DNA from: Thelocarpon superellum
Lineage: Eukaryota
DNA length: 64,000 bases
Reading direction: 5' to 3'
NCBI GenBank assembly: GCA_026025795.1
Contig: JAPEUG010000044.1
Location: 1 to 64,000 of the forward strand
Notes under the pieces: generated by a model
Database searches by the model: none
What the model saw: only the letters and a program-made list of their open reading frames with translations
Told to the model about the DNA's origin: nothing
Part shown: positions 1 through 64,000 of the stretch, piece by piece
Numbering within the stretch: the first letter of the stretch is position 1
How the letters are laid out: every line of letters starts with the position of its first letter
Made by a program: the position numbers and the translations under genes

Positions 1-492
1 CAATAGAGGCGGCGCGTTGGTGGAGCCCACGCTGCTTCGGGTAAGACAGAAATGCTTAGTCCCCCACGAAGCGCGCTCGGTCGGGTCACTCACGGAGGAG
101 AAGCAGGCGGTGGGCCTGGAACAGAGGGCCACGCTCGGACGGATCCTAGTACAGTATTGTAGTGGACAGCGCTCGTGGGTACAAGTACTCGTCCGCCGCC
201 ACCTTTCATCCACCATCCATCAGCTGGGACGAAGCTACTTGGGCTTGGCGCAGTCAATCTAGGTCGTGTAGGCCCGGCTCCTGATCGAAGTGTGACCCAC
301 CAACTTTTGAGTCGGAGAGCCAAGAGGGGCGGAGGCGGCCACGGCGTACCGGGCAGTATCACGATCAGATGCAACTAGACACCTAGGGGCAGGATTCGAC
401 GAGGACGGAAAGAACGTGATCATTCTCAAGTCCGCGATTCTCATGATTCTCATCCCATGCCACATGCGTGGTCCATCTATCAAGAAACCCTT

Positions 493-2589
493 CTAAGCCA
501 GGAAGTGCGATGCCTTGTTGCCCCACAGACCCATTCTACCCACATGGTCAATCTTCGCTGTGAAAAAGGCGCCAGATGATCCCAGATATCCCCGCCGCGG
601 GACTGCTGGCATCCACCGCGTCCCCGGCTCTTCCCCCGCACCCCGATTTTGCATCTCTGCTGCCAAGCACCCGCTACTCGCCGTTCGTTGACGCAAGTGG
701 CCACGCTCGAAGACGCTCGGGATGGTGAGGTGAGTTGTTTTCACTGGCGGCGCCGAAGCTTTGTGCGCAAACGCCGAGGTCAGCCGTCTAAATCGACCTG
801 GCGGCCGCATTGGAACGTCGGTCTCAGGCGCTGCCAACGCGTCGCCTCCCGTTGGCCGGATCCCGCTGGGACCCGTCGCAGTCGCGGTCAGGTCCGATGC
901 GGTAACCTCGAATCGGTACGCGACCCGTCGCTCAACCTGACTTTCCAGGCCATAGGAGGGCTTGGTGACCTTTGGTGCTGGACTCTCGTTGCGACTGAAC
1001 TTGCGACGATGATGGCCGGAAGCACTTGGACCTCGAGATGGAGCGGACGGCCCCTGACTCCGACTTCTTGACCTTGACCGACTCGCCGACCTTCGCGACA
1101 CAGTCAGTCCGCCTTTCTCGAGGGCCGAGATGATGCTTCGATTGGTCTCGTCATCGTCATCCGTATCGCTGTTGCCTCCGTCCGCCGTGTCCGCCGCCGA
1201 CCTAAGATTGAGCCACGACGTTCGCGCGAGTCGGGACCGCAGTGATCTGGACGATGGTCGTTCAGAGCGGCCCTCACGGTCGGGCTGGGCGAGCGACGCC
1301 CTGCTTCGGGTTCGACGTCGTGCCAGCGTCGCCGGTGCTACCATGGCGCCCCGTCCGGCTTGCTGTGTAGTCGAAGTCCCGCCCACGGAGCGAAGTGGCG
1401 ATGACTCCCGCGAGATCGAAGCAGCTCGGAGATGTGAATCGGTGCGAGCGTTTCCGGCAGGCTTGATACGAATCGTCTGGGCGCTGCAGATGATAGCGTC
1501 GGTGTCGTAATCGTCCTCTTCAAGGGTGGTTAGGCTGGTCTCCCCACTGCTGCCTTCGCCATCCGAGTGACCTTCCCCGTCTGAGGATGAAAGAGCAAGG
1601 ACGCTCTGGAGGGCGAGGTCCGACGCATAGAAGATCGTCGAGGTCCTCTGCTTAGACGGCCTGTGTCTTGCTTTCGACGTCGGCGAGGATATGAACTCGT
1701 CGCCCGAGTGCGAGGACGTGTCGTTGCCCACGTCGTGCCCTGTCGACGAAGATGTGGCCGTGGCACGGCACACCACATCCCGTGACCCAACCCTTGATTC
1801 CTTGCGCAGATATCGCAAGCAGTTTTCGGCTTCTGGTGACCAGAATTCCGTATTCCCATCGGCGTCGAGAAACGCCTGCGTCCGTGTCGTAGCATGGTCA
1901 GAAAAACCGTCGTAACACCGGGATGCTTGGAGAGGTGCTTTTTCGTTGAAAGATTCACCAGGCTGGGAGTCGGTCGGTAGAGCGAGCTGTAACGGACGTA
2001 GGACACTACTCTTCTCTTGCGGTACGCCGTTGGTATCCGTTCCTGGCTCGGATACCAACGAGAGATTCGAGGGCGAGTGTGTCAATCGGACAGGAGAGAG
2101 AAGGGGCCCGTGTTCGGCTCGCCATGTGGGAAAGAGAGTCGATAGGTCCAGTTGCGGAGGCTTGGAGCCGATGACAACATGGGCTGAGGTGGCGCTCCCA
2201 CCCTGCCGCCACGACGTCCCATGTCCATCCGAATATTCCGGTGACAGTGTTGGACTATCTGCTTCCGGACGAGAGGTCCGCGACGTTGTTGTCTGGGCTA
2301 TGGTCGGCGGATCATATTTGGGCATGCTTGCAAACGATCGTGGATGTCGAACGCGGCGCATTGGGCTTGAGCTGGTTCGTGTGTGGGAGAGGCGATAGCG
2401 CGTCTCGAGGACCGAGGACGACGCGTGATGCTGAAGAGGCGGAGAGACTGGATGGCATGACGTCTTCTCCATCATTGCACCACTTGCGCTGGTGCTCTCG
2501 TCTCCTCCAGGTGGCGATGACTCGCGGGCTGCCGTTGCGTGGCAACGATTCGAAACGAATCTTGAGTCCCAGTTGTGCTTCCGTGTCAC
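493..2589 (-). CDS. Ser/Arg-rich low-complexity hypothetical protein (5' and 3' ends uncertain)
   Basis: 698-codon ORF. Segments such as PPQLDLSTLFP and DLALQSVLALSSSD resemble my recollection of Pezizomycotina hypothetical proteins. The ORF starts at GTG, and the true start and any flanking exons (e.g. 2312-2773) are unresolved. Confidence 0.55.
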   Translation of the reverse strand: MTRKHNWDSRFVSNRCHATAARESSPPGGDESTSASGAMMEKTSCHPVSPPLQHHASSSVLETRYRLSHTRTSSSPMRRVRHPRSFASMPKYDPPTIAQTTTSRTSRPEADSPTLSPEYSDGHGTSWRQGGSATSAHVVIGSKPPQLDLSTLFPTWRAEHGPLLSPVRLTHSPSNLSLVSEPGTDTNGVPQEKSSVLRPLQLALPTDSQPGESFNEKAPLQASRCYDGFSDHATTRTQAFLDADGNTEFWSPEAENCLRYLRKESRVGSRDVVCRATATSSSTGHDVGNDTSSHSGDEFISSPTSKARHRPSKQRTSTIFYASDLALQSVLALSSSDGEGHSDGEGSSGETSLTTLEEDDYDTDAIICSAQTIRIKPAGNARTDSHLRAASISRESSPLRSVGGTSTTQQAGRGAMVAPATLARRRTRSRASLAQPDREGRSERPSSRSLRSRLARTSWLNLRSAADTADGGNSDTDDDDETNRSIISALEKGGLTVSRRSASRSRSRSRSQGPSAPSRGPSASGHHRRKFSRNESPAPKVTKPSYGLESQVERRVAYRFEVTASDLTATATGPSGIRPTGGDALAAPETDVPMRPPGRFRRLTSAFAHKASAPPVKTTHLTIPSVFERGHLRQRTASSGCLAAEMQNRGAGEEPGTRWMPAVPRRGYLGSSGAFFTAKIDHVGRMGLWGNKASHFLA

Positions 2590-4773
2590 AGTCCCGGTCG
2601 ATGGATCCCCGGATTCGATCCTCGATATCTTCGATGGAGGCCCCGAGGCTGGAGCCTGTGCCTGCAGATTCCCTCGCGTTGTTGGCTGTCGATGATATTT
2701 GTGACGAAGAGGATGAGGCTAGCCGGGGCGGGGTCAAGTTCGAGGTCGCCGTCGAGCTTCTTGGGGGATGCACAATGGCTCAGGGAGAAGAAGGAGGAGG
2801 CGGAGGAGGAGGAGATATGCAGTTCATGAAGTGTTGGGAGGCGACGGGGTGAGATGCATGACCGACGTCGACGCTGAATGGATGAAACCCAGCGACGCTT
2901 TGCGACGACCTCCAGGGAAGATCAGGGAGCGATGAGTTCGGTGGCGACAGCAATGAATTCCTATTGTTGCACAAATATGGCGATCGACGAAGCTCCTGTC
3001 GCTCGTCTTGACGCTGAGGCTCCTGTGACGCTAGCGCTGTGCTCAGTGACCGCGCACATCCCCTCTAGAAACCTGCCAACCTAGTCGAGGCCGTCGATCA
3101 GAGCTTGGTGGGGAAAGGGGGCGCGGTCGCAGGTACGCCGAGCCAGGGGTGGGGGCTTCGAGAAGTCTTGTTAGGCCCTGACACTACCTTCTGTTCGGCC
3201 AGGGAAGCCTTCACTACGGTACAACCAACAACGCGTACGAGACCTTGCCGATCAAACGGGGGGATTTCTTCTGATCGCTGCATAGGCCTCGTAGGCTTTC
3301 CATTGCATAAGCGACCTAATCTGCCTCCTATCTGAGTACTTGTTGAAGTTTTTCTTCAGACCTAATCGCCTCGTGAAGTGAGGAGCGTAGTCCTATGACA
3401 CTGTTGCACCTCCAGGAGATTGCACGGAACAGCGTCGGACCACATCAACTGTGCACAACTCACCGAACAAGTACTTTGCAAGTCCACGTCCGTCTCAAAG
3501 TGCCACACTTCAGTCAGCACGCAGCGCACTAGCGACTGGCGTCAGGGGAATGCATCCCTGTAAGCGAAGATGTAGCGCCGGATCAGCGCACTGACACCAG
3601 AACAACTGCGCACGTACCCTTTTCAGGCTCGAACTTGAAGATTGATAAGCATGCACAACTTGGACAGAGTATTCGTAGAGAGTATGCACCGCAAATATCT
3701 CCCAAGTTGTGGGAAAGTTGCTCGTGATCAGAGTCGCATCCTACACGTCCCTTCCCTACTAGAAAGTCGGGCGTTGCAAGCAGATTTCCCAAGTTGCACG
3801 AGTATTCAAGTAGGCTAAGTCGTTCTAGTAGTAGCGACCTTCGAAGTGCAATACCTATGCATGACGTCCTACGCGCGGGCGAAATCTCCTCTGCCGAACA
3901 AATTAGGCCGCTCCCTACGCACGGCATAACGGCGGTGAGATAAGGGAGGCTTGATTTCACTGCTATCGATTGCCAAGCCATTCATGAAGTCTGCCCCATG
4001 GTTGTCGGCGTATCCTTAATGAGATTGGAGGCCAGCGGTTGCTCTCGACCACAGCACCGGGTTGATTCTTTTGACTGAGTCAATCTTTTCCTCGTGAATG
4101 CCCGCCTGCAGTGTGCTTGCCTACTCGTTGCCGACGTGGCTACGAGGTCGCGTGGTGATACGGATGAGCATTTGCACAGGTCAGAGAGAACTCGCTGGAT
4201 GGAGTGCTCCCTCATTCTGGTCTATGGTGACCTTGGGCTGGACGAGAACCCAGAGATGGGCGGCGATAGCAAGCTGCCCTGCAAATTGAGGATCCGTGAC
4301 ACTCTCGCATCCACGTGTTGTTTGACTTGGCGAGGCATAAAGGCGGTCACCATGATTACGTAAACATCGTCAATCAAGCTCCAGCGTCATATTTCTAGAG
4401 CTTTCCAGCCACAACCCGCGGTCAAATGAATCAACCGGGAAGACATCCACATCTACATGCGCCTAACACCTGCGTCCTCGAGAAAGTGGATCATCTTGTA
4501 ACACTTAATGTGAGTAGCGCCATATCGACAGCGTCGCGCAGATTCCTCTCAATCAACGTGATGAAACATCAAGCTGGCACCAGTCCGAGAAAGACTTGTA
4601 CTCATATCGATGCGGACTAGCTGTTTTGGAGCTGAGTCTCCTCTTCTTCTGATGAAATCCTATTCACCTCCACCATCGCTATGGATCTCTCCAATGTGAT
4701 CGCTGATCGGATGGTGCCCAGGTCCTCATTTTGATTGCACGACTAACGAACGACGAGGGGCTTTGTCGGCATC

Positions 4774-6085
4774 ATGGTCCTCCACAATCCCAACAATTGG
4801 CACTGGGTCAACAAGGACGTCTCCGCATGGGCCAAGGACTATCTGGAAAAGAGCCTTTCAAGTATTTCGGCGGAGGGGCATGGAGTCGCGGCTCGTGTGG
4901 ACAAGGTTCTGAGTATGGACGGTGACGTCGATGTTAGCCAGCGCAAGGGAAAAGTCATCACACTTTTCGACGTGAAGCTTCAGCTTGAATACTCCGGTGG
5001 GGTGATCCGGTGGTGAAGACGCAGCCAGGATGCTAATTGCAGTTTGCAGGCACTACGGCCGAACAAGAAGAGGCTAGTGGGACCATCACCGTACCTGAAG
5101 TCGCTCATGATACGGAGGAGGACGAGTATGTTGTAAGTTTTCTCTCCCGCACGATCTTGCGCGAGAAAGTAAGGCTCATCGTCGTCGCGCGCAGTTCGAG
5201 ATTGATATCTATTCCGACTCCAGCTCGAAGCAGCCGGTCAAAAATCTGGTGCGCGAACGCATTATTCCACAGTTACGAACACACCTTCATGCCTTGGGAC
5301 CAGCCTTGATCGCTGAACACGGCAAAGATCTCCAGCACGCTCCCGACTCGAATGCGGCGGTTGCGGCGCCGTCTGTCCCTGCAGCTCCGCTGTCGACTCA
5401 CGCGGCGGCGAAAGGGAGCGGCGCAAGCTCGTCGACGGGAAGCGGTCAAGGCCAGGCGAGCGCGGTTGTCAACGTCACTACGGTCGTGGATACCGAAGAA
5501 TTTCGAACGACCGCGGCGGACTTATACCGCGTCTTCACCGACCCACAACGTATTGCAGCCTTTACCCGATCACCGCCAAAGCTCTTCGAGGGCGCAAAAA
5601 AGGGGGGCCGGTTTGAATTGTTCGGAGGCAACGTGACCGGAGAATTCACGGAGCTTAACGAGCCTACGACAATCGTGCAGCGCTGGCGACTTATGCAGTG
5701 GCCAGCCAACCACTATTCCACACTTCGGATCACCTTCGACCAGAACGATCAAGACTCAGTCACAGTCATGAGAGTGAACTGGCAGGGCGTTCCTGTAGGT
5801 CAAGAAGAGGTGACCAAACGGAATTGGCGCGAGTATTACGTGGTATGTGCCACCTCTAAAAAAAACCTTCGCCCGTTCCCAAAGCAGGACTAACCGCGCT
5901 CAAATGGGTAGAGAAGCATCAAGACAACATTTGGGTAAGCCTCAAGCTCCGCCATCCTTAGCATGCCCCGGCACTTATGTGAGCGGGTGGTGGCTTCGTC
6001 TCTCATTTCTTCTCGCAAGCCATACACAAGATAGTCCTTCGCTAACCACTCGCCACGTGGTCATAGCTACGGGACTGTGTTATGA
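4774..6085 (+). CDS. AHA1: Activator of Hsp90 ATPase (Aha1), 5 exons
   Basis: N-terminus MVLHNPNNWHWVNKD plus the VSQRKGK motif and a C-terminal AHSA1/START-like domain. Exons 4774-4996, 5050-5132, 5195-5842, 5912-5934 and 6067-6085 (ending RSIKTTFGYGTVL*), all with GT-AG introns in a consistent frame. Confidence 0.95.
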
Positions 6086-6687
6086 TCGAAGCACTCAATA
6101 CGTGCTAGACGACTCACGAAACGGCCGCAGCGATGAAGAAAGGGCCTATGCCGTCATTGTGTGTACTTCATACTCAGCATCACTGCTTTCTCGACAACGA
6201 GGCAGCTTGCTCGCTGACGAGCACGTTTCCGAACGGTCTCGCACAGAACATGTTTGCTTGGGGCCTATGCAGTCCAGGAGGTGGCACCTATCGAGAGTCC
6301 CGCTACTAGATAGGGGTATAGTGCAATTGAATACGATCCATATCTTCACTACAACACGGAGTAAAGAGGGAAGGGAAGGCGATGTACAGATATGCTTACT
6401 GTATGCGTCCCGTACAAGCTGCCGACCCACCGGTGATCCCCTCACTGGTCGGCCAACATCGATACCTGAAGGCTAGGTGACATTTGAGCATCGCCGACGT
6501 TAGCCTAGACGTGCCAGATCTGGAACCCAAGTGTTGTGTGTGCAATGTATAGGCATTCAACGCCCCATGCTAGACGATCCTACGGTGACGGATAACGGGC
6601 GCTGCTAGTAATGGTGACTGGCACCGCATCCTTTTAATCTACGACAAACAACGGAGGGTGGTGGTTAAGCTGGGTGTTTGGAGAGTA

Positions 6688-6726
6688 ACAAGAGAGGCGT
6701 GTAGCGGGGCTACACGCCTCTCTTGT
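6688..6726. repeat. Perfect 18-bp inverted repeat with 3-nt loop
   Basis: ACAAGAGAGGCGTGTAGC (6688-6705) GGG GCTACACGCCTCTCTTGT (6709-6726); the arms are exact reverse complements. Confidence 0.95.
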
Positions 6727-9700
6727 GGACTCTAAGCTTTGAACGTGCGTACATCCCTGGCGGTCGGTTGGTTCCTGCTGTTTCCGCCACCGCTAATCAA
6801 CCTCCCCACCAATCCCAGACGCCGCACAACTCGGGGTAATTACTGGCCTATAAACGTCGCGCTGCGAGACCACATGTCACATCTTTGGAACTGCGGTCAA
6901 GTTCCGAGGCAATGTACGATGGGCGAGCCTGCCTCCTGACATGTTTCGTCCGGCTATTTCAAGTTGTTCGCTCTGCGCACCTTACGCAAGGGCGCCAAGA
7001 CCTGCAGATCTCGGTGTGGGGCGATCCATGGCCGCTGAAATAGAAATGGCATCTGGTCCAGCGACTTTGATTAGCGTGCCCCGAAGAAGGAAGAGAAACA
7101 GGGAAGGGGCGGGCCTGCCGAGGGGCCAAGCGCTTGTGCCTCCCACGCGACGCTCATTATTGCGACAGATCATCCCGGGCGGTAGAGGAAACAGCTTTGA
7201 ATATCCCGTCGGGTGGTAGATGTCAGTTATTTGTAGAACGTCGATCGCGACGGGTCGACGCCCACTGGTCGAGCAAGCGTTGGGGGCCCTGAGACGAGGC
7301 GCGCGCGGCAGCGGTCGAAGAATAGACCTGATACCGGGCCGAGTCGGCTGGCGGCGTCGTTCTAATTGGCACGACGGCAGGCTAGAAACGCTCCTCGTCC
7401 CGGCCCTGCACACCCCAGAGACGGGAACGCCTCCTTTCCAGAAAGTGCTTCGTCGACCGCGCATCGGCGTGACCCGCTGCCTGTGCGGGGACCACTTCGA
7501 GCGGCCAGCATTCTTCCGCCCGTCGCTCTGGCCCTGCTACCAACCCACCCCCTCTTCTCCTCCCGCCGCCGCGTGCATTGTCCGCGACATTAGCACGAAT
7601 GTGCCATTTTAACAATATTATGACCACTAACCGTGTTGCTCTATCTCAATTACCGGGGATCGGGCGAAAGTACTTTGTACAGTACGAAGGGCCTCGTAAC
7701 AGCGTAGAATCTCTCCACTACTGGCAGGCGAACCCCTGAATCAGGCATTGCTTCCGTGCGACCAATGTCCGACATGCCCCTTACGAGATTTGGTGGACGG
7801 CGAGTACGAAGACGAAACTGCATCGATCGGGTAGGGTTCTCTCCACAAGACTTGTACTACTACCGAGAAGGTAGATTGACGGTGGCGCATCTAACGTTGC
7901 GGTGCATCCTCGAATGAGCTGGGAGCGTTTCGGCGCGGGCGCGCGACACCGCTATGGAACCTTCGACCCAGGCGTCAGTAAGTGGATAGAGACGATCGAT
8001 GGTGTACGGCAGTGGTGGCATGACATCCACGATTCCCCTGCTCGCCATGTATGGACTTCTTGAGAGGCGGTCGTCATTCGGGCTGGAACGACATATAGCT
8101 TCACTTCTCGGTCGGGCCTTATTGGCACTACGAGTACCGCCGCTCTGGCTTCTCGGGCCCCTTGGCGGAATGAAGCATTACAGGTGACAAAAATTTCGCC
8201 GTTGGTTGCCGCGATAATGCCCTTGCCTTGCATTACCTCGACGGTTACAACCGCTGTGCCAACCACTGGCACTCCGGCCACGCTCATGCTCGTAGGTGGC
8301 GAACAACGGCACGGATCTGTAATGATGCACGTTATCGGGCGCGAGATGATGTCTGTGCCCCCGTGCCTCCCTCCTTGCGCTCGTGGAGATGAGTGGCTGT
8401 AGCCTGATGCATAACCTTTTCTCCTCGACGGAAACGTGATAGTCGGCCGTGCACGAGTCGAGTTCGCCTGAGCGGGCTCGTGGCGGCGGGCGTAGGCAGG
8501 GAGTGGTGGCATGTCCCGCATCACCTGCTCACTTAGGTCATGCTGGCCGCGGCGCCGGTGCCGGTGGAGGTGGAGGTGGAGGTGGATCGGCCTCGACGAC
8601 GCCCACGGGCGATGGCTCGGCCGGGGGGGCATGACCTCGTGTCAGCCGATCGGGGAAGTCCTAGGCTCGGCGAGTGTCTCGCATCTCCACACGGAACGGA
8701 TCCTCGGGGCCAGATCGGCGGAGGCTTTCTAGCTCACCTACTGTACTCGCACCCGCCTAGGTACGAGTACCTACCTACCTTACCCACCCCTTCCCAGGAA
8801 TGCAACCGGCCCACCGCCACCTTAGTCATGCTCGGCTGGTGGCCTCCTGGCTCGTTCCCCTTCCAGCCCACCTCGGGCACAGGCCCATGCTCGGGCATGG
8901 AGCACGAGTCATCGGAAGAGGCGGTGATGGATTCGGTATCCTGGCCAGCGCACTTGGCCGCCTCCTGCCTGCTTCTGACCAGCCGGCGGGCCAAGGAGGC
9001 CCGCTGGCGAGGTATGCTAGGCGGGCGACGCGCAAGCCCCAATTTGCATCGCAGCGCTGATGCATCGACCGCGCCGCGCCGCGGCTCTTGATTGGATCGG
9101 CGGGCTCTGCAGCGACGGCGAAACTCGACCAGGCACCGTCCGGTACGAAACGGGCCCGTGAGTCGACGAACCTGGGTCGTCGGGAGCGCGGCGAGAGGTG
9201 TGGGTGGGTGGTGGATAAAAGCGGTGAAACGCGGGAGCGTTAGGCGTCGATTCAGGGTCGTGGCGGTCGCTGGCTGTAGATCAATTCCAGCGAAATTCCG
9301 GGCGTGCTAGCGCAGGCAATTTGTTCCCTCGACCGCCAGCACCGACTTGTTAGAGGCCGGAGCCGGGGGGGAGCGAAGCGATGGTGGGGGCTTGTGTGGA
9401 GGGGGGGTAGGGCGCCGAGGATGCGCCATCCTGAGACAGCGAAGCCAACGAGCGACCCGCCGACGGTGACTCGCGCGCTACCTGCTACCTTACCCCAGGC
9501 AGCGCTGGCGTGCGGGCGCCTGAGCGTGCGTCGCCGGCCTCGTCGACCACTCGCGGCCGGATCGTGCATGGAAGGCCTTACACCTTACAGCCACCAGGAG
9601 GATCTGGGCCTAATCCCAAACGTCGTATCACCAGGGGCGCGGACCAGCAGGTATGGGCAAGGGGCCGACAGGATTGCCGGAGCAGGAGGAAGGACGAATA

Positions 9701-10380
9701 TGTGAACCGTGTTAGCACGGCCAGCCCGACGGCCAACCATTCACCATTCATGAACAACGTCCAACCTTCCCTTGGGCTGGCATGCAACACCGCCTTCTTC
9801 TTCACTTACGCATCTGGCTCACCCTTCGTTCGCTGATGATTGCTGGTTGCTGGAGCGTGCTGCCCCCACCCACCACCGACTTGTCAGGCGACGGCACGAG
9901 GTGATCCTTAAAGATCGCTGCCTCCGCCCTGATCAACTGACGTCCCATTCTCGCCCATCCACACCACCACACCCTTTTCACATGAAGGTGTCGCCTATCC
10001 ACCCTCCACCTCCCTTTACTTAAGCTTAACTACCGACGACCCCCCCGCCACCCGGACGTCCACCCACGATCGAGTTGCGATATCCGCCCCACCACGACCC
10101 CGTCGGACTCTCTTCTCTCCTTCCTTGACCTGACGCCCGAGTTTCGACCCCGCCCGAGCTCCTTCTCGCCTGCCCCGCCCAGCCCGATCCCTCGCCGGCG
10201 AGTCTTTCGGCTCCAGTGCCACGCACCGAGCCCAGCCTCGTTCAGGCCGGTCCTGTCCCTCCTTCGGTATAATAACGACCGCTCGCCCTCGCCTTGTGAT
10301 CCGCGGTCTCCGCTCCACGAGTCCGGTCCGGTTCACGCATCCCCACCTCACCGCATCACCGAAATCACCCCACAGTCATC

Positions 10381-11592
10381 ATGGCGTCGGCCTTCACGGC
10401 CCAGAATAGTGCGGCCCTGGATCACTTCATCCGGCAACCTGTGAGCAAAGACATGGTCTCCTACCTCGCACAGAAAGCCAGCGCCGTCATCCGATGCGAA
10501 GAGGTTGTCACCACCAGTGTCGCCAATCCCCGGCTGCCACCCACGCCTCCCCGCACCCCACCGAGCGATCCTGCGCCCCGCTTCAGCCCTTACGAGACCG
10601 GCTTGCCCTCGCTGGAGCTCTTCATCACCTCGCTCGTGGAGAAGTCCCACGTGCAGGTCTCGACGCTAATGTCCTCCCTCATCTATCTGGCCCGACTACA
10701 GAAGCGACTTCCCCCGGTGGCCAAGGGGATGCGATGTACCGTGCACCGCATCTTCCTCGCCTCCCTCATCCTCGCGGCCAAGAACCTCAATGACTCCTCG
10801 CCCAAGAACAAGCACTGGGCCCGGTACACCAGCGTGCAGGGCTACAGCGGATTCGGCTTCTCCGTGACCGAGGTCAACCTGATGGAGAAGCAGCTCCTGT
10901 TCCTCCTGGACTGGGATCTGCGGATCAACCCCGGCGATCTGTACGCCCACTTCGAGCCCTTCCTCGCACCGATCCGCGTGCAGCAACAGCAGCAGCTCGC
11001 GGAGGAGGAAGAGTTGGCCCGCAAGGTCAAGGTGCGGGAAGAGGCGATGGCCAAGGAACAAGACCGGGAGCTACTAAGCCTCGAGGACCTGCACCGCCGA
11101 CACCAGCAGGCCATGGCGACGTATGAGTCTTCATACAAGGAGTTCTTGCGACGCACGGCAACCCTTGCCCCGGCCGCGCCGACGCCAGTCGCGCTCCCGC
11201 TACATCGACGACTCGCGCCCCGCCTCTCCTCCCAGTCACCGCCGCCATCATCCGTGGTGCCGGAATTGGCCCGTAGCGCCACCGTTGACACCCTCTCGTC
11301 CTCGTCCTCCATTGCCTCTTCCAATGGGACTCCAGCCTCGAGCATCAGCCCCTACGTCGATGCGGCCGATGAGTTGCAGACGAGCGTGTGTGGCACAAGC
11401 CCGGCGCAATTCACCCGCTTTCGGTCTACCTCGCAGCCGATCAAGGTGCATCAACTGAGCCTCGATCAATTAGACGAGGGCAAGCCGATCAAGAAGGTCA
11501 AGACGGGTGCGAGCCTCTTCTCTCGCTTCCTCGGCACTGGGGTGGATCGGTACGATCGATTGAGCACCCGCGCGCGACCACAGCTCGTCTGA
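10381..11592 (+). CDS. Pho85-type (Pcl1/Pcl2 family) cyclin
   Basis: 403-aa single-exon ORF with cyclin N box LPSLELFITSLVEKSHVQVSTLMSSLIYLARL...HRIFLASLILAAKNLNDSSPKNKHWARY...VNLMEKQLLFLLDWDL. Confidence 0.92.
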   Translation: MASAFTAQNSAALDHFIRQPVSKDMVSYLAQKASAVIRCEEVVTTSVANPRLPPTPPRTPPSDPAPRFSPYETGLPSLELFITSLVEKSHVQVSTLMSSLIYLARLQKRLPPVAKGMRCTVHRIFLASLILAAKNLNDSSPKNKHWARYTSVQGYSGFGFSVTEVNLMEKQLLFLLDWDLRINPGDLYAHFEPFLAPIRVQQQQQLAEEEELARKVKVREEAMAKEQDRELLSLEDLHRRHQQAMATYESSYKEFLRRTATLAPAAPTPVALPLHRRLAPRLSSQSPPPSSVVPELARSATVDTLSSSSSIASSNGTPASSISPYVDAADELQTSVCGTSPAQFTRFRSTSQPIKVHQLSLDQLDEGKPIKKVKTGASLFSRFLGTGVDRYDRLSTRARPQLV

Positions 11593-12482
11593 GCCGTCGC
11601 GTCCATCGGCCTTCACTCCGCTCTCTGCGACACATCCTCCCACCACCTCCTACAGCCACGGCCACCCTGTTGCATATCGCTGATCGGTCGACGCGAGCAT
11701 GACGATATCGTAATGATTGTAATGCACCGTCTTATCGCATTGGCTCTCGGACATATTTCCTACCAGCGATCGATTCTCGCGAGACTTGCAGCGAAAGATC
11801 TCCTTTGTGCATCATGACACCCTTCGCGCATCATGGGCCTTGGCGAAGGCGGACGGACGGACTGGACGAACCTGACATTTGGATCATGAGCTGGCCGGGA
11901 GTCCGGCAGGATTTGGAATCGGACGCAGGGTTTGGGTTCTTCGGATGCCACTGGTCTGGATCTCGAGATACCGTTTCCCTCCCCGCATCATCAGGTGTTG
12001 GTCTTTGATTCCCGATTACACACGGAGGCTTTCCTGATTGAGTATTTACATCCATACCCATCACACTTAATCCATCAAAGTCGCCAATGCCTGGCTCGCT
12101 CTCATTGCGACGTAATTGCGACGTGTCCTGTCTGGGCTGTCGGCAATAGCCAAGCTTTCTCGGGTCATGAGTGACGATCAAAGGCTAGAATTTCGTAGCA
12201 TGGTAAAACGGTTGGTGACGTTAGCGGGGAATGCCTTTCTTCATCTCAACCCAGCAGCTTGCAATGGTACACGTTGCAGCCTTCCACCTATAGTGGCCAA
12301 GACGTGACCATGGTCTACTTCCGCCTTCAGACCAATCTGTCTTGGGCTATGAATGGCGACTGAGGTGATTGACCGACGGAAATTCCAAGTAATGCTATCC
12401 AGGCCCTTGTGACGTAGTCGTCCACCCTTCCTCGATTTCGCTAACCCAACGCCACACGACACCTGTCAGAGGCGAGCGTCAT

Positions 12483-12866
12483 TCAGGTTCGAGAAGGCCC
12501 AGCCCCGCTCATGTCCTCGGGTAGGTTCATGCCCACGCGTCTGGCCGATAGCCGGACCCGTTCCTCGTCCGACATGTCCATGCCGGGATTGTATCGTTCG
12601 AGCAGGGTAGCATACACACGCTGGGCGCGTAAATAGCCGACATACTCGCTGAGCGCCTGGACGTTCGCGGACGTTGTCGGTGACGAGAGTGATGACGACG
12701 AGGGAGACGAGGGAGACGAGGGGGCTGAGGATGGTGGCGAGGCGAACTTATCCCGGATATGCTGCTGCAAGGGGGACCGTGCGGAGAGAGGTCGGGCAGG
12801 CAACTCGCGCAGAACCGATCTGTAGATCGATCGAATATGTGGGGCGTATTGCGCTGGGTGGGCCAT
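12483..12866 (-). CDS. FMC1: Mitochondrial ATP synthase assembly factor FMC1 (LYR family)
   Basis: N-terminal IYRSVLREL (LYR-like) and C-terminal YLRAQRVYATLLERYNPGMDMSDEERVRLSARRVGMNLP, typical of Fmc1. Confidence 0.88.
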   Translation of the reverse strand: MAHPAQYAPHIRSIYRSVLRELPARPLSARSPLQQHIRDKFASPPSSAPSSPSSPSSSSLSSPTTSANVQALSEYVGYLRAQRVYATLLERYNPGMDMSDEERVRLSARRVGMNLPEDMSGAGPSRT

Positions 12867-13113
12867 TTGCTCGTCGCGACACCGCTGCGTGGCTGGCTGT
12901 CGGGTATAGACGTGGTTCCAAGTCCCTGATGCGACGGGCGACAGGGTGTCTTATTTGGAATTCGCGTGGCTTGACAATACCCGCACCGCCACATACCTCA
13001 CGCCATACGACGCCTATCAACTCTCTTCGTAGGCGAGCTTCAGCCACACCGCTTTCCACGGTCGCTTTGTCGCCCGAAGCTTGCCGGCATTCTAGAAGGA
13101 ACGCACTCCCACC

Positions 13114-14370
13114 ATGACCGTCTGTCCTCTGATCTGTCCAGCATGCGCGCGTCGATTGCAGCGTCTCCCTGACCGTCGATTCAACGCCCTCGGTGTCCAT
13201 GGCGTCCGCCAGCAGAGCACCGTCACTCCCACGCGCTCGTCCAGCTCTCCTCCGCCCCGTCACTCCCCCTTCCTGTCTTCCCCAACAGACCAGCTCGCGG
13301 CGCAAGCATCCCGACCACGTCCCCGTACGCCCATACGCATCCCCGCATCGGCCGTAGCATACCGATGGGAGACCAACGAGCCGACGCCGGCGCAGCTCTC
13401 GCAGGCCGACGCCTTCTTCCTGCGCCATGACCCGACCTTTCTCACCAGCGAGCCCTTATTCCGAAACATGACGCGCGACAGCCCCACGCCCGAAGTGGTC
13501 TTCCTGGGGCGCAGCAACGTCGGCAAGTCGTCGCTACTCAACGCCCTCCTCGGCGCCTCCATCTGCCACACGTCCAGCAAGCCGGGGCGCACGCGGTACA
13601 TGAACGGCATCAGCGTGCACGACGGCCGGCTCATCGTCCTCGACATGCCGGGCTACGGCCGCGCGAGCCGCGAGGAATGGGGATCGGAAATCATCAAGTA
13701 TCTCGTGGGCCGCAGCCAGCTCCGGCGCGCCTTTCTGCTCGTGGATGCGCGGCACGGGCCCAAGGAAACCGACCTACACCTCCTCTCCATCCTTCGCACG
13801 CACGCCATTCCGCACCAGGTGGTGCTATCGAAAGTGGACCGGGTGCTGTTCCCGCAACACCCGCGGTTCCCATCGCCCGCAAAGCTCCAATGGCACCTGA
13901 CCCAGCTCCAGACGAGCCTGCACGAGCTCCGGCCCCTCCTGCAGCCGTCACCTGCCTCGGGCCCGCCCGCCCTTGGCGAGATACTCAGCTGTAGCGCCGA
14001 GACCGCCACGGACGGCCGCGGCATCAAGAAGCGAGCGCAGGCGAAGAAACAATCGACCATGAAGATGAAAGTAAAGTTGAAGATGGGCGGGGCCGGTACC
14101 AAGGGCCGTGTGGGCGCTGTGTCCTCAAGACCACCGGGTCCCGACGCTCTCGGCGTCTCCAATCTTCGCTTTGCCGTCTTGGCGGCCGTCGGCCTCGATC
14201 GCTCCCTCGGTCTGGGTAAAAGCGGCCTCCCACGTGGTCTGGCGCCAGCGAGTGGGATAGATCATGGGACTACTGCGCGTGGTAAAGAGGAAGTTGACAG
14301 AAACCTTGCTGATGATGCGGACGACGATGAAGACGGAGACGGCGGCGAGATTGAGGACGGAAGTAGATGA
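13114..14370 (+). CDS. EngB/YihA-family GTPase (GTPBP8/Mrx8-like), probably mitochondrial
   Basis: G1 GRSNVGKSS, G2 SSKPGRT, G3 DMPGYG, G4 SKVD. The Arg/Ser-rich N-terminus resembles a mitochondrial presequence. Confidence 0.88.
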   Translation: MTVCPLICPACARRLQRLPDRRFNALGVHGVRQQSTVTPTRSSSSPPPRHSPFLSSPTDQLAAQASRPRPRTPIRIPASAVAYRWETNEPTPAQLSQADAFFLRHDPTFLTSEPLFRNMTRDSPTPEVVFLGRSNVGKSSLLNALLGASICHTSSKPGRTRYMNGISVHDGRLIVLDMPGYGRASREEWGSEIIKYLVGRSQLRRAFLLVDARHGPKETDLHLLSILRTHAIPHQVVLSKVDRVLFPQHPRFPSPAKLQWHLTQLQTSLHELRPLLQPSPASGPPALGEILSCSAETATDGRGIKKRAQAKKQSTMKMKVKLKMGGAGTKGRVGAVSSRPPGPDALGVSNLRFAVLAAVGLDRSLGLGKSGLPRGLAPASGIDHGTTARGKEEVDRNLADDADDDEDGDGGEIEDGSR

Positions 14371-14827
14371 TCGATCCTGACCTCACCTATTCACATCCAC
14401 AATTGATGAGAACATGGGTAATAATGGATTAGATATATAGTATTTGGGTCTACTCTTATATCTACCTCTGCTTCGTAGTCAACGTCTCGCCGCGTCACGG
14501 CCGCATGGTCATCTTCCCTGTCCGCGCTCTCACTCTCGCCCCGAAAAAAGATGATCAACAATAAGTGAAGGTGACGCCGGTGGAATGCATGCGTGCCATG
14601 CAATAAATGTACATAACTCTACGCATCAGTAAGTCGGTCGGTCGAGTTATGGGCTGATTCAATCAAGTAGTACTCCGAGATGGGTAAGCCATGCCAGAAG
14701 ATGCTGTCCGCAGCAATGCAGGAAGAGCGAGGAGGCGTCTCGTCATGTGATGTTCCTCGAGGGTTGGGACGGTGCGTTACTTCATGCAACGCCAAGATCG
14801 GTCGAGGCTGACGATCGTCGTGCTGCA

Positions 14828-17800
14828 TCAAATCATGGAATCGTCTGTCGTTCGTTCCTCCACGGCATTCTCATCCAGTTCTCCGTCGGTCATTTCCGGG
14901 ACCGCCTCACCCTTGGCATCAACCACGATTCGGTTTCCTCGTTTCTCTTCCGGCACTCCATCTCTCATCGCTCCAAAATCGAGCACCTAGTCACCACTCT
15001 CCGTTAGCCATCATCTCAAAGCACCCTTTCCCAGACAGGCTCACCTCAATGTAGGTCAGGTTTTCGCGTTGCACAGCCGCGACGCAGCGCCGTCCATTGA
15101 ACTTGACTTGCCAGACCCCGCTGAGATCGGTCAGGAGATCACGCACGTATTCGCCCGTTCGCACGTTCCACATCTTCAACGTCCGATCCGAGCCCGAAAT
15201 GACCTTCTCGCCGTCATGCTGGAAGCAAGTGATTGCTCCCGTGTGCGCGCTCAGCACGCTCTTGCACTGGCCCGTCTCTGGGTCCCAGATGCGCAAGGTC
15301 GAGTCAGCTGCGGCCGACACGAGTCGATCATGACTGAGATCGAGTAGGCCCACGAGCGACGTGTGTCCCTCGAGACTGTACAGGACCGCACCCGTCTCCA
15401 GCGACCAGACTTTGACCAGGTTGTCCATCGATCCGCTGATGCATCGGTTACGCTCATGATCCAATACCACGCTGTATACCTTCTGTGCGTGGCCATGCAA
15501 CCGATGCACGGTTTCACCGGTTGAGATCTTCCACACCCGCACGGTGCAGTCATAGCTGCCGCTGACAAGGGTATCGGCGTGCGCCGCGATGGCCCGCACT
15601 GAATGGAGGTGTCCCGCCAACGTCCGCACAAAGTAGGGACAGTCGGTATCGTTGGGGGCTGGTCCGGCCTGGAAAAAGCTCTTGTCGCCCGGCTGGGGCA
15701 GCTTCCAAACCCGTAGGCTCGCGTCGCGCGAGCCCGTGATGATCAATGGCTGTTTGGGCGCCATAATGGGCCGCCCGTCGATTGCCTCGCCCACCTGGGT
15801 GGGCATCAAGATCTGTAGGCATCGCACCGTCGACGTGTGGCCCTGGAAGACCTGCGTGCACAACCCCTTCTCGATGTCCCACACCCGCACCGAGCGGTCG
15901 GTGGATCCTGAGACGAGGACGTTGCCCTCGTATTGCAGCGCCCAAACACCTCCCTCGTGGCCCTCGAGCCGTGTGCGCAACGCGCCCGTTTTGGTATCGT
16001 AGACGTTGATGTTGGTGTCGTCGCTGCCGGTGAGAATTTTATCGGTGTCGAACTGAAGGCAGGTGACCACGTGGCGGTCGTGGGCGCGGAAGGCCAAGTG
16101 CTGTGGATTCGTATCGGCCATCATCCAGTGCTTGCGGATGGCATAGTGTCGGGCGTAGAGGGACTTGTGAAGATGGAGGTTCTTCAGGCTCGATAGGCCG
16201 ACCGCGGGATTGGGCACGGCCGCTGCGGCAGCGGTTGCGGCGGCGTACGGACCCTCGGCCACGGAGAGCTGGGTTAGGAAGCCGTCGGCACCGGCGTCAT
16301 CAGCCTGAGTGCGTGGGCGCTCGCGCCGTCGGGGTTGTTTCCGACTAGCATACTTGGCCGCTGCCTTCCTCTTGGGACGTCCGCTCTGCGGGGTTGAATA
16401 GGTGAGGTGCTCGGGGTCGGCCTCGTCCGTAGCGACGCTACCACGTGATAAGGCACTACCCGACCGAGTCATCATCAAGGCAGAAGCCGTATCGCCGCCG
16501 TCGGGTCGAGTAGCCGTGGTGGCGTTCAGATCGCGCTCGCACGCGTTCACTCCGTGCGGGTGCTGCCAGCCCCAACCTTCTCGAATGGCCCGCTGAAGCT
16601 CGCCCTCAGCCAAGACAAAGTTGTCCTGGTCGAAGAGCTCCTTCCACGCTCGCTCGTCCGAGTCGACAATCTGCCGCCATTTCCGTGACACTTGTGCCGC
16701 GCGGCAAAGACTGCGGAAGTCGAGGGAGCGGAGGATGTTGAGGCTCAACTCGAGAGGGAGTAAGGTCAGGAAGTCGCACTTCAGCGCGGGATTGACGACT
16801 TCGGCCACGAATTGGAGGGTCGGTTTGGAGCAGCGACGGAGGAATTGATACATGAGGTAGGTCTGCATCTCGGCCGGCATCGCGTCGAACGAATCGAGCA
16901 TGGTCGGGATCTCCATAAGCGTCGGCGATGGAAGCTGTCGGTTCGAGAAATCGGCCTCACTCGGCGGGCGGAGCGCGAAGAGCGCATCCTGCGAGCCGCG
17001 TGGGGTCGTCGGCTTCGACACACGATATTCTCCCATCCTTCGCCCATCCTCAGGCGGCGGAAGCTCAAAGCTCGACTCGATATCGTCGTCCGCATCGGCA
17101 CCGAAGTAGTCGCCTGCGTTCGCGTGTGACAACGCCGCCGTGACAGGTGAAAGACTAGGGCTAGGGAGACTGGCATCCTGGATGACCGAAAGGTTCAGGT
17201 GGCTAGGGAGGGAGGGACGGTTGAGAAGTGTCTCGGACGCGGTGCTCGGTTCCAACGGCTGAAGATCCGTATCTGCTATCGGCGGTGTCGCCGCGGCCAG
17301 GTTGACAGCCGTTTCTATGCCCGGCTCGCTCGCGCGCTCGTGCTCGTTTCCGTGCCTGTGATCTTGGCCTTGGTCTTGCTCGTGTTCCTGTCCCATCATC
17401 CTCGGCGTATCCTGGGTCTCATCGCGAAGGAAGTCCGGAACCCCGTCTCGCGCCGCGAATGACGCATTTTTGCTGGGTGCCGAGTGAGGACTCAGCGGGG
17501 TCGGCGTTCCCTCGTGATCGTGCGTCTCGGCGAGCGGATGGAGTGCATGGTGACGCGTGGCTGGGACCTGCGGCACCTGACTGGCACCCTCACTGCTGCC
17601 GATGCTCAATTTCAAGGTACTGGCGTCGCTCCGTTGCGAGGAGTTCTTGCGACACCGTCGAGAGAGGTCGGCCAGCGTAGGGACGGCTGTCTGCGAGATC
17701 TCTCGGAACTCACGGCGTTTCTGGTCGCGACGCTGAAGCTGTGCCAATTCAGCCGCTTCGGAGATGGAGACGGGAGATGCGGGACGCTTCTTGGAGCGCG

Positions 17801-18524
17801 TCAGGGGCCGGGCGAAGGCTCGACCACTGGCATATTTGGCAGACGGGGTACGAGCTGAGGAGGTACCAGACTGGGGCGTGTCGTATTGAGGAGCAAACTT
17901 GGAGACCGTTTGCAGCACCCCGTCAGATGCGGTCAGGCAAGCGTTTTCTCGATGCAGCTGGCATGTCCCTGCATCAGTATGACGTGCCAGATGAATCAGA
18001 CCATCGCCCGCGCTCGCGTCGGCGGTTGGTGGGGCCGGAGTCACACGTCGGGCGGGAGAATGGCGGCTCACCTCGCACAATGTCTGCGAAGCATTCTCGG
18101 ATTCGCGGAAATAGGTAGGCGTGCCGGCAAAGTCGAAACGGACGTTTTTCAAGATCTGTGGCGTGGGTGACGAGGCCAAGGGATACCGTTTCGGGTCGAG
18201 TTGACTCAAATGACGGGGCGCTTTGAGCACGAGGGGCGGAAAGGATGTTGTGGTTGTTGTGGTGGTGGTTACAATGGTGGTCTGCGTGGCCGGAGCATAC
18301 GAGAACTGACCAACGGTAGTGTTCGGGCTCAAGGATTCGAGCGGTGTGGGCAGTTTCGAACCTACCCGGCCTCGTTCGGCTGGTGTGGGCAGGTCGAGGA
18401 CTGACGCTGGCGAGGCCAAGACACCTGAGGGCGACATCGCGGACGCGGCGGTCGAGACAGCTGAACGCTTGGGATGAGGATGGAAGTCCGACCTCGTGGT
18501 GGGTGTCTGGAGCGGCGGCTCCAT
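14828..18524 (-). CDS. CDC4: F-box/WD40 SCF substrate adaptor Cdc4
   Basis: F-box DFLTLLPLELSLNILRSLD...AAQVSRKW, then WD40 repeats (GHEGGVWALQY, GHTSTVRCL, GHAQKVYSVV, GHTSLVGLL). Probable ATG 18524 (MEPPLQTP). Introns 17958-18071 and 14987-15044; last exon VLDFGAMRDG...DDSMI* ends at 14828. Confidence 0.92.
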
Positions 18525-18939
18525 GTTGGTGGCAGCGGCAGGGGGTGGCTTCAACGCGAGGATGACGCGAGAATCGGGGTGGGCGAAGGATCCAGGGCCG
18601 CCGGGGGAGGGGGCCGGACAGGACGCAGCGGTCGGGGAGAACCTAGGATTATAGACACGCTGGATACGTCGTGGGCGAAGGAAGATCCATGAAGGCGAGT
18701 CCTGTGCGGTATCGAGAGAGAAGTGGTGGGCCACTGGCGGTGTCGCTGGAAGGGAGGCGGACGACGGAAGGAGGGCGAAACCGGCTTCGGCGGCGGATCC
18801 CAGAACGGTGGCGCGATGGAAGGACCTTAGCGAGTCGTCGGTAATGATGGGTAATGGGTTATGGAGAAGGGAGCCTGGCGAGGTGCTGTTGTGACGGAGG
18901 CTGGCCACGTGTGAAGACCGAGGGTCTGACGCGACGAGA

Positions 18940-18966
18940 GGAGTGGAGTGGAGTGGAGTGGAGTGG
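18940..18966. repeat. (GGAGT)5 microsatellite upstream of the probable CDC4 start
   Basis: ggagtggagtggagtggagtggagtgg read directly. Confidence 0.85.
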
Positions 18967-20558
18967 TAGTCGGTGATGAGTGATGAGTGTCTGAGGGTTG
19001 AGGTCGCCGGACGGGTGGTGGCGAGTCTTCGCGTGGATGTGTGAGCGGTGATAGGCGTACCGGATGATGGAGTGCGGTAATGGAGGTGCTGCTGCTGCTC
19101 TTGTGGGAAAGTGAGGTGTGAGGGGTTGGACAGGGCTGGGGCCTGCCCACTCTTCATCCTGCCGGGGGCTCGCCGGGAGCGTGTCGGGGCGTGCGGGCCT
19201 GCTCGGCTTCGCTACAGGAGAGCATGACGGTGCAGTGCGGTAACCTTAGGTTATTTGGGGTGGAGCTCGATGCCACGAGCACATTGGCGCCAACCTGTCT
19301 GCCTCCGCCACCTAACCAGCTTCTGCCGTCGTTTCATTGTCGCTCACCGTCTTGGGGCCCGGTTACCTTTCGGCTACCCAGCTCGACTCGGTGCGGAGGC
19401 CCGTCGATCGTTCACTAACATACTACTGTCTCCGCTCGTCGCCTATGGTACGAGTACACCCCCGCCGGCGATTCTTGCGTCGGTATCCCCTCGCCCATCC
19501 CCTCTCATGGCGGCCCGTTCTCCGCTTCACTCTTCCGTCCCGAAGTCCGGGGCGGTGATGCAGTCATGGCCGGCGCTCGCATATTAGGGTGTAACAATAG
19601 CAGGCATGGGCTATGGCCGGCGCTGCAAGGAGAGCTGCCTCCGGCGCCAAGCTCTCCCGACCGGCAGGCGGGTGGGGAAAGGGCCTGAAAGTACCAGCTC
19701 CCTGCGACAAGCTAGACTGTCCGCGAGGGCTGCTGCCACGCCCGCAGGGCCGACCGGGGCATCCTTCCACGTTGCTCATACCCACATAGCCGCACCCCAC
19801 CATGGCACGCCGACGGTGGGTCATCTCGTGGTCTAAAGTCCGTCGAGGCTGGCTTCCGCGTAGCCCGTAATCAGGCGTGGCGTCCGAGTCAGCCTGATGC
19901 GTGTCGTCGCCCATGGTCGATGGGGAAGATGATTGTTGCTGTTTACTCACCAATACGCTCCCCCGGCGGGCCGCCCTTCAATAAAAAATACCTTTGGGAG
20001 CTCTTGCGCTTGGATGCAGGGTGCAGGGTCGTGCCTCACGCCCGCGCACCTCACGAGCCTTGGGACCAGGTGGTCCAAGCCGGGGCGCCGAGGTGCGGTG
20101 AAGATGGGCATCCCCGGTCACGTTTCCGATCGGGCCACTATCTCTCTCTGGGGTCCCCTAAGCGGGTCCCCACCCCCTCGCCTGGGACGCGGCATCGGCC
20201 ATTTAAGCTTTCCGTCGCATGATGGGACTACTCCGCCAGCACCGTGGGTGATGGGACGGACCATGCGGGCCAGATCGCTCAAGCCTTGATGCCTTCATGC
20301 ATCACCGACACGATGCGCGATCCACGGGCGCGGCATATCATCATGCCCTTGCACGCGGGCCGAAAAGGGATCTTGCGTGGGGAGGAGCTATGTGGGGGCG
20401 TGTTCAACGGAAGACCCAAGCCAAGACTCTTGCCGTCCACCCCTTCCACGCACTGCAAGGAAGTATTTCGAGGCTTTGCTAACGACTACGGTACTGGAAG
20501 TGGGGAGCGGGCCCGGGCATCCCGTCTCCGACCCGGGCGTTTCTAAACACCCCGGCCC

Positions 20559-21666
20559 TTAAAGCTTAGGGATGAACATGGGGGTCTCCTCCTTCCATCG
20601 CCGATAATCGTCGCGGTCTCCATACTTCTGATCGTACTTCTTTTCGCTCAACGGTACCCCCGATACCTAGGCCGCGGTCAGCGTGACACCAGCAGTGCAA
20701 CCGTGACGGGACGGGACGTACCTTGAGGAGGAGGAGGGTCACAAAGGCGGGGCTGACGCCGGCCATACCCAGCGCCGCGACCCGGCCCCACGGCGAACTC
20801 GCCAGACCCATACCCAGCTGCCCGGCGCTGCTCAGTAGCACACCGGCCGAGAGCGTGGCAATCCCCGTCCACAGCGTACTCTCGCCAAAGTAATTGGGGT
20901 GGCGGCTCTTGCTCCAGAGTCCGTGGGTCAAGAAGGCTTCCTCATGCTTCTTCTCGCGTTTCGCTTGTACCCACCGGTCTTTCTGCCAGTCGGCTGTTGC
21001 CTCGAAGGCAAACCCACCCGTGTATAGAAGGATACCAAGCACATCCGTAGTCATGAGGAAGGGTAGTGTAGCCAGGAGATTCTGTGGAATCGAGTTCACA
21101 GCCAAGACGGGCATTAAACAAAGCGAAACCCAGGTCGCCTGGGCAAAGAAAGCGACGGCGAAGCGCGGTGGTGACTTCCTGATCTCCTCAAAGCGAGAGT
21201 CTGATCCATCTTTCATGATGCGTTGGAATAGAAAGGTTCCCACTGTTGAATCTTATCAGCCTACCAGCAACAAAGGCCGAGCGTAAACCACCGTCGGAGG
21301 GAGGTGGAACTCACGACGAGCGGCCCAGATGGTCACGGCTGCACTTAGCACGACCTGACGCCAATTCAACATGCCCGGACCCGAGCCCGTGAGGCTCGCC
21401 AGCAGGCTTGGCCACGGCGGCTTCACGTTTCCCGCTGCTGCGGCCGCGGCACGGGCGCGCATCGTGGGCAGGTACAGACTGAGCGCGGTACACGAGAGAT
21501 AGGTAAGAGAGCCGGACAGATCATAGAACCGTTCCGACTGCGCGGCGATGGAAGGGATGGCCACGGCGCCCTGGATGCCGTACGCCAAGGAGATACATGG
21601 TACCAATGTTCGGAGGAAGGGGCTGCGGAAGTTGGTCAGGCCGAGGGCGTAGTTGAAATACGACAT
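20559..21666 (-). CDS. DUF1295 / steroid 5-alpha-reductase-like membrane protein
   Basis: Motifs SERFYDLSGSLTY, DSRFEEIR, FEATADWQK, GLWSKSRHPNYFGE, VSGVPLSEKKYD. Introns 21243-21314 and 20667-20721; ends PMFIPKL*. Confidence 0.9.
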
Positions 21667-23368
21667 CTTGGCGACATGCAGTTTGATGTCGAGGCGATGC
21701 ACCCTGGGGGTCTGTGCTTGCTATACGGCGTATGGAATGAAGATCGAAAGAAGTCACGCCTCACTTGCAAACATCCACGCCAGGCCGAGCAGCGGTGTAA
21801 GTGATGATCAATTTGGGGGACTGATTGTGACTGCCGGTCGATATTTCCGCAATACGGAGATGGTAGCATGGGCTGGTGACGACATGATGTTCGAGCGACA
21901 CGAGCAAGCTAAAATTGGCAGCCGAACGGCGCTAATAATGCCGTGCCTGTGTGAAGGAGAGCACGAGAGCACGAGAGCACGGGCGCACGGGGTAAAGAAA
22001 GCGGATAGCCCAAGAAGGGCGACCGAGCCAGATCGAAGGTGGAGGTGGATTTGGGACGTGGCTTGGTTACCGGCGATGGCAGGGGTCGATCCAAACAGAC
22101 CGTGCTTGACCATGGCAACATCAACATCACGCGTCGCTGGACCTCATCTCGGCTTTGACTACATCGATCTTAGGCAGCGCGCCACATAACTGCGGAGTCA
22201 AAATGCGTCAACGCATTTCCCTCGCAGCGCACCCACGTAGGATTCGCGCAATCTACTCAAGCACACAACACATTGACCAACGCTATACGGTCTTCTTGTT
22301 TGGGTACGTGGTGGTGGGCACCGTCTTGGAAGGTGGCCTTCATCAATGCGCGGCCCTCGCCCTGTGTTAGGATGAGTACTCGTGGACACCATATTCGGAC
22401 TGGGTGCGATGCTCCTTCGTAAGGAGTTCGATCATGATGGATGCAAGTGCTGCCAAGACGTTGCACGCGCAAGCCAGCAGTGTGTAAAGGGGAGCTCGAA
22501 CACTGGCGTGGACTTTCTGGGCGTCACGGCCAGCACCACTCGAGGACGGTCCAGCCCGGGGAAGAAACGAGAGAGTTGATACGAAGCATTATTCGGCCTT
22601 CGTAGAGTACCTGGACCCTACTTGACTCGAGCAGGGGAACCGCGTCAACGTTAAATCTGGACAACAGCTGACTGGTGACAGCGCTGCCCCCAGCAGCTCT
22701 CGTCCCAGAGCATAGGTACTCGTACACGAACCTCGTACCCTCTAAGCAAGGGTAGAGTAGCAGTCCGCTTACCCACACCCCGTAGCGACCCAAACCGTCG
22801 TTGTGTCAGCCATAGCATCCCATTGGCTACAAGCCGCCCTGGCCCTTCTCACACCTCATCCGCTCGCCGCGTCAGCCTGACGATCGGTGTGTGTACGAAG
22901 TCCTTGTCCCTGTACGAATAGCCGCAGTCCTGCGAGTAGCCTACTGGCGTCTTTGGTACTCGTAGTCGCCGTTCCTGACTGCGCCTACCGATACTACGGA
23001 GAAGCACTCCTACCCGTCACCTGTCCGTCGTTATTCTCGACCAGAAGCGGTGCGGCTCATTGCCATCACCTGTGGGTGTTCGCGCGACGCCATCACACTC
23101 GTTCAGTGAAGCTCTTGACGCAGCTCACCACCTCACTCTCCTTCGCAGCAGCGACAGTTGCGACAGTGTTCGATCGAAACACTTCACGGTCGCCTCATCC
23201 GTCCCTCGCATGGGTTCTCCCCGTCCGCCGTCTGCATTGTCTCTGGCACAGCCTGGCGGAGCGGAGGAGTTGGGCGCTCACGCAACGGCAACCTCGACAC
23301 CGTGAACTGGATGGTGGGTCGTTGGCTGCGTGGTTGTCGATGTCGACAAGATAGATGACCCGCACACA

Positions 23369-25654
23369 ATGGTAAGCCAGCAGATGCACCGATAGGTACC
23401 TCGTCCGGGTGGGATGCTGACCGCCGGGCCCGCAGCATTTCCAGCTTGCTCTTCGCTCGTTATGGCTTGTCCTTTTCCTCCTCTTCAATCTGACCGCGGC
23501 TCAATTTGTATCGGCGGACGCGGCCAACAACAATGTGACGACAATCCACTCGCCCGTCAATGGCAATATTTCCATCACATATAAGGCGCCTCCGCCGGGC
23601 ACCTGCACCACCATCTTCCCCACGCAACAGCAATATGTCGGCCATGTCTCGCTTCCTCCCTTCACCCTGGCACCCATCCAGCAGAATTACTCCATCAACA
23701 CCTTCTTCTGGTTCATCGAGGCGAGACAGAACGCGAGCACCGCGCCCCTGACCATTTGGCTCAATGGGGGGCCAGGGTCGAGTAGCATGGTCGGCCTGTT
23801 CCAGGAGACTGGCCCGTGCGAGGTCGTGGAGCTGGCCAAGGGCAAGTTCGGGACTACGGCGCGAGACTGGGGCTGGGACCGAAGCTCCAATCTGCTCTAC
23901 ATCGATGAGCCGAACGAGGTTGGATTCTCCTTCGACACTCCCACCGAAGGTTCTCTCAATCTCCTCACCGGTGACTTTCTCTTCCCTCCCCGTGACCCTC
24001 CCAGCAACCAAGCGCCCATCAGCTTCCTCAACGGCTCCTTCAGCTCGAACAATGCCAACCATACGTCCAACACCACCGATATCTCAGCTCAAGCGGTGTG
24101 GCACATGTTACAGGCCTGGCTGGGCGTCTATCCCCAGTACAATCCTGGCACGCGCCCGGATACCAACCTGACCGATCCCGCGGGGATCAACCTCTTTGCC
24201 GAAAGCTACGGAGGGAAATACGGCCCGGCCTTTGCATATTTCTGGGAGCAGCAAAACATTGGGCGTCAGAATGGCACCATCTCGAGCATGGGGACGGTAG
24301 ATTTGCAGCTTCAATCGCTCGGTATCATGAGTGGATGTGTCGACGATCTCATTCAGGCCCCGTTCTATCCCATCATGGCAAGCAACAACACCTACGGCAT
24401 CCAGGCCATCAGCCAAGACGTCGAATTGACGGCTGCCGAGAGTTTTCAAAACCAGGGAGGCTGTCAAGCAGCCATCTCGGCGTGCCGAGCCGCCGTTGCG
24501 GCCCAAGATCCATTTGACCACGGAGATGTATCGTCCGTCAACGCTCTTTGCAAATCGGCCCTGCTCGACTGCAACCAAAATGTGCTGTCGCCTTACATGG
24601 ACTCCAACCGAAGCATCTACGATATCACGCACATGGTGCCGGATCCTTTCCCACCCAGCGCGTACCTCGAATACCTCAACACCGAGGACTTTCTCGCAGC
24701 GATTGGATCGCCCATCAACTACACCGAGAGTAGCGGCACCGTGCAGGGTGCTTTGATCGCCAGTATGTTCCATGACGATTTACCTTCCCGTTCTTCCTTG
24801 GTCTTTGGGTCCAAGTCCAGTGCAGCTGACACTTCCTAGCTGGTGACTGGGAACGCGGCAATCAGATCTCCGCCCTGTCGTACCTCCTCTCGAACAACGT
24901 GCGCGTCGCCCTCATCTACGGCGATCGGGATTACGTCTGCAACTGGCTCGGCGGCGAAGCCGTGTCCTTCTCGGTGGCGGGTACGCTGCCGGATGCGTAT
25001 GGGCCCTTCTATGGTGCCGGCTACGCCGACATCGTGGTGAATAGCTCGTATATCGGCGGACAGGTGCGCCAATTCGGCAATCTGTCGTTTACGCGCGTCT
25101 ACGACGCCGGCCACCTCATTCCAGCCTACCAGCCGGAAACGGCCTTTACCGTCTTTACCCGGGTCATGACGGGCGTCAACATTGCGACGGGCGAGCCGGT
25201 CAACCTCACGAGCTTCGGCACGCAGGGTGATGCCAACAGCACGCACACCAACTCGGCCCCGCCGTCGCCGGATCCCACTTGCTGGTTGCGGGACGTGGCG
25301 CAGAAGTGCACGGACCAGCAGAAGTCGATGATTCAGAAGGGCCAGGGCGTCATCATCAACGGCGTCCTCTACGATCAGGAGAGTGACTGGCCGATCCCGC
25401 CGGCGTCGATCGTCAGCGAGGCCGGCGTGCCGGGTTCGTTTCCTTCGGCAGAGGCTAGCGCAGTCAGCGCTCAGGACTCCATGTCCGGTAGTGGTTCAAG
25501 TCCTACGTCGTCCATACCCACGGGCGTCTACGTTGCGACTGGTCCGTTTTCCAAACCGACCAAGACGGGCGCCGCGCCTCGTGCATTCCACCTCAATGCA
25601 TTCCTTCTCTTGGGGAGTTTCGGTCTCGGATGGGCAGCCACGGCTCAACTGTGA
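23369..25654 (+). CDS. Secreted serine carboxypeptidase (peptidase S10), probably GPI-anchored
   Basis: WLNGGPGSSS; nucleophile region FAESYGGKY, Asp in GDRDYVCN, His in YDAGHLIP. First coding exon is the ATG alone (23369-23371); introns 23372-23435 and 24763-24839. Signal peptide MHFQLALRSLWLVLFLLFNLTAA; Ser-rich tail and hydrophobic C-terminus. Confidence 0.9.
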
Positions 25655-25682
25655 TCTTCATGCGCCTGTTTTCGGTCGCTCT

Positions 25683-25750
25683 CATCATCATCGTCGTCAT
25701 CATCGTCGTCATCATCGTCATCATCATCACCACCTCCAACGCCACCACCG
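25683..25750. repeat. Compound (CAT/CGT)n-(CAC)n trinucleotide repeat in the carboxypeptidase 3' region
   Basis: catcatcatcgtcgtcatcatcgtcgtcatcatcgtcatcatcatcaccacc... read directly. Confidence 0.8.
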
Positions 25751-28516
25751 TCATCCTTGTACATGTAGGGCCGTCCCGCCGGTCCGCAACAACTTGTCCT
25801 TGTTTTTCACGAGTCACTGGCATAGAGGGGGAGGATTTCCCATGGGTGGCGATTTGACATGAAACGGTATGCATCGGACGTTCCGATCGTCCTGGGTGTT
25901 GGTTGTCTGCGTCTGTCTTTCTGTATCAATCTGTGCCCTTACCTGTTGTGTGTTTTCATAACTTCGTGTAAGTGTGTGTATACATATACCCGTGGGAGTA
26001 TACATATGGATATGTGAGGATCCATCACTTCATCATCCAGTCATCCAGAGCCAGATCTAGCATTTGCGCGCCTTGAACCGCGCAAGATCTTGCGACAAAG
26101 CAAGATGTGGCAGGAGTTAGACGGACAATCAGATTTCTATCTCATAGTATAATCAAGAACTATCAACAAGTTGGGGAATAGACGTTGGTGGTTTGTGGTC
26201 TGTAGCGCTATGCGATCCAGAGCCGTTTCGCCGTTTCCTCCCTTTCCCCTGTCACCCAGCTGTCTTCTCATGCCGACGTATTGGATGGTCATCTGCACAG
26301 CGATATAACCGCGTCCGTCGTCAGTGAAGTCTTCCTCGACGCAGATGGACGGCGGTACAGCGAAGTACAGAGTTCAGGTATGAATGGATAGAACGCAGGG
26401 AAAGGGCAAGGCTGGCGGAGAGGCAAGAGTAGAGCCAACTGGAGAACGGGCAAGACGGCAGGTTTGTCAGATATAAAGCCTCCGGTCAAGAGGCAAATCT
26501 CATCAAGGCCACAGCAGACACATTGGGAAAGCGTGGCTATGTCGACCGTCGTGAGATTGTAGTGAATATCATCATGTGATACATGGCGTGCATGGAATAC
26601 TGCGATGACGTGGGATGGTAGGAAAGGTGTATGGAGTTGGAGACTCACGGCACGGGTCTGATGGGGGCCGTGTTTCGAAAAGTGTGACGTTGCGTGGATC
26701 TTGCTTGTCTACCTGACTGGAAGCCGCCTGGTGACTTGTCAGTCGTTGTGCGCTCTATAAGTCATATCGTGAGGTTCAATGGAGGGAGCGGAGTCAGTCC
26801 AGACGATCTCGTCCTCGCTATCGTTTCCGACAGCTTGGACATATGCTTGTCTTGCGTAGTGTCGGAATCATCATGCATCGAGGGAGGGATCAATGAACAC
26901 TCTTGGACGTACCATACCATTGCAGATCATAGCTGCCGTGGTTTGTCATGAGTCGTGGCGCATCATGATTGCTGGGCTACGTCTTCGCAAGTCAGTCTCG
27001 TCCAGCGAAATGTGTGCGCGGCATTCGTCCCGAAAAAATGTAACGATCAGAAAGGCATGAATGGTAAGAAATTGGTTGTCTGCATCGGAAACCCGAATAA
27101 GACTCGTCATCTAGGATTTCATCATTGAAAGAGGGGCGAGCTCGAAGGTAGAGGACACGGGCATCGTACCGAGCTTCGGATGCCATTTCCACGCAGCAAT
27201 GGGGTGAGCCTTGGTCCTGTAGCTCCTCTCTCTGAGCATGCCCATGTCAATCAGCGTTTTTCTTCGCCGTGTTCCTTCTCGCCAGAGTAGGCAGTGCGTC
27301 CAATTTCAGTGGGCAAGGTTTTCTAGGCCTGCCGCGATAGGGCATATCCTCTCACAAAGCAGTATCGATCATGTCGAAGACTGTCGGCGCCCAGTGCCAT
27401 TCATCTTCAAGCTAGGTTCCGATGTGGTACGGGATCAAGGTGAAGGACGAGCATGAAACGAACCTCGAGAGCGAGATCACCAAGTCCTTTCCTCCATGCC
27501 TATTGATCGGTCAGCCAACATGTTCTTTCACGGGCGTTGATACAGCATAGTGGGCCATATATGAGCTCAGTCAAGCCATTAAGTATCCACACCAACCCGG
27601 AGGGCTTCGGCCGGTAATTTCCAGCGTATAGTTTATACGAATCATCATCTCTGCTCTGGGGAAGGACATGGGAAGGGAGTATGTGAGAAGGCATGAGTCA
27701 CTTACTTCTTCCACTGGATAAATGGCCGCTTTCACCTGTTGCTTGTCAATAACAATGACAGAAAGATGTTGAAGAGACAAGTCAAGGGGTGTGATAATTC
27801 AGACTGACGTGCAATTGAGTTTCACTCCTCGAAAGAGGTCAAAGACTCTAGCGGTTGAACAAATCATCATGAAAGGGAGCGGGCGGAGGAATCAGGGGGT
27901 TAGGGGACAGGGTCGTAGCTTACCAGGAATGAGAGCCACAAGGCGCCTCCAACTGAAGTCTTCTCAAACGCCGATGTTGCAGCTTTTCGTCCGGCGTTGG
28001 AAATGGCGAGTGAAGTTACGGAGATTCGCTTCGGCTGAAGTTCAGCATGGCTGGCACGTGACGGCTTTTGGCGCAGCCAGACTACTTAATGACGTGGATA
28101 CGTCGGGCCCATTGACCGCCTCGAAGGTCCCCGGAGAATTTACACCGTCACACGATGGTCGCCATGTTCCTCAAGATCAACACCTACTGAAATACCATGT
28201 TTGCATACCCATGTCTCCGGGGGGCCGAGAGGACTCATGTGCCGTTCGTGCCGTTTGACTCGCATACGTCGAATGTCTTTATTGGCGAGAACAGCCACGT
28301 TGTTCTGACGCATTTGGCAGAGCCTGCCGGACAAGGCGACAGATCAGTTGGAAATGGATGCGGGAAGACAGTCACAGCCCTACTGACGGGTCTGTCTAGG
28401 TAGACATAATATCAAGTTTTATTCCAGAAGCTCCTTCAGGCTCTCGTCTTTACGTCGTGCTCACTCCATCCTAATAACTCCAATCTCGACCTCATCATCA
28501 GTGATCATCGCTCCGC

Positions 28517-28990
28517 ATGTATTTCTTCATCATCTGCGCTGCAGTGATTTTGGCTTTCGCCATGCAACGGTCAGTCAAGGCGCACCCCCGAGACCGCACC
28601 TTCACCGGCTCCCAACCTGGCGACATGGAGCGGTTGGACCTGTGCCTTATCGCTCCCCGTGCTACAAGCTCTTATGAACTCTCACATGAAAGCTTCAAGA
28701 CCGGGTACGGATTTCGGCATGACCTGGAGGCCTCGAATAGAAGATTAATCCACGGAAGAATCCACTCCAGTAGCGAGAGTGATCCTCGAGCAAATAATTC
28801 GGAGCAGCTTACGCCTCGAGGTCGGCGGTAGCGATACACCTCGCGGGAAGCTGAAGCTATAACGGTGGACCGGGACGAGGCCAACAGGCGGCTACGCATG
28901 GAGAAGAAAGGAATGCAGGGCGAGGAATGGAGGGCGGGACGGAAGGTGGACGTTTACGAGGGCGGGAAAGAGTGGCGCAAACAGGAATAG
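28517..28990 (+). pseudogene. Small secreted protein gene with an internal in-frame TAG (or a 104-aa secreted peptide ending at 28831)
   Basis: Signal-peptide-like start MYFFIICAAVILAFAMQRSVKA. TAG at 28829-28831 is followed by 52 open, charged codons up to TAG 28988-28990. Confidence 0.4.
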
Positions 28991-29434
28991 AGTGATGGTA
29001 GAAGATCTACGCAGAGACACTAATTCCCAATTTCGAGCAGATCAGACCGTGGATGGCTGCATTTTTCGTCGCCCAGTAGCTGAGTAAGGACGAGAGCGAG
29101 GAGCGAGGGGCGAAGAGAAGTCGGACAGAATCGGATTGTCTCGTGACGAAAACGAATCAACCTCGGCACGACTACTCATACCACTCAGGACGAGTAGCAG
29201 GAGAGGTGACACCACTGAGTAGCGACGGACGTGGAGGGCGTGGAGGGGTATCGTACCATACTATGGTCTCCGAGTCCGTCCAGGCGCCCTCGCGCCCCGT
29301 GCCCCTCGTCCGAGCACGAGCACGAGCGCCGGAGACGTCACATAACGCTGGTGCTGCGTCTTTCCGTCCCATGCTATGGTTCTCACCACGAACCATTACG
29401 CTGAACCTCGCACGCTTCAACCTTGGAAATTGTC

Positions 29435-30676
29435 ATGGCGTCTGCGGCCAACGGAGCTGAGTTACCCCCGTCGAGGGAGGAGAAGATCAACATTGACATT
29501 GTCACCCTCACGCGGTTCCTGACGGAGGAGCAAACAAAGCATCGTGAAGCCACCGGAGATTTCACGTGAGACTCAATTACGGCGTCTACGCTCTCCCGAT
29601 GGTCTACTGACCACCACTGTTCCAGGCTCCTCTGCCACGCGCTCCAATTCTCCTTCAAAAGCATCGCCTACTACATTCGTCGTGCGACCTTGATCAACGT
29701 ACGTTCGTTGAGCGTTGACAGGGGCATGTCAGATTGGATCTGACAAGCAAGCTTAGCTTACCGGACTTGCGGGCTCGTCCAACACAACGGGCGATGAACA
29801 GAAGAAGCTGGACGTCATTGGCAACGACCTATTCGTGAGCGCCATGCGCACGTCGGGCAAATGCCGAATTCTGGTGTCCGAGGAAGAAGAGGAGGCCATC
29901 GTCTTCCACGAGAATCCACACGCTCGTTATGCCGTCGTGTGCGATCCCATCGACGGCAGCTCCAACCTCGATGCCGGCGTCTCGGTTGGGACGATTTTCG
30001 GCATCTTTAAGCTCGCAGAAGGCGCCAAAGGAACCAAAGAGGAGCTCCTCCTCCCTGGCACCGATCTCGTGGCCAGTGGCTTCACCATGTATGGTGCTTC
30101 GGCGCAATTGGTCATCACCATGAAAGGGGGCTCGGTCAATGGCTTTACCATGGACAATGCGCTGGGCGAATTTATCCTCACGCATCCAAACATGCGCATG
30201 CCCAAGTCGCGAGCGATTTACTCGGTCAACGAAGGCAACTCGCTCTATTGGGACGAGAGCGTCAAGGAATACTTCAACAGCCTGAAATACCCAGCCACTG
30301 ACGGGGGCAAGCCTTACAGCGCGCGGTACATCGGCAGCATGGTGGCTGACGCCTACCGAACGCTCCTCTATGGCGGCATCTTCGCCTACCCGGCCGACAA
30401 GAAGAGCCCCAAGGGCAAGCTACGGATCTTGTACGAGTGCGCACCTATGGCCATGGTGATGGAGAACGGTGAGCTCCACCGCCCCGACCCCTCTCCCTCC
30501 TCGCAGGAACCGGCTGACGAAGATGGAATGCAGCGGGCGGACAAGCCGTGAACAGCCGAATGGAGCGCATGTTAGGCGTGGTTCCCGAACATATTCACGA
30601 TCGATCCGGCATCTTCATGGGGAGTTATGATGAGGTGCAGAAGGTCATCGATGTCTATCAGAAGCATGTGAAATAG
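29435..30676 (+). CDS. FBP1: Fructose-1,6-bisphosphatase
   Basis: Motifs DIVTLTRFL, NTTGDEQKKLDV, CDPIDGSSNLD, ARYIGSMVAD, GKLRILYEC. Introns 29566-29625, 29699-29756 and 30469-30533; ends YQKHVK*. Confidence 0.96.
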
Positions 30677-31499
30677 CTTTCTCACAAAATAGAGCTGTGG
30701 AGGATGGCTTTCGTCCTGCCGCTCCTCATTGCCAGAACAGACACGGCTACCATCGTCCTTGCCGCCGTAATGGTCAGCCATGATGGACTGGACTTTCACA
30801 TGTCTGCACATCAGCTACCTTGTACCTACTCTGCATGAGCACGCAGGCATATCCCGGTCGAAAGCCGACATCTGAATGGACAGACGGAGGAATCGACACG
30901 TCGTACTTTCAAGCGACCAGCGCGCCACGCAACAGGCGAAGAGACGTGCTTACCCCGCTCGCCGACACTTGTCCTGCACATCGCCAGTCCACTCTTCTTC
31001 GCCGCTCGCTTCTCTTCGCAAAGAGAGACTCAAAGATGAGCGAAGCTCGGGAAATGTCAAAGCGCACAGCAAAGGCTCTCCTCATCTGTAGCAAGATAGT
31101 AAAATAGAACCTCCGCAGAGCTCGAGCAATGGCTCTTGGGGATGCCAGTAGGTTCGGCTTCTACGCGGCGAATCGATTAGGAGAACGGAATGTATCCACA
31201 AGTGGCATGGAGGTACCCGTCCCGCTGCCTTACCCTTGCATGTTGAGGAGGGGCTTCGAGGTAGAAGAGTAGACGCGAGGACCGGCGCCACACTTCAGCC
31301 TCGTAGTCTTGGGACATGAACAGCATCCACCGAGCCATCGTGGACTGCACAACGCTGAAGAGCAGAGCTATTTCTGCGTGACTCGAGGCGTCACATCACA
31401 TCTCCTTCTGGAGCGCCGAGTCGCTGGAACTTCGGACAGAACCGTGCAAAGCAGATTCATCAGGCTTGTGCCGAACCATCTCGAACGTACCTCGCAAGC

Positions 31500-32484
31500 A
31501 TGATTCCGCGTCTTGCATCCATCTTGGTGAGTCGAGGGTGGAGTGGCTTCGGGGTGGGAGATGGCTCCGTGGATGTGGAGAAGGGGAATGCGAGGCTGAC
31601 AAGAGGCATGCCGACAACCATGTAGGTTCTGCTTGGACTCCTTGTGGTTGCCATCTACGCCTGGGTCCGCACCTCGTACCTTGCGCTTCCGGTGCCCGTC
31701 GTTGCGTCTATCTTGGCCATCGTCTCGCCCATCTTTACCTACTTGAGCATCGCGGCGCCGGGGACAACACGAGGCGCGCCGAGTACGAGTCGGGCTCTAG
31801 CTGGACCTCTTCGACCTCAGCCCGTTCGGCCCATCGTTGCGTTGATCCTCGATGTCGTGCTGGTGACTCTTGCCGCGACGAATCTGGATCCCTCGCTCCA
31901 GACTTGCGCCCTGGCGACACAGTGGCTGGGCCTGTTTGAGAGAAAGGCAGCTACGTCTATTCGGCGGGTGCAGGATGCTCTTCAGTGCTGCGGCTTCAGG
32001 TCGTCTCATGATCAGGCCTGGCCCTTCCCGGACGCCCATCATGGTGCGCGCGCCTGCGAAGAGACGTTTGCACGTGCGCAGGCCTGCTTGGGCCCTTGGC
32101 GTCGCGAAGAGAATGTCGTGCTGGGCTTGATGCTTGCGCTTGGCGCCGCTTGTGCAGTATACAAGGTAAGTGGTCTGCAACCGCCGTCCACTTGGCGTGA
32201 TGATCGCCGATCGAATCAGTCAAGGTAATCGGTTCTTTCGCGCGTCTTAGGGTGTCCTGCTTCTGATCATGCACTTTCGACCCGCCTGGTTAGGTCAAGG
32301 GGCTCTCCACACTGGGCGTGGAGTAGAGATTGAGGGCGGAGAGCGACGGCTCATCGAGTCCGGGATCGAAGATCAGCGGGACGAGCCCGAGCCATACACC
32401 GATGATCCGCAGGCGACGGGGCCACGTACGGAAGGAGAAGGTGAAGAGAGAATTCTCGCACGCTTGCAGAACGGTGATAGCTGA
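31500..32484 (+). CDS. Fungal tetraspanin (Tsp3-like)
   Basis: Exons 31500-31526, 31626-32165 and 32251-32484. Several hydrophobic segments; extracellular loop with IRRVQDALQCCGF...AWPFP...C...C; acidic C-terminal tail. Confidence 0.8.
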
Positions 32485-32516
32485 GTTGTGGTCTCTGCGT
32501 TACCGTTGCAAGAACC

Positions 32517-35500
32517 TCAAATAACGAGATACCGCTCGGTGACGCTCTTCGCCATCTCCAAGTTGCCTGCGGTCAAATATATGAGCTGGAGATTGTACGC
32601 CGCGTCTCGGGCAAAATGTTCCACGGTCGTCCCGGCACCACTGGAGCATGTCTCGTCCGCAAGCGTCAACACCCTCTCGTAATACGAGACCGCAAGATGC
32701 ATGAGTCCTGAGCACGGTCGTCAGTTGATGCGTAGAATGAATGAGTTCAAGTGACGAGAGCGGTCCGTACCAATCATATGAAAGGACCTCGCAATGTTGT
32801 AGTCCGCCTCCTGCCGTTCCCCCACCAGCGAAGACGTCTGCCGGATATCATAGTACGCAAAGAGAAAGTTCAAGCCCTGCATGATCAGGTAGTGTCGATT
32901 CTCCGACTGCCGCTTCAGCGAGTAATGGAGGAAATTGAGTCCGAGGAAGAGGTTGGTCATGGGATTCCCCCGGTCGAGTTGATACGCCCGAAAGTAGTAG
33001 TCTGGCGCGGGGACGGGTTAGCGTCATGAGATGGAAGGAGGTATTGGTCCAACATACTGAACGCGTTGGCGTAGCTCGTTCCCACGTAGAGCATATGGCC
33101 ATAGAGTGTGAGCAGGGCCACGTCCATCTCGTCATTGACGATTGGGTTGCCGTGCTCGTCCTTGGACGTGTACGAGGCCTTCTCGCCAAAATGCTTCTTT
33201 CGATACTCTTCGCTGACGAGGGAAAAGTCCATGGCTTTGATCTGGCGCAGCACATACTTCTGAGAGGGCCCGGCGTTGTACCACGACATCGGACATTTGC
33301 AGCACCGATGTAGCGCTGCGTACAGACGGTAGGTATCGGTGGTGAATTGATGCTCTTTCATGAACCACCGCGCAACGTTGCAAATCGTCTCATCGTCGTT
33401 GACGGCCAGCGCACAAACTTGTCCGAGTCAGCAGAGGTGCTCGAATGAGGTATCACGGCGGAACAGACCGGCCCAGCACAGCTGGATCTGGAAGACGCTC
33501 TCGGGAGAGTGGTAGAAGACATTGGCGTCATACGCAGCGCCGAGCACTTCGTATGCGTCCGCCGCCTGACCACGCTTGGCCAGGCAGAGCGCGTACTCGA
33601 GGAAGACATCCAGCCACTGATCAAACGGGATGCCCCGGTAGTCATCCGGGACGGCCGAGGCCGCCGGGTCTTCCGCCTTTCCCGCATCTTCCAACGATGC
33701 CTTCAGCCGATCAGCCATTGCCTCCATGTCGGTGACGGTCTCGTTGCCCTTGGACTTGAGCGCACGCTTCCGAGCCTCGCGCGAGTAGCCCAAAAACCGG
33801 ACATATTTGTCCCAGGGAAAGAAGACTCGCGCACTGCGAAACTCCTGGACCAAGACCTTCGATCCCCGCATCCAGTCAATCGTCGCGCTCTCGTCACCCG
33901 CACGCATCTGGTCTTGCAGCGACTGCACCTGGGCGTGCTGCATTTGCATGGCTTCTACACGCGCCGCCTCGCGTTCTTCCGTCTCTTCAGCCGTCATCCG
34001 CGGTTTCCTGGGCGTACGCTGGCTGGCCTTGGAGGCGGTCGGAAGCAGGGCGCCGGTACGGGCACCGGCACGATGACCAGCGCGGCTCCTGGTATCCGGC
34101 GTGTCGCCGTCTTGTTGGGTGAGCTGTAGCACCTCGTTGGCCAGGGTGAAAGCCTCCTCGGGCATGTCCAGCTCCTCATACAGGCGGGCCAAGTGTACTC
34201 GAGCTTCGATATTCCGCTCGTCATGCTCGATAACGGTCTTGTAACATAACTCGGATTTCTCGGGAAGATCGATGCCCCGGTATGAGGTGGCCATCTGCAG
34301 GTAGAGCTGCGCATCAGGATAGCCATCGATCTGCTGCAGCGGCTCGAGGAATTTCAGAGCCTCGTGGTGATGGCCCGTGACCTGGAGAGCGTCGGCAGTC
34401 TCTCGGAAGAGATCAGGATAATCGTACAGCTTCGCGCCCGGTTCGTCATTCTCCACATCTAACCAGGCGAAATGGCCCTGAATGAGTCAGCGGAGACGGT
34501 GCCGGGCTTGAAGCATCTCTACCCTACCACGTACCAGAGCTTCCGACAGATGTTCGTGACCCAGGTTCAAGCGGTAGGCCCCCATCTTGACACGCAATTC
34601 AAGCGGAAGACCCGCGCCATAGGAGGCTTGTTCGAAACGGCCGGGGGTGAAGCCTGGGACGACGGCGCGACGTGGATGGTCCTCAGCGTCCCACTCTCGG
34701 TCATCCTGGTCGATGTCATCCCAATAAGTCTCGTCCTCGCGACCCAGGAGATATCTCGACAGCATCTTCAACTCGGCAATACCGTCCGCATACTCTTCTT
34801 GATATCCCATCAGCTCCACAAAGACATTGACGTCCGACCAATCGAAGACGTCGCCGGACTGCGGCGAATTGACCAGCATGTCCGAAAAATATGAGCGGTA
34901 GAGTTGCGTGGCCCGGTCGACGTCGTTGTTATCGATGGAGATCTCGGCCAGGAGACGCAAGACGGTGGTATCGCGAGGGAGCATGTCGTGGATTTGGTAG
35001 AGTTCGTTGGCGGCGCGGCCCTTGAGACCGAGTTCACGCACGAGCAAGGCTCGCTCGTAGCGTGACTCGACGTCTTTGGCGTTGATGCGAATGAGCTGAG
35101 TGAAGCAGTAGATGGCATCCTTGAGATATTCCGCACGGTTCTCTCGGCCGTGCTCTAGGATCAGATGTGCGCAGCTTCGCCACAGGCTCGGATCTTTGGG
35201 TCGCAGGTGGGCCGCGCTCAAGAAAGCAATGATCCCAAGCCGGATCTCACCTTGCTCGAGGTAGATCCCGGACAGGAGAGCATGGGCGGCGTACGTCTCA
35301 TCGTTCATCAACAGCACTTGATTGGCGAGCTCTTCAGCCCTCTCGTACTCGCCGTTCACGAACGCTCCGTTGGCTTGTGCTAGCAATAACTTGATCTCCA
35401 TCGGCGGCTCGACGGGCTTGCGCGGGCCTCTCGGACCCCGTCGTCCTCCGCGGTTGCCATAGATGGATTTCGCTCCGCGTGGTGGGCTCTCCTGCCTTCC

Positions 35501-35851
35501 TCGCCCTCGGCTCTTCAACTTCTGCTGAAAGCTGGCCACGTCGGACTGCAGAGTGAAGAACTCTCGGTCTTCGTCAGAGTCTTCGTCTGCTTCTTCGCTG
35601 GACGGAATTCCATCGTCCGAAAGCTGGACATGGTGTGATCGGCGGCCTTCACCCTCTTCTCGAGATCGCGACCCATATCTGTCTGAGGTCTGCTCTGAGT
35701 TAAGAGACGGCGATTCCACGTAAGTCCCTCGTCTCATAGCCTGTCCCTGGGGATTTCCACCGAGCCAGGGATAGCTTGGTTGATGGTCGAGCTCCGGATA
35801 CGTGTGGGCGTCGCCGTCATCCGCCGACTCATGGTCAACCTGTTGATCCAT
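32517..35851 (-). CDS. TFC4: Transcription factor TFIIIC TPR subunit (Tfc4/Sfc4), multi-exon
   Basis: Consecutive ORF blocks 34487-35851, 33428-34456, 32957-33361, 32721-32960 and 32517-32702. They contain TPR repeats, AAHLRPKD, LPLELRVKMG, HYSLKRQSENRH, QEADYNIARSFH and the end DAAYNLQLIY...ERYLVI*. Confidence 0.92.
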
Positions 35852-37093
35852 GTTTCCTGTACTTTTACCGACGTGGCAGGATGTAAGAGGCGAGACCCGC
35901 AGTATGGTAGATCTTTTCTTCTCTTGTCGTGCTCATCTTTCCGAAATATTCAGGACAGGCAGACGCTTCACCCTCTGCATCCCACAATCATTCCACTTCA
36001 CTCCCACACGATCCGCTAGATTTGATCGGCAATAATGTACACTTGGTCTGTCTGGTCGTCCGCATCTCGCTGTCCTTTCTCTACCAAATCAAAACCAGCG
36101 CGCACGTGACAAGCGCGGAGGGCCTTACCCAGGGCTCTTCGTCAACTTCAAACAGCTCCCCAACAGGTTATTCGCGGGTTTGTGAGGCCGCGAAAATCGA
36201 GAAAAGAGGCCAAAACGAACTTGGGAGTTGTTGACCACGGTGGCAAATTTCTACTGAGTCCTCACGGAGGACCGCAGTCACAGAGATGCTGCGCTTTCGC
36301 TCACTATCTCCTCCCTCGTGATGATTTCTTACCTCATGCTGAGCTCCCATCTCGCGAATTCGTGAGCATCTGCAGTATTGGCCGCCTCTGACGACCCTAA
36401 TGAGCGCCTGAGGGTGGTGTGGTCCGACGTAGCTTCAAATCAGGCGAGCCCACCACTTCTGCACTCTCAGAAACGTTTCACCACCCTACGCTTCGCTTTG
36501 GACGCTGTTGCAGCGCCGGATTTCTTACGTTCGGCAATGCCGGTGCTTACACCTAGGCCTTGTCGCATCACAGGTATGAAACGCCAGCTTAGCCATGCGA
36601 GCCGAAACCTCCGAGCAGAGCGGGTCTGAGCGTGGTGGTGCGGCAAGGCATGGCGCGTCTGGCTCAGCCGTCCATTTCCATAGGCGGCCCTCGCTATTGG
36701 CTGTGGAGGCCCCAAGCAGAGAGATACCGACACCGTCGCGAAAGGTGCGAGCTGCAGGACAGGATGGCATGACGGAAGTTTCCATGCTGCACCTCTCCAT
36801 TGTGTGAATCCTCCCGGCCGAGACGAGTTTGGGATCTCCACCGTGTAGGATCCTGCGCATCTTCGGATCACATGTACAATGCCTTCTACCTACCTCCTCA
36901 CCACGTTGGGGTGGTGCCGAAAGAGTCCCCTTCCACCGCAAGGAGATTTGGGTCGTTTGCTCCAAAGCACATAGAAACCCTCAGCCCCAGCTACTGCGTT
37001 ACGTCCCGTAAAGAGTCCGCAACCTTTACACTCATTCGGACAATGTCTAGGGAATAGTACCATTAGCAGCAGATGTGGGTATTTATCAATCGT

Positions 37094-37127
37094 CAGTGCC
37101 AGTGCCAGTGCCAGTGCCAGTGCCAGT
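37094..37127. repeat. (CAGTGC)5+ hexanucleotide microsatellite
   Basis: Read directly; lies in the TFC4-VTS1 divergent intergenic region. Confidence 0.9.
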
Positions 37128-38162
37128 AGTGCGGGCAGTGAACTGGGCATGAAGAGGCCCGTCGTCCGCTTGTCTCGAACCCTCGTGGCGTTACGTAGCG
37201 GGCCGCGCCAGATCCCTGCGACCATTCTCCGCTCGCCAACCGTCGAGTAGGATGCTTCATAGGCAACCATGCGCACAAGGGCAATGTCCGTCTGACTTCA
37301 GCTCTCCTGCCCGGTGCTACAGGCCGGACTTATCCTGCTCTCCTTCGCCGCCTCTTCGCCTTCTTCCCTATCCTCCTTCTCCGCTCCTTCTCGTCGCCCT
37401 CCGTCTTTCCTCGCATCTGATCGTCCTCCCTCCACGCAATCAAGCGCCGGTCGGGTCAACTCTCACCTTGGCCAGCCTTGATCCGGTGAGGAGGCGACAA
37501 ACAAGTTGACGACGCATCCTGCTCACGAGCGGCCATTGACCTTTTTTCCCTCCCAATCCCGATCGCGCACCACGCCATCGCGGGTCACGGTCGCTGCGCG
37601 TCAGTCCCAACCCTCTCTGTCCGGCTAGTCCACGGCGGTATCCCAGCCAGTCACCTCCTGTGTCTGGCCCCCAAACCCCCACCATTCGCCACGGTGACTC
37701 GCCGATCCCACTCACTACACGAGTTTGCGAGTTTGGTCCACCCATGTTCACGACCATCCCGAAGCTCCTTTGAAGTCAGCCGGCACTGCAGGACCCTTCG
37801 GACAATCACCCCAACTGCCCATCTACCCTGTTCACTTCCCACGTCTTCTGGCACCTGCCAGACCAGCGGATCTGCAGACTACTATTGGAAACGTCAATTC
37901 CATCTCGTTTCCATTCCCTAGCAAACCGCCGCAGTCGACGTCCCAACTCACCGCCTGCACTCCTCCGCATATAATCTGACACGGTCCACTCCTTCGATTG
38001 CCCTTCAGATCTCTCAGGCGCTGTGTGCACCCTTGTGCGCTTCGGCCTCACGGTACGTTAGGTCGACTGCTGAGCACGCATCAGTGGCTAATCCAGGTGG
38101 ATCGCCATTCAGCCGGGTCTGCCACCGAACTCAGCCCGCACCTTTCCAAGTCAGCATTCACA

Positions 38163-40184
38163 ATGTCGGCAAGTCACATCATCGGCAACCGGAATAGTAC
38201 ACCCGAGGCGGGTTCGTCATCTCTCCGCCCTCCATCCGCCCGGGCTATCGGCTCGGGCCATCACCTGCGCGCTTCCGCGGACATGGCCGCCTTTGCCTCT
38301 TCACCGCTCTCCAACCGCATCCGTCCGTCTTCGGAGGTTTACTACAATCAATCGCTGCAGCCGGGCAGCACCAGCAACGCCGACGACGCCGCCGAGAGAG
38401 CAGCACAGCAGTGGATCGCCGACATCGACCAGTACGAGACGACGCTTGAAGAGATGGCGGCCGCAACGCTAGACCAAGATTTCAAGGACGAGCTCAGTGC
38501 GATTGAGCAATGGTTTCGCGTTCTGAGCGAAGCCGAACGAACCGCGGCGCTCTACGCCCTACTGCAGCAGACGACGCAAGTGCAGATCCGTTTCTTCATC
38601 CAGGTGCTGAAGCAGATGTCCAAGAGTCATCCCATGTCAGGTGTCCTGTCCCCGGCCAACTTTGAGAATGGTAGGCGTCCCGCCTCTTCATTAGCCCTCC
38701 CCCCGCTGACGTCGGCGATCAACAGATCCATTGTCCAATCGCCTGAGTGATGCGATGAGCAAGTTGAGCGTTGACGGGGCTCGCAACTCGCTGGGTCGGC
38801 CACCACCCTCCCCGGGGAATAAGCGCAACTCGGGCCTCGACCCGTCCACCATTCACGCCATGTTCCCGGATGCCGCGGCGGCCATCGCGACGCAGAAGGC
38901 CAAATACACGCAAGAGAATGGCAAGGCACCGGAGTCCAACCGGAATAGCGCGGTGCTCGAAAAACGATCGTCGATGGTGGCACCGACCATCTCTGCGCCC
39001 GGTGGCAGTGGGAAGGACAACCTGTCCCAAGCACCCGCATCGCCCTGGGGTCGCAGCACCGGAGAGCAGCCGCCCATCACGCGGCCCAAGTCGTCGTCCG
39101 GCCATCCACCCATGGGGCAGTTCACGCAGCCGCCCCCGTCGGCGGGGGTGCCACGATCGCCTCGGCCGCAGCATGTGTCGGGCGGCAGCAACGTACAGAC
39201 GACGACGCTGACGGCGCCAGACACCTTGGGATCGGACCTGCCGGCCTTGTCGCCGTACAACGCGGGCAATGGAAACTGGGCGTCGATGGTGAACACGCCG
39301 ATGGTCCCGGCGTTCAACCAACAGCCCGGGGCGAATCAGGCGGACATGGTGGCCAATGCCACGGCGATGAAGCTCGCGGCCCTCTCGACGGTGAACAACC
39401 GCATTGCTCTCGATGACGTGCGCAAGTTCCGACGCGGTCGATCTAACGATGGACAGGGCATGGCGTCGCAGCCACCGTTGTCGCCCGGGATCCCAGGGGC
39501 CAGCATCCCTGGCACCAACATCGTCATGGTCAACGAGCAGGGGCAGGTGCTGAACGCGCAACAAGTGGCCGCGGTACAGGCGCAGCAGAACGCGGCCGCC
39601 ATGGGACGTCGGTCGCGGCCCAGCTCGCCGGGGATCGCGCTCCAAGGGGCTCCGGGCTTCAATGGCATGGGCTTCGGGGCGCCGCAGAACAACGGCTTCC
39701 TCTCGGCCTACGACAGCACCAGTCCCCTGATGAACAACGGCTTGGGTAATCTCAACATGGGGCAGTTCGGCATGGGGCACCCGGGCAGTCATGAAGGCTA
39801 CCTCTCGGACCACTCCGACGCCCGCGGCCGCTCTCCGCGCGGTCGGCGAGGAACATCGAAGCCGCCGGAAGACCCGACGGATCCGAGCCTGTTGCAAGAC
39901 ATCCCCAGCTGGCTGCGAAGCCTTCGTCTGCACAAGTATACGGACAATCTCAAGGACCTGAAGTGGACGGAACTGATCGAACTGGACGACGATGGCCTCG
40001 ATAAACGGGGAGTGAATGCTCTGGGGGCGCGAAGGAAGATGCTCAAGGTGGGTTGTCTCCCACCCTTCTCGCCATGCTATCGGACCGTAGCAATCATCGA
40101 GCACGCTGACGCAACGCACAGGTGTTTGAACAAGTCAAGGAGGCTCGAACGGAGGGGAAGCTACAGGAGGTGAACGACGCCTGA
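38163..40184 (+). CDS. VTS1: SAM-domain RNA-binding protein Vts1 (Smaug homolog)
   Basis: [21 protein letters not shown] region and C-terminal SAM domain [18 protein letters not shown]...[13 protein letters not shown]. Introns 38671-38725 and 40048-40121; probable 5'UTR intron at about 38052-38096. Confidence 0.93.
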
Positions 40185-40610
40185 GGGTGGCAGGTGGAGG
40201 GAGGATCAAGGTGTACTTGACCGATCTGAGTGAGAGGACCAGGCTACGAGGGCTTGCGGTAGTCTTTGCTGCTACATGGGAAAGGGGCATTCGCGTACAG
40301 TACCGTCAGTGGCGTATGTGTGTGTGTGCGAGAGAGAGGGAGACGGGAGAGACGGAGATGAGACTTAGTAGGACCCACGCCAACGGGCTGTTCTAATAAA
40401 TCACCAATTTTTCTTCTCCTACTCATCTATGCCTTTGATATCGTTCTGTTCTTCATCATGTCATCATCTTCTGCCGCTGCCGCTGCTCTTTCCACTCCTC
40501 TGCGTACTCTAGATGCCCTCGAAGCGGTTCGTGATTGATGTAGTCAGTGAATCTTGTAGCCTTGAGAGTTCCAACGAATACTCGCCCGACAACCAGGTTA
40601 CCTATCCGTG

Positions 40611-40640
40611 CACATCCACATCCACATCCACATCCACATT
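40611..40640. repeat. (CACATC)4+ microsatellite
   Basis: Read directly, between the convergent VTS1 and F-box genes. Confidence 0.85.
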
Positions 40641-40874
40641 CACGTTCACCTTGCACAATGGCATGTCGTTACTTGACTTGGCAACACGACTACTCTCTAG
40701 CTTGCTGGTCTCTCTGTTCCGACCCGATCCGATCCAACCAATCTAAGCCTGTCCACCTAAACCATCCGGAGCCCATGATCATAAGGCTCCTACAACCCAT
40801 GTGATCCACCCAACCCATCCGTACATGATACAAGAGACCAAATGGTCATACTCCATTCACACACCAAGCACGGC

Positions 40875-41873
40875 TCACTTGTAGGCCGGATCGACTTCGA
40901 GGCGTCCAGTAGGCGGACTATCGATGCAATAAGGCAAGGACAGGTGCGTAATGTGCCACGTCGCGGCATTCAGACGCTTGACTGCTTCGTTGCCGACGTT
41001 GCTGCATCTGTAGAGAGAGAGGTTCTGATTCTCTGGTCAATAAGGGAGGAAAGGGAAGAGAATGGACGCTAATGCCGGGATGGAAGGATCGAGCGGACGA
41101 ACCTTCAGGGACGGAAAGCAAGCAAGGTACGGCAGGATGCGGTTGTCAATCTCCACGCCGTCGTGCTGCGTGAAATGCAGCGTCTCCAACGAGCGGGCGA
41201 TGGGGGATTTGGCAAGGTACTTGAAGAAGTGATGGGTGAGGTTCAGGCATTTCTGCAGACGAAGGTCCCTGATCCTTGGATTGCGCCTGATGATCTGGTC
41301 GAGCTGATAATCGGTGAGGCCGGCGCGACGCAACCAGAGGCTCTCCAGACGACCGAACATGCCTTCGCCGCTCGGGGTCGCCGCGAGCCAGTTCCAGATG
41401 GTGCCAGGGGGTGCTTCGGCCCAGTAGGATTTCTCGAGGCGCGAATGGCGCGTGTGCGGATGATCGAAGTTCAAGCTCAGTCGACGGAGGTTCTTCATCT
41501 CGACCAGCGCGACGACGACGGACGTCTGAGGCTCCCACAGGAGCAGCTCCAGGTCGCGGATGCTGTGGCCATGTTTCAGGAGCACGGCGGCCGCCGCGTG
41601 GTTCTGGTTCTCGATCACCTGGCGCTTGCTCTTCGTCAGGCGTCTCTCCAGCACGACGGCGACGGCGTGCGTGCTGCAGTCATGCGAGGACTCCATGAAT
41701 GAAATCAGCCCGTTGACTCGGCTGCTGAAGACTCCGAGCACCAGCGTGCGCAGCGCACCACGCGCCAGATCTCGCGAGTTGCGGCATGTGAGGCTGAAAT
41801 TGAACAGAGATGCGGTGGGCAGCTGGGTCAGGATTGCCTGAATGATCTCGGGGGGGAGCGAGGTCAACATCAT
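40875..41873 (-). CDS. F-box protein with LRR-like repeats
   Basis: N-terminal F-box LTSLPPEIIQAILTQL, then LRR-like LESLWLRR, IRDLRLQKC, LETLHF. Intron 41025-41102; last exon NLSLYRC...EVDPAYK*. Confidence 0.8.
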
Positions 41874-43433
41874 CACGGCGAGCGCGCCTGGGGCGGCCGA
41901 CGGTCACGACGCGTGGGACCAAGTCCGGTCAATTGAGCGTAGCCTCACTTGGCCTACGTCTGATGCAGTGGTAGAGATCTCGTGGTAGAGATGGGAAATC
42001 TTTTGTCACCCTATGGACGGGATCACAGAATCACGCTCCGATCAAAACGCACTGTGCCCTTCGCCCTTCCGCAAGACTTCATCTCCAGGGGGCATCGGCA
42101 CTTCATATACCGCTCATGACCCGTCCCGTCTGATGGTCGTCCCCCTGCCCTCCCCCACATCGAGCGCGATAACGACCCCGACACCGGCCGGCATGGTCGA
42201 GATGAGCCGCACGGACATCAGGCGACGGTCGCGGCCGCGTGGGCCGTATTCGTAGCCGTGGTGCTCGCCAGGATGAACGACGTGATCAGGCCTGATGCTG
42301 CCTATCGTCGCCCATCGTACCCGAGGAGCCGGCCTCCTGACCACATGGCCAAGGGCTGGCCTGATTCCGGCCGCGGAGTTCTCGTGGGGCTCTAGAGCTT
42401 TCGCGAGCGGCGGTAGACCGTAAGGCCGAAGGGCGCTCCGTTGGCGTTGGCGTTGGCGTTGGCGTGGCGTGGCATTGGGCGTTCGGTGTCAGGCGTCGAC
42501 TAGTGACATAGTCGCTGGACCCGAGCACCAGGTGAGCAAGCAACACACGAGTACAAGCACATGCGCCTGGTCCAGACGAGCAATGCAGCATGACAGGCGA
42601 GTGCGAGTGCGAGTGCGAGTGCAGGCGAACGGCCCGCGTGCTGGGCCGTGCAGCAAGGCGAGCGAGTGGAGCCCCAGGAGAAACCCACCAGCTCGGTTAC
42701 GAGAACCATGGGACGAATCCAAATGGAGGGCCCCTCGGCGGACTTTTTGCATGGGACGAATCACGAACGAATCTCGCCGGGTGAAGAGTGCGCCACATCG
42801 GTGCAAGCATGGATAAGGCGCACATCATCCAATTCTCCGTCGGCTCTCTTAGTCCGTGCCTTGCGTAATTGCGACTTCCTATGGGCCCACCCGGTCCAGC
42901 GGGATCCCGGGATCCCGGGATGCCGGACTGATGGTCTGGACCGCCGCAGGCTGATTACCAAACATGAGTCCGGCTTCTTGTCATCTCTACTGTCCCCAGC
43001 TAAGGCCTCAGCTGCGCCGCGGTTGTCGCGACCGCGCCATAGCTAGCGAACGCCGCCGCCGAAGGACGTGGCTATTGCACTCGCACGCTACCACACTTGT
43101 CCAAGCCCGACGTTCCGGCCTTTCGTCTAACCTTGTGCGGGGCAGCGATCCTGCCAGTGGAAGATGCGAGACTGACATGTATCAGCCCACTTCCATCCAG
43201 TGTGCATGTCGGATTGGCATGTCGCTCGGCCTCGACAGGTCACGAGACGAGCTTGTCAGAGGTCGAGCTCTCGCTCTGGCTTAGAGACCACGTCCGGGAA
43301 CAAATCAAGATGGACACTACGTGATGGACGCCAATGTCCTAAAGACGCTAAATGGTCGAGACCTCGGCGCCGGGACCCAACGGCGATCCAACGTGGTCCG
43401 GCTTCGGACGTGGGCCGACTACACCAAATCAGA

Positions 43434-46400
43434 TCATATCAAATCAAACCAATTGACTCGCCGTTGCGAGTAGCGTCGCCACGCTTGCTGTATCACCGTT
43501 GCGGCACCAATGACCCGGTCGCGCGTCAACACCACCGTCTGGCAATCGTACGCCAGCCTCATCAGGACCATGCGCTTGTGCATGTCGCGACGCAGGAGCC
43601 GCGCCCGGTATGCCTGCTGGATCGTCACTACCGCCTATCGCCAGCTCTTGTTAGCCAGGAGGGTCCAGGTCCAGGTCCAGGTCGGGTCAGGTTGCGGGAA
43701 TACACTCACTCTGCCTTGCAGGGAGGTGTGCAGCAGCCGAGAACACATGAAGGCGAGCCCCGCGACGACAAAGTCTTGGTCGTAGATCCGGCCGTGGCCA
43801 ACCTGACGCCCGAGGAGAGCGGCTACACCGAGGGTGATGGTTAGCCGCGCGGCCGAGACCGAAGATCCCAGACATCGGCGATCGTCTTACCGAAATAATG
43901 GCTACATCCTAGTCTTTTCAGTTTCGTCTCGAGCCCGTCACCCCGCGCCCCTGAGCTCGTCGAGGGGAAATACGTTGCGTACTCGTCCACGATGCATTCG
44001 AAAACGCGACCGTCGGCAAACGACGTGCTGAGGTTGTTGACAGTCAGGCCGTGAAGTTCGGCAATGGCGGACGCCCAAGCTTTGAGCATGGACCGGTACC
44101 GAGGGAAACCATCTCGGCTCTGGAACAGCCTCTCCTCAGTCCCGTTGCTGTCATCGGAATCCTCGGGGGCATTGGCGTCGCCCCGCTCCGTCCGCTGAAG
44201 GCCTGTCTTCGTGCGAGCAAGCCCCCGCAGACGTGCAATCTCGCCTGACACCTCGTTCCAGTCGATCAACATGCCGAGGCCCCATCGACTGACCAGGCCC
44301 CAGAGGAGGCCCACCGTCTTCTCACGATGACCGTTGACGATATCGTCGGCCGTGACTCCGCCCATGTTCGCCGTGCCTCGGGCGACGCCGTCCAGGGCTG
44401 CGAGCGCCACCTGCACATTGTGTACCTTCTGCGCTCGACCCATGGCAGGAAATCTGAGGTGATGAGATAGCACCCACTCGTCGGCATGCTGGGGCGTGGT
44501 GACCAGCAGTTCGCCCGTGGGCATCGCCACGGTCACATCTTGCTCGCGCACCGGGTGCGAGGCCGGGTAGAGCAGCAGCTCCACCACGCGAGTCAGACGT
44601 ACGCCGTCGCGCAGGTCGGTGGCTAAGTTTTCGATGGGGTATTGATATTCCTGAAGAGGATGCTGCGTGTGTGTGACCTCGTAGCCGAGGTGTCCGAGCG
44701 TGCGCGTCACGTCCCCGGCGGAAGGAAGTAGCAGGCCTCGGAGCGCGTTGATGACCGATCCGCTGGATTTGAGCGGGGACGTGCGGAGGAAGAGACATCC
44801 CCCGATGATGCCCCGCTCCTTCCCCTGGTCGAGCAGAAGGATGAGCATCAGACTCCTGAGGACGGTCCGCCTCCATGAACCGTGTTGGCCACCGAGCTCA
44901 ACCTCCCGCTCTCGCGTCGCCGATCGATATGGGCCGCCCCGGGCGATGCTGCCGATGCTGCCAACGCCTGTCTTCACCCGCACAACATCGTCGTTGCGCA
45001 CCAGGAAGGTTTCGAGGAAGACCTCCAAGGCGCGAGTCTCCCGTTTGATCAGTCGCTCGGGGTCTTTGGCAGCTGATTCGCTCGACGCATCCGAGCGCGC
45101 GCCTAATTCACGCCCGATGACGACCTCGGCCGCGGCTTGTAGCGCGCCACGGTCGTAAGTGTCGAGCCACAAGCTCAGAAACTTCCGCTTCAGTCCCACG
45201 TCGTCCTTCAACCGGCGGCAGCTGAAAAGGCTTTCCGCCGGGATGCTGAGCGCGCCATACAGCAGCGACGCCTGTAGGCGCTTGTGGAGCAAGGGGAAGG
45301 GAGCTTCGTGGTAGAGCTCGACGAATCTCCTTCGGACACCAGGGCCGCCCGCCCGCTCCCGCGTGTGGCGGCCAGGCTTTGCCGAGCTGAACAGACCGTT
45401 CAAGAGCTGTACAATGGCCGTTTCTTGGTACGCCAGCCAGTGATCCTCGTACATTTCCGCCTTGATGATGTCGTCCCGCAAGACGGGATACTGGGTCTGA
45501 AGGTCTTGCTCCAAGTTGATCGTTGGAACACTGAGCTTGGAGGGAAGTTTGCCGGTCGCGGCACTTGACGGGAGGGAAGCGAGAGCTATCTCCCGGGCCG
45601 GTTTTGAACGTCCACCATCTTCCACGCATGCGGGTAGGCCTCGAGGTTCCTGGGGACAATGGGTGATCCCCGCCGGCGGTGCTAGCGTACTTGATCCGTG
45701 ATGGGGGGGTGGGTGCCCTCGGAGGGTAAGTTCGACCCGTCTCGTCTTGACTTCGCTTTGGGCGGACGGCTGACGGGACGCGACATGCGGCTCCATCACC
45801 GCTGCCATCTTTGACTCTGCCGTTGGTGCAAGGCTCTTGCGCCACTTCTTCTCGTCGGAGATGGCCATGCACCCAGGGGGAACGTTCTCCTTCCCACCCC
45901 CTCGTCCCGCGACGTCGGGAGCGGCTGGTGCGGCCTGTGTAGCGCGCGCGGTAGCTTGGAGGGGAGCCTTCTTCGGCGCGGCAGCAAGAGACAGACGTGG
46001 CCGCGACGCCGGACGAACGTTCGGTGGCGCCGGGGCTCGTTGCGTCTTCTCCATCGGACGCTCAGGGGGCGCGGCGAAGATGTTCATGGTCACGTCGGTC
46101 GCAGCACCTTGGGCGCCTGGATGGATGGTCATGATGGTGGTGTCATCGGAGGGGACGTAGATGGTCCTCCTGCGCGGAGCCTTCTTCAGCTTAGGCGACG
46201 CGGTCGCCTCGGCGAACTTGTTGATGGCGTCGGGCGCGTTCGGGGCAGGTACGATGGATATCGAGTCGCGGGCCGCACGACGCGATTCTGCAACGCTGGG
46301 AAGGCGCTGCGCAGGCTGGGCGAAGATTGAACTGCGCCGCGCCTGGTTGCTCCCATCATGGCTTAGTTGTATCGAGGGTCGCGGCCGCCGGGGCTGGATC

Positions 46401-46782
46401 TTCGGTGCTGGAGCTGCAGGTATCTCTGCATCACAGTCAGCCATCGCGGTCTTGACTGGCGTCCCATGACCTTGCCGGCATCCTCACCTTCATCCTCTCG
46501 GATCTGTATCTCGGGTCTCCACGCGATCGACTTCCGTCCCGGCGCTTTCCTCCTCCTCGGAGCGGCAGATCGAAAGCTCGCGCCAAACTCGGTGGTGAAG
46601 TCGAGATTCTCGGTTTCGCCATCATCCCATGGGCCGATGGTAGGGCGACGGAGGTTCGTGTGGTTGGTCAGCTGCTGGCTCGAGAAAGTGAAGTCGGTGG
46701 GCGGCAAGCCAAAAGGGGTCGGTAGCCCTGACGGCCGGCCCCAGGCGGTCGGGCATGGCGTCGGTTCCTCTGCTTTGGGCAT
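43434..46782 (-). CDS. Calponin-homology / IQ-motif protein (ASPM / abnormal spindle-like)
   Basis: CH motif IENLATDLRDGVRLTRVVELL...QKVHNVQVAL...DDIVNGHREKTVGLLW, a second CH-like VNNLSTSFADGRVF, and two IQ-like motifs IQQAYR and IQQAWRR. Introns 46426-46487, 43823-43890 and about 43636-43710. Confidence 0.85.
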
Positions 46783-47236
46783 GACGTTTGGTCCAGACGG
46801 AAGACCTCATGTGAGATGTGCTCCGATCGTGTGCGATGGATGTCTGATACTGCGACAGGCTGGCCTGCGGTACAGGCGGGCGACGCGACTCCCGCATCGT
46901 GGCGATTGTGACGACGGCGCACGATCAACTTCGTTGCCACGGCAACGGCCACAACACTCGAGTCTGTACGGCGCTAAATCGCGAAATGTCCTTTGTCCTG
47001 ATGATCGATAAGGCACGAAGGTTGCTCGCTTCCACGCGGAAGCCGCATGACAGCCGCACTGGCTACGAGTACTCGCAGGATACTTGCATGGGCACGCTAC
47101 GGCTTCGGCTACGGTATGTGGACTTATTCGGAGTGCAAGAACAAGTCTTAAGTCTTACGAGGTACAAGTACACGGTGACATTCCATCCATGGCTCCTCCA
47201 GCATTGCCAGCGTGATGCCTCTCTCCCCCGATCGCT

Positions 47237-47852
47237 CTAAGGGTGGTTGGAAGCTGGGAATTTGGGAAGGCAGCTGACGGTCTTCGGTCAGCACTCGAAA
47301 GAGAGATGCTGCTACGGGGTGGACTTACAGGACGATACCCGTGGCCAGGCTGTCAGGGCTGGTCATCACACGCTGATTGGCTTGGTAGATGGTCTGCGCT
47401 GTGAGAGGCGGTCGGTTGGCGGCGATGGTGGTCAAAGTGTCACCCGACTGCGTGTAATAGTAGCTCGAAGTCGCGGTATCGCACGTTTGGAGGTTCGACG
47501 GGAAGGCCGGGAGGCAGCTAGCGAGATCACTCCGTCAGCATTCGCTCGTTACCATAAATCACCCGAGGATCAAGCGAGGATGAACATACACCGTATCGCC
47601 ACGCCAAATTTGATCGACATCGGCGATGCCGCTGTTGCCGGCAAGTGTCGCTGCACTACAGGTGCTTCCGGGACACTGGCTGTCCGCGATCACACCGAGC
47701 ACGTCGCGGTCCGCCACCTCGTAGGGTACGGTGTTGGGCGCGCTGCAGGTGTTAGTCCGCGGATTCGGAACCGGAACCGGATTAGCCAAAACCACGGTCG
47801 CCATGAGACCGAGGAAAATGGCCGCGCGTCTGAAGCTCATCGAGGAGAACAT
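47237..47852 (-). CDS. Small secreted protein with two LysM domains (LysM-effector type), 162 aa
   Basis: Exons 47852-47590, 47517-47329 and 47273-47237 (489 nt, in frame). Signal peptide; LysM1 PYEVADRDVLGVIA...NSGIADVDQIWRGDTVCLP; LysM2 YYYTQSGDTLTTIAAN...IYQANQRVMTSPDSLATGIVLCLP; 6 Cys; no catalytic domain. Confidence 0.85.
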
Positions 47853-49980
47853 TTTCAACGGTTGTGGTGGAGTAAAGACTGACGAAGAAGGACAATGAAA
47901 GACAATAAAGGACAAAAGAATGTGGGGTGGCTAAAGACGATCGCTGTGAAGTGAGCGTGGATGGACTTTGAGACCTCGAATGACGCGGGAACCAGCGTCT
48001 TAAGTATTCTCCCTCTGACAACCGGGCGACTTCAAGGCGAACGGCCTGATGAGACTGACGCCATCATGCTGGCAATACACAATGCGCTCATCTAAGATGA
48101 CCATGCTATGATCCTCGGACCTAGGCCACTCCTTCGCTGGGCGAGCAACTGGACACGGCTTGGTCTCCTCAGAAAGTCCAGAGGCGCATGAGCAAGGGCG
48201 CTTGGATCATGGAGACACCTGCCGGACTGTATGACACCGCGGACGGGGGGTAAAAGCACGCAGGCTAGAGACCTGGCTGACCTTACCTAGCGACCGTAGC
48301 GCTTTAGTGTATCGATTGCGGCATGCAGCATATACCTTGCTGGACGCTATAATCTGGGTTAAAGGATTCTCTCGTACCTTCCTCGTGAACCAAGCACAAT
48401 CATGCGTGTCGATGGATTTCAACCCTGATCGTTTCATGGCCTACCAGGCTAGACGGCGTAGGTACAAAACAGAATGCCATCTGCATTGGTCTCGGCAAAG
48501 GCATGGAGGATGTTCACCGAAGGTGTTATGGCTCCGCAACGATCATCACGTCTGTGACGTTCTTTAGGGCTCATCTCGTTGTGTATTTGTCTGATTGATT
48601 GATTCTAGCTACGCAGGACCATTACGACGACGATATGATTGCTAGCTTGCGCCACGTGACTATAGGTTACGCAACGACAAGTCGTTGTCGTAACAGAAGG
48701 ACACACATGACCTAATCTAAAATTCAGGTGCGAGCCCCCTGTCCGCGCAAGCGTAGGACTGCCGAATCCGCTACCTTCCCCAGAGAGCGGGCGCGCTTGG
48801 CCATGTGCATCCATGAGAAGGATGTTATTGCCTGCATAGTAAGTGTGTGACTTGCCCGTTGCGCAGGAATACCTACAAATATTGTACCATAAGCTCCATC
48901 ATAAGTCCAAGATGATGGGTCATAGCGCCAAATGAAGGGTCGCGAGGGCAATCCTGCGATGGACCCGTAGTGAGCGACAGAAGGCTGAGTCGCTAGCGCT
49001 TTTCGGCCACAAAAGCCATCATCTAACTGGGCGGCTCGAATGTATCATGTCTCCACGGTGCATCGAGCCAATGCAAAGCACAGAGATCGTGGAGTCGAAA
49101 TCTCCTTGAGCTGACACCTGTTCATGCAAGCTCCTCTTGACCTGCGGCGGTCTGCTTCTCTGTGCGATTGTGATTCCAAGACTCGGATCCTGGGGCTGTG
49201 CACAATCAGTCCCGTCTTGTCCGTCTGCCGGCCAGGAAGACACGACCGATGACTCAGGCTGGAGCGTCATCAGCGTCGCTGTTGTGAAGGATGTCTTCAT
49301 ACCTCTCGAGCTCGCGGCTCTCTGCAATGCAGACATGGCAAATTCGTCAGAACGCGTCCTTGTCATATCGACTACGATCTAGATCAATGCATATCCTGAT
49401 TGACTCAACAGATCAAGTCAGCGACAAGGACAGTCGGCTTCCATGTTGACTTTGATGGGGTTGATGGAATAACGCGTGAATTGAATTTTCTTCCGTGGCC
49501 GCAAATGCAAACGCACAAAGCTTACACCTCTGAAGGGTCCGTGATGGGCGAACAATGTGCCCATCCAAAACTTGGACACGGATATCCCGGGAGGCTTGCT
49601 GAATCTAGAGGGGACCGGAGGAAATAGAACCTGGATCGTTGCCTCGCACTGCTCGCTTTGCACTGACAAGTCCAAGCTGAAGAACGAAGCCAGCCCATGT
49701 GTCGTGACTGATCCCCGCCCTCACGGTTTGTAACGAATGCTGCAATGCCCTTGACGTCGTCGCTGCAGATAATTGACAAGCCGTCCTCATCCTCAACCGC
49801 ATGTGCACTTTGACCAGGAGAACAAGCGCAGCACGTTCAAGTGAAGAAGGCTACAGTGAATGCGTGAAAACATGATGCAACTGCCAATGTGGTCCATCGC
49901 CACGGCGATTCATCAACCTCCACTGATCCTTTCACGACCATCGTCGTGCCTCTCGCTCCTGCGCACGCGCACGGCCAGCC

Positions 49981-51576
49981 ATGGAAGGCATGTCCAACTG
50001 GATGCGCGGGATCCACCCTCCCCGTCCAGCAACGCCCAGCGGCGAACCGTTGGGCCTCGCTGATGCCGAGTCACCCCCGCCAGCCTGGTCGAGACCTGTC
50101 GCGAGACTGTCAGCCCTCCTGCCCGCTTTCCGGTCTACCGCCACCATGGACTCCTTCGTTCTCTCCCCAGAGCCCATGTACAACTTCAAGGATGACGTCT
50201 ACAACCCGGACGTCGACCAGATGGTCAATACCTTGCAAACCGCCCTCATGACGCGACCGGGCAAGGGTCTGGGGCCTGAGTACTACAGCTTCTTGTGCCA
50301 CGTCCTCGAGGCCCACCGCGCCATGAGGGGCCAGATTGAGCGCCTCGAGAGCCAGGTGAAGGAAGCGTTGAACAAACGCATCGTGGATCATGAGGATTTC
50401 GATCGGACCGCGATGCTGTGGTCGGTGGAACGCGAGAAGTATCGCGCCGAGGTCAAGCGCCTCGAGATCTTACTGTCCAAGGGATCTGAAGGTATGGAGG
50501 CCGTCATGCTGGCCCGCGCCGGGAGTTTGATCCGGAAGGAAGACGGCGTCAAACTGCCCTCGAGACCAAAGAAGCCGAAGAAGCCGACCGTCATCGCGGA
50601 GGAAGAGCGTGCACGCCGTAAGACCTGAACGCTCTGGACATTTGACGAGAGATGTGCTGACGAGCTGTGAGTAGCCATGCTTCCCGTCCTCCCGGAGACC
50701 GACCCCGATGTCCTCGTCAGCCAGGAATTCGCCCGCCAAGACAACGATGCTCCGGAACAGTTCTACGGCTCTCGCCCCAATCAGGCACACGAGGCTGGAT
50801 TCATGAAGCTCCGTTTTCATGACCCAAAGAAGAACAAGCAAGGCGAGGTAAAGGGAAAGCATCGTGAAAAGGAGACCGGCGATACCGCGTCGGCGCCAGG
50901 GCCAGCGCCGTCCGCGTCGGTCGAGACCGGCGACGGCTCCGAGGACGACGACAAACCCTTCCGCCTGATGTCTAAGACGTCCGCATCGCGCCACATAGTC
51001 TCATCAGACGGAACGGCATCCACCATGGCCATGTCCTCGCGCTCTCCTGCCCCTGCATCGCCCTTCCCCGCCTCGACGAGCGGCGGCAGCGTGCAATTCG
51101 GCGATGCACGTCCAGCTCGGTCCAGATTCTCGACGACCGCATCGTTGGGTCACCGCCGTGGCTTCTCCTTCCAGGCCGGCGATGACACGGGACTGTCCGG
51201 GCTCAACACCTCTACCGAAGCATCCGTCCGTCAGCGAGCCATGAGAATTGACGTCGGCGGACAGGGGCGCGGCCAGAAGCCTTTGCTCCTTTCGCCCTCC
51301 ATCACCGGACCGCCACTCTTGAAGCCGAGTCCCCTGTCGAGCGTCACCAGCTCCGCGCCCAGCTCGGGACCGTCTAGCCCGAGCGCTGATCTGATGATCG
51401 AGGTCCCTCATCGAAAACAGTCGTCGAGCAGCACAGCCACAATGGAGCACATTTCTTCCCGTCAGAGCACGTCCCGCGGAAGCCAACGCTCGAGCCGCAC
51501 CCGGAGTGACGCGAGTGTCATCGCTGCTGCAAAGGCCTTGCAACTCCACGACCCGGAACACGCCAAGCCGATCTAA
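49981..51576 (+). CDS. Hypothetical protein with N-terminal coiled-coil and Ser-rich tail
   Basis: Two ORFs joined in frame by intron 50618-50674. Coiled-coil segment FLCHVLEAHR...YRAEVKRLEILLSKGSEGMEAVMLARAGSLI; RRGFSFQAGDD motif. Confidence 0.7.
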
Positions 51577-51865
51577 GCATGACTACGTTCGGCGGCGAAC
51601 GGCGTCACACAACACCGGGCGAGGAGGGGTCAAGGGCGAGAGAATCGGACACGGACGCACGGGTTTCTCGATGGATTGTCATCACGGCAATGGTCATCAC
51701 GGCGGGCGGTGCACGAGCGGTGGAGGGTCAGGCAGTCTCCAGCTTCAGATGATATGTGATGCGATTGGACGATGCGGGTACCTAGGATGCGTCTAATGCT
51801 CCTCTACCCTTTTTCCATCAATGACTTCTCTCAGTCAATCAAAGATCTGATCCCATATCCGTCCC

Positions 51866-51905
51866 CGTGTGCGTGTGCGTGTGCGTGTGCGTGTGCGTGT
51901 GCGTG
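51866..51905. repeat. (CGTGTG)6+ alternating purine-pyrimidine microsatellite
   Basis: Read directly, 34 nt past the ureidoglycolate lyase stop. Confidence 0.9.
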
Positions 51906-51938
51906 ACCCTTTCTTCGCTGGACGAGTGAAATGCACCA

Positions 51939-52787
51939 TCACAGCTTGCTCTTCCCGTGCCCTCCCGATGTCGATAGTTCGGCCCTCGCAATGCCAGAGA
52001 CGACGACGGATAGCCCCTCGCCTGTCTCATCGGAAGTGATCTCGACCTCCTGGCAATCTTCCTGTGCAACGCCATTCACATGCTGCAAGACGACAAAATC
52101 AATGGGTTTGGAGCCCAGCACGATCATGGGCGAATGCCATGTTCCTGCCCGATACGTGACAGCCTGAGAGCCATCGGCCAGGAAGGCTCTCGCCTTGCCC
52201 ACGTCAGGACGGCCTAGTAATGGTAGCGGGACGGGCTTGGGAGAGGACAGCGTCCGTGGTGACGCTGGCTCCGGGAAGGGGGGTGGCCGCGCGAGCGAGA
52301 GTACCTCTCGCAGCGACCGTCTTGGCCGCGGCGGCGGCGGAGGAAAGGGGGGAGGCCGCGGGTCCTCGGAGCGCGAGGCTGGCAGTGTCGGCGCAACGAC
52401 CACGAGATATCGGGTGTGCGGGTCCGACGGGGCCAGGCCAAGTGGAAGAAAGGTCTGGCCGGTAAAGGGATGGCGTTCGAGCACGCTGATTGGGAGCAGA
52501 CCCTCCACCAACCCGTCCCGGCTTTCAGATGGCGTGTTCGCATCCGGGGTCACGGGCCGAGGAGAGCACACAAACGTGTTGATGGTGAGACGGGCGGTTT
52601 TCCGGCTCGGTGCGCGGCCATAGAGGTTCTGCATCTTTGAGACATCTTCGTACTTCATGGCAGTGCCCTGGTTGGCCCCAACGGCGGGCGTGCCGGGTGA
52701 TTCGCTGGACTGTGATGGGCTCGTGATGACGTCCCCGAATGCGGCAAAGCTCTGAGACGATAATAGATCGACGGTGATGCGGGCCAT
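51939..52787 (-). CDS. DAL3: Ureidoglycolate lyase (Dal3/AllA family) with C-terminal PTS1 (SKL)
   Basis: Motifs SFAAFGDVI, ANQGTA, LERHPFTGQTFLPL, AFLADGSQAVTYRAGTWHSPM; ends GKSKL*. Confidence 0.88.
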   Translation of the reverse strand: MARITVDLLSSQSFAAFGDVITSPSQSSESPGTPAVGANQGTAMKYEDVSKMQNLYGRAPSRKTARLTINTFVCSPRPVTPDANTPSESRDGLVEGLLPISVLERHPFTGQTFLPLGLAPSDPHTRYLVVVAPTLPASRSEDPRPPPFPPPPPRPRRSLREVLSLARPPPFPEPASPRTLSSPKPVPLPLLGRPDVGKARAFLADGSQAVTYRAGTWHSPMIVLGSKPIDFVVLQHVNGVAQEDCQEVEITSDETGEGLSVVVSGIARAELSTSGGHGKSKL

Positions 52788-55700
52788 CGCAACGGGCACT
52801 TCAGCTGGGGGGCGATGACGTCTGGTCCCGTTCGAGGGCAGAAACGTTTCGGTCCGTCTCAACAATAGTAATGCGAAGAGCGGGCGCTAGGATCCTGCCA
52901 CGAGAGTGGTGCTGACCATCCTCTCTCATGCCACCTCCCCTTTGAAACACGAGGCGTCGAAGGGGTTGTTTGTCTGTGTCCTTGCTTTGCTCCGGATTAG
53001 TGACGACGTCAACGTGGGGAGAGAGGTCTGTTGACGCGGGGCCGCTAATTTCGTGGGATTGTGCCGGACGCGCACACCGGCTATTCTTGGAACATCTCGG
53101 TAGCCAAAGACCGCTAGCCGACTACGGCGTAGCGACTTGACCGCGCCTCCACCAAACCGATCTTTTTCGAGAGGGAAGGCCCTCTGGGCTCGGTGCCCGA
53201 CCTGCTGCGCATTCGCCCGAAGAGGGCATCGCCCAGAACTTGGGCGGTCGGTGAACAAAGAGAAAGGATAATCGAGATCGGTCGACCGGCGATGATTCAC
53301 ACCGCAGCGCTCTTGGGGCCTTCACCGCCCGGACAGGCCGGCAGGCCCGGCGTCTGTGTCATCGCACCGTGGCATTTTGCTACGAGCTCACCGTCATGCG
53401 CTCCGTCATATGCCGGCGATGCCACCGTGCCATTGGATCCAGATGGCCGCGTGCGCTCCGAAAACGCGGTCTGCGTTGGCCTGGGAGAGATTATCTCCTC
53501 ATCCTTGGCGTCGTCCCAGTCGTCGCGGGGGTCGGTGTATCTTCCAAATTGCCATTATCGCGAGCGAGTCTGGATGTCGGCAGCGCCGAGAGGAGTCGGT
53601 CGCACGTTAGTCAGGAAAAATGGAGGGTCCTGTCAGCAGGCAGCGAAGCACGCCGCAGATTGCCGTGGTCATCTCCCGCCGCAATTCCCGAGCGACCAGG
53701 TGGGAACCGTGGTCGCGGACCGTTCATCCTGGCTCGCCCACTACTTAGTCATGTTCCCGGTAGCCCTACGGCCGAACCCTCCCGTCCCTAGGGACGTAAC
53801 TGGGGTTGAGTTCTCGTCATCGCTCGCCGCTTGCGCGATTTGCTGGCCAATCTCCCGACCGGGGGGGTCGTAGTCTGATCACAGCCCCCCATTGGTCGTC
53901 GATGACGCTCTTGAATCTTCCTGAATGGGCCATCGTGATACTCTGCGCGGCCGTAGTGATGGGCGCGTACGCTGACGTGGCGCAAACGCAAACATGGCCC
54001 AGGACGGAAAGCACCGATGCACGCGGCGACACCGTGTCCGTGGTGGTGGTCGTCTTGTGGAAAGGTTACGTCGAGGAGTCACTGCAACGCTGCAGACGCC
54101 ATGCAATGCTTTGCCTGGCGACTGATCTACCCGAGTGACTGGATCGGTCGCTTCTCCCGAGCCCGACTTGGAATGTCGTCCCTGTCCCACCTCCGGCCGT
54201 TCGGCGCCCCCATGCGAAACATCATCACGTCGAGGGCAAGGAGGCATGACGTTGGACGAAGTAAGGTTTGGAATTAACTCGACTCCCGTCGGTGCCTGAT
54301 GTCCCCATCCAGGCCGATCTACTTATAGATACGCAGCTGATTTGTGTATCAATGCGGGGCCGAGCGTCGCGACAGACCCGAGTGGGAGGGAAACCGTAAC
54401 GGCCTCCAAATTTATGCCCCGCCGTCGCAGACCCCAACGGTGACGGTGGTCATGCACATGCAGACACATACCAAGAGCCTGTGGAGCAACTGGGGATGGG
54501 GACGGGGTCGAAGGATGAAGATGCTTTCAGGGTTACGGGGTCATGAATGCCGCAACGGCCGTAGCATGTGCCATGCAGCATATCTTTCGTGCAAGGTCAC
54601 TACTCCCCCACGGCTTGTGATTTACCTCGCAGTTGCGTAGGGCTGGGGGGTCGGCACTTGATCCTCGTACAAAAATAGATCGCTCGACCAAGCCTACACG
54701 CTTGTGCACCGACCTCGGGGGCCCTCTGAGCCTCGGGGGCCCTGTGGGGGCCCTGCTGGAGTGCGTCGAAGGTTCGATGGAAAGAGGACGTGCATGTGGT
54801 GGAGGGAAAAGAAGAGGGGAGGCGGGCGCAGGCGCAGGCTCCGCCACAACCCGAGGTCGGTGGTTGTCGGGTGGGCGAGGTGGACGAGGTGAGTCCTCGT
54901 GGTCACGGGCGCTGGTGGTGGCCACGTCAGGTACCACGACCCTCCCGGCCTCTCCCCGGACCACCCGCTCGCGAACTGGGCACCGCAACAGCCGACCGTT
55001 CAGTCATCCGCACGCAGACCCTGGCCCCGCTGTTACCGTAATTAGCACATCGCATCGGATTACGGACGTGTAGGCCGCCGCAGGGCATCTCCGCCCGCGG
55101 CCATCGATCCTCTTCCACAAGGCCAGGGCGCATCGTCGGGTCCGGGAGACAACTCCGATCCCCCCCTGGGTCCGAGGAAGCGACCGCAGCGAGAGCGTGC
55201 AGCAGTCGGCGTCACGGGGGGTCAACGGTTGACGCACCAGAGCCACCCTCTCCCTTCGGGACGTAAGCATCGATGCACAGCAGACGATTGGCTCGAGGGA
55301 AAAAGGATGAAAGGAAGGGCCAGCACGCTAGAGGGGGAAAATGTCTAATCGACGGGATCTGGCGTGTCCTGAGGGTTTGCCGACGGACCGTCTGGCCCAA
55401 AAGGCCGGCCAGGAGGATTGTGGGTGGTCAGGATGGTAAGGGTCGCTTCACCGACACCTCGCTCCGTCGCGCTGCACCTTCGGGGCTGCCGACACGCCCC
55501 AGAACCGGCGACGGCAGGCATGTCAGCAGCACCTGATTGGCCCGACCGCGCGCCAGGGTCCGGCCTGCCCTCCCCTACCCTGCGGTGAGCGACGCCGGCT
55601 CTCGGGCGTGAGCGGCCAATCCCTCCCACCGTCGCGGGTCGGCCAGCACTGGCCGCTCCCCGTGCTGGCCCAGGCTAGCGTGGCCCTGCTTCCTTGGTGC

Positions 55701-56112
55701 CTCGCATAGGGCCGAGCGACCGCATGGCAAGCATTGCCGGGGCCGTCCATGGTCCCCCATTCTAACCCTGGAAGCTGCTGCTGCGCATGGCCCTATAGTT
55801 CCTATAGTTGGGGCCTGCATAACCATCAGACTGCGCCCCCTCCAGTCAAAGCCCGATGCGACTTGATAACCTCGTCGATCACTGCCCGACCCGATCCCCT
55901 ACTCCATATATTCTCCATCACCTCCACGCCGCTTCGTTTGTTTGACACCTTGTTCCCCTCCCCAGTCCACCGTGTATATTCGCCTCGTTCCTCTCACTTC
56001 GCCCCCCGACTACCACCGATCCGCCCAGCTTCGCCGCAGTCCCTCTCGCCTCACCCTTCCCGCCTCGCGCGGCTGCTTGCTCTCCTCGTGGTGGTGACCA
56101 CCGTCCCCCCTG

Positions 56113-56224
56113 GTAGGTAGCTCTCCGTGTTCGCCGGGCTCGCCCGCCATCGCTGGCATGGGCAGCTTCGCCCCTGGCGCAACTGGTTCCGGGGATCAGA
56201 GCGGCCTGGCTGACGGTGATGCAG
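56113..56224 (+). other. Probable 5'UTR intron of the C2H2 gene
   Basis: Donor GTAGGT at 56113, branch GCTGAC about 56209-56214, acceptor GCAG at 56224, all upstream of the in-frame ATGs at 56270 and 56300. Confidence 0.6.
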
Positions 56225-56299
56225 CGTGACCTGAGCGTGCCCCGAATTTTTCCGCGCCCGCCGACGCTCATGACGAGCCTCGCCGATCCCACCGTCACC

Positions 56300-59024
56300 A
56301 TGGCGGCCCATGAGAATCTCAACGATTTTGATCTCTTTCCCGAGCACGGCAGCTACCCAGCCTACTTCGCGCACGAGCACCCGCGACATGACGGCTTCAA
56401 CCTCGACAGCGTCCGGCCTTTCTCCATGGCGCCGGAGCTCGCGCCGCCATACGGACAAGATGCCCTGAGCACGTATGACGGCTATGCCGCGCTGCCGGCC
56501 TACAGCCATGTGCCCGCGCATGGCTTCTACGATGCTTCCCATGGGCTGGCCGATAATCCTACTGGCGCCCTGAAGCACGCGGACCTGGCATCCGTGCCGC
56601 GTGCGTCACCCACGGCATCTGTGGAACACGCGCCCTCCTCGCTCTCGACAGCGTCGGGACCGTCGGTGGCGAGCGCGGCCTCGTCCGCCATCGGATCGCC
56701 TCATGCCAACGTCGGTCAGCTTTCCACCGCTGGGACATGGGCCGACGGAGTCGAAGCCTGGGTTGACCCCAACCCGAGCGTCGTCGCGGTCGACGCTTCC
56801 ACCCAGGACCACCAGACCCCAATTGGCCTGGACTCAGACCTGCTCTTCCTCAACGACAAACTCTCGGCTGGCTTTGTGGGTGAGTCCAACGAAGTTCCTC
56901 CGTCTCCAAGAGCTATTCGGCCTCTTTCTTTTTCCTCTCCGGCATGTCCATCTCCTTTTTCTTCGTCCGAGCCTGCTGCTTTTCCATCCGCCGCCGTCCC
57001 GGAACGGAGAGTGACCATCGACACCATCCTGGAAGAGGCCAACGGCGAAGTCACCAGTGCCACCGTGCCGGCAAATCCGGCGCCCGCAACGCCGCGGAAG
57101 CGGGCAACCACCTTGGCCACCAGCACCCCACCTCCCGACGTCTCCGTGTTCCGCTCGCCATCCACCCCTGCCTCGGCACGACGCGGCCCTTCACCACTCT
57201 CCTTCTCTCCCTCCGGCATACGAGACCGCAAACGATCGCTCCAAGGCACCAGCACCCATGGACCAGTCGCGAAGAGACCGTTCTTGCGCAACCCGTTTGC
57301 TCCTCACCCGCCTGCGGCAGAGCTCAGGGAGCGTGATTCTGCTGCTGCAGGTGCTCAAACACCTCTTCGTTTCGGTCCAAGCATTGGCAGTCTCGTGAAG
57401 CCAAATGACTCTTCTTGTTGGTTTCCTTCTCTGCGCGTGTCCCATGATTTTCTACCTCTCTCCTCCTGTCTCTTTCTGTCTCTTGCTCTCTCTCCTTTCT
57501 TCTCGCTCTCTCTCTCTTTTCTATGCTCTCCGTCGACGCTTTCCGGGAACAGAGCTGACGTATCGTCACTTAGATCCAGCGCTGATTCAATCTTTCCAAC
57601 CCTACGTGGGCGCCCCCACTCCCAACGCAGCTCTGTTGAACGAGGCGGGCGCTTTCGCCGCTCCTCACATGGCATTCGTGCAACCGCCGTCGCCGGCACC
57701 TTCGCATGGGTCAATGGGCAGTCGAAGAGCAGGCTCGATCAACTTCAAGCGAGGAAGCGAATCGCCCTACCTCCGCACGGCCGCGTTCCAGCCCTACCGT
57801 ACCTACTCCGACCCGCGACGACCGTCGCTCTCATCCGTGCACTCTTCCTTTTCGAGCCACGGCAGCCCTCGGTCGACGAGCGGCGAGCTGGATGACGAGG
57901 GCAAGGAGAAGGGCCGCTGCCCGAATCCGGATTGTGGCAAGGTCTTCAAGGACCTCAAAGCCCACATGCTGACGCATCAGTCGGAACGACCGGAGAAATG
58001 CCCGATCGTGACGTGCGAGTACCATCAGAAAGGCTTCGCGCGAAAGTACGATAAGAACCGACACACCTTGACCCATTACAAGGGGACGATGGTCTGCGGC
58101 TTCTGCCCGGGATCCGGGTCGGCGGCGGAGAAGAGTTTCAACCGTGCCGACGTGTTCAAGCGGCACCTGACGGCCGTGCACGGCGTCGAGCAAACTCCCC
58201 CGAACAGCCGCAAGAAGCTGTCCACTGGCGGCAGCTCCGGACCCGGCTTCGCCGGCTATGCCAAGGACGCGACGGGCAAATGTTCGACGTGCTCGGGAAC
58301 GTTCAGCAATGCCCAGGACTTTTACGAGCACTTGGACGACTGCGTGCTACGGGTCGTGCAACAGGAGGAGCCCAGCGAGGCCATCAACGAGATTCATCTG
58401 TCCTCGACGCTGGACGACGAGGCGACGAAGAAGACGCTGCGGGCGCACTCGTTGCCATCCAACTCGCTCTATCCGTCGCCACATCTTGCCCCCTCCTCGG
58501 ACAACGAGCAAGACGGCTTGGTGCGGGCGGAGACGATGGAGCCCCGCTCCCGAACTGGATCCATCCAGGTCACCGGGGCGGGACAGCCTCCTCCGCATTG
58601 ACAATCAGCACATCCCCGAGGTGTCCCTTCGCACGTCGGGGGTGGCAACTCCATCCACCACAAAGGCCGAGGCTTGACCTACTCCAAAGGCGGCGTACCG
58701 CTGGCGAGCAAGGGCCGGAAGAATCGCAAGGAGTTTCCGTTGTCGTGGGGCTGTGCGCCCGAGCAGATGAAGATGCGCAAGCGGGTGCTGTGTGTCTTTG
58801 ACGGGCCGCGCCGGCTCTGGAAGGATGACATGATGCTCAACAACGAGTTCGAGGTGCGCCTGCACCTGGGCGACGGCAAGTCGTACGTGACGGATCTCGA
58901 CGTGCAGACGTTGAAACGGGCGCACGCCTTCCACAACGCGACGGAGGAGGAGAAGGGGCCGTGGATCTTGGACTCGGAAGACGACGACCGGTCTTCCGTC
59001 GACCTGCAGGAGCTGATGTCATGA
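56300..59024 (+). CDS. C2H2 zinc-finger transcription factor (resembles fungal proteins annotated 'Ezf'); first stop at 58601, putative readthrough extension to 59024
   Basis: Fingers CPNPDC...HMLTH, CPIVTC...HTLTH, CGFC...HLTAVH and CSTC...HLDDC. ATG 56300 (ACCATGG; alternative 56270). Intron 56880-57573 gives GFVDPALIQ. In-frame TGA at 58599-58601, then 140 more codons. Confidence 0.85.
58599..58646 (+). promoter_or_regulatory. Putative translational readthrough signal: UGA-CAA-UCA plus 3' stem-loop
   Basis: CAR-YYA context directly after the UGA. 58611-58619 (CAUCCCCGA) pairs with 58636-58644 (UCGGGGGUG); inner helix 58621-58624 with 58631-58634. Confidence 0.6.
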
Positions 59025-59498
59025 TGTCATGTTGATCGATGCTAATGTTTCTCTCCGTCGATCTCGGTCCGCACTTGGCGTGTTTGATTTCCGAGCGCTG
59101 TGCTCTTCTCATCTCACCGCCTTCTCGTCCTCTCCCCTGAGGAATGAGGTTTTGGAGCGATTAGCGCATGATTCAGGATTGTGCATCATTCGGGGCAGCG
59201 TTGGGTTTGGGGCGAGGATATTCTCGACGATGACATGATGACGGACGGGGGGATACCAAGGGCACGTTTCAATCTGTTGACGGATGCATCGTACCATCTC
59301 GTATCATCTTGATTTCCTTCTCTGTGATTTAGCTACGCGAATGTGACACGGAACTGTGCAAATGTGTCGTGCGTCGGACCCCGTGAGAAATGATATGATG
59401 TCTCTATGCATGATCACAGAAATATAGAGAAGAGGATAGGTCACATAGAGCACAAGATTCTTCCCGTACGCCCATTCCCCCTCCCGGATGCCACCACG

Positions 59499-60323
59499 TC
59501 ATAAATTAGCCACCTCACCGCGCCATCCCCAGCCGCCCGGCGGAGGGGAGGAAGACGAGCCGTCGGCCGTCCAGCACGTCATGCCCGAGGCCTCACAGAT
59601 ACGAATGACGACGTCACGCACCGCGCGGACCTCGGCCACACTCGCGCCCTGATTCAAGGCCCCTTTCAGATGGCCCTTCAGCTGGGAATTCACATCCTGC
59701 GGGATCAAGCCAGCGATCAAGACATAGCTTGTCTCGACTCCCGACAGCACACGCGTGTGGCTGAGGATGTACCCGTACATCAAGCGCGCGGTGAGCCCCA
59801 GATCTTCCGTCCCGCTTCGCTCCATCCCGCCCATCACGCGCCCGGCCACCTTGCCGTAGACAAGGTCGAAGAAGCTCTGGCCCCGCTGGAGGATGGCGGA
59901 GGATGGCGTCGCGTAGATGTCGGTGGAGCGGGAAGTGGAGGTGGAGCCGTCGCCGGACGGAAGATCGAGCAGAGCCGCGGGCGTGCCGGCCTTCAGAGCC
60001 ATCAGCGCATTGATGGCGCGCGGGAGGCCGGCGATCGGGGCCATTTTGATCAGGGCTTCGCGCATCTTGCGCGCGATGCGGACTGGATCTTCGTGGGTAG
60101 GCGGGGGGATGCGCGAGGCCGATGTGGAACCAGATGTGCATGCGGGCGTGGCGCAGTGGTCGAGCGCGTGGGTGAGGACCTTGGGGATTTCATCGGCGCG
60201 GTTCAGGACCGATAATGCGACGCCGGCGATGAAATACCATGTGTGTTTAGGGAGGTGGGGGTGCTTGCTGATCGAGCGGAGCAACGTCGGCGTCATGACG
60301 CTGGGAAGCGTGATGGCGGCCAT
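59499..60323 (-). CDS. AhpD / carboxymuconolactone decarboxylase-like protein (Pxp2-like)
   Basis: LPKHTWYFIAGVALSVLNR, MREALIKMAPIAGLPRAINAL, ETSYVLIAGLIPQDVNSQLKGHLKGALNQGAS; ends VANL* (PTS1-like). Confidence 0.8.
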   Translation of the reverse strand: MAAITLPSVMTPTLLRSISKHPHLPKHTWYFIAGVALSVLNRADEIPKVLTHALDHCATPACTSGSTSASRIPPPTHEDPVRIARKMREALIKMAPIAGLPRAINALMALKAGTPAALLDLPSGDGSTSTSRSTDIYATPSSAILQRGQSFFDLVYGKVAGRVMGGMERSGTEDLGLTARLMYGYILSHTRVLSGVETSYVLIAGLIPQDVNSQLKGHLKGALNQGASVAEVRAVRDVVIRICEASGMTCWTADGSSSSPPPGGWGWRGEVANL

Positions 60324-60589
60324 GGCAACGAGCGGTGGCCAGCTCGGCGAGGATCTTGCGGATGGTCGCTTGTGGCCATTCACTCGTACCTCTACATCTT
60401 GTGCGTCCTGGCTGCTCCAGGTATCTGGCGGCGAGGTGCACTTGAAATTCGTGCTTGCCCGCGGTGACGCTGGATTCGCATCGCGAGTCGCCTCGGTTAG
60501 ATTGTATTCGTAGTCACGTCGACGCGGATTCCCTCGCCTTGTGGCTCCCTGAAAAGAGACTACCAGGATTGAAGGTGACTTTAGACCAT

Positions 60590-61815
60590 TTACAACTTCT
60601 CGTCGGATTTCTTGGCTTCCATGGCCACATCCTCGTGATAGCCAACGGCCCGGAGGATCTCCAGCAGTCTACCGCCGTCTTGCTGGAGCAAGTCCCACTC
60701 CTCTTGCCTCTTTACCATCAACGACCCTGCGAGCATGGTGCCGTTGAGATTGATCGGGCCAACCATGCGAGTCTCCTGTCCCTCGCCAAACTCGCGCACG
60801 TCAAGGAAGGCCCCCCCCTGCCTTCGTGGGCATAGAACCATGGTCGACGTGGTCAATGCCAAGTTGTAGCTCTTCGGCAAGTTGTGCCGCCGCGGGTCGT
60901 AGCTCTTGTTCTGGGTGCTCTCATCGCCTAGCAATCCAGCCCGCTTGCACAGCGACAGATACGTCCCATGAAGCGCCTCTGGTTCTATATCGGGCGCCAG
61001 GGCTGCTCGATAGTAGAGAAAAGGAGTGTATCCTACCCATCGAGGTTAGTCACTTCTTGTATCCCGATCACGAGCTGAGACTTGTGAGACGATCGCTCTA
61101 TGAGATCTCGACGCCTCCTGATGCTCACGGACGCTGTGGACGAGGCCCTACCCGAATCGTAGGTCAAGGTGTCACATAGGAGCGACCAGCCTTGGCTGCC
61201 CTCTGGCCCCTTCATACCTTCCACGGGCAGGAACTGAACGTGGCGGTGGCTCTGGCTAGCTCCACTATGCTCGCCGCCGTTGAAAAACGCAAAGAGCCTC
61301 TCCTCTCTCCTATCGCCGCCGGACCCATGTCTCCAGGCTCGCAGGCACGACAGAGTGAGGGCCAAGTCATCTGCTTCCAAGAGCTGATTCTGTTCCTTGA
61401 AAGACGTCGTGACCAGCAGAAAGTGATTGGGGATGATGGGATATTTATTCAGGACAAGACGATGGGATGGTCGGCTTCCTGGAACATTGGCGATCAAGAG
61501 ATCGCCTGGGGGATGGAGGAAAGGATTCGGTTTCTTGGAGCCAGACGGCGGGGAAGCGGCCGGCTTCTCCGGCTTCTCCGGCTTCTTGGCCAGGTTAGGG
61601 CAATACCGAAGCTGAAACTACCATGACGACGGACGTCAGCATGGCTGACGACCCAGCGGTTTACGTTAGGGGTCTAATCGCACCGCGACATTCCCGAGGC
61701 GGATCACGGCCAGTTCGGTGGGCGTAAAGGAGAGCTCTCCCCTTGCTTTCGCATTGATATATTTGTCTTTGACCAAGGAGTCAAGCTGACCGGGAAGGCC
61801 AAGACAGCTTTCCAT
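60590..61815 (-). CDS. APA2: Ap4A phosphorylase / ATP adenylyltransferase (Apa1/Apa2 family)
   Basis: FQLRYCPNLAKKP, HRLVLNKYPIIPNHFLL, FFNGGEHSGASQSHRHVQF (HxHxQ), SYNLALT...PRR...INLNGTMLAGSLMVK. Introns 61618-61683 and about 61033-61151. Confidence 0.9.
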
Positions 61816-63386
61816 ACGCCCAGTTTGCTCTTTCATAAAAACGCAGGCGCCCTGGAATGCGTGTGACGAGTACGATCATTCGTAATGAGGTTAAGCGGCT
61901 ACCTGCCCAGAGTTGAGGAGTTAGGTCATCGCCCGGAGATATGGTCATCGAAGTACGGCGGCCTAAGACCATCGTTGTGGGACGGTCACGTGATGGGTAT
62001 CGCTCAGCGAAGAGGGCACAAGATAATGTTCCGGCCAGAGGCCGATCAGCTGAAGACCTATCGTTGTGCTCCCGATACCATAGGAATCATGCTTCCGCAG
62101 TGAACCAACGAAGGTCTCCCGCCCACAGGCGACACCGTGCCATCTTTGACCATGGCCCCATCTAACGGCCTGACTAAGAGAAATGCGGCTCCGCCGATCG
62201 GCTTAGGTAAGAATCTCGCTCGAACAGCCCTCGTAGGGTCTAGCAGCCCGCGCAGGTACGACGCAACTACCACAATGGCTGCGCCCCAGCGACAGGGCTC
62301 GCAGGCGGTCAGGGATAAGGCCGCCGCCAAACGTGGAATCTCAATGGATGGGAAGTCTTGAGTCATTTCTTGACAGCCATATCGTTGTAATGCCGGGTTT
62401 ATGCACCCAAGCCGCCAGGAACGACGTAAACCCAGGCGATGTAGAGACCGGCGACGACTTGGCTGCCTCGTGACTCACGGCCCCGGAGGGGCGCGTGGCA
62501 GGGCCGTGCTGGGAGCATGTCTAGGGCGATGCACCTCTTGCTCCATCCCTCCTCGAGCCGGACCTGAATCGGACGGCGGGCTTCGCTTCCATCGACGTCT
62601 TGTTCAATGACCGGTCGGGCTGACGCTTAACCTGCTTGCTCATAACGCCTTAAAAACCTTAGTTCCTCCGTGGCACGACTTGCTCGACCGGCGAAGCTGG
62701 ATGCCTGAACTAGCACCTCTGCTCACCGCAAAGCTGGCGGCGACCACCATCGCAAAGGCGAATGGGCAAGGGGACCCACTTCCCGGTGCCGTCAGTCATA
62801 CCGGTTGATATCCGATCAGCCTGCAAGGTTGATACGCCCCTTCCGCCGCACCATTAGGCCCATGCAGCGGATGGCGCGCTCCTTCGCCCAGGGCTGTACC
62901 AAGCCAGAAGAAGTCGCCGTACCACTGCCCCCGTCGAGGCGGACCTTCTCGGTGCCTCACGCTGCCTGGATGGCTAGTGCGTAAAGGGACGGCGAAGCTG
63001 ATTGCAGCGGCACGTTATGCCCTCTACGCCGACGCTCTCGTCCATCAGCACCGGCTGAGGAATGCCTGACGGCCCTCTTCAACCCCAGGCCCCGCCTCCG
63101 CCGGCGGTCGACTTCATCGCGAACGTTCTACGCTCACGAAAATGGCGGCCCCGGTCGGACCGCCGCCATGCTGGCGAGGCCATTCCGTCGCGCCCGGTCG
63201 GAAGCCCTCTCTTTTCGCCCTTCTAGGGCCTTCGGAGAACCTGGACACTGCGATCTTGCCATGAGGGTGCTCGCCGGTCTCTGGACGAGGCCTACCGGCT
63301 CCAAACACCTATATATTCACACATCCCGTCGACGAACCTGTGGAAATTTCTCAGCCAAGCATCGAGACGTCTGCTCGTGCACCTCG

Positions 63387-64000
63387 TCAGCGCGATAGAC
63401 AGCGGAACTCTTCTCGCATCGTCACCTTGCTAGAGCGCTCCGTTCCCTCCGGGTCCTCACTCTTGAAATGGCGTCCGCTCAGTATGTGTGGTATTGCGTA
63501 CGGAGATGTCCGGTCCACGTCGTTGAACTTCGCTGACAATGCTAGGGTCAATGTGGCTACGGCCCTTTGAACCCCGAGACTGATGTTGCCTGTCCAGTAG
63601 ACCCATGCTACCACACACGGTGTGGGTAAGTTGCCTTCCTCATTCTGTCGGTAGTCGCGAATTCTGACATCCTTCCAGGTGTTGCAAAATGGTAATGAAA
63701 AATAAGAAGAAGCGGCACCACCATCATCATGACCACCACCACCACCACCACGACAGCAACCAAAGCCATCAGCTGCTTTGAAGTTGTGTCGGAGGGTGAC
63801 GAATTTTGACGACCAAAGCTCGATGAGATGGATGACTTGAGATGTGGGAAGAAGCGTTTGCCCTCAGGTTCAGCATAGCGGCATCCAGCATAGAACTCCA
63901 AGGCTCGCTGCCGCAATAACATTACCCAAACTCTTACCAAATCTTTCCATTGCTCGTGCATATGTAGAACGGCCGGGAATTTCGAGGCTTTGAGTGACGA
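63387..64000 (-). CDS. Possible 3' part of a hypothetical spliced gene running off the window
   Basis: One minus-strand frame is open from about 63863 to the stop at 63387 (QTLLPTSQVIHLIELW...EEFRCLSR*). It is preceded by a GTAAGA donor (about 63938) with a plausible acceptor. No family recognised. Confidence 0.3.

Follow-up and report, generated by a model that had tools for sequence, protein, structure and literature searches.

To our knowledge, conserved functional readthrough of stop codons in fungi involves only a few genes, mostly ones with short peroxisomal targeting extensions, together with some cases in yeast. Full-text literature searches on readthrough in lichens and Lecanoromycetes, filamentous fungi, ZfpA and C-terminally extended zinc-finger genes returned no paper on the site described here. 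In the systems surveyed in PMC3542737, the CARYYA context stimulates readthrough of UGA too, the natural cases carry mostly UAG rather than UGA, and 3′ structures usually begin about 8 nt past the stop codon. A further account (PMC4615788) describes UGA-C as the leakiest context, reports that CAA and six downstream nucleotides are active in yeast, and gives Trp, Cys or Arg as the amino acids decoded at UGA.

The gene examined here belongs to Thelocarpon superellum and codes for a C2H2 transcription factor of the ZfpA type. It is interrupted by an in-frame UGA, and we propose, with a probability of roughly 0.72, that this codon is subject to programmed readthrough, promoted by a TMV-like CARYYA context and a 3′ hairpin. 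One gene would probably then give rise to two proteins, of which the longer carries an additional domain.

Structure of the gene and its predicted products

All features lie on the forward strand of the window, which is the whole stretch of DNA that was analyzed (64,000 nt). The first coding exon (56300..57416) specifies an N-terminal region of about 372 codons plus one base, and was placed by alignment to a protein of a congener (P0008), residues 11-324 of which it matches (E 1e-46). A putative intron of 157 nt follows (57417..57573; GTTGGT...CTGAC...TTAG), recognized from the sequence and the P0008 match, and joining across it produces ..SS-Y-PALIQ.., in agreement with ..SSYPALI.. of P0008. 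The second exon (57574..58598) is an open reading frame coding for the C2H2 fingers and an acidic, variable linker, and ends at the in-frame stop, giving a predicted short form of about 714 aa; the corresponding long form would be about 855 aa. The short form had been put at 535 aa in the earlier note, a figure that has to be replaced, as the note and the public annotation both skipped 56880-57415, which aligns to the congener's protein. The public model (P0002) omits 56880-57573, and an in-frame intron of 132 nt at 56880-57011 is a possible candidate from the sequence.

The TGA at 58599..58601 is the sole stop between the zinc-finger ORF (frame of 57399..58601) and the ORF at 58602..59024, and the two share one frame, exactly as first noticed. 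A check for assembly error gave a clear result: an independent Logan contig, probably from the source run, spans the codon (58463-59199) at a depth of 173 and has 0 differences from the window. For a second strain (X2/X3, from another study), contigs extend over 58599-58749 and differ from the window once; since they start with the TGA itself rather than spanning it, they offer a hint only. Over the regions compared, the second strain differs from the window at three positions (58109, 58697 and 58796), all of them third codon positions and synonymous by manual reading. Two small contigs from run X6, whose RNA nature is a guess, correspond to 58032-58108 and 58830-58980, neither of which is close to the stop. 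A tRNA scan of the window found none.

The extension consists of 140 codons (58602..59021), of which the first belong to the proposed RNA element and the remainder to a conserved C-terminal domain, as judged from family matches, pN/pS and dN/dS. It closes with a second TGA (59022..59024), at the point where relatives also finish with the same ..LMS. Since this terminal TGA follows the conserved ..LMS in the window and in L001-L010, TGA functions as a terminator in this organism. The first ATG of the downstream ORF in the window is found only after 55 codons (67 alignment columns).

Searches with the 140-codon domain retrieved 1080 proteins at E<=0.001 among 1225 candidates, with the match at the C-terminus of long fungal proteins, and on these matches the ORF encodes a C-terminal domain that is conserved in a large family of fungal proteins, the ZfpA/AN1500 type. 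The initial reading of these codons as a domain found at the C-terminus of fungal homologs was therefore borne out. A precomputed PF28332.1 label is attached to 120/120 of the relatives listed, and no model of this kind came up in a local Pfam scan. The sole Pfam match of the 140 aa was to ParcG, at chance level (E 0.056), and was discarded, as were the Pol_BBD clusters returned for the downstream domain by the ESM Atlas (best score 0.81), which are unrelated and uninformative. An AlphaFold2 model of the 140 aa, built with 23 sequences, had a mean pLDDT of 58.8 and a pTM of 0.37, and was too weak for a fold search. On the other side of the stop, the final 240 aa match A. nidulans AN1500 with 80% identity across 80% of their length (E 1.4e-97); PMC11069582 names AN1500 as the ZfpA orthologue. 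The Pfam zf-C2H2 model matches the finger region with an E value of 2.9e-5 and 24.7 bits, slightly below the cut-off of 25.2.

Conservation of the stop codon and of the sequence beyond it

The context of the stop in the window is U-UGA-CAA-UCA, and includes the hexanucleotide CAA-UCA (58602..58607), which has the form of a CAR-YYA readthrough context. TGACARYYA occurs three times in the window against 2.8 expected, so that within this one sequence the motif is at chance level, a correction to the earlier note; its significance derives from its conservation in other species. Among 18 related metagenome loci, 11 share the TGA at this codon; they belong to at least four deeply diverged lineages, and have the finger ORF open upstream in the same frame. 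Six of the other loci are continuous and one was not assessable. Together with the window, the stop is TGA in 12/12 DNA sequences and never TAG. Five lineages were compared (the window, L001-3, L004, L005-10 and L018), and in all of them the stop is preceded by U at −1 and followed by CAA-YYA, in the form CAA-TCA in the first four and CAA-CTA in L018. A 13-nt motif, TGACAAYYARCAC, is present in the 11 stop-bearing loci and absent from the other seven. Conservation of the in-frame stop and of a CARYYA-like context, both of which had been suggested as checks, was accordingly found in the same loci. Values of pS between lineages range from 0.57 to 0.93 and are mostly saturated, from which it follows that the stop-bearing lineages are old.

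Protein records tell of the same position. Among 465 sequences (P0002-P0466), 58 contain the anchor of the last finger and are without the C-terminal domain, and 53 of these 58 end at the homologous place. The proteins that end at the stop include those of 20 named species of lichen-forming Lecanoromycetes. The annotated protein of Xanthoria parietina (P0345), a cultivable species, also ends there. In relatives, the residues at the stop position are S, G, T or W, not Cys. In a full-linker protein alignment, the linker varies too much for the column at the stop to be dependable. A tryptophan at the exact position is seen only in P0004, where it may represent a TGA called as W by the gene caller. 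An ancestral TGG at this codon was considered and dropped, with Trp confined to P0004 and the W of the congener's P0008 more likely to come from an upstream acidic-W motif.

The region past the stop is under purifying selection at the protein level, to judge from substitution patterns. The dN/dS of the domain is about 0.05-0.1, like that of the finger domain, and the summarized pN/pS downstream is about 0.1-0.3, far below 1, in line with what had been predicted for a translated extension. Selection is also visible in the 32 codons preceding the first Met, with a pN of 0.11-0.30 versus a pS of 0.52-0.93. Closer to the stop, synonymous sites are themselves nearly frozen over the first 16-22 codons or so. 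Between codons −5 and +16, 56-67% have an invariant third position, versus 0-17% in the finger domain, and pS in codons +1 to +22 is 0.06-0.18 among the four lichen-type lineages. At sites where the amino acid is invariant, codon identity across all five lineages is found at 4/6 in +1 to +22 versus 14/141 elsewhere (Fisher p = 0.002). Elsewhere in each gene, 10-65% of glutamines are encoded by CAA and 6-31% of serines by TCA. By this comparative measure, an RNA-level element is located directly 3′ of the stop, in which the stop, the hexanucleotide and the next 45 nt or so have been held at synonymous sites across deep lineages.

A predicted hairpin occupies 58608..58646 and overlaps the codons for AHPRGVPSHVGGG. 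Its core has 9+4 bp (58611-58624 with 58631-58644), and two outer pairs extend it to the full span. Its folding energy in the window is −27 kcal/mol (z = −4.3), a value equalled by 0 of 200 shuffles. A strong hairpin begins 9 nt past the stop in three of the five lineages (window, L001 and L004; −23 to −27 kcal/mol, z −3.5 to −4.4); that of L005 and L018 is weak (z about −0.2). The consensus structure comprises 13 pairs, one of them compensatory, and 92% of its cells are paired; the covariation of the hairpin is not significant, as 261 of 500 shuffles reach the observed score. The stem-loop described in the earlier note was thus recovered at the predicted spacing and with high stability, while the covariation that had been sought in its support was not. 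The arms of the hairpin double as codons for the conserved peptides HPRG and VGGG.

Under the readthrough model, most ribosomes would stop at the UGA (58599-58601) and release the short protein, with its N-terminal region, DNA-binding fingers and acidic linker. In some, a near-cognate tRNA would decode the stop, as Trp, Cys or Arg according to work in yeast, and translation would continue for another 140 codons, adding the conserved C-terminal domain. Leakiness would come from three features, namely the U-UGA-C setting, the TMV-type CAA-UCA and the compact hairpin 9 nt 3′ of the stop, and we infer that the two isoforms would differ in regulatory activity. We incline, with some hesitation, to the wider view that this is an ancient recoding switch in many lichen-forming Lecanoromycetes and probably some Dothideomycetes, by which finger-only and full-length proteins would be made from one unspliced mRNA. 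The compact element (U-UGA-CAA-YYA plus a hairpin 9 nt downstream) would then have been kept for hundreds of millions of years, and the ratio of the two forms would be regulated, for instance by stress or by the state of termination factors or tRNAs. Observations that count against readthrough include the codon itself, UGA compared to UAG in most natural CARYYA cases, the weak hairpin of L005 and L018, the non-significant covariation, the coding role of the hairpin arms, the chance frequency of the 9-nt motif in one sequence, and the intron candidate of L018 described below.

Alternative explanations for the in-frame stop

Removal of a small, weak or lineage-specific intron (or exitron) over the UGA could yield the long form from spliced mRNA and the short form from unspliced mRNA. 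Gene predictors have found usable GT..AG pairs in several species, including P0002 (58521..58712) and the Seirophora proteins P0402 and P0407, in which SGKG is joined to V.THVGGG, and the cassette between SGKG and V..HVGGG is naturally missing in some relatives (P0009). L018 even has a frame-keeping 72-nt candidate (GTAAGG..CTAAC..TTGCAG), in which the donor scores 5/6, CTAAC is the branch site and TTGCAG the acceptor. However, this good candidate is confined to L018: no in-phase GT or GC..AG pair with a consensus donor and branch site was found at a position common to the five lineages, and donor and acceptor positions are not conserved, the AG at +7 being present in 3/5 lineages and that at +19 missing in L018. 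In the window, none of the GTs within 58380-58600 can be paired in phase with an AG at or before 58689. The phase arithmetic of the earlier note was recomputed with the same outcome, as the GTs at 58400, 58451 and 58475 leave a remainder of 2 (mod 3) and those at 58521 and 58569 a remainder of 0, whereas the AGs at 58608, 58620, 58665, 58671 and 58689 require 1; the first compatible pair is 58521..58712. The best intron candidates in the window score 4/6 and would delete at least 37 conserved codons, and the cassette is in frame in all lineages and read as sense in the stop-free relatives P0007, P0023 and P0459. Moreover, an intron would require neither the conserved UGA-CAA-YYA nor the frozen synonymous sites, and we regard splicing as unlikely. 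In the window's public annotation (P0002), the stop is masked by a 192-nt intron, at the cost of conserved residues, and truncation at this place is seen in 53 proteins, much as had been forecast when the stop was first noticed. Public records misannotate this gene in three ways that do not agree with one another: the window's own has a fake intron, those of 20 named species are truncated, and other splice scars occur elsewhere. The Dothideomycetes with splice scars include Lophium, Corynespora and Paraphaeosphaeria. Counts of domain gain and domain loss for these genomes are distorted as a result.

A similarly low, if marginally higher, likelihood attaches to A-to-I editing of the mRNA, which would change UGA to UGG (Trp) in some transcripts and make the conserved sequence an editing signal. 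Conserved in-frame stops repaired by editing do exist in filamentous ascomycetes, with 71 such genes, including PUK1, reported for F. graminearum (PMC11156358), and a conserved stop is described in CHE1 of filamentous ascomycetes (PMC11169179); P0004, moreover, has W exactly at the stop position. The gene caller may have translated a TGA as this W, and fungal editing, as characterized in PMC11156358, strongly prefers U at −1 and hairpin loops, its stop corrections being UAG to UGG. Here the A follows a G, and each of the 12 DNA sequences has TGA and none TAG, so known fungal A-to-I editing fits poorly. In predicted folds, the UGA is unpaired, 5′ of the hairpin and outside any loop, and the known preference of editing does not extend to a conserved CAA-YYA past the stop. 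Splicing and editing would both be excluded by sequence logic alone, and we infer that it is the ribosome that bridges the stop. Less probable again is a stop that always terminates, with the domain made separately by reinitiation, from an internal promoter or by non-AUG initiation. Purifying selection on both parts does not by itself require their joining, but the first ATG is 55 codons in, beyond a conserved block (GLT.SKGG..KGRK..P.SWG) that is under selection at the protein level, stop-free relatives have one polypeptide (6/18 loci and the long proteins), and in 12/12 sequences both parts are in one frame with nothing intervening. A private nonsense allele, an assembly error or a young pseudogene would be the prior expectation for a lone in-frame stop in a metagenome-assembled genome; these are refuted by the depth-173 contig without a variant, the same TGA in 11/18 loci at saturated synonymous divergence, the 53 proteins ending there, and the strong purifying selection on the downstream domain. 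An equally negligible likelihood applies to UGA as a selenocysteine codon or as a codon reassigned to sense in these fungi. UGA is the Sec codon and also the most frequently reassigned stop, but no SECIS or other Rfam family was detected in 58300-59900 at E<=1, the same gene terminates with TGA at the conserved ..LMS (window, L001-L010), and relatives show S, G, T or W, not Cys, at the stop position.

Comparison with known systems

Programmed readthrough at this site would most resemble the type I (TMV-like) viral cases, in which, as outlined in PMC3542737, the stop is followed by CAR-YYA (here CAA-UCA, or CAA-CUA in L018) and the extension is a functional C-terminal domain. The coat-protein extension of Benyvirus, in the same source, has its own compact stem-loop, comparable to the compact hairpin here. 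Unlike the type I examples, which are viral and mostly use UAG, the present, proposed case is a cellular fungal gene with UGA. Type II readthrough (alphavirus and coltivirus), described as UGA-C with an extended stem-loop about 8 nt downstream, is matched by the UGA-C and by a 3′ structure 9 nt past the stop, but the next triplet is CAA and not CGG or CUA, and the stem is compact (13-15 bp) rather than extended. If the readthrough model is correct, the locus would represent a natural and easily tested fungal element that unites the plant-virus hexanucleotide with a 3′ hairpin.

Among cellular genes, Arabidopsis eRF1-1, as presented in PMC5397192, couples readthrough at stop-CARYYA to nonsense-mediated decay, and shares with our gene the CARYYA context in a cellular mRNA and a long post-stop sequence that could make mRNA that is not read through sensitive to decay. 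Readthrough in Arabidopsis mainly protects the mRNA, whereas here it would add a conserved protein domain. The editing of stops in Fusarium and Neurospora is a parallel in that a conserved in-frame fungal stop has to be overcome for a full-length product, and differs in that the known sites, as far as they are covered in the published accounts cited above, are UAG with U at −1 and in hairpin loops, rather than UGA with G at −1 and outside a loop.

Aspergillus ZfpA/AN1500 is of the same family, with a finger region 80% identical and the same precomputed C-terminal domain label, but the Aspergillus gene is continuous, without an internal stop (P0356 tail). In Aspergillus, the ZfpA family is tied to hyphal development and antifungal tolerance, and two isoforms would mean two versions of a regulator from this family. 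If the model holds, a whole conserved transcription-factor domain would depend on a leaky stop in many genera of lichen fungi. The nearest counterparts in this respect are Drosophila Traffic jam and a POU/Oct factor, in which a stop within a transcription-factor gene leads to two C-termini (10.1101/2020.12.04.411694, PMC8417969). These belong to another kingdom and other factor families, and readthrough extensions in animals are mostly short or disordered; here, in contrast, the extension is the family's ancestral conserved domain, split off by the stop.

Layout and annotation of the gene

A single stop codon, the TGA at 58599-58601, lies on the forward strand between two ORFs in the same frame, the C2H2 zinc-finger ORF (frame of 57399..58601) and a downstream ORF of 140 codons (58602..59021) that ends at its own TGA (59022-59024). 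ORF analysis of the window bears out this layout as described in the earlier note, and the observation of an in-frame stop with a conserved domain behind it is confirmed. The stop context is U-UGA-CAA-UCA, and taken alone the 9-nt motif TGACARYYA is not unusual, occurring three times in the window against 2.8 expected. The downstream codons specify a real conserved domain, since a search with the 140 aa gave 1080 proteins at E<=0.001 (of 1225 candidates), and each of the 120 matches listed is a long fungal protein with PF28332.1 as its precomputed label. An exhaustive HMMER search with the domain retrieved 220 cluster representatives at E<=0.001, mostly with the domain at the C-terminus, and an AlphaFold2 model of it was too weak for structure searching (pLDDT 58.8). 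The finger region shares 80% identity over 80% of a 240-aa query with Aspergillus nidulans AN1500 (E 1.4e-97), which PMC11069582 identifies as orthologous to ZfpA, a transcription factor of A. fumigatus; according to a preprint, an AN1500 null mutant has been made.

The top match to the 140 aa is P0002, the annotated protein of the same DNA (labeled at source as a hypothetical protein, Thelocarpon superellum metagenome-assembled genome). It fuses ..DNEQDGL to GRKNRKEF.., equivalent to a 192-nt intron at 58521..58712 with the donor GTGCGG, and so removes ..HPRGVPSHVGGG..GLTYSKGGVPLASK, a block conserved among relatives; annotation thus hides the stop behind a false intron, as had been forecast. 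Both P0002 and the first reading leave out 56880-57573 as one 694-nt intron. The stretch 56300-57415 matches the congener's protein over residues 11-324 (E 1e-46), 56880-57415 encoding a region homologous to it, and the real intron is likely to be 57417-57573 (forward strand). With that intron, the two forms would measure about 714 aa (short) and about 855 aa (long), so the lengths first proposed (535 and 676 aa) are too low. There is also a good GTGAGT donor at 56880, which could open an in-frame 132-nt intron ending at 57011.

Assembly error at the stop was checked against an independently assembled contig (depth 173), which spans 58463-59199 with no differences. The run concerned holds 97% of the stretch; as it is probably the source sample, this agreement checks the assembler and not the biology. 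Contigs from another study touch the TGA only at their very end, a hint and no more. Moss-metagenome runs from another study contain a near-identical organism; over the roughly 450 bases covered, it differs from the window at 58109, 58697 and 58796, three third-position changes that are all synonymous in the frame of the gene, two of them downstream of the stop. The source-like run X1 includes low-depth contigs of other organisms that match only the conserved post-stop block (58598-58645) and the domain (for example 566 nt, depth 7, over 58779-58847), indicating that the sample contains other fungi with this gene family.

Conservation of the stop and its surroundings

Searching metagenome contigs with the 140 aa identified 18 loci. 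In 11 of these (L001-L010 and L018) a TGA at exactly the same codon bounds the domain ORF upstream, a point that the earlier note proposed to check in orthologous loci, and upstream of this TGA the finger ORF stays open in that frame. Six loci (L011-L014, L016 and L017) are continuous and lack the post-stop block, and one (L015) begins inside the domain, the stop position falling outside its sequence. The stop-bearing loci represent at least four diverged lineages (L001-3, L004, L005-10 and L018), and these four and the window show pairwise synonymous differences of 0.57-0.93, mostly saturated. The nearest proteins place L018 closer to Dothideomycetes than to lichen-type sequences.

Across the five lineages, dN/dS of the domain is about 0.05-0.1, well below 1 and similar to that of the finger domain (for L004 versus L005, dN is 0.050 and dS 1.05 in the domain). 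In the 32-codon segment that starts at GLT.SKGG and stops short of the first Met, pN is 0.11-0.30 against a pS of 0.52-0.93, so the segment is read as protein despite having no start codon ahead of it. The first 16-22 or so post-stop codons behave unlike the rest of the downstream ORF. From -5 to +16, 56-67% of codons have an invariant third position, versus 0-17% in the perfectly conserved finger domain, pS in the first post-stop codons is just 0.06-0.18 among the four lichen-type lineages, and identical codons at amino-acid-invariant degenerate sites number 4 of 6 post-stop versus 14 of 141 elsewhere in the five lineages (Fisher p = 0.002). The CARYYA-like context, whose conservation the earlier note proposed to check, is conserved: all five lineages have CAA directly after the stop, although CAA accounts for only 10-65% of Gln codons elsewhere in each gene (shares multiplied over the five lineages, 0.008), and the next codon is TCA in four lineages (6-31% of their Ser codons) and CTA in L018 (0 of 18 Leu codons there). 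A 13-nt motif, TGACAAYYARCAC, is present in each of the 11 loci with the stop and absent from the other seven. We regard it as settled that the stop is real, ancient and selected; on comparative grounds, the same is held for translation of the sequence behind it and for RNA-level constraint on its context.

Among a set of 465 database proteins, 58 have the last-finger anchor and lack the C-terminal domain. Five of them have unrelated tails; the other 53 terminate within the linker at the equivalent position (..SGKG plus 9-12 residues, the last being S, C or F), in keeping with the forecast that annotation would truncate the gene. Named NCBI proteins of Lecanoromycetes account for 20 of the 53, from three Xanthoria species, Squamulea, Xanthocarpia, Calogaya, Flavoplaca oasis, Xanthomendoza, Gallowayella, two Haloplaca, Blastenia, Teloschistes, Gyalolechia, two 'cf. 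Caloplaca', Letrouitia leprolyta, Seirophora scorigena, Stereocaulon virgatum and Lepraria neglecta. [quoted passage not shown] Within Seirophora (P0402 and P0407 versus P0403) and Flavoplaca (P0375 versus P0373), the same gene is annotated as truncated at the stop in one species and as spliced across it in another, so its annotation is inconsistent, and current annotations mis-model it in many genomes. In the Logan-derived ORF call P0004, W occupies the very position of the stop and another extra W follows shortly after the usual C-terminus, a pattern that fits a gene caller reading TGA as Trp, and P0004 may be another stop-bearing lineage and not a TGG variant.

The predicted hairpin and proposed readthrough of the UGA

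The predicted hairpin core after the stop (58611-58644, forward strand) has a folding energy of -27 kcal/mol (z = -4.3), not equalled by any of 200 shuffles. It is also strong in L001 and L004 (-24.8 and -23.3 kcal/mol; z of -4.4 and -3.5), and the hairpins of L005 and L018 are weak (z about -0.2). The consensus structure comprises 13 pairs (92% of cells paired), with arms that double as codons for the conserved HPRG and VGGG peptides. This conserved element is predicted to be able to form a hairpin, but the covariation that the earlier note proposed to test did not exceed that of shuffles: a single compensatory change (G-C to A-U, L004) is seen beside one-sided wobble changes in five pairs, and 261 of 500 shuffles of the five sequences reach the observed score.

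Ribosomal readthrough of the UGA at 58599-58601, the earlier interpretation, came out in favour in every comparative test on conservation of the stop, its context and downstream coding. Splicing across the stop fits poorly, as no donor or acceptor is common to the lineages, the AG at +7 is absent in L001-3 and L018, the cassette is translated in relatives without the stop, and intron candidates in the window score at most 4/6 and remove conserved codons. The earlier splice arithmetic holds: AGs from 58608 to 58689 need a donor of mod 3 = 1, and the GTs at 58400, 58451 and 58475 (mod 3 = 2) and at 58521 and 58569 (mod 3 = 0) do not fit them. Only L018 offers splicing a respectable candidate, a plausible frame-keeping 72-nt intron across the stop (L018:541-612, GTAAGG..CTAAC..TTGCAG). 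This locus keeps TGA-CAA-CTA, its hairpin is degraded with a 9-nt insertion, and it may represent a lineage moving from readthrough to splicing.

A-to-I editing of the UGA also fits poorly. Fungal editing is described as strongly preferring U at -1 and hairpin loops, with UAG corrected to UGG (PMC11156358), but here the base at -1 of the A is G, the UGA is outside the predicted loop, and TAG occurs in none of the 12 stop-bearing sequences. Separate expression of the domain is unlikely, given the conserved block ahead of the first Met. Also unlikely are selenocysteine and a changed genetic code, as an Rfam search of 58300-59900 found no SECIS element and the terminal stop of the gene is itself TGA. 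Readthrough is favored because it fits all the conserved features, and from sequence comparison we put its probability at roughly 0.7.

A full-text literature search (readthrough in lichen or filamentous fungi, ZfpA) found no publication describing this site. It would be a further case of a known kind of recoding, notable for the age of the stop, for an extension that is the conserved domain of the family, and for the many genomes mis-annotated. In the account of PMC4615788, UGA followed by C is the leakiest stop context, CAA and the six downstream nucleotides are active in yeast, the amino acids inserted at UGA are Trp, Cys or Arg, and U-UGA-C ranked top for drug-stimulated readthrough in one mouse-cell study. 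PMC3542737 describes CARYYA as effective with UGA too, and 3' structures as usually starting about 8 nt past the stop. The Aspergillus family protein is continuous, whereas the window gene is split by the in-frame TGA; its CAA-UCA and predicted hairpin resemble the CAA-UUA and compact stem-loop described for benyviruses (PMC3542737).
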